IMG/VR virus record: IMGVR_UViG_3300047311_000323
Coordinates: 64,001-128,000 of that record
Length of the DNA stretch: 64,000 bases
Source: a virus
Direction: 5' to 3' (one strand)
Shown here: positions 1 to 64,000 of the stretch, piece after piece
Layout: every line of letters begins with the position of its first letter
Position numbering within the stretch: position 1 is the first letter of the stretch
The notes under the pieces: generated by a model
The model's database searches: none
What the model saw: the letters and a program-made list of their open reading frames with translations, nothing else
Told to the model about the DNA's origin: nothing
Translations under genes and position numbers: made by a program

Positions 1-1263
1 TAGTCCCTTAGCTTCATCTTCAAGGGCGTCAAATGGACTTTTCTTCTTACCCTCTTCACTTGGAGCTGGAGTTTCACTACCACCACCGCCGGGTGTGGTT
101 GGAGTTTTATCACCAGAAGGGGCAGTAAAGTTTGAAGACACTTCAGACTGACTTGTAGTCAATTCTTGTTGAGCCTTTTGCTTAATGCTTTCGACGCCCT
201 GCATAACTTTGCCCAAATTAGCTAAGTCTACCTTCAAAGTTTGTAATGCATGCTTGACATCATCAAAATCATCAGCGACTAAACCGCCGCCACCATGCAA
301 GAAGTCAACAGAGTCTACCAATGAAGATAACATGCCTTTTTGTGCAACAGCGCGCTGCTTGTAAGCGTCATTGCTGAAGCTAGCAATAGTGGTGTTGATA
401 AATGGATAAGAGCTTGTCATTTGAGCTTGCAAATCTTGCACAGCTTTAATTGCATCATGAGTTTCAGGCTCATCTAGCATCTTCTTTAGCTCTTCAGCAT
501 TTTTAGGAGTCTGCATCTTATCAAGAATTGGAATAGCCTTCATAACAGCAGTATTAAGTTTAGCTAACTCAGCTTTCAATTGCTGGAGAGTTTGAATGAA
601 AGCTGGCGTGTAAGAATAACCGACTTCAAAATTCGTATTAGAATTTAGCAAGTCATCAATTTCAGCCGTGGCTTTTTCATAGTCTCTTGTCCAACCATCA
701 CTGTGGAAACGCAAGTGTTGCTTAGCATAAATTGCGCCTATTACGATAGCGGCAGCGGCTAAGGCAGGAAGTACCCAGGCTGTTTTTTCAAGACTTTTTT
801 TTTGAGACATCTGCTGAAGACAGACATCAGCCAATTTACGAAGTTCTTCGTTATCACGGGCGTCAAGCTCGTTGCCAATACGCACCAAAGAAAGCAACAA
901 ATTCTTCCTGGCATATTTACGATTGATGAGGTGACCGTCCGGAGTCTTCATCACGATACGAATTCTGATGTTCTGGCCTTCGTTCTCGTTTTCGACGAGA
1001 CCGTTTAATTTATCATAAGATGGAGCGATGACAACAGAATCTGGATGCGCATCTTCAATGATGTTACGCTTGTATTCCATATCCTTTGGTAGCTCAGGCT
1101 TGGTATTGTATAGTTTGCTAATCTGCTCAATGGTTAACGAATCGAATCTTGGATTCGTCTCAGAGAAATCCTTCTCGGTATGCTCAGCCTTTTGTGCTGT
1201 AGACACGAGTCCCCTCTCTTGGGCAATTTTAGCAAAGCTTTCAAATATCTCACTTTTTCTCAT
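1..1263 (-). CDS. Putative internal head/ejection protein, 3' end beyond window (absent from ORF track)
   Basis: Manual translation is open from ATG 1263 to base 1 (MRKSEIFESFAKIAQERGLV...). SD AGGTG upstream. N-terminal domain resembles ORF 4983..6251. A hydrophobic stretch WVLPALAAAAIVIGAIYA follows LEKTA. Confidence 0.85.
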   Translation of the reverse strand, partial: MRKSEIFESFAKIAQERGLVSTAQKAEHTEKDFSETNPRFDSLTIEQISKLYNTKPELPKDMEYKRNIIEDAHPDSVVIAPSYDKLNGLVENENEGQNIRIRIVMKTPDGHLINRKYARKNLLLSLVRIGNELDARDNEELRKLADVCLQQMSQKKSLEKTAWVLPALAAAAIVIGAIYAKQHLRFHSDGWTRDYEKATAEIDDLLNSNTNFEVGYSYTPAFIQTLQQLKAELAKLNTAVMKAIPILDKMQTPKNAEELKKMLDEPETHDAIKAVQDLQAQMTSSYPFINTTIASFSNDAYKQRAVAQKGMLSSLVDSVDFLHGGGGLVADDFDDVKHALQTLKVDLANLGKVMQGVESIKQKAQQELTTSQSEVSSNFTAPSGDKTPTTPGGGGSETPAPSEEGKKKSPFDALEDEAKGL

Positions 1264-1314
1264 GTGTTTTCACCTAAAAGGAAATTATATTGATATGTTC
1301 CGATATGCCCGATT

Positions 1315-2430
1315 TTAGGGAGCACTTTTGGCTACATCATCGATAAAATAGTCTACCAATTGTTTTTTAGACGTGAACAATCCTGGTATGAACGTAATGG
1401 AACTTCCCTCATTATGAGTATTGTACCAAACGATATTGTCTTTAACTGCCTGAAATGCAGGACTGTTTCTTATTAAACCCTCTTTGCCATCAAGCCCATT
1501 GTATACGTCTTTTGTAAACTGAACAACCATATTCTCAATATTTTGAGGGTTATTGACTACCGGCATACTACTTGGCAACGGACTATCGCCTTTAGGCGGA
1601 AACTTTGTCTGGGTTGCTTTTGGACCGCTTGGAGGCGCTGGTGCAGACTCTGAGCTTTCTTGACCACGCTGATACGTGCCACTAAGAGCGCTTGGACGAC
1701 CCATTACTTCATTAGCAACATCGCCTGCTACCATTAGTCCGGCAGAGGCCAATGCAAGCTTAATGACCCAACCAAAAACTTTACCAAGTAAATTGGTGCC
1801 TTTTGATTTGGTGTTTCCAAAGAAACCAGCCATTTTAACAACTGGGTCCTTAGTAAGTCTCATTGCCTGGTTTTCATATTCAATGAGAGCTAGCCTAAAT
1901 ATTCTAGCATCACTCAGTAACTCAAGTGAGCTGTAGATTTTTTTATCATCAGCTTGGGCTTCGGCAGGTGCTTGCTGTCCTTGTTGCCTTTGTTTTAGAT
2001 CCTGAAGTCCTTTTGACTCTTCTTCTGGAGTTGGTGCCTGATTGTATTGTTGAGTGGTTGCTTCAGCAGCCGCATCAACTTCAGCAGAGGAAACTTTCTT
2101 ACCACCGCTAATCATTTCTTTGACTTTACCATACAAAGAAGTGAGCATGCCGCTAACGTCTACATGGAATACATCCATTAATAGACCAAGCAGAAATCCC
2201 CATTTACCAATTCCAAATGATTGGAATAGTAACCACAAAGCACCTGGCGCTAGAATATCTAGAACACTTTTGACAGGATTCTTTGGGTCTATTTGATGGC
2301 TAAAATAGTCCTTAGCTTTGCCAAGCAAATCTTGGACGAAGTTAGCCTTCTTATAGAATTTGGGGTCCGCTAATATGGTTTCTACAAGGAGTGTATCAAC
2401 ACAAAAGCTGACTTCACTATTGGATATCAT
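1315..2430 (-). CDS. Hypothetical virion protein with two hydrophobic/amphipathic segments
   Basis: 371-aa ORF with segments ILAPGALWLLFQSFGIGKWGFLLGLL and LLGKVFGWVIKLALASAGLMVAG. Carries KKA and KMA motifs. Function inferred from context. Confidence 0.7.
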   Translation of the reverse strand: MISNSEVSFCVDTLLVETILADPKFYKKANFVQDLLGKAKDYFSHQIDPKNPVKSVLDILAPGALWLLFQSFGIGKWGFLLGLLMDVFHVDVSGMLTSLYGKVKEMISGGKKVSSAEVDAAAEATTQQYNQAPTPEEESKGLQDLKQRQQGQQAPAEAQADDKKIYSSLELLSDARIFRLALIEYENQAMRLTKDPVVKMAGFFGNTKSKGTNLLGKVFGWVIKLALASAGLMVAGDVANEVMGRPSALSGTYQRGQESSESAPAPPSGPKATQTKFPPKGDSPLPSSMPVVNNPQNIENMVVQFTKDVYNGLDGKEGLIRNSPAFQAVKDNIVWYNTHNEGSSITFIPGLFTSKKQLVDYFIDDVAKSAP

Positions 2431-3893
2431 TTTTGGCTTTTCACTTCTTGGTCAATACTATATCTCAATCTATTGAGAGTATCCATATTAGCCGTCTGAG
2501 GGCCACCAGGAGTTATTTGCTGCTGCATGGCACGGTAGTCAATATACTTTCCTCTAGCTGGATCTTGAGCAATTGTTTGTAGAGAGTTTACCAAGCGCTG
2601 GTATAACTGTCCAGCATACATGATAACTTCCATTAGTTGGTCAGCCGCAATCGTTGCGTAAGAACCATTTTGAAGCATGGACTTGAATTGATCTTTAGTC
2701 ATATTGTAGAGATTGATAGTATCAGTTCCACTGTAATATGATTTGAATTTCTTCATGCCAGCATCTAGTTTGTTAACCATATCTGTGACGGCCGGATCGT
2801 TAGCATACTGTCCATACAAAGTTAGGAACTTAGTAAGCTCTGGGAAACTGATGTATTGGCTGTTGAATGGCTTCAAAGAAGATAGCTGCATCAAAATCTG
2901 TGGTGATGCTGCGGCTAGACCGCCACCAGCTCCACCCGGTTTCTCTTGACCTGGCTGCTGTTGTCCGCCCAAATCACATCTGATTTCTGCAGCAATGGCT
3001 TTGACCTTTTGAGCATAAGCGGCAGCTACGGCTTTTGCATCGGCAGAAGTTGCTCTGGCTGCATTGAATGCAGCTCTCTGATTTAGAATCTTAAGCACGG
3101 CGCAATGATCAAACTCTGGGTGATTAATCATCATACCACCGGTATGTCCACCGATGTTGAGGCCAATCTTTTTATTACTCAGCCAAGCGTTTAGAGTAGT
3201 ACTATCTTTGAGATCGCCAAGTGTTAATGGAATATTGCCCTGAGTAGAGTACTGAGTAGGGTTTAGTTCTTGTGTCGTATTATCTGCAACAGTACTATCT
3301 GGTAGAGTCTTCTCTGGCTCTTTATATTGCTCGCTGATATCCAAATCAAGTTGCGTATTAGCATCTTGAATCAACTTTAGTAGCTGAACTTGGAACATAA
3401 CATTGTTCTTGAGCTTTGGATCTCCCTGAAGAGAAACTAGATAATTCTTCAAAGCTTCAGGATTGATCCAGTAAGCAACTACTGATCTATCTGGGGTAGC
3501 TAATGGTACAACAATTTCAGTACCTGGCTCGATTTTGAAATAACCATAGTCATCACTTGGACGCTCTCTATTTCCAGGATATACGATAGTACCGCCGCCA
3601 AATCTGGTTCCATTGCTGGAGAGCCACTGTACTAAATCTCCCATGCTGTCCATGTTGTGACTGAAAACATCAGCACCACTAGTTTCGTGAGTAATTGAGC
3701 CGCCGGGATCTTTGCCTGGAGTAATCTGATTCTTCAAATTATTCAAGATGGATTTTAGGGCAGTAGCGATTGGTTGTTCTGGTTGTGCAGTAGGCGCAGC
3801 TTGGCCCTTCTTCGCAAGCTTGGCCTCTGATTCAAGACCTGCTTGTAGAAGTTGACTAACTAACCAGGGATTTTCGTAAATCAATTTTGACAT
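2427..3893 (-). CDS. Hypothetical virion/internal head protein
   Basis: 488-aa ORF overlapping its neighbour by 4 nt. AKKG-Q motif near the N-terminus, Gly/Gln linker. No recognised domain. Confidence 0.7.
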   Translation of the reverse strand: MSKLIYENPWLVSQLLQAGLESEAKLAKKGQAAPTAQPEQPIATALKSILNNLKNQITPGKDPGGSITHETSGADVFSHNMDSMGDLVQWLSSNGTRFGGGTIVYPGNRERPSDDYGYFKIEPGTEIVVPLATPDRSVVAYWINPEALKNYLVSLQGDPKLKNNVMFQVQLLKLIQDANTQLDLDISEQYKEPEKTLPDSTVADNTTQELNPTQYSTQGNIPLTLGDLKDSTTLNAWLSNKKIGLNIGGHTGGMMINHPEFDHCAVLKILNQRAAFNAARATSADAKAVAAAYAQKVKAIAAEIRCDLGGQQQPGQEKPGGAGGGLAAASPQILMQLSSLKPFNSQYISFPELTKFLTLYGQYANDPAVTDMVNKLDAGMKKFKSYYSGTDTINLYNMTKDQFKSMLQNGSYATIAADQLMEVIMYAGQLYQRLVNSLQTIAQDPARGKYIDYRAMQQQITPGGPQTANMDTLNRLRYSIDQEVKSQK

Positions 3894-3894
3894 G

Positions 3895-4977
3895 TTAACC
3901 TAAATCCTTCCCCAATAGCTTTTCTTGCTGGGCCCAGATTTGATCAACTACATTTTGTGGAGTTACTTTAGATCCTTCTGGTATCAATTTCTTTAAAGCA
4001 TTCAAACTAAGCAAACTATCAATGGATACTTCTACTGGACCAGCGCCAAGGTCAACAGTAAATCCTTGAGGAAATTGTTGTTTCGCCAAATTTACTTGCT
4101 CTGGGGTTACTGGAGATTTGTATGACTTAAATGGTACAGAGTCTTCAATAAACTGTTGATAGGCTGGATGCTGCAAGATATTTTTCTTTACCTCATCATA
4201 CATCTTCTTAATGGCTTTGACGTGTTGAGTAACGACTGGAGCGGCTTCAACTTTTTGTTGTGGAGTTAGTGTGTTGTTTGGCGTTGCTGCTTTTTCCAAT
4301 TCAGCTAAAGATGATCTATCATAAGATGTAATTTGCATTTTCTTAGTGGCAAAACGATTTACATCATCTACGAAATCTAATAAACCAGAAGCGAATGCAT
4401 ATGCATCACGGACGGCGGCATTAGTACGAGGACCCCAAGCGCCATCAACAACTTTCTCTCCCTTTTTTGGATACCCAATACGATTCATAGTATCCATAAC
4501 TACGCTCATACGTGTTGGGTCATCAGGTTTCTTTTGAGAAACATCGGTAACATTAGGGTTCGGATCAAACTCAACACCTGGCACTTTGGTGTTTCTCATA
4601 TAGTTCTTGGCCAAGAATACTCCGAAAGCATCACGAGCCTTAGCTTCTTTTTCTTTTCTTGGGTCTCCACTAAATGCATCTTGTAGATTAATCTGTGAAG
4701 ATACTGCTTGCGCCAGCTCTTGAAGAGCTTGTTGCATTGACATGATGTTGACGTTGCCTCCGCCACCACCGGCACCACCACGACCTTGTGGTGCAACAGG
4801 CTTAGCGCTCCATGCATCACCTAAACCGCCAGGATCTGCAGTCGGAGCCGTAGTTGTACTAGCTGGAGTATTAGCAGGTGGCTTGTTAACCACTACATTA
4901 TCCAATTCGCCCTCGGCTATCTTTTTGATTTCTGCGACTATTTTTCTTAGCCTTGATTCTGTCATGATTTTATCCAT
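3895..4977 (-). CDS. Hypothetical virion protein with peptidoglycan-binding-like motif
   Basis: 360 aa. VVDGAWGPRTNAAV matches the DGxxGxxTxxA helix motif of PG_binding_1-type domains. KKIA motif followed by a Pro/Gly linker. Confidence 0.6.
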   Translation of the reverse strand: MDKIMTESRLRKIVAEIKKIAEGELDNVVVNKPPANTPASTTTAPTADPGGLGDAWSAKPVAPQGRGGAGGGGGNVNIMSMQQALQELAQAVSSQINLQDAFSGDPRKEKEAKARDAFGVFLAKNYMRNTKVPGVEFDPNPNVTDVSQKKPDDPTRMSVVMDTMNRIGYPKKGEKVVDGAWGPRTNAAVRDAYAFASGLLDFVDDVNRFATKKMQITSYDRSSLAELEKAATPNNTLTPQQKVEAAPVVTQHVKAIKKMYDEVKKNILQHPAYQQFIEDSVPFKSYKSPVTPEQVNLAKQQFPQGFTVDLGAGPVEVSIDSLLSLNALKKLIPEGSKVTPQNVVDQIWAQQEKLLGKDLG

Positions 4978-4982
4978 GGTGA

Positions 4983-6251
4983 TTATTGGGCTGGGGCTTT
5001 ATCAATGATTGCCGTTTTGAAGTAATTCAGCTTAGCAGTTACATCGGCGATAAGCTTATCTAGGTCTGCTTTGATAGATACAATGTCTGTGTCTTTTTTG
5101 TCCATATAGCTCTTTAGAACAGCTACGTTACTTCCGACACCAGCCAAGAAGTTTGTGATTTTAGCTTTTGAAGCTGGTGGGACTCTATTTTCAAAATGCA
5201 TATTTGTGTAAAGCTCGTATCTTTGGATAAGGGCATTTACTTGATTTTTGAAATCAGGAGCCTGGCTTACTGGCATTTTAGGAGCTGGTACGCCTGGAGG
5301 TAGTCTGGTTTGATCTGCAACCCAAGCGGTTGTAGGGGCCTTCAAATCATTGGTTGCCTGAATGGCGCCTTGGAAATCATTTGTTGCGGCCGTTCTTACC
5401 TCTTCATTATTAGAGTTCATGTAGACGGTAGTTTTAGCTTCTTCGAAAGCTTCTATCATTGCATTCAACTTAGGAACTGTAATTTCCTTGCTGGTTCGCA
5501 TTTCACTAACAACATTATTGGCTTTTTGAATTGTTCTTCCAAGATCACCAAGCCAATTGGTGTGTTCGTATCCAATCCAAGTTGTATGTTCTGCGTCTGT
5601 TTGTTCTTCTTTACCTTGCTTCATAGCAAGCTGTATTTTAGACATACCAGCGGCAGCTCTTTGATAAGCGCCGTATGCTGCCTCTATTAAATAGTTGGTA
5701 ACATATCTCTTCCACTTGTCTGGAGACGTTGACCAATCTTGAGCCATTTCAGGGCCAGTCCAATCTCTTGTTTGTGGTTGGGCTTGGCCGAGTACATTTC
5801 TAACAGAGTTAAGAATGGATGCGTTAGACAATTTACCGGTTGGCTTCTTGTTAACCATCTCAAGGTGTTTGAGATGTTGGTCAATAATAGTTTCAACAAC
5901 TGCTTCATCGCCTGCAACACCCTCTAGCTTGTGACTGCCTTTAGGATGAGCGGCATCAACTAAGTCATCACCCTTCTCTTTAGAAGTTTCGTAAAGAGTT
6001 TGAGCTTGCTTGTAGTTGAGATAGTTTGTTTCAATCTCGGCAGCCTCTTTAGCAAGACCTTGAGTCCTGAGACCAGCACATAGTTTGAAGATGTTCTCCA
6101 TAAGGTTAGGAGTTGGCGTGTAGTCCGCCTTCTTGGCAACAGAAGCCTTCTTTTCTAGAGTCTCTGGTTTAACCAGACCCTTTTCCTTTGCAACCTTTTC
6201 TAAGGCTCGCATAGTAGGAGAATCCTCGAATTTCATGTGTTTAAAAGTCAT
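4983..6251 (-). CDS. Putative internal head protein, paralogous N-terminus with ORF 1..1263
   Basis: Start refined to ATG 6251 (GAGG SD). Several K-x-A motifs (KKAS, KKAD, KEAA, KQAQ). Shares an LYxT...DAHP...VE...KxPxGxL block with the ORF at 1..1263. Confidence 0.75.
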   Translation of the reverse strand: MTFKHMKFEDSPTMRALEKVAKEKGLVKPETLEKKASVAKKADYTPTPNLMENIFKLCAGLRTQGLAKEAAEIETNYLNYKQAQTLYETSKEKGDDLVDAAHPKGSHKLEGVAGDEAVVETIIDQHLKHLEMVNKKPTGKLSNASILNSVRNVLGQAQPQTRDWTGPEMAQDWSTSPDKWKRYVTNYLIEAAYGAYQRAAAGMSKIQLAMKQGKEEQTDAEHTTWIGYEHTNWLGDLGRTIQKANNVVSEMRTSKEITVPKLNAMIEAFEEAKTTVYMNSNNEEVRTAATNDFQGAIQATNDLKAPTTAWVADQTRLPPGVPAPKMPVSQAPDFKNQVNALIQRYELYTNMHFENRVPPASKAKITNFLAGVGSNVAVLKSYMDKKDTDIVSIKADLDKLIADVTAKLNYFKTAIIDKAPAQ

Positions 6252-6278
6252 TGATGGCCTCAATTGAGTAGATTGTCT

Positions 6279-6290
6279 ATAATATGCGGT
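6279..6290 (-). promoter_or_regulatory. Candidate phage promoter ACCGCATATTAT inside a 9-bp inverted repeat (6276..6298)
   Basis: An identical 12-mer occurs at 24454..24465. The two copies lie 28 and 33 nt upstream of a start codon. Confidence 0.5.
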
Positions 6291-6341
6291 ATTATAGAAA
6301 GCTTCTACTAAATAAAAGAATATGCAGCTATTCTTAGGGGT

Positions 6342-7031
6342 TTAGAACCACAAGACTTCGATCATTGGGTTCATCGGAGTCGGTGGAGCAGTAACCATTG
6401 CAACAGCAGGGTGAATCGGACTTGGCCTACGAGTGGTTAAGAAGCCCGTCTCAGAAACATATAAGTTAGCTCTGACAGGGTATTGCTGATTGGTTTCATA
6501 CTGGTCAGTTTGAAAAAACATTCTTTCAAACCAAACCGTCATTCTACCAGAACCAGCAGTGCTGTCATCTCCTGGGATATTAGCTACTTGGTAAGTATAA
6601 TTAACAATTGCTTTGATGGCATTTGGCTGTCCAGTACCTGCTAAGTCTAAATTCAGAGGTGTTCCAGCCACAAAAGTAATAATTCCATTCACAGGATTCA
6701 AGACTACATTTACTGTAGAGTTGAAACTGGATGGAACAATATTTGGCTTTCTTAATTCTGCTTTGATATCAACCGGAGTAACTAAAACTCCGCCTGGACC
6801 TGGGACACCAACTGCTGGAACAATGACAGATTCGTTCCAAGAAACGTTGGTAAATGCTTTGGTTTTAATGTCGTCAATAACGCCAATAGGTGCGGTACCG
6901 TTGCTAACAGTAGCCATTACCTGATTACCAATAACTGTTAATTCAGCTATTTGGCCCGGCTGAAATTCTGCTGATGGGTCGCAGATGAAACTGACGGGTA
7001 ACGTGTTACCCACTTGTACTAGTCTTAGCAT
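6342..7031 (-). CDS. Probable capsid decoration/cement protein
   Basis: 229 aa, beta-rich. The N-terminal FQPGQIAELT...PIGVIDD and C-terminal FQTDQYE...Y...LYV...GFLTT patterns are typical of head decoration proteins. Lies downstream of the protease gene. Confidence 0.55.
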   Translation of the reverse strand: MLRLVQVGNTLPVSFICDPSAEFQPGQIAELTVIGNQVMATVSNGTAPIGVIDDIKTKAFTNVSWNESVIVPAVGVPGPGGVLVTPVDIKAELRKPNIVPSSFNSTVNVVLNPVNGIITFVAGTPLNLDLAGTGQPNAIKAIVNYTYQVANIPGDDSTAGSGRMTVWFERMFFQTDQYETNQQYPVRANLYVSETGFLTTRRPSPIHPAVAMVTAPPTPMNPMIEVLWF

Positions 7032-7082
7032 TAGTGTCCTTTATATCACTTATACCGCTCTAGTAGCTATATAACGTTTGGA

Positions 7083-7928
7083 TTAATCTCTTTCGTCTTC
7101 AAAATCTTCAATAGCGGAATCATTATCAAAGACCTCTAAAGTGTCTTCTCCAATTTCCATTCCCATTAGCTCATCGTCAGAAGCGCCAACATCAAAATTT
7201 GGTGAGCCGAGTAGCTCGGCAAATTCAGGATCAATACCACCATCTTCGGCCATGTTAAAAACTGTACCGTGGTGTTTTAGGTTCTCAACTTCTTTGTCAG
7301 GAGTTAAGCCTTTGGTGTGATGGTCAGGTGAACTTTTTTTTTGAGCGATGCTCTTAAAGACCAACTCATCGGGGCCTTTTGGTAGCTTCTCATCATATTG
7401 TGGTCTCAGCAAACTCTTTCCTTCAAACTCTTCGCCTGGTTGGAGATTGCTTGGATCAACTGGTGTTGTTGGATTTGACATCCAGTCATAGATTTTGCTG
7501 AAAGAACGGTTTGGATCCATTACTTGCTTGGCATCATCTTCAGACATAACGTTGGTTGGTCCAATGAATCTTCCAATTTGGTGATCAGAATATCCAAGAC
7601 CACGTAGAATCAAATTGAACTTAGCTTTGGCAATTGGGCTTCCCTTAGCAAACTCATGCATGTCACGTTGAGTCAATCCAGCTTCCATTAGTTTATGGAC
7701 GGATGGCATTTGCTGAACGTCACGTGCCTCGTTGCTTTGCGCAAGCTTTTGTAGAAGTTGCAGAACTTGATCCGCCCTGGCGGCCATACCCTGCTCTTCA
7801 AAAATTTCTAAAGCAGCGTGGAGGCAGTCAGCGGCCTTAGAAACGCCTGGCTTCTCGCCAGCCGCTTGCTTACGCAACTGCTTTTCCATTCCTGCAATTA
7901 GTTCATCTTCAAAAAGAGATTTTGCCAT
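7083..7928 (-). CDS. Hypothetical head protein, paralog of 7937..8422 at the N-terminus
   Basis: FEDELxxxMEK...AADxLxxAxxIFxxxGM block shared with the adjacent gene. KQAA, KLAQ and SIAQ motifs. Acidic tail. Confidence 0.75.
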   Translation of the reverse strand: MAKSLFEDELIAGMEKQLRKQAAGEKPGVSKAADCLHAALEIFEEQGMAARADQVLQLLQKLAQSNEARDVQQMPSVHKLMEAGLTQRDMHEFAKGSPIAKAKFNLILRGLGYSDHQIGRFIGPTNVMSEDDAKQVMDPNRSFSKIYDWMSNPTTPVDPSNLQPGEEFEGKSLLRPQYDEKLPKGPDELVFKSIAQKKSSPDHHTKGLTPDKEVENLKHHGTVFNMAEDGGIDPEFAELLGSPNFDVGASDDELMGMEIGEDTLEVFDNDSAIEDFEDERD

Positions 7929-7936
7929 TTGGGTCC

Positions 7937-8422
7937 TTATACAAAAAACTTTGCGACCTTTAGTGCAGTCATAATCTGACTGACTAATTTATCTTTAACT
8001 TCTGGGTCTGTTATATCATGCTCTTTAGCTACATTAGAAACAGCTTCAGATAAAGTACTGTCTCCTTTGAGAACACTTCCAATCTTCTTGGCTAAACCAA
8101 TCAACTGTGCGGGGGTAGACATCTCTAACAGATTGTGTAAATCATGTTCGTTGACGCCTAACACATCGATTTTGCTCATCAAATCGGACAAAGAAAAAGC
8201 CTCACTAATCAATTGGTCAATGGCCATTGATTGCAAGACTTTTGTAACTTCTTCAGATTCTTTGCGCATACCTGCACGGTCGAAAATATCGGCCGCAGTA
8301 TTCAAAAGGTCAGCAGCTTGAGCTAGCTTATTGAAACCGTGAGTATTCTCGGTCTGGTTTTTGACTATAGTCTTCTCCATCGAACGATAGAGTTCGTCCT
8401 CAAAGCTGCCTAGTTTGTACAT
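7937..8422 (-). CDS. Hypothetical head protein, paralog of 7083..7928 at the N-terminus
   Basis: 161 aa with the same FEDEL/MEK/AAD-hairpin block. Confidence 0.75.
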   Translation of the reverse strand: MYKLGSFEDELYRSMEKTIVKNQTENTHGFNKLAQAADLLNTAADIFDRAGMRKESEEVTKVLQSMAIDQLISEAFSLSDLMSKIDVLGVNEHDLHNLLEMSTPAQLIGLAKKIGSVLKGDSTLSEAVSNVAKEHDITDPEVKDKLVSQIMTALKVAKFFV

Positions 8423-8430
8423 TGTCGTCC

Positions 8431-9144
8431 TTACTTAGAAGATTTGGATGACTTCTTGTCGTCCTTCTTGTCAGACTTCTTTGGATCGCTCTTCTTATCC
8501 TTTGCAGAATGAGAATCGCTCTTCTTGGAATCTTTCTTGTCGTCCTTCTTCTTAGCGAATGGATTAGACTTCTTGTCCTTAGCAGACTGAGAGTCACTCT
8601 TCTTTTTCTTGTCAGACTTCTTGGTATCCTTTTCCTTCTTCTTGGCTTCAACAGTCAAGGAAGCAATCTTTAGGACAAGGGCAGATCCACGACCGAGGCC
8701 AACGGAGTCTAGAGCGGCAGATGCAGTTAGCAAGCTGTCGATAGCTACGTCGAATGCAGCAGAAGCTTCTAGATCATCGTCAGCAGAGCTGTCGTCAGAA
8801 TCAGAGTCCTTCTTTGCCTTACGAGCATCGTTGTCATCATCGTCATCAGCATCGCTAGAATCAGAATCGGAATCCTTCTTTTTGCGTGCATCGTTGTCAT
8901 CCCAGGCGCTGGAGGAATCTGAATCAGAATCCTTCTTTGCCTTACGGGCGTCATTGTCATCATCGTCGGCCATGCAGCTATCTTTATCTGCGTGACTGGA
9001 ACCGCACTTGGAACAGGAATGCTTTGCATCATTCATGTCTTGTGCATACTTGTATTGAACATCGAACAACGACTTGTGTTCTTTGCTGTTTAGAACCGCA
9101 TTCATAGTTGCGGCTACAAAATCTGATACGCTCTGGTTTTTCAT
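8431..9144 (-). CDS. Low-complexity acidic/basic internal head protein (possible DNA-condensing protein)
   Basis: Three DDNDARK(A)KKDSDSD repeats, then a Lys-rich C-terminus with two SDSxSAKDKKSxP units and NPFAKK. GAGGA SD. Confidence 0.75.
   Translation of the reverse strand: MKNQSVSDFVAATMNAVLNSKEHKSLFDVQYKYAQDMNDAKHSCSKCGSSHADKDSCMADDDDNDARKAKKDSDSDSSSAWDDNDARKKKDSDSDSSDADDDDDNDARKAKKDSDSDDSSADDDLEASAAFDVAIDSLLTASAALDSVGLGRGSALVLKIASLTVEAKKKEKDTKKSDKKKKSDSQSAKDKKSNPFAKKKDDKKDSKKSDSHSAKDKKSDPKKSDKKDDKKSSKSSK
8790..8970. repeat. Three imperfect coding tandem repeats of about 60-66 bp
   Basis: The units encode DDNDARK(A/K)KKDSDSD(S/D)SxA. They are in frame, with no unique spacers. Confidence 0.85.
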
Positions 9145-9172
9145 TTGTAGTATCCTCGTTCTAGGTTAAGCT

Positions 9173-11719
9173 TTAGAACACACCCTTTTTATTACCAAAG
9201 AGGTTTGACAACTGGGTATAAGAGTCATCCTCGACTGCTTGAGCTGGAGAGAATTCTCCATCAACTCTGAGACCAACTTGTGGCATGCTTCCTGCAGACT
9301 TACGCAGCATACCTGGTTCATGACGGGCAACGACCTTCTTGAGGGATTCGAATGCGTCATCATTAAACTTCATAATCTGATCAACTTGATCTGAGATGGT
9401 TACTCTGTCATGCTTGCACAGACCACGGTCAACCATGTCATAGGTTAGTTCATAGGCACGAGCTAGCTTAATTCTGAAGGTGTTTAACTCTTCTTCCATA
9501 GCTGACTTGACATGTTCCTTCACCATTTCACTGGCAAATTCACTTCCGCCATCAACTTCACCGAAGTACTTCTTCCAGTAAGCAACAGCTTCCTTGTCCA
9601 ATCCGTAAGATGCTAGAGCATCAACGTCATTTGGATCAAGCTTGCCCTCAGAGACGAGTCTCTGAATGACTTCTGCTTCTTTGCGAACCTTTGGTGGTGC
9701 CTTAGCAACCTCCAACATTCTCTTGTTTACTTCTGGGAGGGTCTCAACCAATCCGAGGCTGTCGGATGGCTTTACTTCCAATTCAGTTTGTCCATCGGCT
9801 AGTCTGTCGGCCTGGTCTAGCATATCACTAAACTTTTGCTTGGACATGTCTTGGATTTCTCCGTCTTCTTCTTTACCGAGAGCGTCAGCAGCCAACTTGG
9901 CCCTGAGAGCTGCACGGCCTGCTCTATCATCAAATGATGCCATAGTTAACTTCTTTCCGGCCAACTCTGGTGGTACTTTCTCACCTTGTTCAAAAGTGAG
10001 ATCGTTGTCGTCAGCCAAACCTTCTAGTAGTGGTTCTGCATGTGGCTCTTCGTGTTCGTGTTCTTCACCGCCCACATCTCCATCTAGAAGACCTTCGAGT
10101 CCATCCAAACCACCCAAACCTTCGCCACCCAAATCGCTGTGGTCTTGGTCATCGCCCATCATTTCTTGGACGGCATCCAAATCTGCGTTGGTGTCGTTGA
10201 TTAAGCCCATTAAGTCGCCGCCATCTGCGGAGTGGTTATCCTTCATGCTCATAGCGTCTCCTTCGTCTGAGGCAAGTGATTCGAGTTCTGACTCAATCTC
10301 TGCACGCTTGACAATGGCTTTAGTACCACGAGCATACTTGACGAATGCGGTCATTAGCTTAAAGCCGTCTGCTACAGCAGTCTTGGCTTCGTTTAATGCA
10401 TCGTCTACAATATTGCCTACAAAATCTTGGTTAGAATCAGTTACAGCGCCCTTGTCGTACATTCCAACAATCATATCTAGTTCTTGCTGGTGTTCAGTTA
10501 GTTCTGCAATAGCTTCTTTCATTGCATGAGTTAGTGCGCCATTCAATTCTCTTCTTAGAGTATTGAGGGTTGCTGTGCTGAAGTTATCAGAAGCAGAGGA
10601 CTCCATGGAGTCTTTCTTCTTCTTTGCATCTTGGTCGTCAGCAGCCATTGGGCCACCGGCTGGACCGCCTACGCCACCTGCTGGAGGAGCGCTACCTGCT
10701 TCTGGACCGCCCATTTCAGCTTGTTCACCAGTTAAGGCACGAACAGCTTCTACTAGGTCAGAGCTTAGGTCTCTTACCTTTTCGGCAAGTTCAACTGCAC
10801 TCTGCTTTGGGTCACCAGACTTGCCTGCGTCTTCTGCTGGAGGACCAGCATCTGGACCGGCATCACCACCTGGAGGTGGGGCACTGGATGGGTCACCGGC
10901 TGGAGGGCCGGCTGGTGGAGCACCACCTGGAGCGCCTTGTGCTTTCTTAATTAGTTTGCTTACCGCATCAGCACCATTAACTTTGACCTTTTCGATCAAC
11001 TTGGCACCGAAGTCCTTGGTAGCAATTGAGTCATATAGAACGTCAGTGTTTCCACCGGATAGTTCTGCAACAGATGCAGTCAACAATAGCTTGTCACCTA
11101 GGAATACTTCCCAAGCGCTTCTGCCCTTGTTCTGGGTGCCGTTGCTGTTGGCAGCCTTGACGAATCTGGCTCTTAGTTGAGCGCGTGCTAGCATCTGCTT
11201 ACGCTTCAATTCATCCTTTGGATCAGCGGAGGATGGAGAAGGGTGCATGCCGTCTACTGGACCAACACCTGGGAATGGTGGTTGACCAACCATGTGCTTG
11301 TCTTCGTATTCACGTAGTTCTTCGTTAAGCTTATCTTTTGGATACTTAACTTTACCTGGGGTTGGCTCGTTTACGCCGCCACCACCTAGGTAATAGGCTT
11401 CTTTGCTTCTCAAAGCGTCTTTTGCCATATTGACAATGGAGTTACGCTTGAGGGTGCGCTCTTCTGCTTCTGCACGAGCGAGCATCTTCTTACGCTCTAA
11501 CTCGCCAGATGGGTCAGCCGAAGCTGGAGAAGGGTGCATACCATCGACTGGACCTACCTCAGGGAAAGGAGGCTGACCCGTCATGTGCTTGTCTTCGTGT
11601 TCACGAAGTTGCTCATTGAGTCCGTCTTTTGGATATTTAACTTGGCCTGGAGTTGGCTCATTAACGCCACCGCCACCCTGGAAATAAGCTTGCTTATTGA
11701 TTTCTTTTGATCCGGACAT
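9173..11719 (-). CDS. Putative nested in-frame scaffold product (848 aa) from internal start Met405
   Basis: AAGAGGAACAC-ATG at 11719 is in frame. The product begins MSGSKEINKQAYFQGGGG, mirroring the start of gene 24490..25563 (MSVNKKGYFQGGGG). Confidence 0.55.
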   Translation of the reverse strand: MSGSKEINKQAYFQGGGGVNEPTPGQVKYPKDGLNEQLREHEDKHMTGQPPFPEVGPVDGMHPSPASADPSGELERKKMLARAEAEERTLKRNSIVNMAKDALRSKEAYYLGGGGVNEPTPGKVKYPKDKLNEELREYEDKHMVGQPPFPGVGPVDGMHPSPSSADPKDELKRKQMLARAQLRARFVKAANSNGTQNKGRSAWEVFLGDKLLLTASVAELSGGNTDVLYDSIATKDFGAKLIEKVKVNGADAVSKLIKKAQGAPGGAPPAGPPAGDPSSAPPPGGDAGPDAGPPAEDAGKSGDPKQSAVELAEKVRDLSSDLVEAVRALTGEQAEMGGPEAGSAPPAGGVGGPAGGPMAADDQDAKKKKDSMESSASDNFSTATLNTLRRELNGALTHAMKEAIAELTEHQQELDMIVGMYDKGAVTDSNQDFVGNIVDDALNEAKTAVADGFKLMTAFVKYARGTKAIVKRAEIESELESLASDEGDAMSMKDNHSADGGDLMGLINDTNADLDAVQEMMGDDQDHSDLGGEGLGGLDGLEGLLDGDVGGEEHEHEEPHAEPLLEGLADDNDLTFEQGEKVPPELAGKKLTMASFDDRAGRAALRAKLAADALGKEEDGEIQDMSKQKFSDMLDQADRLADGQTELEVKPSDSLGLVETLPEVNKRMLEVAKAPPKVRKEAEVIQRLVSEGKLDPNDVDALASYGLDKEAVAYWKKYFGEVDGGSEFASEMVKEHVKSAMEEELNTFRIKLARAYELTYDMVDRGLCKHDRVTISDQVDQIMKFNDDAFESLKKVVARHEPGMLRKSAGSMPQVGLRVDGEFSPAQAVEDDSYTQLSNLFGNKKGVF

Positions 11720-12931
11720 GTGTTCCTCTTGTATTTTGGTAGTAGAAGTTTTTGCTAACTTATCCAAGCTCTTCTTCATTTGACTTAACGTAGCTTCAAT
11801 TGATGCAGTAACTTGCTGAAGCTCAGCCAATGATTCCGCCTCTACATCTGCGGATGCAAGCCTAATGGCTTGCGGAGTTTGGAGAGCCAATCCAGAATCC
11901 GGGGTTGTGCCAGTATCCATGGCTTGCGAACCCGACGATTGATTATATGTTGAAGAATTAGTATCTTTTCCAGAATTTTTTACGTTCTTGAATTCTTGCA
12001 CCTTACGAAAGGCTTCATCTAATTCTGTCTTGAAACTATCAATGTCACTTGCTTCGACGTTGAATTGAGCGCTTCCGCCGCCTTCTTCGCCATTTGGATC
12101 TGACACGTTTACATTAGCACTAAACTTGAGATCGGCCATTTTTTCTAGTTCTTTGGCACGATTCTCTAGATAAGTATTCATTGTATTTGCTGCAGCAATG
12201 ATGTGTTTGATGTTGGCTCTAGGATCCGCACCATTTACAACGATAGATAGCTCAATTGGATTGAGGTCTACGTTGATTTCACCGTAGCAAGTCTTGTTCT
12301 TCATATGACTGCAGAAGTCAGCTTCAGCGCGAGCGACTCGACCGCAATCATAACAGATGGCTCTTCCAACAGCAGTGCCCATAGATACGCAGTTAGAAAC
12401 GCCGGTTGAAATTTGTCTAGCTAATTGAGGGAATCCAGCCTTATCTAAGGCGCACAACGCAATCACTCTCTTGAGGCTGCGATCGTAATAGGTATCAACG
12501 ATAAAACCTCTAACATGGTCAACCGAACTCGATTTATGATCCACGCATAGAGGCTTGTGTTTCCACTTCTTGTAAGCTTTGGTTAATTCTGCTTCTGGAA
12601 AAATATCTCCATTGGAATTCTTATATGGCTTAATGTTAGGGTCATTTGATGCCCATTTCCATGTACCACCACTAGTATCCCAGCCTACTTCGACTGGTTC
12701 GCCCTTGAGCGTTAGCTTTGGTGTGCCATCTTCGTTAAGCGCTGCGGCCTCGGCGGCATGCATCATAACGGCAGAGAAATATAGGAAGTCTTCAGCTTTA
12801 GGTGCAATCTTCTTTAGGTTAGTTGCGAACTTCCTAAAGTTCTCCAATACCTCAGCACTCACCTCAGGAAGACATGATTCCATGTTCTCTAGTTTAATTT
12901 CGTGGGCTTCGCCTAATTTAATAATGGGCAT
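9173..12931 (-). CDS. Prohead maturation protease fused to a long scaffold region (1252 aa)
   Basis: N-terminal NGDIF...LCVDH...VSMG...CYDCG...FCSH...IELSIV..GADP pattern (His/Ser protease with Cys cluster). The remainder is acidic, coiled and Pro/Gly-rich, ending in a short amphipathic helix (YTQLSNLF). Confidence 0.85.
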   Translation of the reverse strand: MPIIKLGEAHEIKLENMESCLPEVSAEVLENFRKFATNLKKIAPKAEDFLYFSAVMMHAAEAAALNEDGTPKLTLKGEPVEVGWDTSGGTWKWASNDPNIKPYKNSNGDIFPEAELTKAYKKWKHKPLCVDHKSSSVDHVRGFIVDTYYDRSLKRVIALCALDKAGFPQLARQISTGVSNCVSMGTAVGRAICYDCGRVARAEADFCSHMKNKTCYGEINVDLNPIELSIVVNGADPRANIKHIIAAANTMNTYLENRAKELEKMADLKFSANVNVSDPNGEEGGGSAQFNVEASDIDSFKTELDEAFRKVQEFKNVKNSGKDTNSSTYNQSSGSQAMDTGTTPDSGLALQTPQAIRLASADVEAESLAELQQVTASIEATLSQMKKSLDKLAKTSTTKIQEEHMSGSKEINKQAYFQGGGGVNEPTPGQVKYPKDGLNEQLREHEDKHMTGQPPFPEVGPVDGMHPSPASADPSGELERKKMLARAEAEERTLKRNSIVNMAKDALRSKEAYYLGGGGVNEPTPGKVKYPKDKLNEELREYEDKHMVGQPPFPGVGPVDGMHPSPSSADPKDELKRKQMLARAQLRARFVKAANSNGTQNKGRSAWEVFLGDKLLLTASVAELSGGNTDVLYDSIATKDFGAKLIEKVKVNGADAVSKLIKKAQGAPGGAPPAGPPAGDPSSAPPPGGDAGPDAGPPAEDAGKSGDPKQSAVELAEKVRDLSSDLVEAVRALTGEQAEMGGPEAGSAPPAGGVGGPAGGPMAADDQDAKKKKDSMESSASDNFSTATLNTLRRELNGALTHAMKEAIAELTEHQQELDMIVGMYDKGAVTDSNQDFVGNIVDDALNEAKTAVADGFKLMTAFVKYARGTKAIVKRAEIESELESLASDEGDAMSMKDNHSADGGDLMGLINDTNADLDAVQEMMGDDQDHSDLGGEGLGGLDGLEGLLDGDVGGEEHEHEEPHAEPLLEGLADDNDLTFEQGEKVPPELAGKKLTMASFDDRAGRAALRAKLAADALGKEEDGEIQDMSKQKFSDMLDQADRLADGQTELEVKPSDSLGLVETLPEVNKRMLEVAKAPPKVRKEAEVIQRLVSEGKLDPNDVDALASYGLDKEAVAYWKKYFGEVDGGSEFASEMVKEHVKSAMEEELNTFRIKLARAYELTYDMVDRGLCKHDRVTISDQVDQIMKFNDDAFESLKKVVARHEPGMLRKSAGSMPQVGLRVDGEFSPAQAVEDDSYTQLSNLFGNKKGVF
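11183..11690. repeat. Two 72-codon direct repeats in the protease-scaffold gene
   Basis: The two Y(F/Y)xGGGGVNEPTPG...MLARA units have 59/72 identical residues and are separated by 25 aa. Confidence 0.95.
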
Positions 12932-12936
12932 GCGTA

Positions 12937-13092
12937 TTAGCTCCCTGACTTCTTCTTGGAAGAATCAGTTGACTCATCAGATTGTTTGATGAGATCTTTT
13001 GAACGATCTTTGACAGCTTTCTTTTGCTCTTCATTGAGTTCTTCGCCGTCAACGACGTTAAGTATTTTTCCATCACCGTGTTTAATAAACAT
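12937..13092 (-). CDS. Small 51-aa hypothetical protein (absent from ORF track)
   Basis: MFIKHGDGKILNVVDGEELNEEQKKAVKD...KKSGS*. GGAGAG SD. Fills the gap immediately upstream of the protease gene. Confidence 0.75.
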   Translation of the reverse strand: MFIKHGDGKILNVVDGEELNEEQKKAVKDRSKDLIKQSDESTDSSKKKSGS

Positions 13093-13197
13093 AAACTCTC
13101 CAAATGGGAGACCACACAGGTATAATGTAATATTGCTACAAATTTCCGGTCTGAGACTGAAAACTTCATCTATTATACAGCGATATTACCATTTTAA

Positions 13198-13848
13198 TCA
13201 TCTACCTGACGGGTTCCTCTCCTCTACTGCATCATTTAGCTGTTCTTGCCTCTGATTATATAGATCCACGATTAGTGGGGTCTTCTTCTCTATTTTCATC
13301 TGCAAATCATTACTAATTGCATCTACCCAACTACTTGCCAGTATATTAGTTTGAATATGAGATTTAATTCTTTCATCAATGATTTCATCAATCTCATCGC
13401 ACTGTTTTTGAATACCTTCAATAGCGGCTGTTACATCTTTCACAAACTCTTTAGACTGCAAATCGTTAAACAAATCTGCAAACTGATTAACTGAAACTTC
13501 CAAATCATCCACTGAAGCAATAAATGATTTCATCAGTTTAAGTGTTTGAGTATCGCTTTCAAATGTCTGCATAATGTTAACGCAGTCAAAAGATACCTTC
13601 TTAAACTTATCAAAATTCTCAATGGCCTTATCTCTAAAACGTCTAATGACAGCACGAGCTTTCATTACGTCTTCAGGCGTCATATCTGGGTTGTCTTTGA
13701 ATGGAGTCTTCATAATATTCAAATGATCGGCAGCCTGTATTAGAAACCTCTCAGCAGCCTTAAAATACAATAGCGCCTTCTCTGCCTGCTGCTTTTCGCT
13801 GTCAGACACATTATAGCTCATTTGTACCGAGTAAGACTTTTTAATCAT
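13198..13848 (-). CDS. Hypothetical all-helical protein
   Basis: 216 aa with a heptad-like helical pattern. Directly abuts the upstream gene. Confidence 0.7.
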   Translation of the reverse strand: MIKKSYSVQMSYNVSDSEKQQAEKALLYFKAAERFLIQAADHLNIMKTPFKDNPDMTPEDVMKARAVIRRFRDKAIENFDKFKKVSFDCVNIMQTFESDTQTLKLMKSFIASVDDLEVSVNQFADLFNDLQSKEFVKDVTAAIEGIQKQCDEIDEIIDERIKSHIQTNILASSWVDAISNDLQMKIEKKTPLIVDLYNQRQEQLNDAVEERNPSGR

Positions 13849-14619
13849 TCAATGACCTACCTCTGAGAAGAAACCATCCATACGTTCCACTGGTCCGAAA
13901 CCTCGCTGCCCAGCATCATTGTCATATTCTCCCACATTAGGGATTGTGACACTCTCACTAGGATCATGCCTAAATAGTGGTGGGCTATCATAATTTTCGC
14001 GAGTGGGGTATTGATCCAAATCTGATGGGTACAATGAATCTACTGGGTCCTGCTTAGTCTGGTTCAAGTGTGGAGAGAACGATCCTTGATGTCCTTCATC
14101 CAAGAAAGTGTCACGGTTATCACCAATATACTCTCGTTCATTGGAGACTATATCAGCACTATTAGTATCTTTATCGGGCTTGCAGTGACGGATAATCTGT
14201 TCGAACATATGCATGCTCTGAGGCGGGATACCAACACCAAAGCCTAATGCCTTAGCTTCTTGAATTGCTTTCTCTGGGTCTTTACCAAGAAATCTACACT
14301 CTACTATTGCAGAAGCTAATCCAGTTCTATCCTTACCTTCATGGCAATGAACAAATGTGGGGCCACCTTCTAGAAATAGCTTTTTCATATCCTGAGATAA
14401 AAAATCATACAAGCTTTTTCTAGTATGATCGATATACAGTTTGATATGATTGATTCCTAACATCTTACAAGCTCGATCAATCTTCTCGCCTGTTTCTTGA
14501 TCTAAAGATACAATCTTTTTAATACCCAACTTATCTTTAAGCTCAAGTACATCTTTTGGAGTAGGGCCAGAACCACGATACAATACATCAGGAATAACTG
14601 AACGGAATCTTCTAATCAT
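13849..14619 (-). CDS. Cys-based dual-specificity/tyrosine phosphatase family protein
   Basis: LYRGSGP N-terminal motif and catalytic VHCHEGKDRTG (HCxxGxxR). About 90-aa acidic C-terminal extension. Confidence 0.9.
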   Translation of the reverse strand: MIRRFRSVIPDVLYRGSGPTPKDVLELKDKLGIKKIVSLDQETGEKIDRACKMLGINHIKLYIDHTRKSLYDFLSQDMKKLFLEGGPTFVHCHEGKDRTGLASAIVECRFLGKDPEKAIQEAKALGFGVGIPPQSMHMFEQIIRHCKPDKDTNSADIVSNEREYIGDNRDTFLDEGHQGSFSPHLNQTKQDPVDSLYPSDLDQYPTRENYDSPPLFRHDPSESVTIPNVGEYDNDAGQRGFGPVERMDGFFSEVGH

Positions 14620-15368
14620 AGACTCCTCGACAAGCTATTTAGAACGCCCCTAATGTAAGTAGCATCTTGATTAAACAATACATGCTTAACGAATGTAATA
14701 GCTTGGCCATAAACGGCTGCATTTGGCATATGCTTTCCGGCAATTGCATTCTCACTCATAACAGCAAATTTTTGTTTGAGCACTTGTGCAGCCTTGAGCC
14801 TTTTTTCAGGCTCCAGTCTGTTTAAAATGAAATGAACAATACCAGCCAAATACTGGCCAACTTGGTCGGAATTTCCTAGTTCCGCTACCGCAGCACACTT
14901 AACCATCTTCTTATCTAATTTGACAGGATGAACCTTGTGAAATTTGAGAATAGCATTCTGCAAAGCTACTCGTTCTGGCTTGTTTATCTTGCCTTTAACT
15001 GCCCTATCAAATTGTAGTTTGAACAGCTTAAGAAATACTGTTACTTGCTCTGGGCTAGCTTCTTGACGAAGTTTTCTCATAAGAGCAGAGTAGCTAAACT
15101 CATCAGCGCCGGTTAAGTCAATTGGCGTAATGGCGTTACCTTGGTCATCAGCTTTTGACTTATCAAGGTGCTTAAAAAATTCTACCTGACGAAGACGCTT
15201 CTCAGCGGCTTTCCTAGACTTGTACGTACCTAGGTCTTTTCCCTTTTGAGAGAGCACACGAAAGCTACCGTTTGGTAGTTGGCGAATACGCGCAACCTTT
15301 ACCAAACCCTGTAAGCACTTAGTTTCATAAGTGCTGGCAAGTTGTAACAGTGTGTCTGAGTTTTTCAT
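14616..15368 (-). CDS. Hypothetical head-associated protein
   Basis: 250 aa. RIRQLPNGSFRVLSQKGKDLGTYKSRKAAEKRLRQVEFFKH is a small module seen in phage head proteins. KVA and KCA motifs. Confidence 0.7.
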   Translation of the reverse strand: MKNSDTLLQLASTYETKCLQGLVKVARIRQLPNGSFRVLSQKGKDLGTYKSRKAAEKRLRQVEFFKHLDKSKADDQGNAITPIDLTGADEFSYSALMRKLRQEASPEQVTVFLKLFKLQFDRAVKGKINKPERVALQNAILKFHKVHPVKLDKKMVKCAAVAELGNSDQVGQYLAGIVHFILNRLEPEKRLKAAQVLKQKFAVMSENAIAGKHMPNAAVYGQAITFVKHVLFNQDATYIRGVLNSLSRSL

Positions 15369-15772
15369 TTTCTTGTGTATGGTTTTTCTAGATGAGAGAA
15401 TGCCTCTTTGACATCCAAAGTCTCTTTGCTTCGAAGCATCATGTCTTCGATCGTTCCCTTACCATCAACTTCATTCAAAGCCCTAATGGCTCTTTCATTG
15501 ACGAACATCATATTGCCCATTTGTAAATGACGATTGCCGCCAACAAATGCGCAATTGAGAATCAAACATTCGCGGTAAGCTGCAACAACTTGACCACAGA
15601 ATACGGCCGGGTATGTAGTAGAGATTTGCTCTGTACTTACATCTTCATAAGCATCTCCCACATACACCTCGATGAATTTGCCTTTAAAAATCTCTGCGAG
15701 AAATTCAGCAAACGTTTTGCCAGAACCTTGAAGTTGCTGAATCGTGTCTAAAAGTTGTTGTTCCGATACCAT
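15365..15772 (-). CDS. Hypothetical protein, possible Sm/LSm-like beta-barrel
   Basis: 135 aa: a helix, then GKFIEVYV...FCGQVV...CLILN...MFVNERAI. The fold call is inference. Confidence 0.6.
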   Translation of the reverse strand: MVSEQQLLDTIQQLQGSGKTFAEFLAEIFKGKFIEVYVGDAYEDVSTEQISTTYPAVFCGQVVAAYRECLILNCAFVGGNRHLQMGNMMFVNERAIRALNEVDGKGTIEDMMLRSKETLDVKEAFSHLEKPYTRK

Positions 15773-15781
15773 TGCATTTCC

Positions 15782-16933
15782 TTAGATAAATTTGAGCAGG
15801 AACTTCCTGTGGTTAGTATCAGCAGTTCTAGGGCTGATTGGTTGATAAGATGACTTTTTATTCATAATTTGATTTGTTATGACGTTAATTCCACCTATTT
15901 TAGCTGTTGCATCTTTAAAAGCTTCGACAACTGCTTGAGTCATTTGTCTAACTGCAGCAACACATTCTTTCTCTGGACCAGCGATTGTGCATTCGATTTC
16001 TACGTCATGACCGTCTGTATGAGGATAAGAATTAGATAGTAACTCTTCATCTAGGGCAGAGGTTAATACATTAGAGAATTCAATGGCACTAGAGTAATCT
16101 GGAGCTGAAATACAAATGAGAATGTTATGAGTTGGTAAGGCACGCTTGTACAACCTCTTCAAATCATGAGTTGTGGCGGCTCTTTGCATTTGTGCTTCTT
16201 GTAGATATTTATCCATGATGCTGTCCAATCCCTGTAGATGGTTATCATTTTGTGCGACCATTGATGGTGGTGCTTGGCCAGGTTTTTCTTTACCAGGTTG
16301 ATATCCTGTTTCTTTAGCCATAGTAGCCACTGCCTTTTGGTAGGCTGGATTCTTTCTGTTAATCTCTGTCTGCTTAATCATGTCGCCATAAGTAATGTAA
16401 CCCTTCTTATCATGATCAAAAAGAGGGTTAGCTTCGTATGCTTTCTTTTCAAATTTAGCGGATATCTTGTATCCTAAATCAAAATACTTCTTGCTATACT
16501 TACCACTAGGATCAGTATCTGGATTAGATTCTAAAATGCGAGTAGAAGGATCTCCCTTGATTACGCCTGGTAGTTTAAGAGCGATAGGCCATAGGTTACC
16601 CGTATAGTACAAACCGGCAGAAGTAAATTTGCGGCCATTCATTAATCCGCTTTTACCTTGAATAAATTTCTTGACCCAATCTAATTGTTCTTCGCCACTT
16701 AGCTTAATAAAATCTTGCCAAGTTCCTTGATATCCAAGTCCTCTTAGCGTAGCGGGCATGAATCCAATAAGACCAGATCCCTTGTATTTTTCTTCATATG
16801 CAGACGGATTCAAGCCAGACTCCGAGGTCATGACAGCCAGAAGGTCTTCTGGTTTCATCCCCAATTCTTCGGATATTTTGACCAATTTCGTATAGAAATT
16901 TGGGCCAAGGTTAGCTTTACCTCCTACTGGCAT
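15782..16933 (-). CDS. Lytic transglycosylase (SLT/lysozyme-like) with C-terminal unknown domain
   Basis: LLAVMTSESGLNPSA (catalytic Glu in the ES motif) and GLIGFMPAT (GLMQ-like motif). Confidence 0.8.
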   Translation of the reverse strand: MPVGGKANLGPNFYTKLVKISEELGMKPEDLLAVMTSESGLNPSAYEEKYKGSGLIGFMPATLRGLGYQGTWQDFIKLSGEEQLDWVKKFIQGKSGLMNGRKFTSAGLYYTGNLWPIALKLPGVIKGDPSTRILESNPDTDPSGKYSKKYFDLGYKISAKFEKKAYEANPLFDHDKKGYITYGDMIKQTEINRKNPAYQKAVATMAKETGYQPGKEKPGQAPPSMVAQNDNHLQGLDSIMDKYLQEAQMQRAATTHDLKRLYKRALPTHNILICISAPDYSSAIEFSNVLTSALDEELLSNSYPHTDGHDVEIECTIAGPEKECVAAVRQMTQAVVEAFKDATAKIGGINVITNQIMNKKSSYQPISPRTADTNHRKFLLKFI

Positions 16934-16934
16934 A

Positions 16935-18176
16935 TTACCCCTTTAGTTTTTTGACGATGGAGAATAGCGCAATAGCCGTTTCCGGATCATCTCCTTGGAT
17001 GGACGTAGCGTACTTAGCGATGTAGCTGCAAAGAATACGAGGGTCTTCTGCACTCATAGACTCTAATGATTGATAGAATCTTTCGTGAGTTTGAACTCTG
17101 ATTTTTGGATCTCCAGTATCAACAGTTGGTGCGATACGAACTTGTGGAGTTCTCTCAGTGTCAGGCGCATTGTCTGATGGAGGTGCAGCAGGAGATGGTT
17201 GAACAAAAGACGATGGTCCAACCGTTACAAACCTTCCCATTGGAGGTAAGTTTGCAGGAGGCGCGGCTGGCGCAGCAGGTCCACCTGGTGGTGCTGGAGC
17301 CGGCTCTGACTCATGACCCAGTTCAGATTTACCTGGAGCTGGACCAGTTGTGGCTGGAGTTCCAGTAGTTTGGTTCTTCGTTAATTCTTTGTCCATCTCA
17401 TCCTTGATTCTCATCCAAGGAGTAACGGCTGTTTGATAGTAGCTCTTGAATGCACCATCAAATTTATTGAAGTCTGACTTAATTTTGTTGGCAGAGTCCA
17501 TATACTCATCTGGCCTACGAGTTGCTCTGGCAGTTGCCATATCCTTCATAGTAGAAATAGCGTTAGCCAATACTGTTTCAGCTTGGTCTAGTAACTTGAG
17601 TCCGCCCTCACGTAGAGCCTTGGTTTCTTTTGGATATTTCTTTTCCCAGGCTGCAAGACCACGTCCACGACTTGTGAAAAAGTTGAACAAAGAATCGATG
17701 ATACCAGCTTCTTTAATAAGTTGGTCAGCAATTAGAGAGGCGCCTTTTGGCTCCATATGTTGACGAAGTCTATTGATTTTTTCATCATCAACTCCTTCAA
17801 AAAGGAATCTGTGATGAATCTTATTGACATCAACAAAGAACTTATCAATATCATTAACAATAGCTTGTATTTTCTTATGGAACATAGCCAAATCAGAAAC
17901 GCCAGACATCCACTCTCGACGGTTGAAAGCAGTTCTAGATAGTTTCAACAGATCCTTGGCGGACTGTTTGATGGCAGGCTCTTCGGCCTTTCCAATTTGT
18001 TTGCCGGTTAATTCTGAACGAACACGGTCATCTAGCGCTTTGAGGGATTCCATAACCCTATTTAATTCAGGCTTGAATATACCGTCTACGAAAGCACCAG
18101 GAGCATTGATCTTTTCACGCAGATTGTTGAAAAAACCACGACCTGTTTCTCTTTTACTTTGAGCTAATTTATCCAT
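16935..18176 (-). CDS. Hypothetical virion protein
   Basis: 413 aa. N-terminal MDKLAQ, internal IKEA-GIIDSLFNFF amphipathic helix, Pro-rich linker. Confidence 0.75.
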   Translation of the reverse strand: MDKLAQSKRETGRGFFNNLREKINAPGAFVDGIFKPELNRVMESLKALDDRVRSELTGKQIGKAEEPAIKQSAKDLLKLSRTAFNRREWMSGVSDLAMFHKKIQAIVNDIDKFFVDVNKIHHRFLFEGVDDEKINRLRQHMEPKGASLIADQLIKEAGIIDSLFNFFTSRGRGLAAWEKKYPKETKALREGGLKLLDQAETVLANAISTMKDMATARATRRPDEYMDSANKIKSDFNKFDGAFKSYYQTAVTPWMRIKDEMDKELTKNQTTGTPATTGPAPGKSELGHESEPAPAPPGGPAAPAAPPANLPPMGRFVTVGPSSFVQPSPAAPPSDNAPDTERTPQVRIAPTVDTGDPKIRVQTHERFYQSLESMSAEDPRILCSYIAKYATSIQGDDPETAIALFSIVKKLKG

Positions 18177-18181
18177 GGAAA

Positions 18182-18234
18182 CCCTCTACTTGTGCGTAAT
18201 AGCTAAAACAATGCTGGATTATTCACAAGTAGGG
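18182..18234 (-). promoter_or_regulatory. RNA hairpin overlapping the SD of gene 16935..18176
   Basis: CUACUUGUG/CACAAGUAG perfect 9-bp stem plus inner UAAU/AUUA and AGC/GCU pairs. The 3' arm runs into AGAGGG just before the ATG. Confidence 0.5.
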
Positions 18235-18259
18235 CATATTCAGCGGATTTAAAACATTA

Positions 18260-20143
18260 TCACGCTGGTGGTGGTGGACCTGGTGGAGCGCCGCCTCCTG
18301 GTGGCATTAATCCGGCTGAAGCTCCACTTGGTGGAGGTGGAGGAGGACCGCCTGGGCCACCGCCTGGAGGAGGTGGTGGTGGACCACCTGGTAGACCCAA
18401 ATCTGGCATTCCGCCGCCTGGTGGTGCTCCGCCTGGAGTCTCTCCTGGTAGTGGGGCTTCTTGACCAGCTCCCTGTTGTTTTGGCTCTGGAATTTCATCC
18501 TCGTCATCCAATGCACGGAGAGAGTTGAGGTCCATAGCTTCAAGGGCGGCCGTTTCCTTCTTGGCAATTGCGTTCTGAACATTTTCTTTACGCATCTTGC
18601 GTACTTCGTCTTCATACTCAAGACCCAAAGAACGGTATAGGGTGTGAATAGAGACTCTCTTCTGGTCGGCTTGACCCTGAGATAGAGTAACTAAGCTGTT
18701 GATGTAGTCACCTGCATCAAACAAGCTCATGTGGTTCCAATCAATTTCAGGAACGATAAGTTGTTTCTCACCACCAGAGTAGTCATAGAAGCCCTGGATC
18801 TTGGAGATTGGAGCAAAAATCTTAGTCTTGAGCCACTGAGACATCATATTACGGAACTGCATGTATCTCTGACGTAGAACGTCCAAAGCTACACCGCCGT
18901 TAGCGTAAGTGGTATCAGAACCACCGTCCATCATAACTGGTGGAACGAACAAACCAACATAGATTTCCTTCATGAGCTGAGTAATATCGCCGGAGATATC
19001 GTAGATACCTTGTCCCCAACCGACTCTCTCAACAGCAACGCCTTCATGGGTGAAGATTTTGAAGTCTTTGTCGTATTGCGCTTCTTCGAAGACGCCTCTC
19101 CATGCTTCAAGGTCAGCAAAGGTTGGCTTGTAGTCAGCCGAACCAATCTTAACCAAAGTCAATGGGTTGATCATGTTATCAGACTGGGCGTACTTAGATT
19201 CACGTAGCTTATCAAAGAGCATCAACTGACGGAAAATACAGACTGGAAGGCCAGTGCCTCTAATTTCGTAAGGGCTGATACGACGAGCTAAGTGTGATAC
19301 ATGGAAGTTGTCTAGTGGAATGTTTTCTCCACGTCTTACAGAGTCGATAATGTGCTGGTTAAGCTGCTTACGCTGTTCAATATCGGTTGGACGGTTTGAG
19401 AAAATGATTTTCTTGAGGTTCTCATCAGGACGAAGCATGATGATTGGTTCGCTGGCTACGACCGTACGTTTGACAATCATGAAATCTGGGTTTTGAATGT
19501 GTAGGCGACTCCACTTGCCCTTACCTTCATCCAGTTCTGCATAAACAAACGCTTCTCCTAAGAGCCAATACTCTTGGGCAATCTGTACACAGATGTTCAT
19601 TAGGTCAATCTCTTCGATCATGTCATCGAAGAACTTTTCAATATCCTTATTAGGACACTTGATAGATAGTTTGCTGATTGGGTATGTGCTATGCAAACTG
19701 ACAGCATTATGCACGAATGGGTTCAATGCAAAGAAGCTTCGGCACCATGCATTAATAGTTGCACGGTCACGCGGTAGGTTCAAGTTGCTGTTGAGCCAAA
19801 GTGGGGAATAAACTTCAGGAGTCTGCTTGACGGTGTCGCCATGGATACCACGGAACATACCACCAGAGCTAGACACTACCTGTGAATTTTTCTTGAAGCC
19901 TACGGAGGAGACAACGTTAGAAGCCGTAGTAGGCGCGTTGGCCAATGAAAGTTTGTTATAACTTGGGCCAGAGCCATCCCTGAAGTATCCCTGTTCGACC
20001 TCGTCAGAAAGAATAACTCTTCTTTCTCCGGAGACGCCACTTGCCATAATAGCACTTACTTGTGGGGTAGTGGATCTACCTGATAAGAATCTTGCTGAAA
20101 AGGATGGGGCTTCCCCTAATCCCGATTTTTTAATACCAGCCAT
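18260..20143 (-). CDS. Portal protein
   Basis: 627 aa adjacent to the terminase. Core FFALNPFVHNAV...HLARRISPYEIRGTG...LVKIG...GIYDI pattern. Gly/Pro C-terminal tail. Confidence 0.8.
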   Translation of the reverse strand: MAGIKKSGLGEAPSFSARFLSGRSTTPQVSAIMASGVSGERRVILSDEVEQGYFRDGSGPSYNKLSLANAPTTASNVVSSVGFKKNSQVVSSSGGMFRGIHGDTVKQTPEVYSPLWLNSNLNLPRDRATINAWCRSFFALNPFVHNAVSLHSTYPISKLSIKCPNKDIEKFFDDMIEEIDLMNICVQIAQEYWLLGEAFVYAELDEGKGKWSRLHIQNPDFMIVKRTVVASEPIIMLRPDENLKKIIFSNRPTDIEQRKQLNQHIIDSVRRGENIPLDNFHVSHLARRISPYEIRGTGLPVCIFRQLMLFDKLRESKYAQSDNMINPLTLVKIGSADYKPTFADLEAWRGVFEEAQYDKDFKIFTHEGVAVERVGWGQGIYDISGDITQLMKEIYVGLFVPPVMMDGGSDTTYANGGVALDVLRQRYMQFRNMMSQWLKTKIFAPISKIQGFYDYSGGEKQLIVPEIDWNHMSLFDAGDYINSLVTLSQGQADQKRVSIHTLYRSLGLEYEDEVRKMRKENVQNAIAKKETAALEAMDLNSLRALDDEDEIPEPKQQGAGQEAPLPGETPGGAPPGGGMPDLGLPGGPPPPPPGGGPGGPPPPPPSGASAGLMPPGGGAPPGPPPPA

Positions 20144-20224
20144 GTAACCTCTGTTGTTCCACTATACCCTCTACTAGAATACACTAAATATGATATATCC
20201 AGTAAGCTTAGGTATTTAGGCCGC

Positions 20225-22108
20225 TTAGAACCTTCTCGGTACATAACCGCTCATTACCATGGGTTTATTCAGGTTTTTAGGGGTATGAAGCATTGGATTG
20301 TTATTTGTGAAGCCTCGACTAACTAAGAATTTAAAAGCCAAATAAGCGTTCAGCAGTGCCATAAATCCGTCGTTTGGTGTTCCGCCCTTGACATAATGGA
20401 CTGTGTGGTCACCATATTTAGAAATAGATGGCTTGAGTTCCATACTACAACAATGGTCAATTAACCATGCAACCTTCTCATAATCTCCATATGGGAATCT
20501 AATCAGACCTTTCTTCATTTGGTCATAAAGCTCACTAATATAGAAGTCTCTCTCGAAGATAATTTCTTTTGGAAAAGCCTCATGATTAAACTTAACATGA
20601 TCATTAACTCTGTTATGAGCACGAGAGACTAGATATCTATCTCCATAAGTGTTATGTAGTGTAGAAGAAAAGTCATTAGAGTAACCAATGTCTCCAATGG
20701 TTAGCTGCACACTATACTGTCTCATCAATTGATCAATGAGCCCCTTTTTGCTTTCCGGATCATTTCGTTTAAACTTAGTAGCAAATTCAATTGACAGTAA
20801 GTTAGATCCTTTGGTTTGCAAAATAACAGCGGTACTATAAGATTGGCCAGCAGGTTTTACTCTTTCTGGGTCAGCTAATTGTTCTAGGTCAGAACGGGCA
20901 CCATAATCGATTCCCATTACCGTCAACTGCTGCATTGGTCCTTTGGTTGGAAGAATACGTGGGCTATATTTTCTTTCGAAGTCAGCACATAGAGTACGTA
21001 CCTCGTCTGGAGACATCGGACTTGCATCTCCCTGATAGAACTCTCCAAGAACTTCGTTTTGGAAAACACGCTCAGTATTGATTGGATGACGGCCCGGCTT
21101 TTCCTTATCGATATCTTCTCTAGTGAATTTGGGCATGTAAAGCTGATTGATATGGAAACCAATCATATCACAGTCTGGATCGTTTGGATTCTTCAGAGCA
21201 ACCCACTTGCCACGTTCTTGTGCTTGTAGTTTATCTTGTTCATGGCCGCATTTTGAACACTTAACTACTTTACCATGAATCCAAACTTTCTCCCAATCAT
21301 CAGAACCTGGCGTGTAAAGTGGGAAATGCTCTTCACATTTCTCACAGCCTAAGTAGTAATATTGCTGAGAAGAAGACTGCCACATCTTGTGGTAGTCAGA
21401 TCCTTTACGACGGGGCGTTCCAAAGAAAACTTGTACTCCCTGTGTAGGTCTGCCATATTTGGCGTTGGTTAGAATTTTAAGAGCGTTTCCAATAGCCTGA
21501 GTCGTTGTCTTCTGAACTTCGTCAAAGAATAGAATATCAGCGGTACGACCCATGATTCTGTCGGCGTCTACGCCAGTCGACTCTACCCACAAGTGGTTTC
21601 CGCCAATGAACTGTTTAAAATGCAAAGAATCGTTGGTAGGAGAAGACTGGTCTAGTAATTGCTGCATGAAAGACTTTGGACGAGAGCCCTTGTTTTCGGG
21701 AGTTCCTTCAGGGACCTTAGCCATATTGATCATTTGGTTTAGCTTGGTCTTAGAATAGGCCGCAGCTAACTCCAATTGAGGGAAAGCGTGGATGATACGG
21801 ATTGGTGGACGGAACCCGTCTCCGAACAAACCAGAGCCCATGAAATACATTTCCAAAGCACTAGCCATGGTAGTAGCTCCTACCTGACGGCCTTTGACTA
21901 AGATAACTGGCTTAGCATCTGGCTCTAATGCTTTAATACCAATGTATCTGTAAATATCTGAGAAGGGCTTATATCCATTACCACTCAATCTGAATGGTTC
22001 ACCTTCTAATGTTAAATTCTCTTGACAAAATGTTACGGGGTCAATCATTGAGAGTTGTCTTTTCATCTTCTCAAAGATTTCCTTATTTTCAATATTTATA
22101 CTGGGCAT
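20225..22108 (-). CDS. terL: Terminase large subunit (lambda gpA-like family)
   Basis: Walker A region VKGRQVGATT, Walker B LFFDEVQ, GTP coupling motif, CEKC/CSKC zinc motif, FQNEVLGE, and RNase H-like MGIDYG nuclease motif. Confidence 0.92.
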   Translation of the reverse strand: MPSINIENKEIFEKMKRQLSMIDPVTFCQENLTLEGEPFRLSGNGYKPFSDIYRYIGIKALEPDAKPVILVKGRQVGATTMASALEMYFMGSGLFGDGFRPPIRIIHAFPQLELAAAYSKTKLNQMINMAKVPEGTPENKGSRPKSFMQQLLDQSSPTNDSLHFKQFIGGNHLWVESTGVDADRIMGRTADILFFDEVQKTTTQAIGNALKILTNAKYGRPTQGVQVFFGTPRRKGSDYHKMWQSSSQQYYYLGCEKCEEHFPLYTPGSDDWEKVWIHGKVVKCSKCGHEQDKLQAQERGKWVALKNPNDPDCDMIGFHINQLYMPKFTREDIDKEKPGRHPINTERVFQNEVLGEFYQGDASPMSPDEVRTLCADFERKYSPRILPTKGPMQQLTVMGIDYGARSDLEQLADPERVKPAGQSYSTAVILQTKGSNLLSIEFATKFKRNDPESKKGLIDQLMRQYSVQLTIGDIGYSNDFSSTLHNTYGDRYLVSRAHNRVNDHVKFNHEAFPKEIIFERDFYISELYDQMKKGLIRFPYGDYEKVAWLIDHCCSMELKPSISKYGDHTVHYVKGGTPNDGFMALLNAYLAFKFLVSRGFTNNNPMLHTPKNLNKPMVMSGYVPRRF

Positions 22109-22134
22109 ACTAAAATGATCGTATATTCAGTAGA

Positions 22135-22701
22135 ATGGCTTCCACGAAAAAACGAAGAAAAAGAGTATGCCTCAAATGTGGCGTTTCATTAACCACTAAG
22201 AATTGGGCTACTTACGACCAAAACAAGGGCTATTATATCTGCAAGCCATGTCGAAAATCCAATGACAAGAAGTCTCATCAGACCGATCCTGATTACTCTA
22301 AAAAACAAAACAGCCGCTATCGTATGAAACGAAGCGCTGTTATTTGGGCTTATGGTAATGCTTGCTGTATTTGCGGAGAAGATGAGTATACTAAACTAAC
22401 AATCAATGGTGATATCAACTATCTGTATGAAGGTCTTGTCCAAAAAACTGGATATCAAGTTACATGTTACAATTGTTATAAGGGTAAACCTTACAAAAGT
22501 AAATATGTCGAGTCATACAGGAAGAAAATAGTCAAGTACTATGGTGGTTGCTGTAAAGAGTGTGGTGAAAGAAAGGTTGAAACACTAACTCTCAACAAAA
22601 ATAAAGAACTGCTATGCTACAATTGCAAGTATAGCAAGATTGCGCTTGAGAAATACCCTCCAGAACCCGAAAAACAGGCTGGGCAAGTGCAAAGCACTTA
22701 A
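22135..22701 (+). CDS. Degenerate tandem HNH-like zinc-finger protein
   Basis: An N-terminal CxxC...CxxC, then two YGxxCxxCGE...(L/T)CYNC units. The usual IDH His is missing in both. One of only two credible plus-strand genes. Confidence 0.75.
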   Translation: MASTKKRRKRVCLKCGVSLTTKNWATYDQNKGYYICKPCRKSNDKKSHQTDPDYSKKQNSRYRMKRSAVIWAYGNACCICGEDEYTKLTINGDINYLYEGLVQKTGYQVTCYNCYKGKPYKSKYVESYRKKIVKYYGGCCKECGERKVETLTLNKNKELLCYNCKYSKIALEKYPPEPEKQAGQVQST

Positions 22702-23333
22702 AATTTCGCAGGCATTAAAGCGTTGAATGCATCAGTATTTGATGGATCAATATCGGAATTAACAGTAGAATGGTCGCCTTGACCTAGCTGACTGAAATTA
22801 TCATAGCTACTAGGGTTACTAGTCTTAGCTTGTAGGTTGTATTGACTAACAAGGCGGGTCAATTTGTCATCTTCCCATGATGCTTCGTTAGAAATATCAC
22901 CAGCATGCAAAGAACGCAAGCGACTAATGATGGCAGGGACTGACAAATTACCCTTAGACTCCCTAACAATGTTCTCAAGCGTATTCAGAATGCTTGGCTT
23001 GTCTTGGATAATCTTTGGCATGTTAGCATTAGTCTGAGCCTGAGCTGTTTTACGAGGCTTGCTAGGTGGTGGAGCATCTTCAGATGACGTTTTGGTCTGT
23101 AGATAGTCGGTCAAACCACTACGGTGCATCATATCATCAACGGCAGCCTGTACCGATGGATACTTAGACTTGCCATTCATGATGGTGCTAATCTGTTCGA
23201 ACAAACTGTTGCCACGTGGTTGCACGCTGGTCTTTTGAAGGGAGTTCTCAAACGCCCTTAACCAGTGGTCATCGCTCTCAGGAGCATCAGATTGTCTATT
23301 GATCACCGATTGGTGTCGTGAATTTTTGCTCAT
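22698..23333 (-). CDS. Hypothetical head-module protein
   Basis: Start refined to MSKNSR (23333). Contains an RKTAQ motif. Confidence 0.75.
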   Translation of the reverse strand: MSKNSRHQSVINRQSDAPESDDHWLRAFENSLQKTSVQPRGNSLFEQISTIMNGKSKYPSVQAAVDDMMHRSGLTDYLQTKTSSEDAPPPSKPRKTAQAQTNANMPKIIQDKPSILNTLENIVRESKGNLSVPAIISRLRSLHAGDISNEASWEDDKLTRLVSQYNLQAKTSNPSSYDNFSQLGQGDHSTVNSDIDPSNTDAFNALMPAKF

Positions 23334-23335
23334 TA

Positions 23336-24421
23336 TTAAGCCCTGTAGTTGGCTGCCCAATCCATATTGTCAGTATCGTATACTTCAAGATCATCATCTG
23401 GGAAGAAGCCACGATCCTCACGCATTGGATAACCCATATCCCACAATAGTTGTCTTACTTCGGCTTGCTCACGGTCATCAAGCTTGTATTTAGAAACTTG
23501 ACGCTTGTACAAATCTTCGATATCATGGCCAGCAGAAACAGTACCGTTAATGCAAACACGAGCAATTCTAGAAATCAAAAGAGGAACAGTTACGTAAACT
23601 CCTTGAACTCCAGTAATCTTCTGTGCGTGCTTAGTCAAACCAAATCCTTCAAAGCCTGGCTCTTCACCATTATTAGCTAGTTGAACGATTACCTTTGCGG
23701 CAGTCCATTCCTCACCAGGAATAGTAGTATCAGCTACCCAATCCTGTAGGTCTTCATCTGAGTATCTCTCAAGAACTTTGTTGATTTCAGGTTGCAATTC
23801 TTGGGCAGTCTTCTTACGCTTCTTAGAAGACTTCTTGGAATCTTTTACCTTATCTAGACGATCACGCAAACGAGACAAACCATTATCTAGCTCGGAACGA
23901 ATCTTCTCAACCTTGTTAGCATCTAACTCAGAGTCGAGGTCCATTCTCATAGCCTTAGAAATTTCGCTATCTAGTTTCTCCATGTAGGACATGGCACGTT
24001 CTAGACCGGCAGAGTCGTAACCAGAGTGCTTAGGAACACTGTCTAGTCTTTCCTTGACCCAGGCTACAAAGCCGTGTGGGCCATGCTTAGACCAATCCCA
24101 TTTAGCATTCTTGCTCTCTTTAGGATCTTCTTTCTTATCTTCACCGTCATCCTTAACTTCGAGAGTCTCATCATGTACTTCGAGTTCGGGTTCTGGGTGC
24201 TTAGTGCCAGGTGGTGCGCCGGGAAGGTCTTCAACTACGATTTCAATTTCGCCAGGCTCAGATACTTCGATTGGAGCGCCGGACATAAGTTCTTCAATGC
24301 CCTCGTGTTGTAGTTCGGCAGGGATAGCCTCAACCGAGTGCTCATCATGCGCCGGTAGCTGTGACGCCGGGGAAATCGGGTCTATGACGTATAGCTGCTG
24401 TGCTCTGGATCGTAAAGTCAT
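23336..24421 (-). CDS. Hypothetical head-module protein
   Basis: 361 aa. Acidic N-terminus with LEV motifs, helical core, KKTAQ and KHAQ motifs. GAGGT SD. Confidence 0.8.
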   Translation of the reverse strand: MTLRSRAQQLYVIDPISPASQLPAHDEHSVEAIPAELQHEGIEELMSGAPIEVSEPGEIEIVVEDLPGAPPGTKHPEPELEVHDETLEVKDDGEDKKEDPKESKNAKWDWSKHGPHGFVAWVKERLDSVPKHSGYDSAGLERAMSYMEKLDSEISKAMRMDLDSELDANKVEKIRSELDNGLSRLRDRLDKVKDSKKSSKKRKKTAQELQPEINKVLERYSDEDLQDWVADTTIPGEEWTAAKVIVQLANNGEEPGFEGFGLTKHAQKITGVQGVYVTVPLLISRIARVCINGTVSAGHDIEDLYKRQVSKYKLDDREQAEVRQLLWDMGYPMREDRGFFPDDDLEVYDTDNMDWAANYRA

Positions 24422-24453
24422 TTAGGTACCTCTGGGAGTGCTTTCTTTATATG

Positions 24454-24465
24454 ATAATATGCGGT
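24454..24465 (-). promoter_or_regulatory. Candidate phage promoter ACCGCATATTAT
   Basis: Identical to 6279..6290 and similarly spaced from the next start codon. Confidence 0.5.
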
Positions 24466-24489
24466 TGTATGCAATGATAATGATTGGTT

Positions 24490-25563
24490 TTAGATATTCC
24501 ACTTATCCTCATAGATATCGGTACCAATATCAGAAGTTCCAGTAAATGGCTCTTCTACTTGCTCGGTTTGGTCAGCATCGTGACCTTCTGGATCTACGCC
24601 ATCTGGCAAGCCAAATAAACCGTCTTCAGATGGGGTTAGGTACTTATTAAAAAGTTTTTGCAGGATATCCTCGTGAAGACCTCTAGCTGGCTTTGTCTCT
24701 TCGTCATAATCTCTACCGAAATTAAGGGCATCAGCCGAACGACCATCAAAATCGTTTTCTGGTAAATAAGAGTGCTCACCAGCAATCTGTCCAGATTGGA
24801 ATGAACTCTGGAAAAGCTCAGGTCCTATATCTCCTGGGAAAAGAGAATAGTCATCATTGCCTGCAGGACCTAACGGACCCACTAGTCTTGGCTTATGATA
24901 CTGCTCTTCACCAGGATAAATCATTTGGTTATAGTGGTTTACCTGTTCATCAATCGGGAAGTCAATATGATTGACATCCTTTTTCTTCTTCTTTTTTGGA
25001 CCAGGGGTGCCTTGATATGGACTGTTTTTCCAATCATAGATACTGGTGCCATGCTCTTTAGGCGGAAGCATATGATCGGCATTGTCATCGGCAAAGAAAG
25101 CGCCTGGACCGTGATCTTCCTCTTCCCTGAACTCTTCAACACTGTCAACTTTGCCATCGCTCATTTCTTGATAGAGACCTTTTCCTAAATCATAATTAGG
25201 GCCTGCGGTCTTGATTATTCTTTCAAAAATAGCTGCACGGGCTTTAATGCCAGGATTTTCTTTAGTACGTTTGCCAGAATCCAATTGCCAAGAATCGTCG
25301 GCTTCATAGCGACCCTTCATCCTACTACGCCTTGCTTCTAGAAATTCCTGGACGCTATCGTAATTTTGTAGACCGTGGTATCCCGTGCCGGGGCCGATGT
25401 CCTCCATGCCGGGAATTGTATACAAATCGTAGTTGTAATAAAATGGTTCTTCAAAACGTGGCTGAACAACCAAGGCCGGATCGGACTTGTATTTCTTTTC
25501 ACCAGGCGTTGGTTCGTTGACCCCGCCTCCACCTTGGAAATAACCTTTCTTATTGACTGACAT
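24490..25563 (-). CDS. Head protein carrying a third YFQGGGGVNEPTPG module
   Basis: Start refined to MSVNKKGYFQ (ATG 25563, AAGGA SD). 17/21 identity to protease repeat 1 over the module. Confidence 0.8.
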   Translation of the reverse strand: MSVNKKGYFQGGGGVNEPTPGEKKYKSDPALVVQPRFEEPFYYNYDLYTIPGMEDIGPGTGYHGLQNYDSVQEFLEARRSRMKGRYEADDSWQLDSGKRTKENPGIKARAAIFERIIKTAGPNYDLGKGLYQEMSDGKVDSVEEFREEEDHGPGAFFADDNADHMLPPKEHGTSIYDWKNSPYQGTPGPKKKKKKDVNHIDFPIDEQVNHYNQMIYPGEEQYHKPRLVGPLGPAGNDDYSLFPGDIGPELFQSSFQSGQIAGEHSYLPENDFDGRSADALNFGRDYDEETKPARGLHEDILQKLFNKYLTPSEDGLFGLPDGVDPEGHDADQTEQVEEPFTGTSDIGTDIYEDKWNI

Positions 25564-26323
25564 TGGATTTTCCTTTAACATGCTTCATGTAGTATGGATA
25601 TACCTTTTCTGTAATTGGTATCTGAGTCCATAGATTCATCTGAGTAATTAGTTGAGCTGCCTTCTCTGGATTCCTAGTGAAAGCTTCATTTAGCTTATCG
25701 TTCATTGATTTCTCAGTTGAAATCTTAACAGTTTCAGGATACTTTCTTACATACTCAATAATTGAATCATCCAAGTCAAAATCCAATTTACAAGCAAGAT
25801 AAATTGCCCTTACAACTCTATTCCTATTAGAAGTGAGAGTTACCTCAGGCGCTAAACAAGTTCTAATCTTCTTCTCTTTGATATCTTTGAATCCTCGTTT
25901 AGTTGGATCCAAAGTTTGCTTTAGGTCTAACGTCAGCAACAAAGAGTTACAGGTAAAATCACGACTGAACATTTCGCGCTGCATGTTGGTAGGATTTCTG
26001 ATTCCTAACTTCGCTAGCTCTTGGTCAATGTTTTCGACCATAAAATTAGAAGAGAAGTCTACCTTCAAAGTACCTACGAAGATAGAGCTGTGTCCATCTT
26101 CCATAGTTTTTCTGGTGACGTTATACTTCTTACGAAACTCAATGAAAAACTCTTGAGACAAATAGTCAACGGTCTTATCACCAGTAGTAACATCTATGTC
26201 GGCGATGTTTTCTAGTTTACCCATGTACTTATCTCTAGGCGTACCTCCGCAGATATAGGGCGGAGATGCGCCTATCTGTTCTTGCACTCTCTTCATTTCT
26301 GAAAGCAGTTCGCGGAGTTTCAT
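25550..26323 (-). CDS. Minimal class II tRNA nucleotidyltransferase / poly(A) polymerase-family enzyme
   Basis: Motif A CGGTPRD...DIDVTT and SRDFTCNS, then DPT..G..DI..KKIR. Motif D reads SNRNR instead of EDxxR. 257 aa, no HD domain. Confidence 0.88.
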   Translation of the reverse strand: MKLRELLSEMKRVQEQIGASPPYICGGTPRDKYMGKLENIADIDVTTGDKTVDYLSQEFFIEFRKKYNVTRKTMEDGHSSIFVGTLKVDFSSNFMVENIDQELAKLGIRNPTNMQREMFSRDFTCNSLLLTLDLKQTLDPTKRGFKDIKEKKIRTCLAPEVTLTSNRNRVVRAIYLACKLDFDLDDSIIEYVRKYPETVKISTEKSMNDKLNEAFTRNPEKAAQLITQMNLWTQIPITEKVYPYYMKHVKGKSNVSQ

Positions 26324-26331
26324 TTATCTCC

Positions 26332-28233
26332 TTAAACGGCTGGTGGTCTTGGAGCTGCCGGAGCTGGAGGTGCTGCTGGTGGAGGAACGGCTGGAGGAGC
26401 TGGAGGGGCTAGTTCACCCATTTCTACTGCTGGAGTTTCTTTGGCTTCTTCCTTGCCGGCGTTCTCCATTTCGGTAGCTTCTTGCTCTTTCCTCATTTGT
26501 TTACGAGCCTTCTCTTTATCTTGGTCACTCTGTAGTTTGCCCTTGATACCGGCAACATCTTCTCTTTCAGGAGATGGTGCGATTGGAGCCTTCTCTGCGC
26601 TGGCCATAGCTCCACGCAACTTAGCAAGGATATCATCTACACGAGTAGAGATATAGTTGTTAGCTTCGAGAGCTTTGTTTTGGGCTTCAGATAGTGAAGG
26701 GAATAGCGAAGCTAATCCAAGACTATCTAACATCATATCAACAATGCCTAATTGTCTTGGCATTTCTCTAGTCTTGTAAGACTTGGAAATATCTTCTAGC
26801 TTAGCTACAACATCAGAGATGGCAACGTTTTTGAAAGCGCTGTCTATTTGGCTATCGAAGTTCGATGCGGTTGGAGAAGGTTCACCTGCGCCAGCATCTG
26901 GGATATCATCTTCCGTTACTTCTAACGGCTCTTCGGTAGCTGGAGCTTCTGGCTTTTCAGCGGCAGGAGGAATAAAAGCTGGAGGGTTTCTCTCTGGCTT
27001 AGGACTGTCGGTAGTTGGAACATCTTCCAATGCAGCAGGAGGAATATTAGCGCCTGGTGGTGGAGCGATTTGAGCTTCTGTTACCATTAACTCATCTTCG
27101 GCATCTAGCACTTCTAGTTCGTCATCTTCCGCGCCCGTGACATCACCATCCGTCTTATTTCCATCGTTCATGTTATCGATGAATTCTTTAATGCCTTTTG
27201 GCTGAGGAGGATCGTTCTGGTCCCCGCCTACTGGGGTCTGTACGCTAGGAACGCCTGGTGGTTGAGCTGGCAATCCACCTGGGGCTCCAGGGTTACCAGC
27301 ACCAGATGGGTCGTCTGGTGGGGTTGCAGGAGGCACAGCACCGCCTTGTTGCTTGCCATCATCTTTAGCAGCTTCACCGCCTGCACCAGGGGTTTGTGCT
27401 AGAGCATATAGAACTTCAGCAGCTTTGACGAATCCACTGCGCTTAAGGACATTACCCTCACGCACAATCATGTCTTCGTACAAACGTGTAGACACGCTTA
27501 GCTTGTTGACAAGCTGAACCTTCTTCTTGAGGCTATAGATAGCCTCCATCAGATTTTCTAACTCACCACCAGCAAATTCTTGACCGTCCTGAGAACGAAG
27601 TAATTTTTCAGCAGAGTCCAAACGTCCAATAATCTTGGAACGTTGCTTCTCAATGATTTGCCTTTTCTCTTCATTACGCTCAGCATCTTGGCTAGCTTTT
27701 TCAACAGAGTCGCCATCTGTGCGAGGTTCTGGTTCTTTTTGAGCATCTGGCTTGACATGCAAGAAGTAACCAGGCTGTCCATTTTCATACCAGACTTGTG
27801 CAAACTTATATTTCATGTGAGTTCCTTCTTCGTGGAATCTTAGCCAATTCAAGAAGTCATAGATTTCCATTTTCACCCAACCACTAGTGGCAAGCTTAAT
27901 TGCCTCTCGATATGGGAACCCAGCCTTTTGTTTGTAGTGAATGTCCTTAAGTGCATACATCCACTTTCTCATGTCATGCTGACCAGCAATGTGCTGATAC
28001 TGGTCGTAGTTGGGGTAAGCCTTCTTGTCAGTTACATAAGAGTAAAACTTAGGAACAAACTTACTATAGTCAATGCCATGGTGATCAAAAAACTCCATGA
28101 GCTTTTTCATCTTCTCTTCCATCTCTGGAGTGAGCGCTAGCTCTTCATCAGAATATGGTTGAACGACCTTCTCCAACTGCTTTTTGGATGGCATGTCGAT
28201 AATGGGTTTGTTTGAAGGCTTGTTCTCTGGCAT
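26332..28233 (-). CDS. Large hypothetical head-module protein
   Basis: 633 aa of helical blocks separated by Pro/Gly/acidic linkers. KFAQ, ALAQ and TEAQ motifs. Hairpin motif IVREGNVLKRSGFVKAAEVL. Confidence 0.8.
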   Translation of the reverse strand: MPENKPSNKPIIDMPSKKQLEKVVQPYSDEELALTPEMEEKMKKLMEFFDHHGIDYSKFVPKFYSYVTDKKAYPNYDQYQHIAGQHDMRKWMYALKDIHYKQKAGFPYREAIKLATSGWVKMEIYDFLNWLRFHEEGTHMKYKFAQVWYENGQPGYFLHVKPDAQKEPEPRTDGDSVEKASQDAERNEEKRQIIEKQRSKIIGRLDSAEKLLRSQDGQEFAGGELENLMEAIYSLKKKVQLVNKLSVSTRLYEDMIVREGNVLKRSGFVKAAEVLYALAQTPGAGGEAAKDDGKQQGGAVPPATPPDDPSGAGNPGAPGGLPAQPPGVPSVQTPVGGDQNDPPQPKGIKEFIDNMNDGNKTDGDVTGAEDDELEVLDAEDELMVTEAQIAPPPGANIPPAALEDVPTTDSPKPERNPPAFIPPAAEKPEAPATEEPLEVTEDDIPDAGAGEPSPTASNFDSQIDSAFKNVAISDVVAKLEDISKSYKTREMPRQLGIVDMMLDSLGLASLFPSLSEAQNKALEANNYISTRVDDILAKLRGAMASAEKAPIAPSPEREDVAGIKGKLQSDQDKEKARKQMRKEQEATEMENAGKEEAKETPAVEMGELAPPAPPAVPPPAAPPAPAAPRPPAV

Positions 28234-28991
28234 TACTGGTTATTCAACTTTTTGTTAATGGTTTCGTTGAGTATTTTGGCTTCAGCAAGCTTCATGTCAG
28301 TATTGAGCGGCTGCTCTTGAGTTGGCATCTTTAGCTTGGCCATCTTCTCTTGGAAAATCTCCATAAATAACATGGAGCTTTCTAGGTCCAATTGGGACAA
28401 AACATCTCGGATTACATCATGAAATACCGAAATATGCTGATCTACCGCCTGCAAAGTCACGTTGTGTTGAATGACTAAGTCAGCGGGATTCTCAGTAAAT
28501 TTGTAATACTTCTCCAATAAGCCGCCAAGAAGCTCGCCGTATTCAATTAGAACACGATCTATCTTGGTATTGATATTACGTGGGTCTTCTTGAATTTCAT
28601 CAAAAACCTGACCCAAACGTGTTTCAATAGCCAGACATAACTGAGCTACCATTTGGCGCACATCTATTTCTTTGCCAGCTAATTCCAACATTTTACTCTT
28701 GTAAGTTGGATTACTCTTTACGGCCAATTCTAATTGGTCCGCTGTACCGGCAGCTACAGCTTGCTTGGTATTTATCATGTCCTCACGGATCATGGAATAT
28801 ACATCAAGATAGTTATCTTTGAATACTTTAATTGACTTTTCAGCCACTACAAATTTAGCTTCACTGACATTAGTATATTTACCAGCAAGCCATTCATGAA
28901 TGTCTTTTGCAGGATAATCTAATACTAACTTCGCAATGATTTCATCTTTATCTGGGTGGTCCAGAATCTTTTTAAGTGCGTTTTTGTTCAT
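28233..28991 (-). CDS. Hypothetical protein, possible terminase small subunit
   Basis: 252 aa: N-terminal HTH-like helices, a coiled middle and a C-terminal strand. The TerS call rests on architecture and context only. Confidence 0.4.
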   Translation of the reverse strand: MNKNALKKILDHPDKDEIIAKLVLDYPAKDIHEWLAGKYTNVSEAKFVVAEKSIKVFKDNYLDVYSMIREDMINTKQAVAAGTADQLELAVKSNPTYKSKMLELAGKEIDVRQMVAQLCLAIETRLGQVFDEIQEDPRNINTKIDRVLIEYGELLGGLLEKYYKFTENPADLVIQHNVTLQAVDQHISVFHDVIRDVLSQLDLESSMLFMEIFQEKMAKLKMPTQEQPLNTDMKLAEAKILNETINKKLNNQ

Positions 28992-29033
28992 AAAACCTCT
29001 GATTATAATATTGTTTTATAACCAGGGTATCGC

Positions 29034-29762
29034 TTACTTGTTGTAACCTAGTCGACCTTCACGGGTGTCAAAGATGGCATGGAAGGGGGTATCCAAGCCG
29101 TTAGTTTGTTGAGCAACATCGCCACCAGGGACTCTAGAACCATTAGCTAGTTCGAATCCAGTTTCAAAATTGTAAGTCTTCTTATCCAAGTCGCATTGCC
29201 ACATATGTTCACCTACACGGGCAATCTGGGCTCCTGGATGGTCTGGGCAGTAACGAGAGCTTAGTGGAGCTTCTAGGATCTTGTATTCCTTAGTGAATCC
29301 GCTGTTCTCAATCGCCTTCTCAGACTTTCCAATTTGATTGTACTTGTGCAAATCTTGACGTGGTTGTTCGTACTTTGCCTTTATAGCATCAGCTCTTGCA
29401 TCTACCAAGTCTTTGCGTTCGGCATAAGCATTTGGTGGAGCAGCAATAGTTAGAAGTAGTTCATCTAAAACCGAAGCAACTCTCTTGAGTTGTGGGTCTC
29501 CAGACTCATCTAGAGCTTGTGCCAAGGCGGCAGTCTCTTCAATAGATTCTGAGGTGATGACGGACTCGGTTGGAGTCTCGATAACATCTACTTCATCGGC
29601 GGCCTTCTTTAGAAGGGCGGCGGCCAGAACACAAGACTCTGCTACTACTTGCATGCACTTTTCATCGGCCTCAGCAAGTAGCAGAGCTTCGTTATTTGGG
29701 CTCTCTAGCCAAGAAGCCATAGCATTTAATAGTTCAGCAATTCTCATTTTATCCTCATCCAT
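29034..29762 (-). CDS. Hypothetical protein with hairpin motif and C-terminal zinc-ribbon-like domain
   Basis: LAQALDESGDPQLKRVASVLDELL motif, and RYCPDHPG...WQC. Confidence 0.75.
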   Translation of the reverse strand: MDEDKMRIAELLNAMASWLESPNNEALLLAEADEKCMQVVAESCVLAAALLKKAADEVDVIETPTESVITSESIEETAALAQALDESGDPQLKRVASVLDELLLTIAAPPNAYAERKDLVDARADAIKAKYEQPRQDLHKYNQIGKSEKAIENSGFTKEYKILEAPLSSRYCPDHPGAQIARVGEHMWQCDLDKKTYNFETGFELANGSRVPGGDVAQQTNGLDTPFHAIFDTREGRLGYNK

Positions 29763-30856
29763 CGATCAAAAGTGAGTCCATTATACTTGCTAATTAATGC
29801 CTCTTCTTGTTGTCTTTTTTGTTCTACTCTTTGTTCGTGCTCTAGGTCCCTTTGCTCAATACGCTCTTGCAACTGGTCCGGTGTTAGAACGGAAGGGTTC
29901 TGCTCTTGTTCTAATAGTTTCTGCTGCTTAGCCTCTTGCATCTGCCTAGACCATCGTTGGTTTGGATTCAAGGCATCTAATTCTTTTTGTTTATCTTCTA
30001 ATTCTTCTTGCCTACGACCAAAATCCATTTGTTCTCTAGCGCCTTCTTCAGTATCATCAAATAGCGCGTTATTGGTCTGTAGTTTTTTAATAAGATCTTG
30101 AAAAGAATCATGAGCAGTTAAAATAACGGGAGCTGCCTTTGGGCTGTGTCCTCTTCTAACAGAACGAATTAAGTTTTCCACTAATGGTCTTAATTTGGTT
30201 TCGTTCAATAGTTTGGACAAAAACTCAGTATTATCTAATCCGTATCTGTGTGCTTCTGGGTGAGTTGTAAAACTCAAAAGATTATCTTTGGAAAGACCCT
30301 TAGCTTTTTGAAGTTCATAACCGCCTATTGACTCTTTATCAATTGCGGATTTTTCAGCAGATGGAACAAACTTAGATAGGGTTGATCTGACTTCGTCAAA
30401 TCCACCATCTAATCTTCGAAGAAAAGTTCTAATCTTTGATTCTTGATGCTCAAATCTATTCAGATCTGGGTGTCTCATATTGCCTTTGAGGCTGAGCTTC
30501 ATAGCATCTTTAATCTCAGTAAGACTAAAATCTTTTAGGATCTTAGAGATGGTTAAGCCCCTCTGAACTGCCCTATAAGTATCGGTAGGGCCGAGCGATG
30601 GATTAACGGCGAGTGTTTTGACTATAGCAACAAGTTCACGGATCAAATCAAACTGTGGGCCCTTGTTATCGTCATCTGCCCAGGCCAATATACTCTGGTC
30701 TTTGACTCTTGGACCGTCTAGCCACATCTCTCGTAAAACTTTTAGACGCTTCCTGACCTCCGCCATAATGGCTGGAGATACGGGCATAGGTTCAGCCGCG
30801 ACTGAGATAAGCCGGTACTTCAAATCTAAAAAATCGGCTAGCCTATCTATTCTCAT
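29744..30856 (-). CDS. Hypothetical protein
   Basis: 370-aa ORF with a Gln/Glu coiled C-terminus. Confidence 0.7.
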   Translation of the reverse strand: MRIDRLADFLDLKYRLISVAAEPMPVSPAIMAEVRKRLKVLREMWLDGPRVKDQSILAWADDDNKGPQFDLIRELVAIVKTLAVNPSLGPTDTYRAVQRGLTISKILKDFSLTEIKDAMKLSLKGNMRHPDLNRFEHQESKIRTFLRRLDGGFDEVRSTLSKFVPSAEKSAIDKESIGGYELQKAKGLSKDNLLSFTTHPEAHRYGLDNTEFLSKLLNETKLRPLVENLIRSVRRGHSPKAAPVILTAHDSFQDLIKKLQTNNALFDDTEEGAREQMDFGRRQEELEDKQKELDALNPNQRWSRQMQEAKQQKLLEQEQNPSVLTPDQLQERIEQRDLEHEQRVEQKRQQEEALISKYNGLTFDRWMRIK

Positions 30857-30859
30857 GGA

Positions 30860-32458
30860 TTACCCGAAAATCTTGGCGTTGATGAAGGAAGCCCCCTCAT
30901 AAGTCTCATCCATACCCTTACGGTATAGAGGACGGCAATATCCACTTGTATCTTGGTATACCTTGTTTACTGGTAGGCCGGTGTGTGAGCAAATTGGGTA
31001 CTCACTGTTAGCGCTCTTAATCATCTTAGAGCATTTTGTCTCAGCCGTTTTGACACCAGCTAGTCCGGTCATGTATAGCTGGAATGCGAGGGCATAAGCC
31101 TTTTCATCACCAGCATTTGCTAGTACGTTGAGAGCGTCTTCTGCCTTAGCATAATTCTCTTCCGAGAGGGCTTGACGCAAATTGCCAACAAGCTCACTTG
31201 GTTTGAGAGATGCCATGTTAGAAGCAACAGCGGCAACCTTAGAATCAGTCTTCTTTTGAGAAACTAGACCATTGATGCCGGCCTTATCAAAGGAGGCAAT
31301 TGATCCATTACACAACATAATGACTGGCTTTTGTAGTTTATCATTAGCTACTTTAACTGGAACAGTGAAAGCAACTTTTCCGGTTTCTAATGATACGCCA
31401 CAGAAAATGGTGTTCTCATCATTACCAGTAACTACAATTTGATGATTAGCAAATCCCATGGACTGTAGCTCACGGGAGATATGGTTCTTAGCGGCCCCAA
31501 CTTTTTCTGGACCAAATCTCCAAGAGGCAAGACCTTGTGGAGTGGTGAACTTCTCTTCAAAAGAAACAAACTCATCAGACTTTGGAAGTGCAACATCTGC
31601 CTTAGCAGCGGCATCAACCTTGAGTCCAACGACCTGGCCTTGGAAGAATTCAGACTGACCCTGACGTTCTGCGTTCATACGGGTTACTGCTAACTCGGCA
31701 GCAGATACTTCACGCTTATCACTGGCAGCATGAGTCAAAGCGGCAAGAATATCGGTAGCACCAATCTTGGTCTTAGAGCCAGCTTGTTGCTTCAAGTAAG
31801 CTTTGATAGTAGTGTGATTGAGGTCTTCTGGACCAGTATTACCCATGAATACTTCTGGTTCTACGACATCACTCTTCTTAACTTCTACAGGAACGTAGAA
31901 GGAGGTGACTCCCTTTGGAGTTTCGTAGTCAGCCTTGATTACAATGAACTTGTCATTACCATCGCTGATAGTTAGATGAGACGGCCTTAGATTCCAAGCA
32001 TCCAAAGTAGTGCCAACTGACTTCATAGCCTTTTCAGCCACTGGTTGGGAGTATAGCTTGAGCGGAGCGTGCTTATCGAAAACGCTCTCCAAAGCATTGG
32101 CCAAAACCTGGTCACCTACATGATAGGCGTTGGCTTTGACGGCTTCGTCACGTTGATAAGTGGTAATTTCTGGCTCGACTGCTTCGCCAAGCTCATCTGA
32201 TAACAACTCAGCAACCTTGGTGCCATGTTGATACAGCTTTCCGTAAAGAGACTTCAACTCTGCTTTACGAATGAAATTTGTGTTGTTGTCAACCATCTTA
32301 TCGATAATTCTGGACATAGATCCAAGAGTTTTATCTTGAGGATAGACTTCAACGTATCGTGCTAGCTTAGCAGCTAAAATCGGAGTTGGGATTCTCTGAT
32401 TTTCGTCCACTGCTTTTGCTAAGGAACCTACTAGTTGATGTATTTTATCAAAGCTCAT
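30860..32458 (-). CDS. Hypothetical protein with internal domain duplication
   Basis: 532 aa. Two GND...F(Y/T)VPV(E/K)V...P...N units, and a C-terminal Cys/His cluster. Confidence 0.8.
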   Translation of the reverse strand: MSFDKIHQLVGSLAKAVDENQRIPTPILAAKLARYVEVYPQDKTLGSMSRIIDKMVDNNTNFIRKAELKSLYGKLYQHGTKVAELLSDELGEAVEPEITTYQRDEAVKANAYHVGDQVLANALESVFDKHAPLKLYSQPVAEKAMKSVGTTLDAWNLRPSHLTISDGNDKFIVIKADYETPKGVTSFYVPVEVKKSDVVEPEVFMGNTGPEDLNHTTIKAYLKQQAGSKTKIGATDILAALTHAASDKREVSAAELAVTRMNAERQGQSEFFQGQVVGLKVDAAAKADVALPKSDEFVSFEEKFTTPQGLASWRFGPEKVGAAKNHISRELQSMGFANHQIVVTGNDENTIFCGVSLETGKVAFTVPVKVANDKLQKPVIMLCNGSIASFDKAGINGLVSQKKTDSKVAAVASNMASLKPSELVGNLRQALSEENYAKAEDALNVLANAGDEKAYALAFQLYMTGLAGVKTAETKCSKMIKSANSEYPICSHTGLPVNKVYQDTSGYCRPLYRKGMDETYEGASFINAKIFG

Positions 32459-32473
32459 TGAATACCTATTCCG

Positions 32474-32944
32474 TTAAACCAGTTCCGGGTATCGTCTAGA
32501 TACCTCTAGTCTAGCTGTCTCACTTAGTTCACTCAATAAAGCCTTGACGAGCTTCTTGTTAGTGGCTAGTTTTTCTGGTAGGTACTGCTCGGCCTTGTGC
32601 AACTCTGTACTTGGAATACCGAGTTTAGAAGATGCCAATCTTACAAGGGGGTCACCCTTGTAAGAAATTTGCAAGTCATGACCGTTCTTGGTCACGAATA
32701 CTCCCCAGGGATTAGAAGAGGCGGTCTTTTCGACTTCAGCCTCATTATCATCATATAGAGCAACGATGTAATCACCATCATCTGCGCTTTGAATTTGCCA
32801 CAGATCGGCACCCTTGTCGCCATCCTTGAATCTAACTACATCAAAAGCAACAGTTTCTAACTGATCTTTAACGTCAGCAAGACGATATGCCTTTTTTTGA
32901 ATTTGGGCTAAACCTGAGTAATCGATACTAAATTTTGGCATCAT
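32474..32944 (-). CDS. Hypothetical protein
   Basis: Start refined to MMPKFS (GGGAG SD). Contains a VEKTAS motif. Confidence 0.75.
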   Translation of the reverse strand: MMPKFSIDYSGLAQIQKKAYRLADVKDQLETVAFDVVRFKDGDKGADLWQIQSADDGDYIVALYDDNEAEVEKTASSNPWGVFVTKNGHDLQISYKGDPLVRLASSKLGIPSTELHKAEQYLPEKLATNKKLVKALLSELSETARLEVSRRYPELV

Positions 32945-33043
32945 GTCTCCCGTTGTACAGAACGTACCCTTCTTAAATAGAGTAATATTGATACTAATTC
33001 TGCACTTTATTGGTAGCAAACCTACTACGTAGATTTCAGATTA

Positions 33044-33484
33044 TTACCACTTTTCATCGCGGGCATCACTCATTTTCTTGAGAATATCCTTGATCTTCTC
33101 ATCATTTTCGATGATCTTACGGATTTTCTTTCTGGCTCCACCATAAATCTTCTTACCATTCTTGTAATCAACGTTTCCATTGAGAGACTTGGTAATGGAG
33201 CTTTGGTTGACATTCAGCATCTTAGCTATCTCCATTTGAGTATAGCCGTCAGCGTAAAGTCTAATTACTTCTCTTTGTCTTGGGGTCAGTAGTGTGTCTA
33301 CGACTCTCCAAAACTCTTTCTTGAGCTGTTCCTCCAGCTCGATTAAGTCTTCATTATACTCGAAAGGATTCAATCTTGCAGAGATACTATCTTCGTTGCA
33401 AAATGCCTCCATCATGTCATTTGAACAAACTGTTTCGAGTAGCACCCACTGATATTTATCTGATCTGTTTTTTCTACGTTCCAT
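33044..33484 (-). CDS. Sigma-70 region 4-like / LuxR-type HTH protein
   Basis: LLTPRQREVIRLYADGYTQMEIAKMLNVNQSSITKSL. No region 2 visible. Start refined (GAGGGG SD). Confidence 0.8.
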   Translation of the reverse strand: MERRKNRSDKYQWVLLETVCSNDMMEAFCNEDSISARLNPFEYNEDLIELEEQLKKEFWRVVDTLLTPRQREVIRLYADGYTQMEIAKMLNVNQSSITKSLNGNVDYKNGKKIYGGARKKIRKIIENDEKIKDILKKMSDARDEKW

Positions 33485-33556
33485 CTTTGACCCCTCTATA
33501 GATAACAACACAAACACAATATATCAATAGAGGAAAGATGGAAATTTCAAGAAATT

Positions 33557-34333
33557 TCAATCCTTGACGCCAAAAGACAGCTCACCGTAATCACTAATTC
33601 CTCCCTTAGTGATGTATTCATCTATGTCTTTGAAGTCGTCTGATAAGTAAAAATTGCGAATATTGGCCATATGGCCAAACTTACTGATAATCCGTTTCCT
33701 CCCTTTTTGTCCCGAAAAATCATTATCCAATAACAAAAACATGTTATTCGAGTATCTGCTAATGACAGAAAATTGATAGGGAGTCATAGAAGAAGTGCCT
33801 AAAGCGACAATATTTCTAAACCCTATCTCCATTGCCTTTATAACATCGAACTGGCCTTCTACGATATAGACGCAACCTCGATCTAATATATGTTGCTTAT
33901 TTTCGTAAAGTCCAAATACTAGATTACCCTTTCGGAAATCTAAAGAGTCTTTAGTATTCTTATACTTGGAGATTTTCTTTTCTTGCTGTTCCTTATCGGA
34001 AAGCAGGGTACGCCCAACCAGACCCACCGGCTGTCCGTAGGGGTTACGGAAGGGCATTACCAGAGGATAGTCCTCAAAGTAGCAGGTGGGTATCTTTCGA
34101 GGGAAAAGAGAGTCCTCGATTTCTCTATTGTAGAACAACCCTTCTTTTTGCAGGGCTTCCTCTCCAACCAAATCAACCAAAGCAGACAAATCTTGAACGC
34201 CTGGGAAATACCCAAACCGGAACAAATCTTGGCTGGTTTCATTAAGTCTGGAATCGAGATAGGACTTACTTGCTTGCGCTCCTGGATAATTATTCAACAG
34301 GAAGCGACATGATTCAACTATCTTGTCTAGCAT
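33557..34333 (-). CDS. dnaG: DnaG-type primase catalytic core and TOPRIM domain (no zinc finger)
   Basis: VMPFRN..GQPVGLVGR, KYKNT, VFGLY, YIVEGQFDV, VALGT, LLLDNDFSG, KDIDEY. Confidence 0.9.
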   Translation of the reverse strand: MLDKIVESCRFLLNNYPGAQASKSYLDSRLNETSQDLFRFGYFPGVQDLSALVDLVGEEALQKEGLFYNREIEDSLFPRKIPTCYFEDYPLVMPFRNPYGQPVGLVGRTLLSDKEQQEKKISKYKNTKDSLDFRKGNLVFGLYENKQHILDRGCVYIVEGQFDVIKAMEIGFRNIVALGTSSMTPYQFSVISRYSNNMFLLLDNDFSGQKGRKRIISKFGHMANIRNFYLSDDFKDIDEYITKGGISDYGELSFGVKD

Positions 34334-34681
34334 TTATACGTCTTTGTTAGCGGTTCGTAGTTTGTCCTTCAGCATCATTTTGAAGGGCTCGCTGAGGTGG
34401 TCGTGCACTTTATTGCACCCCGGACAGACTATATCATCGTTGACGACCTTCGGCTGAGCCTCTTTTCCACACTTTGTGCACTTGACCCCGAAAGCGACCG
34501 CTTGTTTTTGCCTAAATTGTTTGAGCGCCTTCATCTGAACTTTGACGAAGTGCGTGACGTTAGGCATCTCCTGATCGCACAAGCTACAGTAGACTTTATC
34601 GGTTTTTGGATCCAAATAGGGCTCCATTTGGTTTCCGGTTCCCTTACAACCTTTGTGTTGGCAAAACATTGCGAATGGCAT
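34334..34681 (-). CDS. Zinc-finger protein
   Basis: CQHKGC...CSLC and CTKC...CPGC pairs. Confidence 0.75.
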   Translation of the reverse strand: MPFAMFCQHKGCKGTGNQMEPYLDPKTDKVYCSLCDQEMPNVTHFVKVQMKALKQFRQKQAVAFGVKCTKCGKEAQPKVVNDDIVCPGCNKVHDHLSEPFKMMLKDKLRTANKDV

Positions 34682-35613
34682 TATACTACCTCATCTAGAA
34701 GAACGCCAATCAATTTATCAGTGTTCTTTGGATATTCAACGTCTAGAATCACCCTATGGTCTCCAGCGCCGCTTACTCCGCAATGAGGTATAATTACCTC
34801 ATCACAGTTTCTAGACTGCGGTTTTACTAGAATTTCCTTGTCACCATTAATAGTCTTCACCGTATGCTTACAGCCACGTAAAGCATCCAATAGAGGAATG
34901 GTTATATGGCTGACAACACTTGTACCCTCAATATTCAATCCCGGCTCTTGAGTTACGTGTATATGACAGAACGCATCGGTATGTTGATCGGCTAGCCCCA
35001 TAAAGGAGCCGGCGTAATTTCCCATGCCCTGAAGGCGCAAAGTATTGTTATCAAGAATGCCCGCAGGCACAGACACGTGCACAGACACGTCTGCCTGTAA
35101 GGTTCCACCACCATGGCAAACGTCACATTCGGCCATATTGGCCTGCCCATAACATTCGTTACAGGTCGTCACCATAACCATATTACCCTGTCGATTGATA
35201 ACCTGGCCACGGCCGCCACACTTCTTACAACCGTTGTTGAGCTTGACATTGCCAGCTCCTCCACAGTTTTGGCACTTGCTTTGTCGAGAATACTTGATTT
35301 CTTTCTTGCAACCTAGGACAGATTCCTTGAAAGAGATGGTTAGATTCACTTCAACGTTTTCTAGTTGAATGACTTGTTGTCGATGGAATCCACCTTGATG
35401 ATAGGCAGACCGTCTGTCTTGTGGGTCAGTACTCTTACCAGTTTGTATGACCTGATTGGCTTCATTAATTTTCTTGAATCTATCCTCAGCGCCCGCTTCT
35501 TTATTTATGTCGGGGTGGTACTTTTTAGTAAGTTCGCGGTACTTCTTCTTGGCGTCCTCCGGGCTGGTGCCCTGAGGTATTTCCAGAGTTGCGTAGGCTT
35601 CCTTAAGATTCAT
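34681..35613 (-). CDS. dnaJ: DnaJ-family co-chaperone
   Basis: J domain with HPD, four CxxCxGxG-type repeats and a C-terminal domain. The G/F region is very short. Confidence 0.93.
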   Translation of the reverse strand: MNLKEAYATLEIPQGTSPEDAKKKYRELTKKYHPDINKEAGAEDRFKKINEANQVIQTGKSTDPQDRRSAYHQGGFHRQQVIQLENVEVNLTISFKESVLGCKKEIKYSRQSKCQNCGGAGNVKLNNGCKKCGGRGQVINRQGNMVMVTTCNECYGQANMAECDVCHGGGTLQADVSVHVSVPAGILDNNTLRLQGMGNYAGSFMGLADQHTDAFCHIHVTQEPGLNIEGTSVVSHITIPLLDALRGCKHTVKTINGDKEILVKPQSRNCDEVIIPHCGVSGAGDHRVILDVEYPKNTDKLIGVLLDEVV

Positions 35614-36170
35614 TTTTTCTTACCCTTGGGCTTCACTAAGCCCGCTAATGTACGAGCGTGATAAAGGGCGACTGCCACACCGTCGGCTTTGTCGTAACTT
35701 TCCACTTTTATTCCGCCCTTCTTATTGTACTCGTAGGGGAACGTAATTCCTAAATGTTGGGCGACAAGGGCCGGCATTTCTTCTTTTTTTGGTAAATCCT
35801 TGCCGGTCTTTAGGCCATGACGAATAGTCATTACACTATAAAGAGTTGGGGATTTGCCCAAATAGTCATAAGCAGTCAGACAAATCATTCTGTTAAATGT
35901 AGTTAACATAATGACGGTTTTGGCTGTGCTCTTACCCTTCATAAATTGAATGATCTCTTCAATTGCAATATAGTCGGGTTTGGCATCCACAATAACCTTT
36001 TGGACTTGATTTCTGGTACTTACTATTCTCTCAATAATAGTACCCTTCTTGGCCGGCTTAAGATATCCAGCTTTGACGAATGAGATGTCGTTAGTTGTTT
36101 CGTCCCAACTTAATATGCAATAGCCAATCGTAGTAGAAGAGGCATCGAAGCCAAGTATAGTTTTTACCAT
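35610..36170 (-). CDS. ruvC: RuvC-like Holliday junction resolvase
   Basis: ILGFDASSTTIGY, IAIEE, DKADGVAVA. Start refined to MVKTILG. Confidence 0.85.
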   Translation of the reverse strand: MVKTILGFDASSTTIGYCILSWDETTNDISFVKAGYLKPAKKGTIIERIVSTRNQVQKVIVDAKPDYIAIEEIIQFMKGKSTAKTVIMLTTFNRMICLTAYDYLGKSPTLYSVMTIRHGLKTGKDLPKKEEMPALVAQHLGITFPYEYNKKGGIKVESYDKADGVAVALYHARTLAGLVKPKGKKK

Positions 36171-36190
36171 ACTTGGTAATATAACAAACA

Positions 36191-36230
36191 AAAAAGAAAA
36201 GCCCACAACGGGGGAGTTGTGAGCTTTTCA
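36191..36230 (-). terminator. Intrinsic terminator after the SSB gene
   Basis: AAAAGCTCACAAC-TCCCCC-GTTGTGGGCTTTT hairpin followed by a T-rich tract on the minus strand. Confidence 0.85.
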
Positions 36231-36253
36231 GTACTATCTAGGGAGTGATAGAC

Positions 36254-36985
36254 TTAGGACTGAGGTGCTTGTCCGTCTTCATAAGAAGGGAACGAGTTCT
36301 CTAGCTCTTCATCATCAGTCATGCTGACGGCTGGAGCGGCAGCCTTGGTGCTCTTCTTTGCAGCGGCAGCAGGAGCTGGTACTGTGGCAGGTGTTGCACC
36401 GGTGGTCGTTACACCATTAATCTTGTCCAATCTAGCCTGTACTTTCTCAGGGGTTGGTGGAGTGACTCTGCGCTTCAGGTCATCAAAATCAATGCTGTCC
36501 TTAATTACTTGATCAGCAGCCGATAGTGGCTCTTTTGGTAGGGCTTGGACACTGTAGTATCCGGTAGCTCCGCCGTTCTTATCAACTTCAACGTTGATGT
36601 CATACTTGGTAGGATCACCAAATCTTGCGTTCTTGTTGTACTTTCTAATCTGTGAGAACACAGCGAAAGAGATGTCAAGAATCTTGTAAGTGTTGGTCTT
36701 ACGGGAAATTACTCCGAGCAACCAACGTGGCTTGGCTTTGTCGCCAGTGGCGCAGAGTGGGCAGCTTCCGTGAATTGCGGAACACTGAACCTTCTGTCCG
36801 AAACCCGTGTCGCCGTCTTTCTTGTACTTATGAACCAAGTACTGGTGTGGCTGGGTCAAGAGCCTGATCTCATTTGGACCCTCATCTAAACGAAGAAAGA
36901 GGTCTTTGCTGTTTGTTTGTTTCTTGTTATCACCTGGAAAAACGTCTGAATTCCAGTCTACTTCACCGAATGTATTCGTTGTCAT
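36254..36985 (-). CDS. Single-stranded DNA-binding protein (T4 gp32-like)
   Basis: FLRLDEG.NEIRLL, C...CPLC zinc site, YDINV...YYSV, acidic C-terminal tail. AGGAG SD. Confidence 0.8.
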   Translation of the reverse strand: MTTNTFGEVDWNSDVFPGDNKKQTNSKDLFLRLDEGPNEIRLLTQPHQYLVHKYKKDGDTGFGQKVQCSAIHGSCPLCATGDKAKPRWLLGVISRKTNTYKILDISFAVFSQIRKYNKNARFGDPTKYDINVEVDKNGGATGYYSVQALPKEPLSAADQVIKDSIDFDDLKRRVTPPTPEKVQARLDKINGVTTTGATPATVPAPAAAAKKSTKAAAPAVSMTDDEELENSFPSYEDGQAPQS

Positions 36986-37067
36986 ATTGATCTCCTACTG
37001 TTATCTCTTTTGTACATTACTAGTACGTTATCTACTTAACAAAACCATCGATCGTATATCTATCACA

Positions 37068-37367
37068 TTAGTGTGTAAATCGTACGTAACGAGTGCGGGC
37101 GTGGTCAGTGGTGCGGTTGAATCTTACTCCGATACCCCTGCTTCGTAGTCTATTGGCTACTCTGTTAATTACCACTCTGAGAGCACCTGGGGAGCCGGGT
37201 AGAATTCCTCTTTGACGCCTGCTAGAAACTCTGTTCAAAGCAGTCATCAAATTTGTCATCGTTCCGATCCACTTGCTGCCAGATTGGTTGCTTACTATCG
37301 TATTTACTTTCGTGAACACTAAATCGTTCACATTGATTTCTCCTGTCATCTCATTACTCACTTTCAT
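37068..37367 (-). CDS. Small basic winged-helix-like DNA-binding protein
   Basis: PGSPGALRVVINRVANRLRSRGIGVRFNR...RTRYVRF pattern. An alternative GTG start at 37331 has an AGGAG SD. Confidence 0.65.
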   Translation of the reverse strand: MKVSNEMTGEINVNDLVFTKVNTIVSNQSGSKWIGTMTNLMTALNRVSSRRQRGILPGSPGALRVVINRVANRLRSRGIGVRFNRTTDHARTRYVRFTH

Positions 37368-37379
37368 ATTCGTAATATC

Positions 37380-37730
37380 TTACTTGGTTTCTTTACCTGG
37401 GTTATTCACAGTCTTTACTGCATTGAAGACTAAACTTCTAATGCTATAAACTCTGTGCAGTGGGAACAACATCTCTAATATAAGTTCTTTAGAGGTGCTT
37501 GTCAAGATATCGGAAAAACCTTTGATAATTTCATCATCGTCCTTATCACAGAAAATTCCTTTAACTTGGATAAAACCATTTTCTGATAGAGGCTTATCCA
37601 AAGAAATAAATCTCTGAAAATTACGAGTCTTCCCCGTAACACCATCATCTAATGTAACTAGGAATGGTGGCTTTTTAAGGGATGGCGCAATGGCCATTGT
37701 CAGACTGTTTGGGCCCAAATCAATTGGCAT
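37380..37730 (-). CDS. Hypothetical protein
   Basis: 116-aa ORF starting 3 nt after the recA stop codon. Confidence 0.7.
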   Translation of the reverse strand: MPIDLGPNSLTMAIAPSLKKPPFLVTLDDGVTGKTRNFQRFISLDKPLSENGFIQVKGIFCDKDDDEIIKGFSDILTSTSKELILEMLFPLHRVYSIRSLVFNAVKTVNNPGKETK

Positions 37731-37733
37731 GGT

Positions 37734-38942
37734 TTACTTACCTTTCTTCCGTTTCTTTACTTCTGTTGTATCATCGCCAGCATCGTCTACTATTGGAGCC
37801 AGAACAGCGGCTTTCTTTGCCTCTTGTTCTCTTCTAGCAGAATCTCTCTTGGCATCACGAGCCTCACCAATCTTTACGGTGAGTTCGGCAGCCAAGGCTG
37901 GGTCATCTTTGAGAGCTTCACAGAACTTTGGAAATCCAACCCACTTCTTGTCACCATATTCATGGGACACTGTGGAGGTCTTGACGACCACGTTGTAGTC
38001 CAAAGCTAATTGTGCAACTTCTTCGTGCTTGTCTATAACACCGATACCGAAGTTTACTTTGAATTCGCACTTACGTGGGTAAGGGCCGAACTTCGACTTT
38101 TCAATGGTTGCTCGCATCGTATGACCGATCTTTTGCTCTTTTTCATCCAAGATTTGTGCATCAGCACGAGCCACCGCTTCAAAGTAAACGTTGGCACTCA
38201 AGAAGTGAGCGTAAGTATTTCCACCGGAGAACGAGTGATCAACCCCATAAGGATCCATATTAGCTTTCTTGTGGTTGATGAAAATGAAGGGCACTTGCGC
38301 TCTGTTTGCATCAAGAGAAAGCTTACGGAAAGTAGTAGTTAAGAATCTGGCTAACAAAGCCATGTTCATCTTTCCAACAGCCGAAACATCTTCGCCTGGT
38401 GGAATAATGGCGCCTAGTGAATCCAATACAACCATGTTGATATTGAAGTCGCCAGCCATAATCATATCAAGTAATCCTTGCTTAGTCTTACCGACTAGCA
38501 AATGAGTCTTCTTGTCTTCCTTGGGAACACCAAGAATCATTTCGAAACAGCTACGACCAATAACGGCCGTCTCACCATCAACGACAATGATACGGGAAAC
38601 ATCCAAGCCCAAAATCTCTGCCCACTTAGCATCGAAGGTTCCTTCGGCATCAATGAACATCTGTTGGGTGCCAGGCTCAGCTTGCTGAGCTTCTTTGATA
38701 GCCAACATGGCCATGAGCGTCTTGCCGCTACCAGGAGCGCCGTAGAACTGAATCAATCTGCCTTTAGGTAGTCCTCCAGATGATAAAGCATCATCGAGAA
38801 CTAAAGAGCCAGATGGAGTTACCGGCAGCTTCTCTCCCATGGTTTCATGGGCAAGTCTGAAATCTAATTGTTCGTCGGCCTTAGCAAAACTTTGGAAAAA
38901 TGCGGTTAGCTTATCTGACTTCTTTTTCTTATCATCTGACAT
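37734..38942 (-). CDS. recA: RecA/UvsX recombinase
   Basis: GGLPKGRLIQFYGAPGSGKT (Walker A), FIDAEG, VVLDSLG (Walker B), GGN, KSKFGPYP. Start refined (AGGAG SD). Confidence 0.95.
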   Translation of the reverse strand: MSDDKKKKSDKLTAFFQSFAKADEQLDFRLAHETMGEKLPVTPSGSLVLDDALSSGGLPKGRLIQFYGAPGSGKTLMAMLAIKEAQQAEPGTQQMFIDAEGTFDAKWAEILGLDVSRIIVVDGETAVIGRSCFEMILGVPKEDKKTHLLVGKTKQGLLDMIMAGDFNINMVVLDSLGAIIPPGEDVSAVGKMNMALLARFLTTTFRKLSLDANRAQVPFIFINHKKANMDPYGVDHSFSGGNTYAHFLSANVYFEAVARADAQILDEKEQKIGHTMRATIEKSKFGPYPRKCEFKVNFGIGVIDKHEEVAQLALDYNVVVKTSTVSHEYGDKKWVGFPKFCEALKDDPALAAELTVKIGEARDAKRDSARREQEAKKAAVLAPIVDDAGDDTTEVKKRKKGK

Positions 38943-38953
38943 TTTATCTCCTA

Positions 38954-39460
38954 TCAATCGTAGCCTTCGCCCGCATTGCTGGTCCCTGAACTATAACCGA
39001 GGATCGTCTTTCGCAGGCCCGCCGCAATGTCTTTAAAATGGTGGTGGGACTTGACTAAAATCTCGTATTTTCGTTCGAGGACGATCTTTGCGCCCTTGGC
39101 TTCCGCTAATTTGATTTGTACTTTTTCGACTTCAGGCGATGACTCTCCCGCCCATTTTTTCATGTCCACTGTCGTTCGAGCCCCATCGGGTGCTGCATAT
39201 TCTAAGGACACTTTATTCTTCGTACTGTTTACTTGCGATTCTAGATAACCTACTGTCTTTACAATCTTTGAAAGGTAACCGACTATAATGTCCGCACCTC
39301 TTAGAGATTGTTGCTGCAATAATTCAGCATGAGCCAAATCAATTGCGTCTATATCTCGTAGCTGTTCTAATACTTCCTGTATTTCGGTGAGGTCGAAATC
39401 TTTGAAATCTTCCTCTAAATTAGAACCTAAAACATCGCCTAGTCTTACTGTTTGGCTCAT
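38954..39460 (-). CDS. UvsY-like recombination mediator (putative)
   Basis: 168-aa helical-bundle pattern (TTVDMKK...PEV...LAEA...LE...K) directly upstream of recA. The call is inference. Confidence 0.5.
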   Translation of the reverse strand: MSQTVRLGDVLGSNLEEDFKDFDLTEIQEVLEQLRDIDAIDLAHAELLQQQSLRGADIIVGYLSKIVKTVGYLESQVNSTKNKVSLEYAAPDGARTTVDMKKWAGESSPEVEKVQIKLAEAKGAKIVLERKYEILVKSHHHFKDIAAGLRKTILGYSSGTSNAGEGYD

Positions 39461-39513
39461 GTTTGTCTTTCTCCTGTAATATTGAATTAAACGAACTTTT
39501 TCTCGACAAATGG

Positions 39514-39816
39514 TTATTTGGAAGCCTTATTATTTTTCTTTAGTTCGGCCACCACTTCATCTATCTGTTGATGCATTAATCGCAGGTGTTGGTGCTGCAT
39601 TACTGCCATTAGAAATAGGAATACTTCCAAGCTGGTCCTTCGTTTAGAAGGTGGCTTTAGGAAGATAATAATACCGTCATCATTGGCCTCAAAAAGGTCT
39701 ATGAATAGGTCTTCGCCTTTACCCGTCATGTCGGTGTATGACTTGACGATTTTATTGTACATATCGTACTCGTCATCCGTCATTTCCACTTTCTTATTGT
39801 CAATGACTCTAATCAT
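39514..39816 (-). CDS. Hypothetical protein
   Basis: 100-aa ORF in operon context. Confidence 0.7.
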   Translation of the reverse strand: MIRVIDNKKVEMTDDEYDMYNKIVKSYTDMTGKGEDLFIDLFEANDDGIIIFLKPPSKRRTSLEVFLFLMAVMQHQHLRLMHQQIDEVVAELKKNNKASK

Positions 39817-39819
39817 GGC

Positions 39820-40665
39820 TTACCCTCTTGAGAAACTGCCTTTACCTGAGCCCAATCTCTTGGATGCTCCTTGAGCTTTTGCTTGCATGTTGACAAGCGC
39901 TCTCATATCCTTCTCATTAGCTCCGGCCGGGCCGTTACCCTTTTTCATGTTGGCCATGGCCAGAACAGCAGGCGGAATTTCGTCATCGTCACCATCGGCC
40001 ATAGAAGAAACTGGCAATCCCGAAGCAACTATATCACCGCTACCAATGACGGACTGGAATTCGGCAACAGCTTCAGGATCGGCTTCTGCCATTGATTCTT
40101 TGCTCATCATAGATGCCACACCACCTTCTTTGTTGGACATGGCTGCCGCGACTTCTCTTTTGACTTTTTCTGCAACTGCCCTAAGATCTTTAGTTTTGTC
40201 GGCGACACTTTTAGGGTCACCGTCCACGGCTTTCTCTTGCTTTAGCATATTGTTCGCACGATCATGGAACGTTTGGGTCCTATCATCAGTTGCCATCTTT
40301 TCAACAACAACATCCTGCTCAACTACCTTACCATCTTCATCAAGAGTCTTAATCCTCATAACGGACTTCTTCTTTTCTTGGAACTCTTCATCATCAAGAA
40401 CTTTGCGCATCTCTTTGATGGCTTCCTTAGGAAGATAGGCTTTGAGATCTGGAGAATCTGTTTTGATGTAGTTGTGGTTAGATAGCAGCCAGTCATCGAG
40501 TTGTTCTTGGTATTTCTGCATATCACCCATAGCAACAGCTAAATTGGCGAGGCAATTCTTAAGATGCTCTTCCATAATCTGTTTACCACAGAAGGGACAC
40601 ACATTAATTTCTATGGCGTGGGTCCATTTTGGATTGATTTCTGTTTCACAAGATACGCATTTCAT
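39820..40665 (-). CDS. Hypothetical protein with N-terminal zinc ribbon
   Basis: CVSC...CPFC. Ends in GKGSFSRG. Confidence 0.75.
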   Translation of the reverse strand: MKCVSCETEINPKWTHAIEINVCPFCGKQIMEEHLKNCLANLAVAMGDMQKYQEQLDDWLLSNHNYIKTDSPDLKAYLPKEAIKEMRKVLDDEEFQEKKKSVMRIKTLDEDGKVVEQDVVVEKMATDDRTQTFHDRANNMLKQEKAVDGDPKSVADKTKDLRAVAEKVKREVAAAMSNKEGGVASMMSKESMAEADPEAVAEFQSVIGSGDIVASGLPVSSMADGDDDEIPPAVLAMANMKKGNGPAGANEKDMRALVNMQAKAQGASKRLGSGKGSFSRG

Positions 40666-40667
40666 GT

Positions 40668-41123
40668 TTAGATCACCCTTCTAAAACTTCTCAAGGATCT
40701 GGTTTGAATAGATCCGTCCGCACCTGCCGTCTTGACAAGATCACTTTCTTGAGTGATAACGGATTGGGCACGTGCTTGCTTATATCTAGCCCATTTGACC
40801 TCTTGCGGTAAAGAAGATTCATCTACAGCAATACAGCCTTCAATTTCTTTGGCTGTCTCCTGAATCTTTTCTGCCAATTCCTCGCTAAGAGCTTTCACAT
40901 ATTCTCTGTGTCTGTAGACGGAGACGGGGTTATTAGCTTCCCCATTGAGAGGAATTAGCCCCAATGAATTGATTAGTGCTTCATCTCTGGTAACCAATGC
41001 ATGCTCATACAATCCCTTCAAACGAAGTTCGAGGGGCGTAGGAGGATACTTTTCGTCATCCCCATTGGCTAGGTCACGAATACTTCCTCTATCTGATTGC
41101 TGCTGAACACGTCTAATTGGCAT
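40668..41123 (-). CDS. Hypothetical protein
   Basis: 151 aa. Ends in RSFRRVI. Confidence 0.7.
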   Translation of the reverse strand: MPIRRVQQQSDRGSIRDLANGDDEKYPPTPLELRLKGLYEHALVTRDEALINSLGLIPLNGEANNPVSVYRHREYVKALSEELAEKIQETAKEIEGCIAVDESSLPQEVKWARYKQARAQSVITQESDLVKTAGADGSIQTRSLRSFRRVI

Positions 41124-41130
41124 TTATACC

Positions 41131-42198
41131 TTATTTCTTAGTTCTTCTAAAAGAGCCCTTGAATTTGTTTTCTGCAATTGCGTCTTTAGTAGGAGCATAT
41201 CTATTGATTACTCTTTCAAGAGCATCAAAATTATTATCATGCCAATTTAGCATTTGACTGATTTGTTCTTCACGAGCCTTATCATTTGCTTCGCAAAAGC
41301 CCTTATCTATCATCAATTGAGTTAGTTTGGTGGCGCGCTCAGTCTTGAGCTTTAGTTCTGCCTGAAATTCAGGAGTAGCTTCTTTGGCCGCCTTGGCTTG
41401 AGCCTTCTTTGTAGAGGCAAGGTCATGCAAACTACGACCAGGTGGACGGTTTGTTGGGGCACGCTCTTTACGATCGGATTCAACCTTCAAAGTGGATGGG
41501 CCTTCTTTTACTGGCTCCGTGTTAGCCACTCTATGAACTCTTGGACCAGGGCCTCTTACTGTCTTACCTTTGTTTAGCTTCCTCTTACCGGTTTTGATTC
41601 CAGCAGGCTTGACATCACCGAGTTTCTTACTGAGGTCTGTCATAAACTCTCTTAGCTCTTGAATAGCATCGCCTGGTTCAAACTTGGTTGGCTTATCGTC
41701 AATCATGCGAATCTCACGCTTTTCAGCCTCAGGAGCAATTTGATCTACCTTCTGAGCAATATGATCAATTGGTTCTTCGGTAAAATCTTCGACTCTTCCT
41801 AGATTAGGAATTCTAGACAAATCGGTAAGCTCCATGAACTTATCCTTAGTCAGTTGCAAATCTTTGAGAGTTCCTCTAGTCTTGTTGAACTTTTGTTGAA
41901 CCCAAGATAGGTCGTAATCTTCATCGAAATCTTTTTCATGTTTATCATCAAAGAAGGCTTCTAATCCTTTTAGGAATTCAGCTTTGTCTTTGGCACCTGG
42001 CACTGCTTCAGGATCTAATCCTTGAACAACAAGTAGGTGTCTCATTATAGAATTGATTGGGGCTAGGACTGTGCTAACTGCTGTGATACCACCGTCAACA
42101 TACTTCTTAAGTAGATCAGGATTTTCACTCAGAAAAGACTTAAGTAGTCTATCGGTTTCTTTTTGGAACAAGCTAGAAAGGCGATTGTGTAGTTGCAT
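41131..42198 (-). CDS. Hypothetical protein whose C-terminal domain resembles the scaffold C-terminus
   Basis: 52-aa ungapped match (16 identities) to the C-terminal region of 9173..12931. Ends in GSFRRTKK. Confidence 0.75.
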   Translation of the reverse strand: MQLHNRLSSLFQKETDRLLKSFLSENPDLLKKYVDGGITAVSTVLAPINSIMRHLLVVQGLDPEAVPGAKDKAEFLKGLEAFFDDKHEKDFDEDYDLSWVQQKFNKTRGTLKDLQLTKDKFMELTDLSRIPNLGRVEDFTEEPIDHIAQKVDQIAPEAEKREIRMIDDKPTKFEPGDAIQELREFMTDLSKKLGDVKPAGIKTGKRKLNKGKTVRGPGPRVHRVANTEPVKEGPSTLKVESDRKERAPTNRPPGRSLHDLASTKKAQAKAAKEATPEFQAELKLKTERATKLTQLMIDKGFCEANDKAREEQISQMLNWHDNNFDALERVINRYAPTKDAIAENKFKGSFRRTKK

Positions 42199-42200
42199 GG

Positions 42201-43088
42201 TTATCTCTTCTTAGATGGTTTTCTGCCACGCTTACGTGGGAGGTCGTCAGTTTCGGCAGTCTCTATAACTTGAGTTGCTGACTGTATTTCTTTTTGAGTT
42301 GGCTGGAATGCTACGGGAACTGAGAATCCGCCGGCTGGAGATGCGACGAATACTGCATTCAAGCTTGCTCCGCCAAATGGCGCACCACCCACTAGTTGGC
42401 TACTATTTACGGCAGCACCTTCCACAAGGGAAGAGCTGTTACTGAAGGTCTGGCTTGTAGAGCCGGTATAGTTGATCTGTTGTGGAGTTGTGTCAAAATC
42501 AACACTTCGTGATACCAGACCTTCAGTAACATTCCCGTACATACGCACGTCTGTTGCATCAGGAGATGCTAAGAAAACTTTAAGAGCTTGCTCATCGATA
42601 GCCAGAGAAGCAGATGAAGTGGCCGCTGTAGGAGGCGCGGCTTCAGCGGGCACAACATCACCAGCTTGCTTACCTTCCTTGAGCAAAGTCTTAACGGCTT
42701 TTAGGTGCTCAACGGATTCCTTATCTGGTAAGAATTGCTGGAAGTGTTTTTGCACTTCATCTGCTTCTGGCTTTCGACGAGAGTATCTTGGACTATCGGG
42801 GGAGGATAGTAATCGTAATTGGCAATTAGAGATAACGAAAGCGGCAAAGTCTTCTACAGTAGAGTCGTTTTTACTAAACTCAACTGTCTTCTTTAAGAAA
42901 AGAGACATTGCATCGCCTGTATGGGAATTGGCTGCCATGGACTGCTCCGGAGAATCATCCTCCACAAGGATGGTTCCTGAGTCTAGCTGGACCGCACCTG
43001 GGATCATACCTGCATGAAAATGTCTATTTGCAGTGAGGTATGACAGGTCGTGTCTATCTGCCCATTCCTTGAGTTTGATTTTGGTCAT
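42201..43088 (-). CDS. IS607-type (MerR-like) HTH protein with basic AT-hook-like tail
   Basis: KLKEWADRHDLSYLTANRHFHAGMIPGAVQLDSGTILV at the N-terminus and PRKRGRKP at the C-terminus. Start refined (AGGA SD). Confidence 0.7.
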   Translation of the reverse strand: MTKIKLKEWADRHDLSYLTANRHFHAGMIPGAVQLDSGTILVEDDSPEQSMAANSHTGDAMSLFLKKTVEFSKNDSTVEDFAAFVISNCQLRLLSSPDSPRYSRRKPEADEVQKHFQQFLPDKESVEHLKAVKTLLKEGKQAGDVVPAEAAPPTAATSSASLAIDEQALKVFLASPDATDVRMYGNVTEGLVSRSVDFDTTPQQINYTGSTSQTFSNSSSLVEGAAVNSSQLVGGAPFGGASLNAVFVASPAGGFSVPVAFQPTQKEIQSATQVIETAETDDLPRKRGRKPSKKR

Positions 43089-43181
43089 GACTTCATTCCT
43101 TATTATGCATATACAATCGATATCATCTGTATCATTTTTCGACGACACCGTCGATTTTGTTATTATTCCATATCGTATATA

Positions 43182-46100
43182 TCAATCATCCTCGGATTCG
43201 TCATCCAAATCAATCAACCCTTCGTCATACAAAGTATCCTCGATTTGATCGAGTATCTCTTGAGGACTCTTAGGTTTTTCGTCTTCTTCCTTAATTCCAA
43301 ACATTTTGGCCTTAGCCTCTTTGAGATTGATTTTCTTGGCTTTCAAGTCATCAGGCAAAGAGGGAGGTAAGGCAATATGGTATAATTGATCCAATATGAC
43401 GCCCATGTCATCTTCATAAGAATTGGTGTTCCCCGAGAAGAACAAGGCTATACCTGTATCGAATTTGGCCTTCTTGTTAATTTCTTGTATTCTCTCCTGC
43501 ACCGTCTTCCATCGATCCGGGAAGATGGTCAAAGTACACTGATCGCCGTTCTTATCCTCGAATACGGCCTTTACCATGGGCTGGCCATAATACTTGCCTT
43601 CCTTCTTTACGCGGAACTCGAAGAAGTCTCGGATGATGCCTTTGACAGACGACACGTTGGTTTTGTCTTTGGAACGCTTGATATCCTGGACCGTTACATG
43701 ATCCCCATCGAAGAACTTGCCATAAGCCAACGACGGTTTACAAGTAAACGACTCTCCCAGATAGTATTGCTCCAAAGCATACACCTCCGGCATAGTCCAT
43801 TCATTCTCAGCAGGCCATGGGTAAACAAACTGTTCCTGAGTCGGATCATGCTTCTTCAACCAGACCTGTAGCTTCTTACGATAATCGGATACATACAGAT
43901 AAATCAGCTTGCGAGGAATCTTGAAAGAATCCAACGCTCCGCATGCGGCAAGAGCCTGAATGCTATTAGCTCGCACTGCTTTAGAACTAATTCTAGTCAT
44001 AAAGTCAAAGAAGTTTGCAAATGGCCTCTTCGAAATAATATCGTTGATAGCATCCACCCCTACAAACTTAATTGCATCCAAACCAGTAATCAATCTGTTG
44101 CCATCTTCAATAGTGTACACCAATTGAGACTTATTGATATCTGGCGGAACAATCTTAACTCTACGCTTACGAATTTCCTTCTTGATCTTCTCAATGTTTC
44201 CCTTAGAGTCTGGGGCATTAGATTTAACTTCAGCCATTAAGTTAGCCATCAAGAACTCAACCGGATAATGAGCTTTCAGATATGCCGTCTTGTAACTTGT
44301 CATAGAATACAAGATTGAGTGGGACATATTGAAACCGTAACCCTGGAACTTGTCAACAACTTCGTCCCAGATACGCTTAGCAATAGCTTCATTGACGTTG
44401 TTCTCAACAGCGCCTTTAATGAAATCGTTTCTCCACTCCTGAGCCTTCTTAGGATTCTTACCTTTTTCCTTGGTTAGTTTCCTAAGACGGTCTGCTTCGT
44501 GCAAACTCCATCCAGCTACATCCTGAGCTAGATACATAAGACTTTCTTCATACAAACCGAACCCGAAGGTGTTATTGAATGCTCGACCCAATGTCGGATG
44601 CAATAATGAGAATGGCTTCTTGCCATCCTTGGTTTTGATGAAATCGTCACGCATATCACGAGCTGACGGACGAGCTAGAGAGTTGATGTAGCTGATGTCG
44701 TTGACAGACTGGGGCTTGATACGACGGCACAGATCAATCGTGCCGCCAGATGTTCCAAGCTGGAATACACAGAAGGTATCACCACTAGAAATGGTATCGT
44801 ACGTTTCCTTGTCGTACTCATCATAACTGATGACCTCTGGCAAATACTTGCCCGAAGCCTTGATGAGCTGAACGGCTTGACCAATAATATCCAGAGTCGA
44901 GAGACCCAAAGTATCCATCTTGACCAGACCATTTTCTTCGGCCTTGTCCTTATCATACTCAATTGCTAGTGCGCCATCTTTATCCTTTCTCAAAGGAACA
45001 AGTCCAGTGAGGGGACGAGCGGAGATGATAATACCACCAGCGTGAGTCGACCAAGCGCGGTACTTTCCACAGATCGCCTTGTACTGTTCGAACTGCGGAT
45101 ATTTCTTGGCGTACTCTGCAAAGAGTGGAACTTTGGCAAGCGCATCGTCAATGGAATGGATTTCTGCTGGGATGCAGTTGGCCACTTCATTACCGATTCT
45201 TACGGCGTCTTCTTTGGAACCACCAAGCTCGCAAACGCGGGCAATGTCTTTCACATACACCTTGGGTGTAATAGTGTTGACGTTGCTGACGTGAGCTACA
45301 TGGTCCGCACCATATTTCTGTCGGAGATAATTCTGAACTTTCTCACGACCTGACGGAGCAAAGTCCGTATCAATATCAGGGAAGCTCGACTTTTCCTTGT
45401 TGTGGAAACGAGCAAAGATTAGATTATACTTGATTGGGTCTGCCTGGTGAATTCCCAGCAGATAAGCAATCAGCGAGCCGCCCACTGACCCACGACCCTC
45501 ACCAACAGCAATTTCATGCCTTCTAGCCCACTCTATAAAATCGGCCACGATGAGCATGTAGCTGGAGAAGCCATGGAACTCCAGAACGTCTAGTTCTTCG
45601 TCTATGCGCTCCATATATTGCTTGTGCTGCTCTGGCGTCAGATTCTTGACACGAGAATCAAAACGAATGACGCAACGATAGCGTAAAAACAGTTTGTCCT
45701 CATCCAGCTTCTGAACGTCTTCCGGCTGCGTAGCAACCCAAGTACGAAACTCAGCATAGTCTAACTCATCCTTGACGGGGAACTGTGGCAATTCCTTACC
45801 CGTTGGATTAGAGTACTTAGGATCAATCCACTCTGGCTTCTCGCACAGATTGGAGAAATAGATGCTGTTGTCAACAAACGTCTGTGCATCTTCCTTGTAA
45901 ATTCTGGTAAAAAACTCTTTGACTTCATCACCAGTCTTGAGATAAAACTCAGGCACAGGATAACGAAGACGGAATCCAGAATGAATTGGCTGATGCGAAC
46001 CGATGGCCAAGAAAGCATCGTGAGTGCCCGACTCTTCTTTGGTCAGGTAGTGAGCGTTACAGGCAGCGACTACACGAACGTTGTGCTTCTTACCTAGCTT

Positions 46101-46697
46101 CACTAGTTGCCTGTTCAAAAAGTCTTGATCGATTTCATCGTTGAAGATGTTTGAACCGCGCTTCATATTGTTGGGCTGAATCTCAATGCCCAAGTTATCA
46201 CCGAACAAATCTTTGAGGCGTAGAAGCGTTTGTTCAGCTTCATCAAACTTGCCCTTCATGATGGGCTGGCTGATGATACCATTACCACAAGCAGTGAGAC
46301 AAATGAGACCTTCGGTATGCTCGGCCAGTAGCTTCCAGTCGAGAACGGAATAAACTCGCTTGCCAACGAAAGAACTCTGGTCAAATCCCTTTTTGTTCAA
46401 CGTCAACAGATTGCGATAGCCAGTAGCATTCTTGGCTATCAAAACAATGTGACGGAATTTCTCATTGACATTGGAGGCGTCATCTTGAAAATAACACTCG
46501 CACCCAATGATGAGTTTGACTCCAGTTTCTTTGGATGCTTTCCATGCATCCCAAGCACCAGCTAATGTGCCGTGGTCTGTGACTGCAACGGCTGTCTGCC
46601 CAAGTTCTTTGGCCCTTTTGAAAAGACCTTTAGGCGTGATAAGCGAATCGAGAATAGAAAACTCAGTCTGATTATGCAATGAAACAAAGTCGGTCAT
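43182..46697 (-). CDS. dnaE: DNA polymerase III alpha subunit
   Basis: PHP domain (HNQTEFS, DHG), GRGSVGGSL, FPDIDTDF, KMDTLGL, GYGFNMSH, YLKAHYP, PPDINKS and a C-terminal OB fold. AGGAGG SD at 46697. Confidence 0.97.
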   Translation of the reverse strand: MTDFVSLHNQTEFSILDSLITPKGLFKRAKELGQTAVAVTDHGTLAGAWDAWKASKETGVKLIIGCECYFQDDASNVNEKFRHIVLIAKNATGYRNLLTLNKKGFDQSSFVGKRVYSVLDWKLLAEHTEGLICLTACGNGIISQPIMKGKFDEAEQTLLRLKDLFGDNLGIEIQPNNMKRGSNIFNDEIDQDFLNRQLVKLGKKHNVRVVAACNAHYLTKEESGTHDAFLAIGSHQPIHSGFRLRYPVPEFYLKTGDEVKEFFTRIYKEDAQTFVDNSIYFSNLCEKPEWIDPKYSNPTGKELPQFPVKDELDYAEFRTWVATQPEDVQKLDEDKLFLRYRCVIRFDSRVKNLTPEQHKQYMERIDEELDVLEFHGFSSYMLIVADFIEWARRHEIAVGEGRGSVGGSLIAYLLGIHQADPIKYNLIFARFHNKEKSSFPDIDTDFAPSGREKVQNYLRQKYGADHVAHVSNVNTITPKVYVKDIARVCELGGSKEDAVRIGNEVANCIPAEIHSIDDALAKVPLFAEYAKKYPQFEQYKAICGKYRAWSTHAGGIIISARPLTGLVPLRKDKDGALAIEYDKDKAEENGLVKMDTLGLSTLDIIGQAVQLIKASGKYLPEVISYDEYDKETYDTISSGDTFCVFQLGTSGGTIDLCRRIKPQSVNDISYINSLARPSARDMRDDFIKTKDGKKPFSLLHPTLGRAFNNTFGFGLYEESLMYLAQDVAGWSLHEADRLRKLTKEKGKNPKKAQEWRNDFIKGAVENNVNEAIAKRIWDEVVDKFQGYGFNMSHSILYSMTSYKTAYLKAHYPVEFLMANLMAEVKSNAPDSKGNIEKIKKEIRKRRVKIVPPDINKSQLVYTIEDGNRLITGLDAIKFVGVDAINDIISKRPFANFFDFMTRISSKAVRANSIQALAACGALDSFKIPRKLIYLYVSDYRKKLQVWLKKHDPTQEQFVYPWPAENEWTMPEVYALEQYYLGESFTCKPSLAYGKFFDGDHVTVQDIKRSKDKTNVSSVKGIIRDFFEFRVKKEGKYYGQPMVKAVFEDKNGDQCTLTIFPDRWKTVQERIQEINKKAKFDTGIALFFSGNTNSYEDDMGVILDQLYHIALPPSLPDDLKAKKINLKEAKAKMFGIKEEDEKPKSPQEILDQIEDTLYDEGLIDLDDESEDD

Positions 46698-46719
46698 ACG
46701 ACCTCCTGATGGGTTGTGT

Positions 46720-46728
46720 ATTGTAACA
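46720..46728 (-). promoter_or_regulatory. Extended -10 promoter candidate (TGtTACAAT) for dnaE
   Basis: TGn-TAnnnT lies about 12 nt upstream of the SD. No -35 match at 17 nt. Confidence 0.4.
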
Positions 46729-46816
46729 CGTGCGTACATCTTACCCACTCTAGGGATTTTTCAGTCTAAGGGTAGACTGCGTGTACTGTGCCAGGGAATA
46801 CGGTGTGAAACTTACG

Positions 46817-47488
46817 TTACCTTGACAAGATAATCTTTAAATCTTTTTCGTCAAGGCTTTGGCTATTGTCGTAAAAATAGTTGATCTTCTTGAATTGATC
46901 TTTCCAAAACTTTTTATTATGAGTCTTTTTGGTAAGTAATTCTTGTAAATCATTGAATGATAATCTGCGATGACGGAACAGGGCGTGTGAAACCACCATG
47001 ACCGCATCCCAATGAGCATGAAGCTCTTGTTGAACTTCTCTCATTAGCTTTTGTTTATAAAGCGTTCTTTTAGGCCCTGGAGGTGCCAGGTTGTACTTTT
47101 TAATCACCTCTCGGGCTGATTTGTTGTCATCACTGGAGCCATCACTAATAAACGTTGGAGTTTGTCTAGATCCCGAAATACTTCTAAACAAAGAGGTTTC
47201 CGCAATCAAACCAGCGTAACTAATGCCAACTTCGGCTCTAACTAAGGTATTTAATAGGTCAGAATCTTGAATCTCATCAAAATCACTGGGATAATCGTAA
47301 TATGTAATTCCGTGAATTCTTTTTAATTTCTTATTTTCAAATACTGCAACTGAACTAACCTTCATTAGATGCAATAGCGCGTAAACTGTATGTCCAGCTT
47401 CATGATATGAAGTAGATATAAATTCGTGGGTTTTGGTAACTTTCTTTCTGATTTCAGCGATAGAACCTGTCCCATTTGCCATTATCAC
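46817..47488 (-). CDS. Stand-alone FtsH-type (M41) zinc peptidase domain
   Basis: YHEAGH zinc motif, YAG, and GSSDD (third-ligand Asp, cf. GASND). No AAA or TM domain. Confidence 0.75.
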   Translation of the reverse strand: MIMANGTGSIAEIRKKVTKTHEFISTSYHEAGHTVYALLHLMKVSSVAVFENKKLKRIHGITYYDYPSDFDEIQDSDLLNTLVRAEVGISYAGLIAETSLFRSISGSRQTPTFISDGSSDDNKSAREVIKKYNLAPPGPKRTLYKQKLMREVQQELHAHWDAVMVVSHALFRHRRLSFNDLQELLTKKTHNKKFWKDQFKKINYFYDNSQSLDEKDLKIILSR

Positions 47489-47763
47489 CCCATTCTGACA
47501 AGTAACGCCTCAAAATCATTGAGGGATTGGGTACAGTCTGCTTTTTTGCACTTTGCATTGAGCTTGTCCCCACCAAACGGACCTGTTACTATTAAGTCCG
47601 AATTATCGGCATACACCATGCCGGCTTTGGTAAAGTGGGGAGCCTCTGTAAACCCGTTACTTTTCAGAATGTCAAGCAAGGCTTGGTCCACAGGTCTGTC
47701 TAATTTGAAGACGATCTGTGTCTTGTTGCAACATGCTTGTATGAGGAACCTTTCAACCTTCAT
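47485..47763 (-). CDS. Hypothetical protein
   Basis: 92 aa, translationally coupled to its neighbours. Confidence 0.7.
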   Translation of the reverse strand: MKVERFLIQACCNKTQIVFKLDRPVDQALLDILKSNGFTEAPHFTKAGMVYADNSDLIVTGPFGGDKLNAKCKKADCTQSLNDFEALLVRMG

Positions 47764-48083
47764 TAGGTTCCTTTGTTATCTAGATCCACGCCTTTGCTCT
47801 CTAAGCACAGTAGAGCATACTGAATCTTAGCTTGCTGATGCTTCTTAGCATCACGATGTGGAGCAGATAGTTCTTTGGACGTTTCTCTTGCAGCAGCAAG
47901 AGCCAAGTCGGCCTCTTCCTCTTTACTGAGAGTGTAAAGGTTACCCTCACACTCAACAATAATCTTCTTTAGCTCATCAACACCAGCCGCATCGGCCGTG
48001 TCTTTGAACTCTGGCATCTTCTTAATGAGATCGTCCCACTTCTTAGGTAAACTAGTCAATGGGGTATTGATAACTTTTGCCAT
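47763..48083 (-). CDS. Hypothetical coiled-coil protein
   Basis: 106 aa, coupled ORF. Confidence 0.7.
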   Translation of the reverse strand: MAKVINTPLTSLPKKWDDLIKKMPEFKDTADAAGVDELKKIIVECEGNLYTLSKEEEADLALAAARETSKELSAPHRDAKKHQQAKIQYALLCLESKGVDLDNKGT

Positions 48084-48098
48084 TTATACTTTCTCCTC

Positions 48099-49346
48099 TT
48101 AATCAATCAATTTTACTGTCTTAACTACATAGTCCATAGTATTCTCGTCTCTAATACGAGAGAATAGAATCTGTAGGTAACCTGTCTTATTCATTTGCTG
48201 AATAACTTCATCTAGACTTTGGGTAACCTTAGTTTGAGCTAGGTTCTGTTTGATAATCTCAAATACTTCTTGATCAGTCAACTGAGCATCGGGCTCAGCT
48301 TCTCTAATCTTATCCAAGACCAAAGATAGCTTCACATTCTGTGCAGCCATTTCAATCATTCTTTCTTTATCAGAGTCTGGCAATACATTCCAGTCTAGCT
48401 GGGACTGTTGCGTCAAATACTGAGCTTCTGATAGAGACATCCAATTTGGAACCTGGACTTCTGTTTCAGCAACTAGCTTCTTAGCGACAGCTTCATGAAT
48501 AGCCATCTTGTTCATGGATGCAGAGCGAGCAAATGCGGCTTGAGCCACAGTCTCCTGCAATTCGGCAAAGTTGGTTTTACCAATCTTCTTAGCCATCTCA
48601 TCATCCAATGCACATGGCACAGTCTTAGAACCCATCATCAAAGTAACTTTGAAGTGGATGCTCTTGCCTGACAAAGATGGTAAACCGCCTTCAGGGGACA
48701 CGAAATCAAATTCTCGCGTCTCGCCCATAGTCATGCCCAAAAGGTTGTTGTCAAAAGCTACTAGTGGACTGCTACCAATGGTAACCATTTCACCTTCAGC
48801 AATTAGACTATCAACCTTCTCACCATCTACAGTGCCGACGTAATCAATGATAACATTGTCTCCGGCCTGCACGAAATCCGTCTCGCCATATGGAGAGGTG
48901 TCGCCAAGTCGTACACGCAAGTCCTGCATCATCTTTTCGCCTAGCGAAGTGGCATCGGCTTGTTCATGAGGCTTTGGAATCTCAATGTCTTTCCAAGCTG
49001 GTAGTTCGAAATTTGGTTTCGTCAAAATCTCAAACTCACAAGTAAACTTGCCGCCATCAAGCAACAAGTTATTGAAACGAGGTGCTCCGTGTGGTCTAAG
49101 CTTCTTTTCGAAGAGAGTATTGTGGAAAGCATCTTCAGCTAGCGCGCGCTTGAGAGCGTCATCAATCTGCTGACGATAATGGATTCGGATATGTTCGGGA
49201 CCGGCCTTGCCTTCTCGAAATCCTGGCACTGGTGCCTTTTTGAAATGGGTTTCTACTTCCGCTCTCTTGTCAGAGATTTCTAGGAAGTTAGCCTCATAGT
49301 GAACGGCCAATCTGCATTGTTCAATTTCAGTTACATCAATTTTCAT
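48099..49346 (-). CDS. tig: Trigger factor
   Basis: Ribosome-binding PGFREGK motif, FKBP-like GDNVIIDYVGTVDG...GMTMGETREF, helical C-domain with VKLSLVLDKI. 415 aa. Confidence 0.92.
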   Translation of the reverse strand: MKIDVTEIEQCRLAVHYEANFLEISDKRAEVETHFKKAPVPGFREGKAGPEHIRIHYRQQIDDALKRALAEDAFHNTLFEKKLRPHGAPRFNNLLLDGGKFTCEFEILTKPNFELPAWKDIEIPKPHEQADATSLGEKMMQDLRVRLGDTSPYGETDFVQAGDNVIIDYVGTVDGEKVDSLIAEGEMVTIGSSPLVAFDNNLLGMTMGETREFDFVSPEGGLPSLSGKSIHFKVTLMMGSKTVPCALDDEMAKKIGKTNFAELQETVAQAAFARSASMNKMAIHEAVAKKLVAETEVQVPNWMSLSEAQYLTQQSQLDWNVLPDSDKERMIEMAAQNVKLSLVLDKIREAEPDAQLTDQEVFEIIKQNLAQTKVTQSLDEVIQQMNKTGYLQILFSRIRDENTMDYVVKTVKLID

Positions 49347-49355
49347 CGGTTCCTC

Positions 49356-50141
49356 TTACCAGTTAACTTCACCGTAAACTTGTTGATCAAAAGCTTTACT
49401 CTTGCCGGCTGGGCACTGTTGTAGATAATCGCAATAGTTACAGAGATTGGTTGGGGTTGGCGGAAACTCTTTTTCCGCTCTCATTTGTGCAGCATACTCT
49501 TCGAACTTATCTTTCACCGATAGTATCTCGGCCAAAGAGAACTCCGTTGTAATATACTCAAAATCATGCCTCAACAACACATAAGAGCCCCTTACTTTCG
49601 TAATAGTGGGATCATCGTGAAGTAGCACGTAAGCATATGTCAAGAGTTGGAACCAATCATTCTTCAGATATTTTTTATGTTTGGTCGTTTTGTAGTCGGC
49701 CACGTGGATGACATTATCAGCATCCAACTGAATCCTGTCAATTGCTCCGTTTAAAACAATATTTTCAGTGATCGGAAAGTCGAATCTTTTTTCTGCCGCA
49801 ATTACGTTGGCTGGCATGCCGCTTTGTTTTTCTTTTGAAGCAAGCGCCAAATATCCGTTGAGAATTTCCCAGCATTCCTTTTTCATCTCTGGAGTCATTC
49901 TGTCTTTGAATTCCGCCCAAGCATGTTTGAATGCATCACCCATTGTAACATTGTATGGCAGCAAGCAACCATCAATATACTGCTTATGAAAATACTCTAA
50001 AGCTGAGTGGCAGAATTTACCAAAAGTGTGAAACTCCCATTCTTTGCGTGGCAATTTCTCAACATAACAAAACTTAAACTTAGCTTTGCAATCCAAAAAG
50101 GTTTTGGTCTTGCTAACCGATAGGCGCAATTCATCTGTCAT
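49356..50141 (-). CDS. PD-(D/E)XK nuclease with 4-Cys staple (RecB/AddB/Cas4-like)
   Basis: LSVS...C, G...H..LE, AEKRF, GAIDRI, DYKT, QLLTY, CNYC...C. Confidence 0.88.
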   Translation of the reverse strand: MTDELRLSVSKTKTFLDCKAKFKFCYVEKLPRKEWEFHTFGKFCHSALEYFHKQYIDGCLLPYNVTMGDAFKHAWAEFKDRMTPEMKKECWEILNGYLALASKEKQSGMPANVIAAEKRFDFPITENIVLNGAIDRIQLDADNVIHVADYKTTKHKKYLKNDWFQLLTYAYVLLHDDPTITKVRGSYVLLRHDFEYITTEFSLAEILSVKDKFEEYAAQMRAEKEFPPTPTNLCNYCDYLQQCPAGKSKAFDQQVYGEVNW

Positions 50142-50185
50142 TCGTAATTCTTCCGTTTAATGTGTAATACTTATATATCAAGTAT

Positions 50186-51109
50186 TCAGGGCAATTGTTT
50201 CCTGTCAAAATTAGGATCATCATAGTCTAGGATCTTAGATCCAAAAGCCCTAACTACTTTAGGCGCGCTCATTGAACTTTGATTGTACCCATACTTGGTA
50301 ACAAAATCTGTATTGTGGAACTGGAATTTTGGTTCCTTTGAGTTTGTAATATCTGCCTTCCAAGAGCCCATAGGACTTATAGGGTCTTTACCGGCGTGAT
50401 GGACTTTATGCATCAACATATACTGGCCTTGCCCTTTAAGTAGGATAAAATCCTGAGCCAGAACATTGTATATGTTTTGAGGGGCGGGAGGTGGGGTCGG
50501 AGTAGTTGGCGTCGAAACAGGACTATTGGGGCTAGGTGTCTTAACGGGCACTTTTGCGTTAACTGCCGTAAATGGTGCTTGAAACTTCTTCAAAGAAGAT
50601 TTGATCTCTTCAAGAAGTTTAACATACTGATCAGCGATCTGATGAATGGCCTTATCCTGTGAAGTACTTAGCTGATCATACGCCCCATTAAGCGTAGTTA
50701 GATCTTGCCCTTTGGACTGAAGAATTCTCACCAACTCTTCATACTTCTTAGTTGTCTCCTCGTAAGAAAGAATGAACTCCTTCTTCGTATCAAAAGACCT
50801 TTCATCGCCTTTGAAATATTCATACAAAATGTATTGCTCTAACGGTTCAATAAAACACTTATCAGGACCATTGATAATAACATCATCCGTTATTCTAGCC
50901 TCATAAGTGCTGCCCCCATCTTGAGCAGATCCCATCAAACTGTGCTTGGGGTTTGCATTTAGCACCTTGAGAAAATCGCCTTTTGTATTTCTCTTGCTGG
51001 CATCTTCGGCAATACCGGGCTTATATGCATAAGTCCTAAAGTCATCATTGCTGTTAACCTTTTTGGCTTTGCACTTTCTTGAGTACAAATCAATCATTTT
51101 ATCTTTCAT
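50186..51109 (-). CDS. Hypothetical orphan protein
   Basis: 307 aa with a Pro/Thr linker and no recognised motif. Flanked by intergenic gaps. Confidence 0.7.
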   Translation of the reverse strand: MKDKMIDLYSRKCKAKKVNSNDDFRTYAYKPGIAEDASKRNTKGDFLKVLNANPKHSLMGSAQDGGSTYEARITDDVIINGPDKCFIEPLEQYILYEYFKGDERSFDTKKEFILSYEETTKKYEELVRILQSKGQDLTTLNGAYDQLSTSQDKAIHQIADQYVKLLEEIKSSLKKFQAPFTAVNAKVPVKTPSPNSPVSTPTTPTPPPAPQNIYNVLAQDFILLKGQGQYMLMHKVHHAGKDPISPMGSWKADITNSKEPKFQFHNTDFVTKYGYNQSSMSAPKVVRAFGSKILDYDDPNFDRKQLP

Positions 51110-51207
51110 TTTAGCTTTATCCTTGCAATGTCAAATATAAATAACCGGCGGGGAGCCGCTTGTCAACGCCCAAATACTTTTTGGATTTACGGCACTATTG
51201 AGGAAAA

Positions 51208-52242
51208 TTAGAATAGAACGCGCCTGGTAAATGGCAGCCACTCGAAAACTACGCCAGCTCCGCTCTTGGTTCCCATAGCTGTTGCTGCCATGTTTCCGTC
51301 AAACGTTCCGTTGGGTTGGTAAGGTGCTGTGGAGATAATCCATTTGTTAGACCAGGAGTCTCTGTAATAATGTGTAATTGTATTGGTACGTGGGTTGTAG
51401 TGCGCTCTTACAAAAGAACCGCTTATTGGGGCTGAGGCATCTAGTCCAGTATTGAAATAGAAAGTGCCGTCCCTGGCTCTCTCAGGATTCTCTAGTGTGA
51501 AAAACTGTCTGTTAATCTGTGGAGGATCGTTTGGGTCCTCTTTGCTAAAGTCTTGGAAGATAACCATAGCCCTAGGGTCAAACAAATTGGTAAATTGCTG
51601 AGTCTCCTCTGGGCCCTGTCCTGAAGTCTGTCCCCTATCTATCTGAACGTCACTTGGGTACGGCAAAGTGGTTTTGCCTGGCATGTTACCAATATTGCCA
51701 CCTTGATTACCGCTAGCGTCTCTATCTGTGTAAGTGATTTGATAGTTGGTAGAATTGTATGGTTTGTTGGTGAATCCAGTAGGATTTCCCTTCCCATCAT
51801 ATCCGTTTGGAATAGCTGGCTTTGAAGGATCATAAACTGCGCCATCATATGGTCCCGCATTGGCCGGGTTAGTGTATCCCTGTTGCGGCTGGAATGGAGG
51901 AGTTCCAAATGGATAGGCGTCTGGAATAACGCTACCGGCTTCAGCGGTAGTTCCAGAGTGTGGCAAACGGGCATTGCCGTCTACAATGTTAGTCATATAC
52001 TGATCAACAACAATCGGAGATGAATCTACACCGTTAGTGGCTAGCGCTTTTAGTGTAACCAATAGCTGGTCAAATGGCAAAAAGATTGGACCTGTGTACA
52101 TGCTAGAGAACAAAGTTGGGTCAGTGCCATCTAGGGTATAGAAAATGGTAGCTGGAATATTGGTGGTAATAGAGACCGTCTTAGGTATTCCTGAGACTAC
52201 CTGTTCTGACGATTGTGTAATTGTAACGCTAATGACTGCCAT
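51208..52242 (-). CDS. Protein with N-terminal Fn3-associated / chitobiase C-terminal-like domain
   Basis: TIFYTLDGTDPT..S.MYTGPI signature, followed by a Gly/Pro/Asn/Tyr-rich region. Confidence 0.7.
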   Translation of the reverse strand: MAVISVTITQSSEQVVSGIPKTVSITTNIPATIFYTLDGTDPTLFSSMYTGPIFLPFDQLLVTLKALATNGVDSSPIVVDQYMTNIVDGNARLPHSGTTAEAGSVIPDAYPFGTPPFQPQQGYTNPANAGPYDGAVYDPSKPAIPNGYDGKGNPTGFTNKPYNSTNYQITYTDRDASGNQGGNIGNMPGKTTLPYPSDVQIDRGQTSGQGPEETQQFTNLFDPRAMVIFQDFSKEDPNDPPQINRQFFTLENPERARDGTFYFNTGLDASAPISGSFVRAHYNPRTNTITHYYRDSWSNKWIISTAPYQPNGTFDGNMAATAMGTKSGAGVVFEWLPFTRRVLF

Positions 52243-52243
52243 A

Positions 52244-52558
52244 TTATACCAAATTGAGGAATTTTGCGTTTCTTTCGGTCATCTGTTTCTTCAACATGAC
52301 ACGGTAGACTTTATGACCGGCTCGGCGAAAGACTCGGGCTAAATCTAAATAAACTTCCTCACCTTCTCTCCTATACAGAATTATGAACTGGTCATAATAA
52401 TCTAAAAACTCCAACTCAGGTGATTGACCTTTGAAGGAGCCTTTTTCAATATAGATTAGTTTATTTAAAGCGTAAAGAAGCAAGAAGCGATAGAATTTCT
52501 GTTCTCCTGTCGCCAGGTACTTGGGTACAAAGTTCCTTTTAAGGGCCTCAACGCTCAT
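52244..52558 (-). CDS. Hypothetical protein
   Basis: 104-aa ORF in operon context. Confidence 0.7.
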   Translation of the reverse strand: MSVEALKRNFVPKYLATGEQKFYRFLLLYALNKLIYIEKGSFKGQSPELEFLDYYDQFIILYRREGEEVYLDLARVFRRAGHKVYRVMLKKQMTERNAKFLNLV

Positions 52559-52586
52559 TATAAGGATATGTCACATTATACTTAGT

Positions 52587-53222
52587 TTATCGCTGTAAGC
52601 GTGGAACTATATTGTTTTTAACCTCTTCCTTCAAATCTTCTAGGGATTTGTTGTTGAATAATACATAGTCGAATTCTTCGTCTTTGATAGAGCTTTGACC
52701 AGTCTCACTAATGTGTTCAATAGGGGCCATACCCGTATCTCGATACAAACGAATTTGGAAAAAGCCCTTCTTCTTGAGGTGGTCAAACTCATTTCGGAAT
52801 CTGACATCGGTTACTACCAATATATTGGGAGGCGTCTTCTTCAAAAGAACCTGGTCATAACGGTGGTCAAAATTCTCTAACCAAACCTTATCATTGTAGT
52901 TACGGCCGACCTCAGTACCGATATCAATCAACGCCTGCCTGTATGTCAAGGGTTTGTCTCCTTTGAATGCACCAGGAATTGGTTCAGTGCGTAGGTGTGA
53001 TGGGCCGTATAGACATTCTTTATTGGCTCTTGGGAACATAACCATCACTATCTCTTTGATAGGATCGGCAAAGGCCATAAACTTACCTTGATAAGCCTGA
53101 AGATTGATAGCGTGTTTTGCCATGAACTCAGCGCTGTCTCGTTCATAGGCTTCCTGGTATAGAAGATTGGCTAACGTGTTCTTGCCAGTATTAGCTCTAC
53201 CAGTTATTGCAATTTTGTACAT
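52587..53222 (-). CDS. Deoxynucleoside monophosphate kinase (T4 gp1-like)
   Basis: ITGRANTGKNT P-loop, FADPIKE, RQALIDIGTEVGR, TDVRFRNE. Confidence 0.85.
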   Translation of the reverse strand: MYKIAITGRANTGKNTLANLLYQEAYERDSAEFMAKHAINLQAYQGKFMAFADPIKEIVMVMFPRANKECLYGPSHLRTEPIPGAFKGDKPLTYRQALIDIGTEVGRNYNDKVWLENFDHRYDQVLLKKTPPNILVVTDVRFRNEFDHLKKKGFFQIRLYRDTGMAPIEHISETGQSSIKDEEFDYVLFNNKSLEDLKEEVKNNIVPRLQR

Positions 53223-53231
53223 CTGACCCCC

Positions 53232-55457
53232 TTACCACGAGGAAACTACTCGGGCACGTGATATCATGTTTATATCTTGTTCTACTAGAACGGCATGAGA
53301 AAACTTATCCTTCAAACGATCATTGTGCGTAATAACCAAAATGGAATAATCCTTCTGGAAAAACTTTACAATGTCCGCAAAGAAATCTACACTGGCCTTA
53401 TCCAAAGATTGGTCAATCTCATCCAATAGTAGGAATTTGACATCTACTCCACTCAATTTTTGGAGTAGAAATGAAAGTCCTAATTTCAGACTGAAGTTAA
53501 CGGCTAACTGCATGGCGCCAGAAATGTTCTCATAATAGCGCTTCTTGCCATTAATTGAATATTGAATATCCAATGTATCAGCTTGATCGCCAGTCTTTTC
53601 TACCGTCTTCTCAATAGAGAATGACAATTGAAGACCTGGCTTTAGTTGAGTTAGCAGGGCATTAGCCTCTATCTGCAAATCATCTAACACATTTTGAATA
53701 ATTAGATTTGGGATACCAGTGCTAGAGAAAGCTTGAACAACGGCTGGATACATACCCAACTTATCTTCAAGTTCTTTTTGTAGCTTGATATACTCAATCT
53801 TCTTGCGCTTCTCATCAGCTCGTTGATTCATTTCATGCTGTAAAACAGCTTTGTTACTATTGAAATGAGTTAGCTCTTTGTTGTTGAGAAGATTTTGATT
53901 CTCAATAACTTTAGCTTTCTGCTTGGCCTCGTGAATTTCCTTCTCCAGAACCTTAGCTTCTGTGATAGAGGAGTTCTGTAGATCTTTAGCGACTACATCC
54001 ATCTCCTTAATCTTATCTTCTAGTTCTTGGTTGAACTTATCCAAAAGAGCTTTGTATTCATCATGGATGGTGCGCCTATCAATCATCTCCTTCTTCTTGG
54101 AAGAAATCTTGCTATTGATACTCTCTAAATGTTGTTTGGAAAGCGTCAGATGATTGATGGTCTGCTGATGCACGGTGTTCTGCGTATTGAGGGCAGCAAT
54201 ATCCTTCTTGCAATTTTGCATATTGATTTGCTTCTCGCCTCGCTCCTCGTTCAGCTTCTCCTGACAGATTTTCCTGTGTTCTGCTGTGATGGGCTGGCGG
54301 CATTCCTCGCACTCACCATCATGCGGGATTGGCTTCCTCAACTTCTCCATCCTTGCCATATCATTTTGAATGGTAAGGTTTAATTGAGCAGACTTCTCTT
54401 TATTAGAGATAATCTGTTCTGACAGAATATCTATCTGATGGAAATCTAGTGCTGCCAGCTTAACCTGAGTTTCTTCAAGCTCTTTTAGCTCAACAATTGA
54501 CTCCTTAGCTAGCTTTACTATATTGGATTTCTTAGTGGTATACTCTTTGATAGATGTTTCTATTCTAGTCTTTTCGTTATTGAGAGTTTGCTCCCTAACA
54601 ACCAAAGCCGAAAACTTCCCCTCTAGGTTAGCATGGAGATTGACAAGCTGATTGATCTTTTCGTTAGCTAGAGTAATCTGAGCTTCGAAATCGCCTACTT
54701 TGGTTTGGCGGTCATCAATTTCCCTATCTACTGCTGCCAGTTTGCCAGCAATCTCTGCCAAGGCATGATCTGGGTCGCCAATGCTATCGATAAGCGTACG
54801 GAACCTATCTGCCTCTTTAGAAAGAGCAGAAGACTTGTCTTTAGCAATCTTTTCCAGCTTGGAATAGATGATTAGGTTTAAAGCATCTTTGAGAATCTTT
54901 TTACGAGTCTCGGGCGTGGCAGTCGTTAGTCCGCCGAAATCATGCTGCATGAAATGCACGAAAATCCTGAAGGACTTTAGATTTACCTTGACTAGCTTGC
55001 CAATTTCCTTTTCTGTATCAGGGGTGCGGCGGCCAGAAATGTCTTTCCAGTACTTTTCCTCATCATCCGCAACGGGAACATATCGGTCCCCACTAATACT
55101 ATGAAGGGCGTCGGTTTCCTCGCCCTCTAAACCGGTACGCTTGTAGAGCGTCAAATCACTTGTACCCTTGCGTGTACGTGTGCGTGTGGCTCTGTATTCT
55201 TCATCACCTACCATAAAATCAAAGGTGATACTGCACTTATCTGCGTCATCTCGAACGATGTTCTCCAAATTAACATCAGAGTGATTGAACAATACGTATT
55301 CAATAGCTCGGAAGATGGTTGTCTTTCCTACGCCGTTTGACACGTCATTGTTATTCTCGGTCTTGCCAACAATGAGAGCCGAACTGAATTCAGAGAAGTC
55401 AATATAGGCGTCATCATAGCACATGAAGTCCTTGATGTACAATCTGGATGGCTTCAT
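53232..55457 (-). CDS. sbcC: SbcC/Rad50-like SMC ATPase
   Basis: SNGVGKTT Walker A, Q-loop, coiled coils with a CEEC hook, ISGA signature, LLLDE Walker B, ITHN. Confidence 0.93.
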   Translation of the reverse strand: MKPSRLYIKDFMCYDDAYIDFSEFSSALIVGKTENNNDVSNGVGKTTIFRAIEYVLFNHSDVNLENIVRDDADKCSITFDFMVGDEEYRATRTRTRKGTSDLTLYKRTGLEGEETDALHSISGDRYVPVADDEEKYWKDISGRRTPDTEKEIGKLVKVNLKSFRIFVHFMQHDFGGLTTATPETRKKILKDALNLIIYSKLEKIAKDKSSALSKEADRFRTLIDSIGDPDHALAEIAGKLAAVDREIDDRQTKVGDFEAQITLANEKINQLVNLHANLEGKFSALVVREQTLNNEKTRIETSIKEYTTKKSNIVKLAKESIVELKELEETQVKLAALDFHQIDILSEQIISNKEKSAQLNLTIQNDMARMEKLRKPIPHDGECEECRQPITAEHRKICQEKLNEERGEKQINMQNCKKDIAALNTQNTVHQQTINHLTLSKQHLESINSKISSKKKEMIDRRTIHDEYKALLDKFNQELEDKIKEMDVVAKDLQNSSITEAKVLEKEIHEAKQKAKVIENQNLLNNKELTHFNSNKAVLQHEMNQRADEKRKKIEYIKLQKELEDKLGMYPAVVQAFSSTGIPNLIIQNVLDDLQIEANALLTQLKPGLQLSFSIEKTVEKTGDQADTLDIQYSINGKKRYYENISGAMQLAVNFSLKLGLSFLLQKLSGVDVKFLLLDEIDQSLDKASVDFFADIVKFFQKDYSILVITHNDRLKDKFSHAVLVEQDINMISRARVVSSW

Positions 55458-56650
55458 TCTTTACCCTCAGTTTTATAGATGTTGTAGATTTCCATAGACA
55501 GCTCGATAAAGCCGGGTCTTGCAGCATCTTCTATATAGGTCTGCGCATAGGTTTTGATAGCCGCAGACACATCCATCTTCGAATCAATAGTGTTGGTATT
55601 ATCTTTCTTGATCAGATTAACCTTTTTAGATTCAGAAATGGCATTGACATTGAAGGCACCATTGCCAGTCAAATACTTTTCGATTATAGACTTGTTGATG
55701 GACTTGAGATCAGGAGAAGTTAGCGAAACTTCAACACGTACGATTGCTTGGTTCTGGACGCCAGCCTTCTTTACCTGCTCCAAAACATAGGCCGTAGTAT
55801 CTTCAGTATCCTTAGGAACACTGATAGTAATCTTTTGCAAAGGTCTAGTTGGCAGATATTCTTGGCTCCAGCCATTCTCCTCATCACAATTGAAAATGAC
55901 GATATGTTTCTTATGGTCGGTTTCACCGAAGTTAGAAATGTCCATACTTCCAATATGGGCGATGTAAGGATCCTTCTTCTTCATTACCTGCGGCTTATGA
56001 ACGTGTCCCATCCACACATAGTCGTATCCTTGGAACATATCCAAAGGACAAAACAACTCGTTAGTGAGGTCATCAATTTCATCACCAACTGGGATAGAGC
56101 CCTCGATGGCCAAATGTCCAATCACAACTTTGTGATAAGTGTCTGGGATACTGGCAAGCTCGTAGACAAGACTATCTCGAACCAGCGAAATTGCTTCCGC
56201 ATTCGATCCTACACTGAATGATTTTCTATCACGAAAGGGCACCATTGTAAAAGCGGTAGTGCCAATTATGATCGTGTTAATGTCCTTGTAGACACTAATC
56301 CCGTCTAGTTCGACCTCACTAATGATATCAAGCGGGGAAGTAGACACAAGTCCGCTACGTAAGATATCGTGATTGCCCACAATGATGTGGACTTGGACAT
56401 CATGCACTTGACATTTCTTGAGCCAAGCGATAAATAGTGTAATCAGAGCGGGATGGGGCTTTGGGTCTTCAAACACATCTCCTGTGAGGATGATATGATC
56501 AGCATGGTGCTCAATAGCACGATCCAACGTCCAATCCAAAAGATTAAGTTGATCAACGATGCGACTATTCAGTGTGGAACCGATACCACCTTTACCGATG
56601 TTCGTTCCTTTACCCAAGTGCACATCGCCAAGAATTATGGCATTTGTCAT
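55454..56650 (-). CDS. sbcD: SbcD/Mre11-like nuclease
   Basis: GDVHLG, GDVFE, GNHD, GH, GHVHKPQ phosphoesterase motifs. Confidence 0.93.
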   Translation of the reverse strand: MTNAIILGDVHLGKGTNIGKGGIGSTLNSRIVDQLNLLDWTLDRAIEHHADHIILTGDVFEDPKPHPALITLFIAWLKKCQVHDVQVHIIVGNHDILRSGLVSTSPLDIISEVELDGISVYKDINTIIIGTTAFTMVPFRDRKSFSVGSNAEAISLVRDSLVYELASIPDTYHKVVIGHLAIEGSIPVGDEIDDLTNELFCPLDMFQGYDYVWMGHVHKPQVMKKKDPYIAHIGSMDISNFGETDHKKHIVIFNCDEENGWSQEYLPTRPLQKITISVPKDTEDTTAYVLEQVKKAGVQNQAIVRVEVSLTSPDLKSINKSIIEKYLTGNGAFNVNAISESKKVNLIKKDNTNTIDSKMDVSAAIKTYAQTYIEDAARPGFIELSMEIYNIYKTEGKE

Positions 56651-57273
56651 GGTTTATATAGGGTTATGTATTCCTTGAAAAGCCCAACAACACGCTGTAA
56701 TGCCTCATTGTTAAGCTTCTTTCTCAGATTCAGCGTGTCGAATTTCTTGCACGCTGCCTCAACATATACCCCTGCTTCCTCGGTCGGATAAGTCAGATAA
56801 AACTCGCGAACGGTGTTTGAAAAGTCCATCATTAATTTGAGGCGCTCTTCAAAATCTTCGGGGTCATAGATGTTATCCTCATCTACATCGGAAGCATACT
56901 GTTGAAGTATTTTATAGGCTGCTTGTACTTTAGTGATACCATCCATAGCTGCCATGAATTCACAGCCATGTGCGTATTGACCACCAATCTTGCAACCGAA
57001 ACAATAGAAACTGTTTGTCTCAGGATAATAGTAGAAAGAGCCAGATCGTTCGCGGCCACCTTTATGTGACTTGAACGGGCACGTCGATTTCTTATTATGT
57101 GAGTCTAAATGAATATTGTAATGCTTGAAGAGCTTGACAATAGGGACCGTATTGGCCTTACTAATCAGCTCTTGGTAATAATCTTTTCCTGCAAAAGCTG
57201 CTGAAGGACTTCCAGTTTCCCCTGGTGTCTCGCCATCGCTATCGGATCTGGAGGTATTTGGTAGAGGGCACAT
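56647..57273 (-). CDS. Stand-alone CHC2 primase zinc-binding domain protein
   Basis: CPFKSH...ERSGSF...FYCFGC matches the DnaG N-terminal zinc ribbon, followed by a helical extension. Confidence 0.85.
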   Translation of the reverse strand: MCPLPNTSRSDSDGETPGETGSPSAAFAGKDYYQELISKANTVPIVKLFKHYNIHLDSHNKKSTCPFKSHKGGRERSGSFYYYPETNSFYCFGCKIGGQYAHGCEFMAAMDGITKVQAAYKILQQYASDVDEDNIYDPEDFEERLKLMMDFSNTVREFYLTYPTEEAGVYVEAACKKFDTLNLRKKLNNEALQRVVGLFKEYITLYKP

Positions 57274-57344
57274 AATTGGGAATATTGCCCGAAGCGCTCT
57301 TTTTCTTCGGAAATTAAAGATAAAAGTAGCTCCTTGGGTGTCAT
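57165..57344 (-). CDS. Possible 59-aa protein overlapping the 5' end of the CHC2 gene
   Basis: MTPKELLLSLISEEKERF... starts 7 nt after the upstream stop and looks helical. SD is weak and it overlaps the next gene by 109 nt. Confidence 0.35.
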   Translation of the reverse strand: MTPKELLLSLISEEKERFGQYSQLCALYQIPPDPIAMARHQGKLEVLQQLLQEKIITKS

Positions 57345-57351
57345 GGTCAAG

Positions 57352-57897
57352 TTATTCACTACCTTTTTTCTTGTCAAGCGCTTTAGTAATTTCTTTGTTT
57401 ATGAAATCGGCCATTGCAACAGGATCTAGCTTCTTATTGAGTACAGATAGATGATACTCTAACTCATTCATCTTGTCTCTCTGATTGAAACAAGTTTTGA
57501 GAAGGAGGACAATCCAAGTTAGGGAGCCTTCACTTTCTCTTTCATTTGGGTCGCTATTAATCTCTGCTGCAAGCACAATCATATTCTGCAGCAGTTCTTT
57601 TTCAGATTCCGCATTGAATACGTTACGATTTTGAGGAAGAGTTTTATCAGCCATCGACTTTTGAAATTGCACGAACAGTTCGGCCGCGCGCTTCTTATAC
57701 CCAGACTGAACATCTTGAACTTGTTGAACTTGATGTTGGAATTCTTGCTGGGAAGGCTTTTTGCGCTTGCCATCAAACATGGATTGGCCCTGTGACTTTA
57801 CACCGCCTCTTGGCGTATACTCGTCTGGCCCTTGTAAAGACTGCTGTCCCTGATTTGGATGTCCTTGATTTGGTGGCGGTCCATTTCTATTCGTCAT
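57352..57897 (-). CDS. Hypothetical protein
   Basis: 181 aa with a Gln-rich N-terminus and helical core. Confidence 0.75.
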   Translation of the reverse strand: MTNRNGPPPNQGHPNQGQQSLQGPDEYTPRGGVKSQGQSMFDGKRKKPSQQEFQHQVQQVQDVQSGYKKRAAELFVQFQKSMADKTLPQNRNVFNAESEKELLQNMIVLAAEINSDPNERESEGSLTWIVLLLKTCFNQRDKMNELEYHLSVLNKKLDPVAMADFINKEITKALDKKKGSE

Positions 57898-57907
57898 ACA
57901 ACCTCAA

Positions 57908-58294
57908 TTATCTCTTCTTGGAAGGAATGAGTGGCTTAGGGACACGTTTGATAATCACAAACTTGTCAGCCAACTCAACTGTGAAATCTGGAGACACGGC
58001 AGCTTCCAAAGAAGGAAGAGTTGCGCTAGAACGAATAGTTACATACAAGGCGCTTGGCTCTATCCCAACAAATGTGGCATGTTGAAAAACATACTGATCT
58101 GGTAGGCCGAACATGAGGATTGGGCGATTTTGAATCTCGGCCCAAATCTTGTCCGCTTCTGATTTGACAGGAGGCGCTGGAGGCGCAACAACTACTGGAG
58201 CTACAACCGGAGCTTCAACTTTCTTTACCTTTTTAACAGGCTTCTTGGTTGTTTTGGCGGCAGTAACTTTCTTGTTTTTCTTAGTCTTTGGCAT
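57908..58294 (-). CDS. Hypothetical protein with Lys/Pro-rich N-terminus
   Basis: Start refined to MPKTKK (GGAGA SD). Confidence 0.75.
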   Translation of the reverse strand: MPKTKKNKKVTAAKTTKKPVKKVKKVEAPVVAPVVVAPPAPPVKSEADKIWAEIQNRPILMFGLPDQYVFQHATFVGIEPSALYVTIRSSATLPSLEAAVSPDFTVELADKFVIIKRVPKPLIPSKKR

Positions 58295-58315
58295 AGTTTT
58301 CTCCACTTACAGTAT

Positions 58316-58624
58316 TCAAGAGTTACATATATCAGCAAAAGTGCTTCTAAAAGCGCTGGTTAAAACCAGCCCACTGATTCGCTTAACCTCTTTCCCGTCC
58401 TTCAGAACTAATACTTCGGGGACAGAATTGACTGCAAACCTCTTACATTGATTAGGAAAAGCGTCAACATCTACCGCAAAAAAGGAGATATCCTTATGTT
58501 TTTCTTCAATTTTGCTTATCATAGTAAGAAACTTATTATGGTACGGCATCCAGGAAGCATAAAAATATAAAGCCTGCAATGGCAGGTCAATTTGTAATTC
58601 CTCTTCTTGCGTGATGAATTGCAT
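58316..58624 (-). CDS. Thioredoxin-fold protein lacking CxxC
   Basis: YFYASWMPYH sits at the WCGPC position. VDVD, cis-Pro SVPEVLVLKDGKEV..ISG. Confidence 0.8.
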   Translation of the reverse strand: MQFITQEEELQIDLPLQALYFYASWMPYHNKFLTMISKIEEKHKDISFFAVDVDAFPNQCKRFAVNSVPEVLVLKDGKEVKRISGLVLTSAFRSTFADICNS

Positions 58625-58881
58625 TAGTTCTTGAGGTCTTTCTTTTCTTTATCAGAAGCTTCCAAATCCGCAATGAACTCTTCTATGTTCTTAGAGGCTT
58701 GGGCCCTCTCAATAACCACTTTAGCTACTCTTTTAGCAATTTCCTCAGTAGAAGAAGTTAATTCTTCTTGAGTGAAAACGCCCTTTTCAATTAGAAGCTT
58801 TTCAATAGCAGTTACGCGCAGCATAATATCTGCCATCATAATATCATTAGTTAGTTCTTGCTTATCTTTTTTGTCAGTCAT
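58624..58881 (-). CDS. Hypothetical protein
   Basis: 85-aa helical ORF with AGGAG SD. Confidence 0.75.
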   Translation of the reverse strand: MTDKKDKQELTNDIMMADIMLRVTAIEKLLIEKGVFTQEELTSSTEEIAKRVAKVVIERAQASKNIEEFIADLEASDKEKKDLKN

Positions 58882-58919
58882 TAGAATCTCCTGTATCTTC
58901 TATAACAGGAAGAATGGTC

Positions 58920-59447
58920 TTAGCGACCACAACACTTCTTATATTTCTTGCCAGAACCACAGATACAAGGTTCGTTGGGGCCAACTTTAGCTTTCTTGAT
59001 CACTGGCACCGGTTTAGGAATACTACGATCCATAAACAGCGTGGAATTCAAATGGTCCAGCTCGTGCTGACAAACGACCGCCACGAACCCACTAGCTACA
59101 AAGCTATGAGGCTCAGTCAGATTATTGACGATGTACACCTCCTGAAATCGTGTGGTATTCTCCGAACGACCAGGGAAAGACAAACATCCTTCATCTGTAA
59201 AAGTGGCAGGGTCGAACCCTTGGACTAACTTAGCGTTCACTAAGTTGAAACTTATCTTTGGCAAACGCACAATAGCAATATCTTTAGCGATACCTATTTG
59301 GGGCGCGGCTAAGCCGATGCCATTTTTTCCTAGACGATTAGCGTGCTCCAGCTCTTTTTCAAGAAGCTCTACTAACGAACCAACCTCGTCCATGGTCACA
59401 GGTTCGCAAAATACACGCAGCGCAGCTTCATTATTTGTGATTATCAT
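58920..59447 (-). CDS. def: Peptide deformylase with C-terminal SEC-C motif
   Basis: [15 protein letters not shown] and HELDH motifs. C-terminus [20 protein letters not shown]. Confidence 0.95.
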
Positions 59448-59460
59448 GTCTTACCTATAT

Positions 59461-59472
59461 ACCCCGAAGGAT
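59461..59472 (-). promoter_or_regulatory. Small C(UUCG)G tetraloop hairpin in the intergenic spacer
   Basis: ATCC-TTCG-GGGT on the minus strand: a 4-bp stem with one GU pair. Confidence 0.35.
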
Positions 59473-59477
59473 CGTAA

Positions 59478-59675
59478 TCACTTTTTACCACAGTTGCAAC
59501 CGCCGGACTTTGGTTGCAAGGGCGTAAGTTTTTTCAAACACACCGAGCAAATCTTATCAGTTGTGGAGCAAAGTTCACAGATTACGGCCACATTGACAAC
59601 GACCGTACCTTGACATCGCATGCACTGCTTCTTAGTGTATAGAAAGGCTAGCTTGGAACAGTTGGAACACATCAT
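59478..59675 (-). CDS. Small multi-CxxC zinc protein with CRIPT-like Cys spacing
   Basis: MxCxxC...CxxC-x11-CxxC-x6-CxxC-xKK. Confidence 0.7.
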   Translation of the reverse strand: MMCSNCSKLAFLYTKKQCMRCQGTVVVNVAVICELCSTTDKICSVCLKKLTPLQPKSGGCNCGKK

Positions 59676-59715
59676 GTTATCAATATTCCATCATAATACT
59701 AGACCGGAGGCCGCG

Positions 59716-59871
59716 ATGGATACGTTCTTTCCTTTTATCCACAAGATCGAAAAGAAAAAGAAAGAAGAGCTGCAACCTCTTTATATCGAACTCGAACCAC
59801 CACCTCTTGAGCGCAAGCAAAAGAGTGAAGAAGATGAAGAGACTCCACGAGTCATCATCATTGAGTTATGA
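59716..59871 (+). CDS. Small 51-aa hypothetical protein
   Basis: GGAGG SD 5 nt before ATG 59716: MDTFFPFIHKIEKKKKEELQPLYIELEPPP...RVIIIEL. Confidence 0.75.
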   Translation: MDTFFPFIHKIEKKKKEELQPLYIELEPPPLERKQKSEEDEETPRVIIIEL

Positions 59872-60126
59872 ATTCTTTTTAGCGTTGAAATCGTCCAAAA
59901 TACTGGAGGCTTCTTTGAATAGACCTCTAGCTTCAGCGAACCAAAGATAAGAGCTAATGATCTCACGAGCTTGACGATAATCCTCAGCAGGATCACACTG
60001 GTCAAGACAATTCTGGCAAATCTTAAAACGAGTTACATTGATTTTAGATAGAGCTACGCTCTGGAGTTCTTCAGAATCGAACTCCTGAGCACAAACAATG
60101 CAGTTACAAGATGTTACCGGGGTCAT
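59866..60126 (-). CDS. Zinc-finger protein
   Basis: CIVC...CQNC. AGGAAG SD. Confidence 0.75.
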   Translation of the reverse strand: MTPVTSCNCIVCAQEFDSEELQSVALSKINVTRFKICQNCLDQCDPAEDYRQAREIISSYLWFAEARGLFKEASSILDDFNAKKNS

Positions 60127-60180
60127 GGTGCTTCCTATATATCATGGGAAAGTATATAGGTATTCCATATTATTGACCGG

Positions 60181-60213
60181 AAAAACGGGGATAATGTTTA
60201 CATTATCCCCGTC
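60181..60213 (-). terminator. Intrinsic terminator / perfect palindrome after the HNH gene
   Basis: ACGGGGATAATG-TAAA-CATTATCCCCGT, a 12-bp perfect stem followed by TTTT. Confidence 0.8.
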
Positions 60214-60226
60214 CAGCGACCCAGTT

Positions 60227-60736
60227 TTAGCCCTGTAGGAAGTCGTCCCAATCCTTATGCCAGTATTCCTGGGGATCCGCCACATAGTAATGGGCAGAAA
60301 AAGATGGGTGAGTTGGCTTCTTTAGGAGCTTCATATTGGCCTGTTCAGGCGTCTTGTCAGCTTTTTGGTTATTACATACCTGACACGAGACTACACAGTT
60401 CACGAAGGACGTAATACCCCCTTGTGCTCTTGGTAGAACGTGGTCGATAGTAATCTGAGAAGCGGTTAGCTTCCTACCACAATACTGACAGGTGCTTCTA
60501 TCTCTTTTCACCAAAGCCTTGCGGCTGAAGTTTGAGTTGAAGTAATTGCGTTTGACGTGAGTCTTCAATCTCAAGATAGAAGGGTGCTTAACCTTTCCAG
60601 AACCCCAGGTGATGAACTCGTCCCAAGAAGAGACAACTTCAACCTTGTCCTTGAAAAGCAACTTGAATACTTTTCTTTCTGGAATGAAAGAAAGCACCTC
60701 ATACGATGCATTTAGCAACAGCGTTTTCTTTGACAT
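60227..60736 (-). CDS. HNH endonuclease
   Basis: LLLNASYE, RDRSTCQYCG, TIDHVLPRAQGG, NCVVSCQVCNNQK. Confidence 0.92.
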   Translation of the reverse strand: MSKKTLLLNASYEVLSFIPERKVFKLLFKDKVEVVSSWDEFITWGSGKVKHPSILRLKTHVKRNYFNSNFSRKALVKRDRSTCQYCGRKLTASQITIDHVLPRAQGGITSFVNCVVSCQVCNNQKADKTPEQANMKLLKKPTHPSFSAHYYVADPQEYWHKDWDDFLQG

Positions 60737-60754
60737 GATGTTTTATATCTCCGT

Positions 60755-61453
60755 TTACAATTCGGCAAGGGCATCGTATATGTCCTTACCATCAATCTCG
60801 TTACCTAGACAAGTCCAACCCGGTCGGAGTCTCCTGGCGAACAATTCTAGTTTACGAGCTAATGGAAACATGGTTTCCATTGATTCCTGCAAGTCATCCG
60901 GCTTGGCCGAATGTTTTAGGTTCTCAGCAAAGCTAACTGAGCGTTGTGATTTGTTAGCTAACTGCTTGAGAATCTTACCACGAGTTCCAATCAAACAAAT
61001 CTCGTGAGTCTGTCTAAACAATCGACCCATAAAGAAAGCTAGTTCCTCTGCTAAGTCTATTCTTAGTAGATTTTCCATAATCGACTTGACTGCTCGGTCA
61101 TAGGCGAATTTGTCATAAGCTACCTGTTGATGTTTCAATATGCTTTTCTTAATCCACTTAATGAAACGTTGGAATCTGTGCTTTTTGATTTTGACCCATA
61201 CATAGGTCTGCTTGTGGTCGAAGCCCCAAGCTTTCATGGTGTTCAGCCCATCTTGCAGCAATGAGCCTGGCACCCATAAACATAAGACTGCACCATCGGG
61301 ATCGCAAGCCTCTTCTACGGGCATCTCGCGAATTTGTTGCATTGTCATGGTGTCGTAGTTGGCCTTGGCCCCACGCTTGACATCCGACATTTTAAGAGAA
61401 TCCTTGAATGGCCAGGGAGGATCAGCCACAATTACCGAATACTTTTTACCCAT
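60755..61453 (-). CDS. MT-A70 family adenine methyltransferase
   Basis: IVADPPW, LCLWV, HE.CLIGTRG, HSAKP, KLELFARR. About 50 aa lie between WVK and MG. Confidence 0.9.
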   Translation of the reverse strand: MGKKYSVIVADPPWPFKDSLKMSDVKRGAKANYDTMTMQQIREMPVEEACDPDGAVLCLWVPGSLLQDGLNTMKAWGFDHKQTYVWVKIKKHRFQRFIKWIKKSILKHQQVAYDKFAYDRAVKSIMENLLRIDLAEELAFFMGRLFRQTHEICLIGTRGKILKQLANKSQRSVSFAENLKHSAKPDDLQESMETMFPLARKLELFARRLRPGWTCLGNEIDGKDIYDALAEL

Positions 61454-61466
61454 AGGGGCCTCACAA

Positions 61467-62351
61467 TTACTTGATGATCATCATTGGTAATTCGAGAGGT
61501 GATTGGGCGCCATCCACTTGAATATCTTGTACCGCTTCAAGCTTCTCTTTGTTCATAGAAGCTTGCTTGGTGATCGTCACTCGATATGCTCCTATACCAA
61601 GGGAAGCCATCCATTTACCGGTTCCATTTGTTCTTGTTTTGAAAACTGGCTGTCCAGTTGACAGGTCCACAATCTCAACGGGTGCCAAGAAGAGAGACTT
61701 GCCATTTTTGTCAACACAGCGCTGCATGACAGGAATCTGTCCTTGCCCAGATGACATTGGGGTATCGCCCTCTGCCATAGGAACTTGCTCAGCATGCGAA
61801 AATGGTGATCCACCTGGATTAGGTGGCGCCAAGACATTACCCCTTCTACTTGAAGGCACATTGGTGCCTCCTGGGACCACTACAGTGGAGTCGGTTGCAT
61901 TGCGCCCTGGAGGAGGCTGCATTGGCTGCTGACGGCCTGGAGGCATCTTAGGAAGCTGCATTGGCATCTTCACTTCTTGCTCTGGACGTGGCAAAACAGC
62001 ATTGTCGCCTGCATAGGTTTCTGGTCGAGAACTACGACGGAACCCATGTGGCGTATTGTCTTGTGGAAGCTTGGATTCGGCTGTTACAGGAATGTTTCTC
62101 TCAGGTTCCCCGGCCGGAATTTGGTCAAACGTGGGTGGCACAATATTTGCCCTGGGCGGGGCAGTATTAACCGCTTCTACCATAACTCTGGGGGCAGAAG
62201 CTTGTTGTTTATCCAGCTTTCCAATTACATCATTTAGCTTATTGGACAATACCTTAATAACTAAGTCTTGTGATCTTACTATATCTAATAGTGTATTTAC
62301 CTTGGATTCCACATCCAATAGCACATCTGTGGCTTTTCTTGGTTCAGTCAT
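61467..62351 (-). CDS. Hypothetical protein: coiled N-terminus, Pro-rich linker, C-terminal carboxypeptidase-regulatory-like beta domain
   Basis: GKSLFLAPVEIVD...TRTNGTGKW...LGIGAYRVTITK. Confidence 0.7.
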   Translation of the reverse strand: MTEPRKATDVLLDVESKVNTLLDIVRSQDLVIKVLSNKLNDVIGKLDKQQASAPRVMVEAVNTAPPRANIVPPTFDQIPAGEPERNIPVTAESKLPQDNTPHGFRRSSRPETYAGDNAVLPRPEQEVKMPMQLPKMPPGRQQPMQPPPGRNATDSTVVVPGGTNVPSSRRGNVLAPPNPGGSPFSHAEQVPMAEGDTPMSSGQGQIPVMQRCVDKNGKSLFLAPVEIVDLSTGQPVFKTRTNGTGKWMASLGIGAYRVTITKQASMNKEKLEAVQDIQVDGAQSPLELPMMIIK

Positions 62352-62358
62352 AATACCC

Positions 62359-63081
62359 TTATTCTAAGAACAGGCCAACTTTTACCTTGACTCTCTTAAG
62401 AATAACTATATCATCAACTGGGACAGGATTACCATCACACATCTCATGTTCACCAAAGACTAAAGCTCTTGCCTGATCTTCGATTTCCTCTTTAGGGCCA
62501 GAACAGAGTGGCACACCTGCTACAATTAGTAGGAGGGAGTCATCATCCAGGCTCATCAAAACCGGTAATAGGTCTTCTGGATCGGCTGGGTGATGAGTCG
62601 CTTCAACCTCTTGTTCAATGGCTGAAGGAGGATAAACATCATAATGTGGGCGAATATCGGCAGCAGTTGGACCATTTTGGAATCCAAAAGCAGTGTCGCT
62701 CACATAGTCATTATTGTCAACCATTTGCTGATTAGGATCAAATTCCTCGCCAGTCAAATCATCAACGATTTCGCCATCTACGCTTGACCACGTATGTTCC
62801 ATATTGTTGCCCACATTAGGAACGGGCCCTCTTCCTCTACCAACAGGAGAAGTAGTTACCTCAGCATAGGGCTGACGTACTGGAGACCTTCTCGCTCTCG
62901 GGTTATCGAGAGGTAGTTGAGTGGGCCTGGTAGTTTTCGTACCAGGCACCACTGCGCCACCTTGATACTCTTGGGGTTCTTTACCATGAACCTGATACTG
63001 CGGGACATACGGTTTGTATGACGCAGGTTTGCTTCTCTCAGGATTCTTGATAAGTTTTATTTTTCCATCGGTATCAGACAT
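62359..63081 (-). CDS. Hypothetical protein
   Basis: 240 aa, Pro-rich N-terminus and acidic middle. Confidence 0.75.
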   Translation of the reverse strand: MSDTDGKIKLIKNPERSKPASYKPYVPQYQVHGKEPQEYQGGAVVPGTKTTRPTQLPLDNPRARRSPVRQPYAEVTTSPVGRGRGPVPNVGNNMEHTWSSVDGEIVDDLTGEEFDPNQQMVDNNDYVSDTAFGFQNGPTAADIRPHYDVYPPSAIEQEVEATHHPADPEDLLPVLMSLDDDSLLLIVAGVPLCSGPKEEIEDQARALVFGEHEMCDGNPVPVDDIVILKRVKVKVGLFLE

Positions 63082-63093
63082 GTTGTTCCCAGA

Positions 63094-63465
63094 TTATTCT
63101 GAGGAGTTACGCTTGTTCTTTCTCTCTTTGCGGTTTTTGGCGTGTTCTGTATGTCTACAGTCACCCTTGCTACAGAGTTCAAGTTGCTTCCTTACGGATT
63201 CGTTGCGCTTTCTCCTACGTTTATCAGATGGTTTCTCGTACGACTGCTTTTCCTTATATGACGAAAGAACTCTTTCTTTCTGCACTAAGGCTCGAAAAGC
63301 TCTTAGAGCTTTATCGAAATTGTTCCCATACACTTTAACTTCGAGGGGTTGGGCTTGCACTGCTTCAATGTGCGAATATTTGTCGTTGACGACGACTGGC
63401 TGCGATTCACCTCCCCTCGGTGCCTTTTTGTAATTCCTCTTACTTCTTCTATTCTGGTCTTTCAT
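63094..63465 (-). CDS. rpsU: Ribosomal protein bS21 homolog with N- and C-terminal extensions
   Basis: LEVKVYGNNFDKALRAFRALVQKERVLSSYKEKQSYEKPSDKRRRKR matches the bS21 pattern (YEKPS). Confidence 0.88.
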   Translation of the reverse strand: MKDQNRRSKRNYKKAPRGGESQPVVVNDKYSHIEAVQAQPLEVKVYGNNFDKALRAFRALVQKERVLSSYKEKQSYEKPSDKRRRKRNESVRKQLELCSKGDCRHTEHAKNRKERKNKRNSSE

Positions 63466-63487
63466 TTAGAAAACACTATTAACCTTT

Positions 63488-64000
63488 TCACTTAAAGTAT
63501 TTATCGATATTAACGGAACCGCCATTCAATAGATTTTTGTCTTTGACTAGTCGGTTAAGGGCATTCTGTACATCTTTATTGGTTGGCTTTTTGCGATTAT
63601 GTGCTAAAGCTTCAAACATAGCAGAGATATACAATTCTTTTAAGTAAGCATAAGAAAACTCGTACTTGGCTGCGTATTTGGATAATTCCCTACACTGTTG
63701 AGCAGTGATGAGAGTTCCAAACCATCTCTTTAGATATATATAAGCCATTTCAGCATTTGGTAGAGGAATCTCGAATTTTCTGTCAAATCGTGAAGGTCTA
63801 TCAGTAATGTTAGTCTTCAGTTTTTTGACTTCGTTCGCAGTTGCAATAACCAGCAAACCGTTTTTCGCTGAGATGCCGTCCATCAAATTAAGGAAGGAAG
63901 AGATGTCTACGCTCTTCTCAAGTAACGAGTCTAAGTCTTCAAAGTAAAGCAGCGAAGGACTTTGTTCCTCCGCATAAGAGAAAGCTTCGCGCACTGCTTC
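63488..64000 (-). CDS. AAA+ ATPase (FtsH/Cdc48-type AAA domain), 5' end beyond window
   Basis: LLYFEDLDSL Walker B, NLMDG, LVIATAN sensor 1, DRPSRFDRKFEIPLP. The frame stays open to base 64000. Confidence 0.9.
   Translation of the reverse strand, partial: EAVREAFSYAEEQSPSLLYFEDLDSLLEKSVDISSFLNLMDGISAKNGLLVIATANEVKKLKTNITDRPSRFDRKFEIPLPNAEMAYIYLKRWFGTLITAQQCRELSKYAAKYEFSYAYLKELYISAMFEALAHNRKKPTNKDVQNALNRLVKDKNLLNGGSVNIDKYFK

Follow-up and report, generated by a model that had tools for sequence, protein, structure and literature searches.

Placing a scaffold inside the gene of its protease is a known viral trick. In lambda C/Nu3 and Mu I/Z, protease and scaffold products have one C-terminus in common and the protease comes tethered to scaffold; in fold family, the protease of lambda C (ClpP/S49 type) differs from the one described below. 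In T4, gp21 and gp22 are separate genes. Phage lambda has been named as an example of such nesting. For HFTV1 (gp17/gp17.5), a tailed virus of archaea, translation of the scaffold from an in-frame start within the prohead protease gene was demonstrated by ribosome profiling together with mass spectrometry, and P2 gpO is described as being made at full length only and then self-cleaved (bioRxiv 10.64898/2026.09.13.751334). Herpesvirus UL26.5 has its own promoter (PMC11565193), and separate promoters are given for the CMV nested family by Welch et al. 1991 as cited in PMC4032930.

We analysed a window of 64,000 nucleotides (positions 64,001 to 128,000 of IMG/VR record IMGVR_UViG_3300047311_000323). 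ORF 9173..12931(-) belongs with the lambda C/Nu3, HSV UL26/UL26.5 and CMV UL80 kind, here in three-level form. Judged from sequence comparison, the probability that it represents a nested, 3'-co-terminal protease/scaffold gene of an uncultivated phage of ~450-500 kb is roughly 0.8. Besides the full-length protein, the gene probably makes two shorter scaffold-only proteins.

Comparison with described systems

A common C-terminus of the products and a protease joined to scaffold are shared with lambda C/Nu3 and Mu I/Z. These genes have one internal start, about 440 codons and no Pro/Gly-rich modules, whereas the present gene has two putative internal starts and 1252 codons. HSV UL26/UL26.5 and CMV UL80 resemble it in the protease fold, in the protease preceding the scaffold and in nested in-frame 3'-co-terminal products, and CMV also in having more than two tiers; sequence similarity between herpesvirus proteases and the present one is not detectable. 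Herpesvirus short forms, however, are expressed from separate promoters and transcripts, whereas conserved Shine-Dalgarno (SD) sites in our gene point to translation starting internally on an mRNA of bacterial type.

HFTV1 gp17/gp17.5 likewise has a scaffold start nested in frame within the prohead protease gene. It comprises two tiers, with an archaeal host and experimental proof, whereas the three tiers proposed here are based on comparative evidence. In Bacillus phage G, gp19 (300 aa) is homologous to our protease domain and scaffold-like gp21 (486 aa) is related to the C-terminal helical domain, but the two are separate, with gp21 two genes downstream of gp19, and do not form a single ORF with internal starts. 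T4 gp21 has the same protease fold. In P2 gpO, too, protease (N-terminal) and scaffold (C-terminal) lie on one polypeptide; its full-length product is self-cleaved, whereas in our gene selection keeps the internal start sites in place.

Gene layout and domains

Re-reading of the sequence located the ORF, both internal Met codons with their SD sites and a TATAAT where an earlier note on this DNA had placed them. The features are as follows:

9173..12931 (-): protease-scaffold ORF; full-length product 1252 aa, 134.7 kDa
12941..12945 (-): SD GGGAG of the full-length start, 9 nt 5' of ATG 12931; duplex energy -7.4 kcal/mol
12182..12832 (-): prohead (capsid maturation) protease domain, residues ~34-250
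12536-12538, 12383-12385, 12305-12307 (-): protease residues His132, Ser183 and His209, respectively
11942..11947 (-): TATAAT, not supported as promoter
11879..11983 (-): invariant synonymous-site blocks, 165-265 nt 5' of ATG405; obs/exp 0.00-0.32
11723..11730 (-): internal SD 1, AAGAGGAA, encoded by Gln401-Glu402-Glu403
11717..11719 (-): ATG of putative internal start 1, Met405; product 848 aa, 90.6 kDa
11183..11690 (-): two Pro/Gly-rich modules, between Met405 and Met894
10328..10340 (-): invariant block AAGTATGCTCGTGG (K-Y-A-R), ~84 nt 5' of ATG894; synonymous obs/exp 0.09
10257..10264 (-): internal SD 2, GAAGGAGA, encoded by Glu890-Gly891-Asp892
10250..10252 (-): ATG of putative internal start 2, Met894; product 359 aa, 39.3 kDa
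9944..10144 (-): acidic linker, predicted disordered, residues ~930-996; AF2 pLDDT <50
9323..9745 (-): all-helical C-terminal domain, confidently modelled, residues ~1063-1203; AF2 pLDDT 86-97
24490..25563 (-): separate gene with the same module; its product starts with MSVNKKGYFQGGGGVNEPTPG, a third copy

The Met405 ATG (11719-11717) is preceded by caAGAGGAAcac and the 848-aa product begins with MSGSKEINKQAYFQGGGG; the sequence upstream of the Met894 ATG (10252-10250) is GAAGGAGAcgct. The SD of the full-length start sits within the 3' end of a 51-aa upstream ORF. Full-length homologues of the ORF number more than 500 and are mostly 1100-1350 aa long.

The N-terminus carries the T4 gp21/herpesvirus assemblin protease fold with conserved His and Ser, H132 and S183 being invariant in 48 sequences. 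The domain matches phrog_18299 head maturation protease (E 2.5e-12) and phage G gp19 (35% identity, E 1e-27). VIA on its AF2 model (pLDDT 86) gave Z 10.5 against VZV protease and 10.2 against T4 gp21, with values of 8-10.5 across VZV, PRV, HSV and HCMV proteases. The helical C-terminal domain is likely to be the scaffold and coat-binding part. By hhalign, its residues 1147-1201 align with residues 279-333 of phage G gp21 (probability 85%, E 6e-6).

The two modules (consensus AY[FY]xGGGGVNEPTPG...MLARA) are identical at 60 of 73 residues. Met precedes the first one only. The likeness between the start of the 848-aa product and that of gene 24490..25563, to which the earlier note had drawn attention, is due to this module, and in homologues it stands directly behind an SD-led ATG, stand-alone module proteins beginning right at that Met.

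We propose that the full-length 135-kDa protein would consist of a serine protease tethered via the modules and linkers to the helical scaffold domain. Initiation at Met405 would yield a 91-kDa scaffold without protease, and initiation at Met894 a 39-kDa C-terminal piece. Since all three would have a common C-terminus, the protease would enter the procapsid by the same domain as free scaffold. The protease:scaffold ratio would be set mainly by relative strengths of the three ribosome-binding sites. This scheme of up to three co-terminal products with a translational ratio had been put forward in the earlier note; its internal starts are supported by their conservation in homologues, while the three proteins and their ratio are what we infer.

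Conservation of the putative internal starts

The close homologue set comprises 19-20 sequences (65-90% nucleotide identity), which share ancestry, so that sequence counts exceed the number of independent events. Met405 is kept in 19/19 homologues with invariant SD energy, and CAA-GAG-GAA before it is identical in all 19. Among 43 invariant-Glu columns, GAG402 is the sole invariant GAG, and the SD 1 window has a synonymous obs/exp of 0.00 (0.2nd percentile of 1108 windows). Little RNA structure is predicted around Met405 (least structured 4% of windows), where GC is 28% vs 45% gene-wide. In eight loci at 36-57% identity, Met, purine-rich SD core and open RNA are all kept (Fisher P 0.005); residues upstream of the Met405 equivalent differ among them (KGYN, LEAN, KGTT, TGQL, KDLT, EENT, KEKE, KKDS). 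A Met405-type start, i.e. Met before the first module, occurs in no fewer than 90% of 48 diverse representatives, and by this comparison it is kept across the whole family.

Met894 is present in 20/20 homologues. SD 2 (GAA-GGA-GA) is identical in 19 of the 20, the remaining one reading GATGGAGA; two of 49 Gly codons are invariant, GGA891 being one. Synonymous obs/exp of the SD 2 window is 0.22 (1.5th percentile of 1108 windows), and the region belongs to the least structured 11% of windows. Distance between SD and ATG holds at 5-8 nt although codons have been inserted or deleted. In 43 non-redundant metagenome lineages the Met is located 24-36 aa downstream of KYARG, 37 of them having SD of -5 or better, and upstream Gly codons are GGA in 33 of 36 cases (vs 25% overall usage, P 3.6e-17). 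The most divergent clades have the Met894-type start displaced or lack it: L029, L031 and L035 have GGAGA-ATG at the Met908 position in its place, while L034 and L038 possess neither.

When 40 internal Met positions were compared, Met405 and Met894 alone had a universal Met together with an unvarying strong SD and reduced synonymous change on either flank; obs/exp was ~1 at the others. The aligned codons demonstrate purifying selection at nucleotide level on both internal SD-ATG pairs. Homologues lacking them would have spoken against internal initiation according to the earlier note, and the close clade instead displays synonymous-site conservation at both. Further constrained blocks, beyond the SDs themselves, occur upstream of each site.

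The earlier note also suggested looking for the internal starts as separate genes, and one case was found. In the 2.6-kb metagenome contig L041, an ORF for an HNH endonuclease (Pfam E 1e-7) lies between a 437-aa protease gene and a second gene. The latter starts MNSARIKAR...AYWQGGGG, and this start lines up with Met432 inside the fused gene of relative P0331. The sequence is gtGGAGGAtgaccatATG in the fused gene, with SD within coding sequence, and cattGGAGGAtgtaaacATG in the split one, with the same GGAGGA now intergenic. At the relic Met copy in the L041 protease half, the SD is lost (-2.5 kcal/mol). In this relative, a separate gene evidently starts with the Met405 unit.

Alternative explanations

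Internal promoters of herpesvirus style, one of them at or near TATAAT 11942-11947, might yield sub-genomic mRNAs, in which case transcription and not translation would set the ratio. TATAAT does occur, and TATAAT, TATATA and GATATA are 8-14x enriched 5' of this genome's genes; invariant synonymous blocks precede both internal ATGs (165-265 nt 5' of ATG405, 84 nt 5' of ATG894), and UL26.5 and the CMV nested family have separate promoters (PMC11565193; PMC4032930). However, a sigma-70-type scan of the coding strand within the gene gave no match, and TATAAT is without -35. Among 19 homologues it is found in three (the window, L004 and L005), the rest having TCTAAT or TTTAAT without the A at position 2 demanded by the scan. 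Its expectation, scaled from genome-wide frequency, is ~0.7 per strand in 3.7 kb, so a single TATAAT is close to chance. The promoter role that the earlier note hinted at is thus not upheld. Such promoters would moreover supplement the internal SD-ATG sites, not substitute for them, and we consider this explanation unlikely.

Somewhat less probable still is a single 135-kDa polyprotein, with scaffold pieces freed solely by autoproteolysis as in P2 gpO, a known self-cleaving fused protease-scaffold protein (bioRxiv 10.64898/2026.09.13.751334). The SD-ATG text would then serve a translational repressor as operator, act as an RNase or pause site, or be an old gene-fusion relic. Cleavage might take place at the conserved [KR]-x-[AGS] immediately before each module. 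In L049 the module is fused behind another protein and has no Met, so it can be delivered without its own start. These bases might conceivably be constrained by another nucleotide-level function (e.g. a regulator's operator or a processing site), and other constrained blocks imply further functions of this kind in the gene. A relic would decay, yet purifying selection holds the sites in more than 40 lineages. The constrained bases coincide exactly with an SD core that lies in open RNA and at the distance usual for SDs from a Met universal in close homologues, and this spacing survives codon insertions; GGAGGA-ATG starts a real separate gene in L041. Cleavage and internal initiation can also coexist.

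In a single sequence, the SD-ATG pattern is within chance: 7% of the genome's 1179 internal in-frame ATGs have SD at least as strong as that of Met405 (-6.0 kcal/mol), 1.1% match that of Met894 (-8.8), and 6 of the 42 internal ATGs in the ORF score -5.8 or better, four besides these two. The comparative data are decisive in putting both pairs far above chance. That SD-like strings merely follow from Glu-Glu and Glu-Gly-Asp codons beside ordinary conserved Mets is hardly credible, because codon-level invariance excludes such a by-product: precisely at the SD sites the codons are fixed to GAG and GGA, both of them minor (28% and 20-25% usage, respectively), the purine-rich core stays while encoded residues change, and the pattern is confined to Met405 and Met894 among Mets in the gene.

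The proposed protease-scaffold gene and its family

The 198-kb IMG/VR record that contains the window is rated by CheckV at 45% completeness. Contigs carrying close homologues of the protease-scaffold gene (9173..12931, minus strand, 1252 aa) are 460-511 kb long, so the window phage is a megaphage with a genome of about 0.5 Mb. Almost all genes of the window lie on the minus strand, and the protease-scaffold gene is preceded by the following:

20225..22108: terminase, with the protease-scaffold gene downstream in the same head module
18260..20143: portal, with the protease-scaffold gene downstream in the same head module
12937-13092, minus strand: 51-aa ORF (MFIKHGDGKIL...), its stop 5 nt upstream of the protease start

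A gene of 45-56 aa occupies the same place just before the protease gene in relatives; a mechanically listed 83-aa ORF (12918..13169) is probably spurious. Pfam search of the gene and its neighbours returned terminase as the sole match, and no capsid gene was found among downstream ORFs by BLASTP against the phage G major capsid protein.

The family comprises 1460 detectable representatives, of which 201 reach an E of 1e-30 or better. A fused protein of about 1100-1350 aa is typical, and nearly all of the top 150 representatives have it at full length. About 20 of the 150 best reach 1400-1665 aa owing to an intein with Hint and LAGLIDADG domains inside the protease domain. It is inserted at about residues 104-107 (window protein numbering), adjoining invariant N105 and D109, and its carriers include P0119, P0218, P0221, P0231, P0233, P0246, P0249, P0260 and P0329 (L036:301-5007).

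As modelled, the N-terminal domain of the long product is a capsid maturation protease of the T4 gp21/assemblin fold. Residues ~34-250 match the PHROG head maturation protease family phrog_18299 (E 2.5e-12), and the domain shares 35% identity with phage G gp19 (E 1e-27). An AlphaFold (AF2) model was built from 48 diverse homologues (pLDDT 86.3). The best VIA match was VZV protease 1vzv (Z 10.5, rmsd 2.8 over 117 residues), T4 gp21 5jbl scored Z 10.2 (rmsd 2.8 over 132 residues), and all 36 top rows were assemblin or gp21 chains; Foldseek with the same model reached an E of only 6e-3. The candidate catalytic residues H132 (VDHK) and S183 (VSMG) are invariant across the 48 sequences; phage G gp19 has VDHQ and VSMG at the aligned positions. 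H209 (CSH), a candidate third member, is the consensus residue, though not invariant. No Pfam-A match for the protease was obtained at E 0.01 or better, and PDB sequence search with the ORF gave no matches. The window protease is a distinct sequence family inside this fold.

Residues 193-209 (AICYDCG...DFCSH, window 12305-12355) hold invariant Cys193, Cys196 and Cys207, in an insert common to phage G gp19. Together with consensus His209 these cysteines may constitute a zinc-binding insert, a small metal site.

The C-terminal part follows a fixed order: linker, two Pro/Gly-rich modules identical at 60 of 73 residues, a Pro/Ala/Gly-rich stretch, a conserved helical region around KYARGT, an acidic disordered linker and, at residues ~1063-1203 of the AF2 model, a confident helical domain. 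The latter matches phage G gp21 in hhalign (probability 85%, E 6e-6). Pfam and PHROG contained no scaffold match for the C-terminal part, and in BFVD fold search with its model the scaffolding-protein rows were weak, no row reaching E 0.001 or better.

Probable internal start sites within the gene

The earlier note had proposed that two internal ATGs of this ORF, each led by a Shine-Dalgarno (SD) site, yield two shorter co-terminal products. All of its coordinates were confirmed on the sequence. Met405 (ATG at 11719) is preceded by caAGAGGAAcac and Met894 (ATG at 10252) by GAAGGAGAcgct, TATAAT is located at 11947-11942, and gene 24490..25563, which carries a third copy of the module, opens with MSVNKKGYFQGGGG, resembling the start of the Met405 product (MSGSKEINKQAYFQGGGG).

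In this sequence taken by itself, the SD-ATG pattern is not beyond chance. Among 1179 internal in-frame ATGs of the 198-kb genome, 7% have an SD duplex as strong as that of Met405 (-6.0 kcal/mol) and 1.1% match that of Met894 (-8.8 kcal/mol), while 6 of the 42 internal ATGs of the protease-scaffold ORF have an SD at -5.8 or better.

The close clade was sampled with 22 non-duplicate IMG/VR loci at 65-90% nucleotide identity; two more loci, at 36-39% amino acid identity, were added to the collection. The predicted conservation of both SD-ATG pairs was borne out here, with synonymous sites invariant in close homologues. CAA-GAG-GAA upstream of Met405 is identical in 19/19 homologues, and GAA-GGA-GA upstream of Met894 in 19/20, the remaining one having GAT-GGA-GA. 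The codon is invariant in only 7 of 43 invariant-Glu columns, and the sole invariant GAG (28% usage) is Glu402. It is invariant in only 2 of 49 invariant-Gly columns, both GGA (20% usage): Gly891, located in the Met894 SD, and Gly407, just after Met405. In a pairwise scan of 1108 windows, the Met405 SD window showed 0 synonymous differences versus 192 expected (0.2nd percentile), and the Met894 SD window an observed/expected ratio of 0.22 (1.5th percentile).

Among internal Mets, only Met405 and Met894 combine a universal Met, an unvarying strong SD and low synonymous change on both sides (ratios 0.27 and 0.35 upstream, 0.38 and 0.62 downstream, respectively); upstream ratios of all others are near 1. 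The 50-nt RNA around Met405 falls in the least structured 4% of gene windows (mean -1.8 versus -6.6 kcal/mol), with a GC content of 28% versus 45% for the gene, and that around Met894 in the least structured 11%. Spacing between the second SD and its ATG stays at 5-8 nt despite inserted codons. Judged from these alignments, both internal SD-ATG sites are under selection.

Natural variants provide experiments on the internal starts. A start of Met405 type was indeed found as a separate gene, led by homologous GGAGGA, in L041, a relative known from a 2.6-kb short-read contig. Its 437-aa protease gene ends with ...MDYETLRVRAKARREYWLKA-stop, and a small HNH endonuclease ORF (L041:1515-1845; Pfam HNH, E 1e-7) is located exactly between the protease and scaffold halves. 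The gene after it begins with MNSARIKARARARRAYWQGGGG, and its first residue aligns with an internal Met, Met432, in the fused relative P0331. At this site P0331 has gtGGAGGAtgaccatATGaattctgcgaga, which codes for V-E-D-D-H-M, and the split gene has cattGGAGGAtgtaaacATGaattctgcgaga, where GGAGGA is intergenic. This comparison identifies the GGAGGA inside the fused coding sequence with the SD of the free-standing gene. In the protease half of L041, the relic Met has lost its SD (-2.5 kcal/mol). A second HNH fragment (L041:3-182) lies immediately ahead of the protease gene, and the locus appears to be a target of homing endonucleases.

In another short-read contig (L051:1240-1300), an in-frame TAA (GAA to TAA) occurs 14 codons before the Met894-type ATG, which retains GAAGGAGA. 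The TAA truncates the long products and leaves the SD-led C-terminal unit intact. If this phage is viable, its C-terminal 337 aa can be made only by way of the internal start. The variant was seen once and may be defective.

Other split forms among shorter homologues are nearly all contig-end fragments or frameshifts with garbage tails, the frameshifted pieces coming from error-prone long-read assemblies, and they were not counted. Nor was a 404+487+212 aa split with overlapping ends in a pilon-polished contig (L040) taken as evidence. Proteins starting at the Met894 equivalent (P0128, P0131, P0143 and others) are gene-caller choices on contigs beginning inside the gene and were likewise left uncounted.

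Distant relatives were represented by 48 sequences whose protease-domain identity is 41-72%. Conservation of the Met ahead of the first module reaches at least 90% among them, and the residues leading up to it vary (QEET, EEK, KEELN, SEELE, KEDIK, KGYN, LEAN, KGTT and others), as does their distance. Variable residues at variable distance from a conserved Met argue for constraint on nucleotides rather than on protein. At DNA level, each of eight distant loci has a purine-rich SD-like core 5-10 nt upstream of the ATG (AAGGGT, AGAGG, AAGGGA, AGGA, AAGGA, GGAGGA, AAGGAAA and GAAGGA, respectively). RNA at these starts is very open, and the SD ranks give a combined P of 0.005. The second module never has a Met, and stand-alone module proteins begin directly at an SD-led Met. 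In one distant relative (L049:750-1600), a 249-aa upstream reading frame is joined to the front of the homologue of gene 24490..25563, whose module (KLAYYQGGGG) lacks a preceding Met, in contrast to the protease-scaffold gene.

For the Met894-type start, a metagenome scan yielded 63 loci bearing the KYARG landmark, and in 43 non-redundant lineages a Met follows it at 24-36 residues. Residues before this Met vary as well (EGET, DGDT, NGDT, SGDSD, HGDH, GDGDFN and others), and the preceding Gly codon is GGA in 33/36 cases, whereas its usage is 25% (binomial P 3.6e-17). Of the 43 lineages, 37 have an SD that scores -5 or better. The most distant clades have no start of this type, or have GGAGA-ATG 14 codons further on.

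Predicted products and known nested genes

We propose that three co-terminal proteins of 134.7, 90.6 and 39.3 kDa are made, and that the shared C-terminal helical domain would carry the protease into the procapsid beside free scaffold. Three ribosome-binding sites would largely determine the ratio of forms; at the full-length start this site is GGGAG at 9 nt, and the start abuts the 51-aa upstream ORF. Self-cleavage likely acts too, perhaps at a conserved [KR]-x-[AGS] ahead of each module, a putative site.

Nested protease/scaffold genes include lambda C/Nu3 and Mu I/Z. The design, proposed here from comparative sequence evidence, resembles these and HSV UL26/UL26.5. It matches the pan-herpesviral nested protease/scaffold pattern (PMC11565193) and also the four-tier nested family of CMV (Welch et al. 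1991, as cited in PMC4032930). Most recently, Ribo-seq showed such an arrangement for gp17/gp17.5 of archaeal virus HFTV1 (bioRxiv 10.64898/2026.09.13.751334). The protease fold is common to herpesviruses and the window phage, whereas the short forms would arise here by a bacterial, SD-based route. In phage G, protease and scaffold-like protein are separate genes, the stand-alone 300-aa protease gp19 being followed, two genes further downstream, by the 486-aa gp21, while here they share one ORF.

What would be new is the occurrence in a very large megaphage clade of an assemblin/gp21-fold protease with two SD-led internal starts, and thus three tiers. The nested design of herpesviruses and lambda, with the protease tethered to scaffold, would extend to phage capsids for genomes of about 0.5 Mb. 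The annotated ~1200-aa "hypothetical protein" probably stands for a protease plus two extra scaffold proteins, so gene catalogues and proteomic databases of these uncultivated phages would miss two products per genome. Frozen synonymous codons and homing-endonuclease splits can reveal internal starts by themselves, independently of expression data.

Promoter motifs and frozen synonymous blocks

The TATAAT at 11942-11947, which the earlier note had pointed out, did not hold up as a promoter. Sigma-70 scan gave no -35 and no coding-strand promoter inside the gene, and the hexamer is conserved in only 3/19 homologues, the rest having TCTAAT or TTTAAT. A single TATAAT in 3.7 kb is close to the number expected by chance. 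Data-driven motif search returned AT-rich hexamers and ATAAGT, none tied to the internal starts. Across the 87 upstream regions of the genome, TATATA, ATATAT, GTTATA, GATATA and TATAAT show 8- to 14-fold enrichment, and ATAAGT occurs 16-23 nt before several gene starts; these motifs, which come with no -35, are candidate promoter elements of the phage.

All nine non-overlapping windows with a synonymous observed/expected ratio of 0.30 or less fall in clusters at residues 317-351, 388-416 and 866-892. Besides the SDs, frozen blocks precede the internal starts in two regions:

11879-11983: frozen synonymous blocks, 165-265 nt before the Met405 ATG
10328-10340: frozen synonymous block, about 84 nt before the Met894 ATG

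Their sequences are AAAGATACTAAT, TAATCAATCGTCGGG, GGATTCTGGATTGGCTCTCCAAACTCCGCAA and AAGTATGCTCGTGG. That these blocks are dedicated control elements, i.e. phage-specific internal promoters or an RNA/operator switch masking and unmasking the internal ribosome-binding sites, seems to us unlikely. If true, the clade would actively regulate the protease:scaffold:short-scaffold ratio during infection, rather than via fixed SD strengths, and such a three-output, regulated gene-in-gene system is not known from phages.

Rfam scan of 9000-13300 detected no family at E 1 or better. RNAalifold paired GAUUCUGGAU with AUGUCNGGAUC and UCC with the SD, with a covariation term of only -0.26; long-range pairing was rejected, as a partner scan over 27 homologues was inconsistent and gave ordinary extreme-value z-scores. 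A sigma-70-like promoter on the plus strand, antisense to the gene and lying in its conserved blocks (TTGATT-17-TATCTT), was set aside; it matches at only 8/12 positions, and the first T of its -35 is altered in several homologues. [KE]-D-T-N-S was rejected as a protease cleavage motif, DTN not being enriched (11 observed versus 12.7 expected). The genome has three copies of the 11-mer AAGATACTAAT, at window 14161, at window 11957 and at genome position 37859; all are on the gene strand, in frame and read [K/E]-D-T-N.

What the first reader, a model, noticed from the sequence alone, without database searches (positions are those of the whole stretch)
11183..11690. Twin 72-aa cassettes in the scaffold, with a third copy of the motif starting another gene 14 kb away
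Seen: two units with 59/72 identity, each opened by K-x-A (KQA-YFQ, KEA-YYL) and closed by MLARA. Gene 24490..25563 begins KKG-YFQGGGGVNEPTPGEKKYKSD (17/21 identity). Inference: the protease excises two near-identical Pro/Gly-rich peptides from a polyprotein. The YFQGGGGVNEPTPG segment would be a docking motif for a repeated site on the inner capsid, and the 24490 protein would use the same address. I know of no named family for this module.
Basis: partly seen in the sequence, partly recalled or inferred. Interest (0 to 1): 0.78.

Follow-up and report, generated by a model that had tools for sequence, protein, structure and literature searches.

The report
Shared head-protein tag in giant phages
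A giant uncultured phage carries the same floppy ~75-residue module twice at the start of its capsid scaffold and once at the start of another head-region protein; it is most likely a cut-here-and-dock tag for building and loading the capsid, a kind of tag not yet described for this phage group and not tested experimentally.

Summary
ORF 9173-12931 (-) encodes a 1252-aa prohead protease-scaffold fusion. It holds two 75-aa units (aa 413-487 and 510-584; 61/75 identical). The protein of gene 24490-25563 (-) opens with a third, diverged copy.

The twin layout is ancient and near-universal. A profile of the first block finds 158 protein clusters (50% identity level) in 1.84 billion, all listed long ones with two copies. 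No Pfam, NCBIfam or PHROG family covers the module.

New here:
- A conserved Shine-Dalgarno site plus ATG (Met405) lies just upstream of unit 1 in all 27 homologous loci read at DNA level. This suggests a nested scaffold that begins with the module.
- K-x-A is the most over-represented conserved tripeptide pattern in the scaffold part (0 of 20,000 shuffles reach it), so it is a plausible protease site.
- In about half of relatives, the third-copy protein carries a CCA-like nucleotidyltransferase upstream of its K-x-A site.
- The first 40 aa of the two units evolve in concert within genomes; the rest does not.
- AlphaFold predicts the motif to be disordered.

Best reading (about 50%): a protease site followed by a docking peptide. 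Docking, its partner and cleavage are all untested. First readers of this scan noted the same module in other genomes.

The parts
9173..12931 (-). 1252-aa prohead protease-scaffold ORF
   Evidence: ORF. The fused ORF is conserved at 1121-1582 aa in 16 aligned relatives and at 1135-1344 aa in eight more distant ones.
12182..12832 (-). Prohead maturation protease domain (aa ~34-250), with a Cys-rich insert after the V-S-M-G-T serine motif
   Evidence: phrog_18299 at E 2.5e-12; phage G gp19 at 34% identity. H132, S183, C193, C196 and C207 are invariant in 17 sequences and C215 is nearly invariant.
11723..11730 (-). Internal Shine-Dalgarno site AAGAGGAA, 3 nt before the Met405 ATG
   Evidence: A purine-rich SD is kept in all 27 homologous loci read at DNA level, even where the encoded residues change. 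Only 7 of 984 internal in-frame ATGs in this genome have a strong SD.
11717..11719 (-). ATG of Met405, the putative start of a nested 848-aa scaffold
   Evidence: Met405 is invariant in 17/17 sequences and at least 90% conserved in 41 cluster representatives. A Met lies 4-6 residues before the motif in most long proteins.
11471..11695 (-). Unit 1 (aa 413-487); core K-x-A-Y-F-Q-G-G-G-G-V-N-E-P at 11654-11695
   Evidence: pLDDT is below 50 at the core.
11405..11470 (-). Linker between the units (aa 488-509), part of a predicted helix spanning aa 474-508
   Evidence: AlphaFold helix at model residues 70-104, pLDDT 75-88.
11180..11404 (-). Unit 2 (aa 510-584); core at 11363-11404
10934..11179 (-). 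Folded beta/alpha domain right after unit 2 (aa 585-666), ending at the conserved K-K-A site (10940-10948)
   Evidence: pLDDT 94-98. No PDB chain reaches Z 5.
9461..10339 (-). Span holding five further conserved K-x-A sites: aa 865 (10331-10339), 875 (10301-10309), 1012 (9890-9898), 1084 (9674-9682), 1155 (9461-9469)
   Evidence: There are seven sites at 85% conservation or more (aa 510, 662 and these five); 0 of 20,000 label shuffles reach this count.
24490..25563 (-). Gene of the 357-aa, mostly disordered-looking 'floppy' protein that opens with the third copy. The module is at about 25294-25563 and its core at 25510-25551.
   Evidence: The 27-member family alignment shows the N-terminal ~95 aa as the most conserved part.
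25550..26323 (-). CCA-like nucleotidyltransferase gene that overlaps the start of the floppy gene. It is fused in frame to the floppy gene in 13 of 30 distinct relatives.
   Evidence: ORF. Fusions. PF01743 on fusion protein P0130.

Best explanation
What it is. The twin cassettes are two copies of an old, intrinsically disordered ~75-residue module. They sit at the N-terminal end of the scaffold part of a protease-scaffold gene in a ~0.3-0.5-Mb uncultured phage.

Nested scaffold. The scaffold is probably also translated alone from a conserved internal start (Met405). This would match lambda C/Nu3, herpesvirus UL26/UL26.5 and HFTV1 gp17/17.5. The free scaffold would then begin with the module.

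Anatomy of a module:
- a probable maturation-protease site, K-x-(A/G) followed by Tyr;
- a nearly invariant short linear motif, Y-(F/Y/W)-(Q/L)-G-G-G-G-x-N-E-P;
- a short helix;
- a Pro/Gly block, G-P-x-D-G-(M/L)-H-P;
- a basic helix ending in L-x-R-A.

The second carrier. The same module heads a second protein encoded in the head-gene block. In about half of relatives that protein carries an enzyme domain on the N-terminal side of the K-x-A site. Usually this is a CCA-like nucleotidyltransferase.

Proposed mechanism (inferred). The motif is a docking peptide. It ties its carrier to a highly conserved prohead component, either the inner face of the capsid protein or the protease. The scaffold carries two copies, so it would bind bivalently. 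Cleavage at K-x-A during maturation would then free whatever lies upstream, namely the protease domain or the nucleotidyltransferase, inside the head. The other K-x-A sites would dismantle the scaffold.

Shown versus inferred. Shown: the anatomy, the conservation, the internal SD plus ATG, the K-x-A enrichment, the predicted disorder, the fusions and the concerted evolution. Inferred: translation from Met405, cleavage at K-x-A, docking, and the identity of the partner.
For: Conservation:
- The twin units are present in all 17 aligned homologues, down to about 50% identity over the first 660 residues.
- All long proteins among the 158 clusters found in 1.84 billion representatives have two motif stretches.
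- The core is invariant or nearly so in a regex-free alignment of 31 copies.
- Synonymous codons differ between the copies.

Nested start:
- Met405 is invariant, and an SD is kept in all 27 loci read at DNA level despite amino-acid changes at the SD codons.
- The background rate of strong-SD internal ATGs in this genome is 0.7%.
- Nesting is documented for lambda, HSV-1 and HFTV1 (bioRxiv 10.64898/2026.09.13.751334).

Cleavage site:
- K-x-A occurs at 7 conserved places in the scaffold part, and 0 of 20,000 shuffles reach this for any residue pair.
- V-K-Y-A-(A/S) sits in the ~45-residue N-terminal extension of the capsid protein. That extension is the protein's most variable part, and phage G's capsid protein lacks it.
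- A second conserved K-x-A lies in the floppy family.

Something beyond cleavage:
- Fourteen or more residues after the site are invariant.
- The first 40 residues of the two units stay alike within a genome. The nearest relative is the own paralogue in 13 of 22 cases. The remainder of each unit follows orthology in 21 of 22 cases and never groups with its paralogue.

Portability:
- The module follows PolyA_pol-head, DnaJ, DUF7919 or unknown domains, nearly always with K-x-A at the junction.

Disorder:
- pLDDT is below 50 at both cores in two AlphaFold runs.

Precedent:
- T4 capsid targeting sequences load internal proteins and foreign cargo, and they are processed by the head protease (PMC9026906).
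Against: - No virion, prohead or expression data exist for this uncultured clade. Translation from Met405, any cleavage and any binding are all unobserved.
- The residue after the eight K-x-A sites varies (Y, Q, R, E, A, G), so the site definition is loose.
- L-x-R-A is also recurrent and may be the true site, or a second one.
- Only two head-associated families carry the module in IMG/VR loci, plus one small metagenomic family of unknown context. It is therefore not a general tag for many cargo proteins as in T4.
- A 96%-complete relative (G002) and a 71%-complete one (G004) have only the two scaffold copies.
- Concerted evolution could come from gene conversion between adjacent repeats without any shared partner; one lineage (L028) shows 93% nt identity between its units.
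Confidence: 0.5

Rival explanations
1. The motif is only a high-efficiency 'release' cleavage site, like the herpesvirus R site. The conserved residues after K-x-A would be extended recognition on the primed side plus a flexible Gly run for access. There would be no docking function.
For: - K-x-A is enriched.
- The motif sits exactly at the border between a catalytic passenger (protease or nucleotidyltransferase) and a tail.
- The motif is predicted to be disordered.
Against: - The six other conserved K-x-A sites have no such downstream motif.
- Conservation runs for 14-21 residues, and the lineage-specific co-variation of the two units runs for 40 residues. That is more than known head proteases read: SPN3US gp245 and T4 gp21 use motifs of roughly 3-5 positions (PMC10052503; PMC9026906).
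- Unit 2 has no passenger to release.
Confidence: 0.25
2. The motif is a portal-recruitment or nucleation peptide of the scaffold. This would be analogous to the short Tyr/Pro-containing scaffold segment that herpes simplex virus needs for portal incorporation (from my own knowledge, not checked here). The floppy protein would be a portal-proximal or ejection protein.
For: - The motif lies at the N-terminal, not the C-terminal, end of the scaffold. Shell-binding regions of well-studied scaffolds are usually C-terminal (own knowledge).
- The floppy gene lies three genes upstream of terminase and portal.
Against: - Two copies in every scaffold molecule is a lot for a 12-subunit target.
- There is no direct evidence, and portal co-variation was not examined.
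Confidence: 0.1
3. The motif is a T4-style removable targeting propeptide. Cleavage would fall after V-N-E (hydrophobic-x-Glu, as for T4 gp21). That would strip the first ~20-26 residues from the nested scaffold and from the floppy protein.
For: - N-E-P is invariant.
- The motif is N-terminal in the nested scaffold and in half of the floppy family.
- The T4 capsid targeting sequence is a precedent.
Against: - Pro would follow the scissile bond, which is rare for serine proteases (own knowledge).
- No conserved hydrophobic-x-Glu pair is enriched in the scaffold.
- In fusions the motif is internal.
Confidence: 0.07
4. The units are excised as free peptides, or the newly exposed Tyr N-terminus acts after ejection into the host. 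Examples would be a ClpS-type N-degron or a host-binding peptide.
For: - Tyr is invariant right after the putative site, and an aromatic residue plus a flexible Gly run follow it.
- The units are flanked by conserved basic-Ala sites.
Against: - This is purely speculative and does not explain the invariant N-E-P or the Pro/Gly block.
- Scaffold fragments normally leave or are degraded before DNA packaging (general knowledge; PMC10052503).
Confidence: 0.05

Closest known systems
Nested protease/scaffold genes: lambda C/Nu3, HSV-1 UL26/UL26.5, archaeal virus HFTV1 gp17/gp17.5
   Same: - The prohead protease domain is fused in frame to a long scaffold.
- A conserved in-frame internal SD plus ATG would give a co-terminal, protease-free scaffold (paper).
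- An Ala sits before the proposed scissile bond, as at herpesvirus assemblin sites (own knowledge).
   Different: - There is no detectable sequence relation in the scaffold part.
- The nested product would start with a duplicated, conserved disordered module that is also found on another protein.
- The residue after the site is Tyr, not Ser.
- The internal product has not been observed.
Phage T4 capsid targeting sequence (CTS) of internal proteins IPI-III
   Same: A short peptide is shared by otherwise unrelated head-internal proteins. It is linked to a head-protease site, and natural variation in the attached cargo suggests a loading device (PMC9026906).
   Different: - The T4 CTS is ~10 residues, lies N-terminal of the cargo, ends in (L/I)-x-E and is removed.
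- Here the putative site precedes the motif, cargo domains lie upstream of it, the scaffold itself carries two copies, and only 2-3 families use it.
- There is no sequence similarity.
Propeptides of phiKZ-like giant phages (SPN3US gp245 substrates)
   Same: In a large phage head, many proteins are trimmed by a T4-like or HK97-like prohead protease at a short motif repeated within propeptides (PMC10052503).
   Different: - The gp245 motif ends in Glu. Here the enriched pattern is K-x-A.
- SPN3US propeptides do not share a common conserved docking-like peptide.
Bacillus phage G head module (gp14 portal ... gp19 protease, gp21, gp26 decoration, gp27 capsid)
   Same: - This is the closest cultivated relative.
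- The protease is 34% identical.
- The capsid protein is clearly homologous, and the gene order is the same.
- The gp21 C-terminal stretch matches scaffold aa 1147-1202 (hhalign 72%, E 3e-5).
   Different: - In phage G the protease and the putative scaffold are separate genes.
- No copy of the motif is found in gp19-gp27.
- The phage G capsid protein lacks the ~45-residue N-terminal extension.
Encapsulin cargo-loading peptides
   Same: Short, disordered, conserved peptides tether cargo enzymes to the inside of an HK97-fold shell (own knowledge).
   Different: - The sequence motifs are different and sit at cargo termini.
- Encapsulins use no protease and no scaffold.
- This is an analogy only.

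Membership tests
Nested protease-scaffold genes (lambda C/Nu3 type) | N-terminal prohead maturation protease domain | tested here: met
   phrog_18299 at E 2.5e-12; tblastn to phage G gp19 and to annotated prohead proteases; invariant His132 and Ser183. No Pfam protease family reached E 0.1.
Nested protease-scaffold genes (lambda C/Nu3 type) | In-frame internal start with its own ribosome-binding site, giving a co-terminal scaffold | tested here: met
   Met at sequence level only. SD plus ATG is conserved in all 27 loci read at DNA level, Met405 is invariant, and the background rate is 0.7%.
Nested protease-scaffold genes (lambda C/Nu3 type) | The shorter product is actually made, in excess over the full-length protein | not testable with these tools
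   Needs ribosome profiling or proteomics. The clade is uncultured.
T4-type capsid targeting sequence | N-terminal propeptide ending in the protease site and removed on maturation | tested here: inconclusive
   The motif is N-terminal in 14 of 30 floppy-family loci and in the putative nested scaffold, but internal in 14 of 30 fusions and in unit 2. The enriched site (K-x-A) precedes the motif rather than ending it.
T4-type capsid targeting sequence | Sufficient to carry a protein into the prohead | not testable with these tools
   Requires a packaging assay.
Herpesvirus assemblin-type cleavage sites ((V/L/I)-x-A then Ser) | Ala before and Ser after the scissile bond | tested here: not met
   Ala (or Gly) before the bond fits. 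The residue after it is an invariant Tyr at the three module sites, and Q, R, E or A elsewhere. Cleavage itself was not observed.
Any named protein family for the module (Pfam, NCBIfam, PHROGs, ESM Atlas clusters, PDB) | Significant profile match over aa 405-600 or over the floppy protein | tested here: not met
   There are no hits on this region. PHROG and NCBIfam hits cover the protease domain only.

The most novel reading that the evidence does not exclude
Megaphages of this clade have a portable, protease-cleavable address module that binds a co-evolving receptor inside the prohead. The scaffold uses two copies for bivalent attachment. The same module loads enzymes such as a CCA-like nucleotidyltransferase into the capsid and releases them there for delivery into the host. 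This would be a natural cargo-loading system for very large HK97-fold capsids, distinct from the T4 CTS and from encapsulin loading peptides.
Probability: 0.35. Interest if true: 0.8.

Novelty: new variant of a known kind. Interest (0 to 1): 0.62.

Why it matters
How very large capsids (hundreds of kb of DNA, thousands of shell subunits) are scaffolded and filled with proteins is known only for T4 and phiKZ-like phages. This module gives a concrete, testable handle for a large, globally distributed and uncultured megaphage clade.

What it would offer if the reading holds:
- A candidate protease site.
- A candidate docking peptide.
- A candidate route by which an RNA-end enzyme becomes a virion passenger.
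- A short natural tag for loading proteins into large phage capsids.
- Better annotation of about a hundred 'hypothetical' 1100-1600-aa proteins as protease-scaffold genes with a nested scaffold.

Tried and rejected
- Named families. Pfam, NCBIfam and PHROGs found no family for the module or the floppy protein. The ESM Atlas gave no usable hit. A PDB sequence profile gave only coiled-coil noise on the linker.
- Structure. AlphaFold of aa 1-660 with 17 sequences was poor (pLDDT 49), and Foldseek on that model found nothing. A second run on aa 405-700 with 41 sequences gave a confident domain at aa 585-666 but left the motif disordered. The wide PDB search found no chain at Z 5 or above.
- A general tag for many proteins. 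Rejected: there are only three copies in the 198-kb record (HMM scan) and in a complete 480-kb relative (protein search). IMG/VR loci show only the scaffold and floppy families.
- Scaffold split from protease in some phages. Proteins P0003, P0021 and P0065 start at the motif, but the P0021 relatives reached through DNA are all still one fused ORF. P0003 gave no locus.
- The small basic family with the motif (P0128, P0131, P0137). Its genomic context could not be found.
- Hydrophobic-x-Glu as the cleavage motif. It is not enriched.
- Tool failure. A 91-sequence alignment failed in the tool.
- Literature. The string YFQGGGG occurs only in TEV-site-plus-linker constructs. The phage G paper that was read gives no cleavage-specificity data for gp19.
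Full report
WHERE THIS IS

The window is bases 64001-128000 of a 198-kb IMG/VR virus record that CheckV rates 45% complete. Relatives carrying the same genes are 300-480 kb, so this is a megaphage.

Reading the minus strand, the window holds a head module. In order it has:
- large terminase (20225-22108) and portal (18260-20143), both with strong PHROG matches;
- several unknown genes;
- the 1252-aa ORF 9173-12931;
- more unknown genes.

Just beyond the window start lie a decoration-type gene and the major capsid gene. I identify the capsid gene by its obvious similarity to phage G gp27, which is annotated 'major capsid'. The gene order matches phage G, the closest cultivated relative.

THE OBSERVATION

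It holds.
- Unit 1 is aa 413-487 and unit 2 is aa 510-584 of the big ORF.
- The protein of gene 24490-25563 begins with the same peptide, 17 of 21 residues identical.
- An HMM of the motif finds only these three copies in the record, each at E around 1e-17 to 1e-19.
- The three invariant cores use different synonymous codons, so selection acts on the peptide.
About 63-88 residues align with unit 1 at 40% identity (E 2e-14), including the Pro/Gly block.

WHAT THE BIG ORF IS

Residues ~34-250 form a prohead maturation protease (phrog_18299 at E 2.5e-12; phage G gp19 at 34% identity; annotated prohead proteases of actinophages). His132 and Ser183 are invariant. The remaining ~1000 residues look like a scaffold. 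They have long helices, Pro-rich and acidic linkers, and a conserved C-terminal helical region. That C-terminal region gives a weak profile match to phage G gp21 (72% probability, E 3e-5). In phage G the protease (gp19, 300 aa) and gp21 are separate genes, and no copy of the motif is present there.

CONSERVATION OF THE MODULE

- Forty IMG/VR loci were found with the twin region.
- In 17 full-length homologues, down to about 50% identity over the first 660 residues, both units are present and colinear.
- Each unit has three blocks. Block A is K-x-(A/G)-Y-(F/Y/W)-(Q/L/H)-G-(G/A)-G-G-x-N-E-P, followed by x-P-G-x-x-K-Y. Block B is D-K-Q-M-x-G-Q ... G-x-V-D-G-(M/L)-H-P. Block C is E-L-x-R-K-x-M-L-x-R-A.
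- A regex-free alignment of 31 copies has Y, three G, N, E, P and a later Y invariant.
- A profile of block A, searched against 1.84 billion cluster representatives, found 158 clusters (102 at E 1e-10 or better).
- About 90 of these are 1000-1665-aa proteins, all listed ones with two stretches.
- About 35 are short proteins with one stretch at residues 1-36.
- No named family covers the module. The literature holds the string only as an engineered TEV-site-plus-linker.

A NESTED SCAFFOLD

Eight to twelve codons before unit 1 there is an invariant Met (Met405), preceded by AAGAGGAA and a 3-nt spacer. All 27 homologous loci I read at DNA level keep a purine-rich SD at the right distance. This holds even where the encoded residues change, for example from Q-E-E to K-E-D, N-E-D, K-K-D or D-G-E. 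In this genome only 7 of 984 internal in-frame ATGs have a strong SD.

This is the lambda C/Nu3 and herpesvirus UL26/UL26.5 design, recently shown by ribosome profiling for an archaeal virus. The nested 848-aa scaffold would begin M-S-G-S-K-E-I-N and then the module. The floppy protein begins M-S-V-N and then the module. Two polypeptides would therefore share the same N-terminal layout. Its second proposed start, Met894, has a strong SD here but lies in a poorly conserved stretch.

A CANDIDATE PROTEASE SITE

I looked at alignment columns conserved at 85% or more in the scaffold part.
- K-x-A is by far the commonest i,i+2 pair, with seven sites (aa 510, 662, 865, 875, 1012, 1084, 1155). Site 413 is an eighth, where Ala alternates with Gly.
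- No residue pair reaches seven in 20,000 shuffles of the conserved labels.
- The protease part shows no such excess.
- Several sites sit at predicted domain borders. For example, K-K-A lies at the end of the confidently folded aa 585-666 domain, just before a Pro-rich linker.
- The capsid protein is 91-100% identical across 80 loci. Its most variable part is a ~45-residue N-terminal extension that phage G's capsid protein lacks. That extension carries a conserved V-K-Y-A-(A/S).
- The same four residues, V-K-Y-A, form one of the best conserved spots of the scaffold (aa 864-867).
- The floppy family has a second conserved K-x-A about 115 residues in.

I infer that K-x-A, cut after Ala, is the protease's site. 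Nothing here observes cleavage. A recurrent L-x-R-A remains an alternative or additional site.

THE SECOND CARRIER

The short proteins are one family.
- They share the module, then Q-P-R-F-x-E-P-F-Y-x-N-Y-D-L-Y and G-P-G-x-G-W.
- They share a K-x-A site, a long variable low-complexity middle and a conserved C-terminal end.

Among 30 distinct IMG/VR loci:
- 14 are separate genes starting 4-7 codons before the motif;
- 14 are in-frame fusions in which the module is internal, 13 of them behind the ~255-aa CCA-like nucleotidyltransferase that is the upstream, overlapping gene in this window.

Other cluster representatives have a DnaJ domain, DUF7919 or an unknown domain in front. The junction nearly always reads (hydrophobic)-K-x-A and then the motif. 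This agrees with an earlier follow-up on the nucleotidyltransferase (e1-5774060). The architecture 'enzyme, K-x-A, motif, tail' therefore occurs twice: protease-scaffold and nucleotidyltransferase-floppy. In both cases an enzyme-free form starts at the motif.

CONCERTED EVOLUTION

I compared both units in eleven diverse genomes.
- The first 40 residues of a unit are nearest to the other unit of the same genome in 13 of 22 cases.
- The remaining ~40 residues are nearest to the same unit of another genome in 21 of 22 cases, and never to their own paralogue.
- Mean identity of the first 40 residues is 76% within a genome. Between genomes it is 49-50% for orthologous units.
- Lineage-specific changes appear in both units at once. 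One example is a four-residue deletion after N-E-P in one clade.
- Third-codon identity is mostly 0.4-0.6, and 0.82 in one lineage.

So the duplication is old, yet the front halves are kept alike. Two causes are possible. Both copies may have to fit the same partner, or there may be repeated gene conversion with a conserved boundary. The third copy shares only the ~16-residue core and does not follow these lineage changes.

STRUCTURE

Two AlphaFold runs put both cores below pLDDT 50. Between the units there is a confident helix (aa 474-508). After unit 2 comes a very confident small beta/alpha domain (aa 585-666) with no PDB match at Z 5 or above. The motif therefore behaves as a short linear motif in a disordered segment. 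Such motifs act in trans, as docking or cleavage sites.

INTERPRETATION

I favour a two-part element, at about 50%: a protease site followed by a docking peptide for a highly conserved prohead component. The scaffold would carry it in two copies, and a second head-associated protein would reuse it, sometimes dragging an enzyme into the head. Cleavage would free the upstream passenger.

The main rival, at about 25%, is that the element is only an unusually well-defined release site. Three points count against that rival:
- the length of the conserved stretch;
- the co-variation over 40 residues;
- the lack of any such sequence after the other K-x-A sites.

Lesser rivals are portal recruitment, a T4-like removable propeptide cut after V-N-E, and a post-ejection role for the exposed Tyr N-terminus.

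LIMITS

- Every functional step is inferred.
- No complex prediction could be run.
- The same module was noted by first readers on several other genomes in this scan (e1-5392237, e1-5401828, e1-5319447, e1-5361663, e1-5736253). Those notes are unchecked and add no independent evidence.

Noticed in passing
window 12287-12355 (aa 193-215 of ORF 9173-12931): A Cys-rich insert, C-x-x-C ... C-x-H ... C, lies directly after the putative catalytic V-S-M-G-T serine of the protease. C193, C196 and C207 are invariant in 17 homologues and C215 is nearly invariant. It looks like a zinc ribbon inside a prohead protease.
   Followed up: no
window 10250-10252 (Met894 of the big ORF): A second in-frame ATG has a strong SD (GAAGGAGA) in this window, but it lies in one of the least conserved stretches of the scaffold. 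A third nested product is therefore doubtful.
   Followed up: partly
window 25550-25581 and loci L037, L159-L164, L166, L174, L181, L183: The CCA-like nucleotidyltransferase gene overlaps the start of the floppy gene here in another frame. In 13 of 30 distinct relatives the two are one in-frame ORF. Some of those fusions also keep an SD plus ATG right before the motif, which suggests the same nested logic as in the scaffold.
   Followed up: partly
G000:C1:61945-62955 (-), just before the window; locus L068: The 337-aa major capsid protein is 91-100% identical across 80 IMG/VR loci, while the scaffold diverges to about 40% (37-38% over the scaffold part in the most distant aligned relatives). 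Its ~45-residue N-terminal extension is absent from phage G gp27, is its most variable part, and holds a conserved V-K-Y-A-(A/S).
   Followed up: partly
window 8431-9144 (-): A 237-aa ORF lies directly after the scaffold gene. It has three acidic repeats (D-D-N-D-A-R-K-x-K-K-D-S-D-S-D) and a Lys/Ser-rich tail. There is no family hit. It may be an internal head or DNA-associated protein.
   Followed up: no
proteins P0121, P0128, P0131, P0137: A third, small (128-179 aa) basic protein family carries the same core motif in mid-protein. The motif follows a coiled-coil-like N-terminus and is followed by P-R-G-D-G-E ... W-K-P-N-x-D-Y ... D-G-R-Y-K-K-K-K. No IMG/VR locus was found for it, so its genomic context is unknown.
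   Followed up: partly
window 10934-11179 (aa 585-666): A small beta/alpha domain after unit 2 is predicted with pLDDT 94-98. The best PDB matches reach only Z 4.6 (an AP2-type DNA-binding domain among them), so it may be a new or much-diverged fold.
   Followed up: partly
locus L231 (phage G) 8303-9763: Phage G gp21 (486 aa, unannotated) matches the C-terminal helical region of this scaffold (aa 1147-1202) at hhalign probability 72%, E 3e-5. This suggests gp21 is phage G's scaffold.
   Followed up: partly
G002:C1:8101-8268: In a 96%-complete 409-kb relative that lacks a third motif copy, an 81-aa open frame matches residues 31-86 of the floppy protein (E 3e-5). It may be a remnant or a short form without the core motif.
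   Followed up: no
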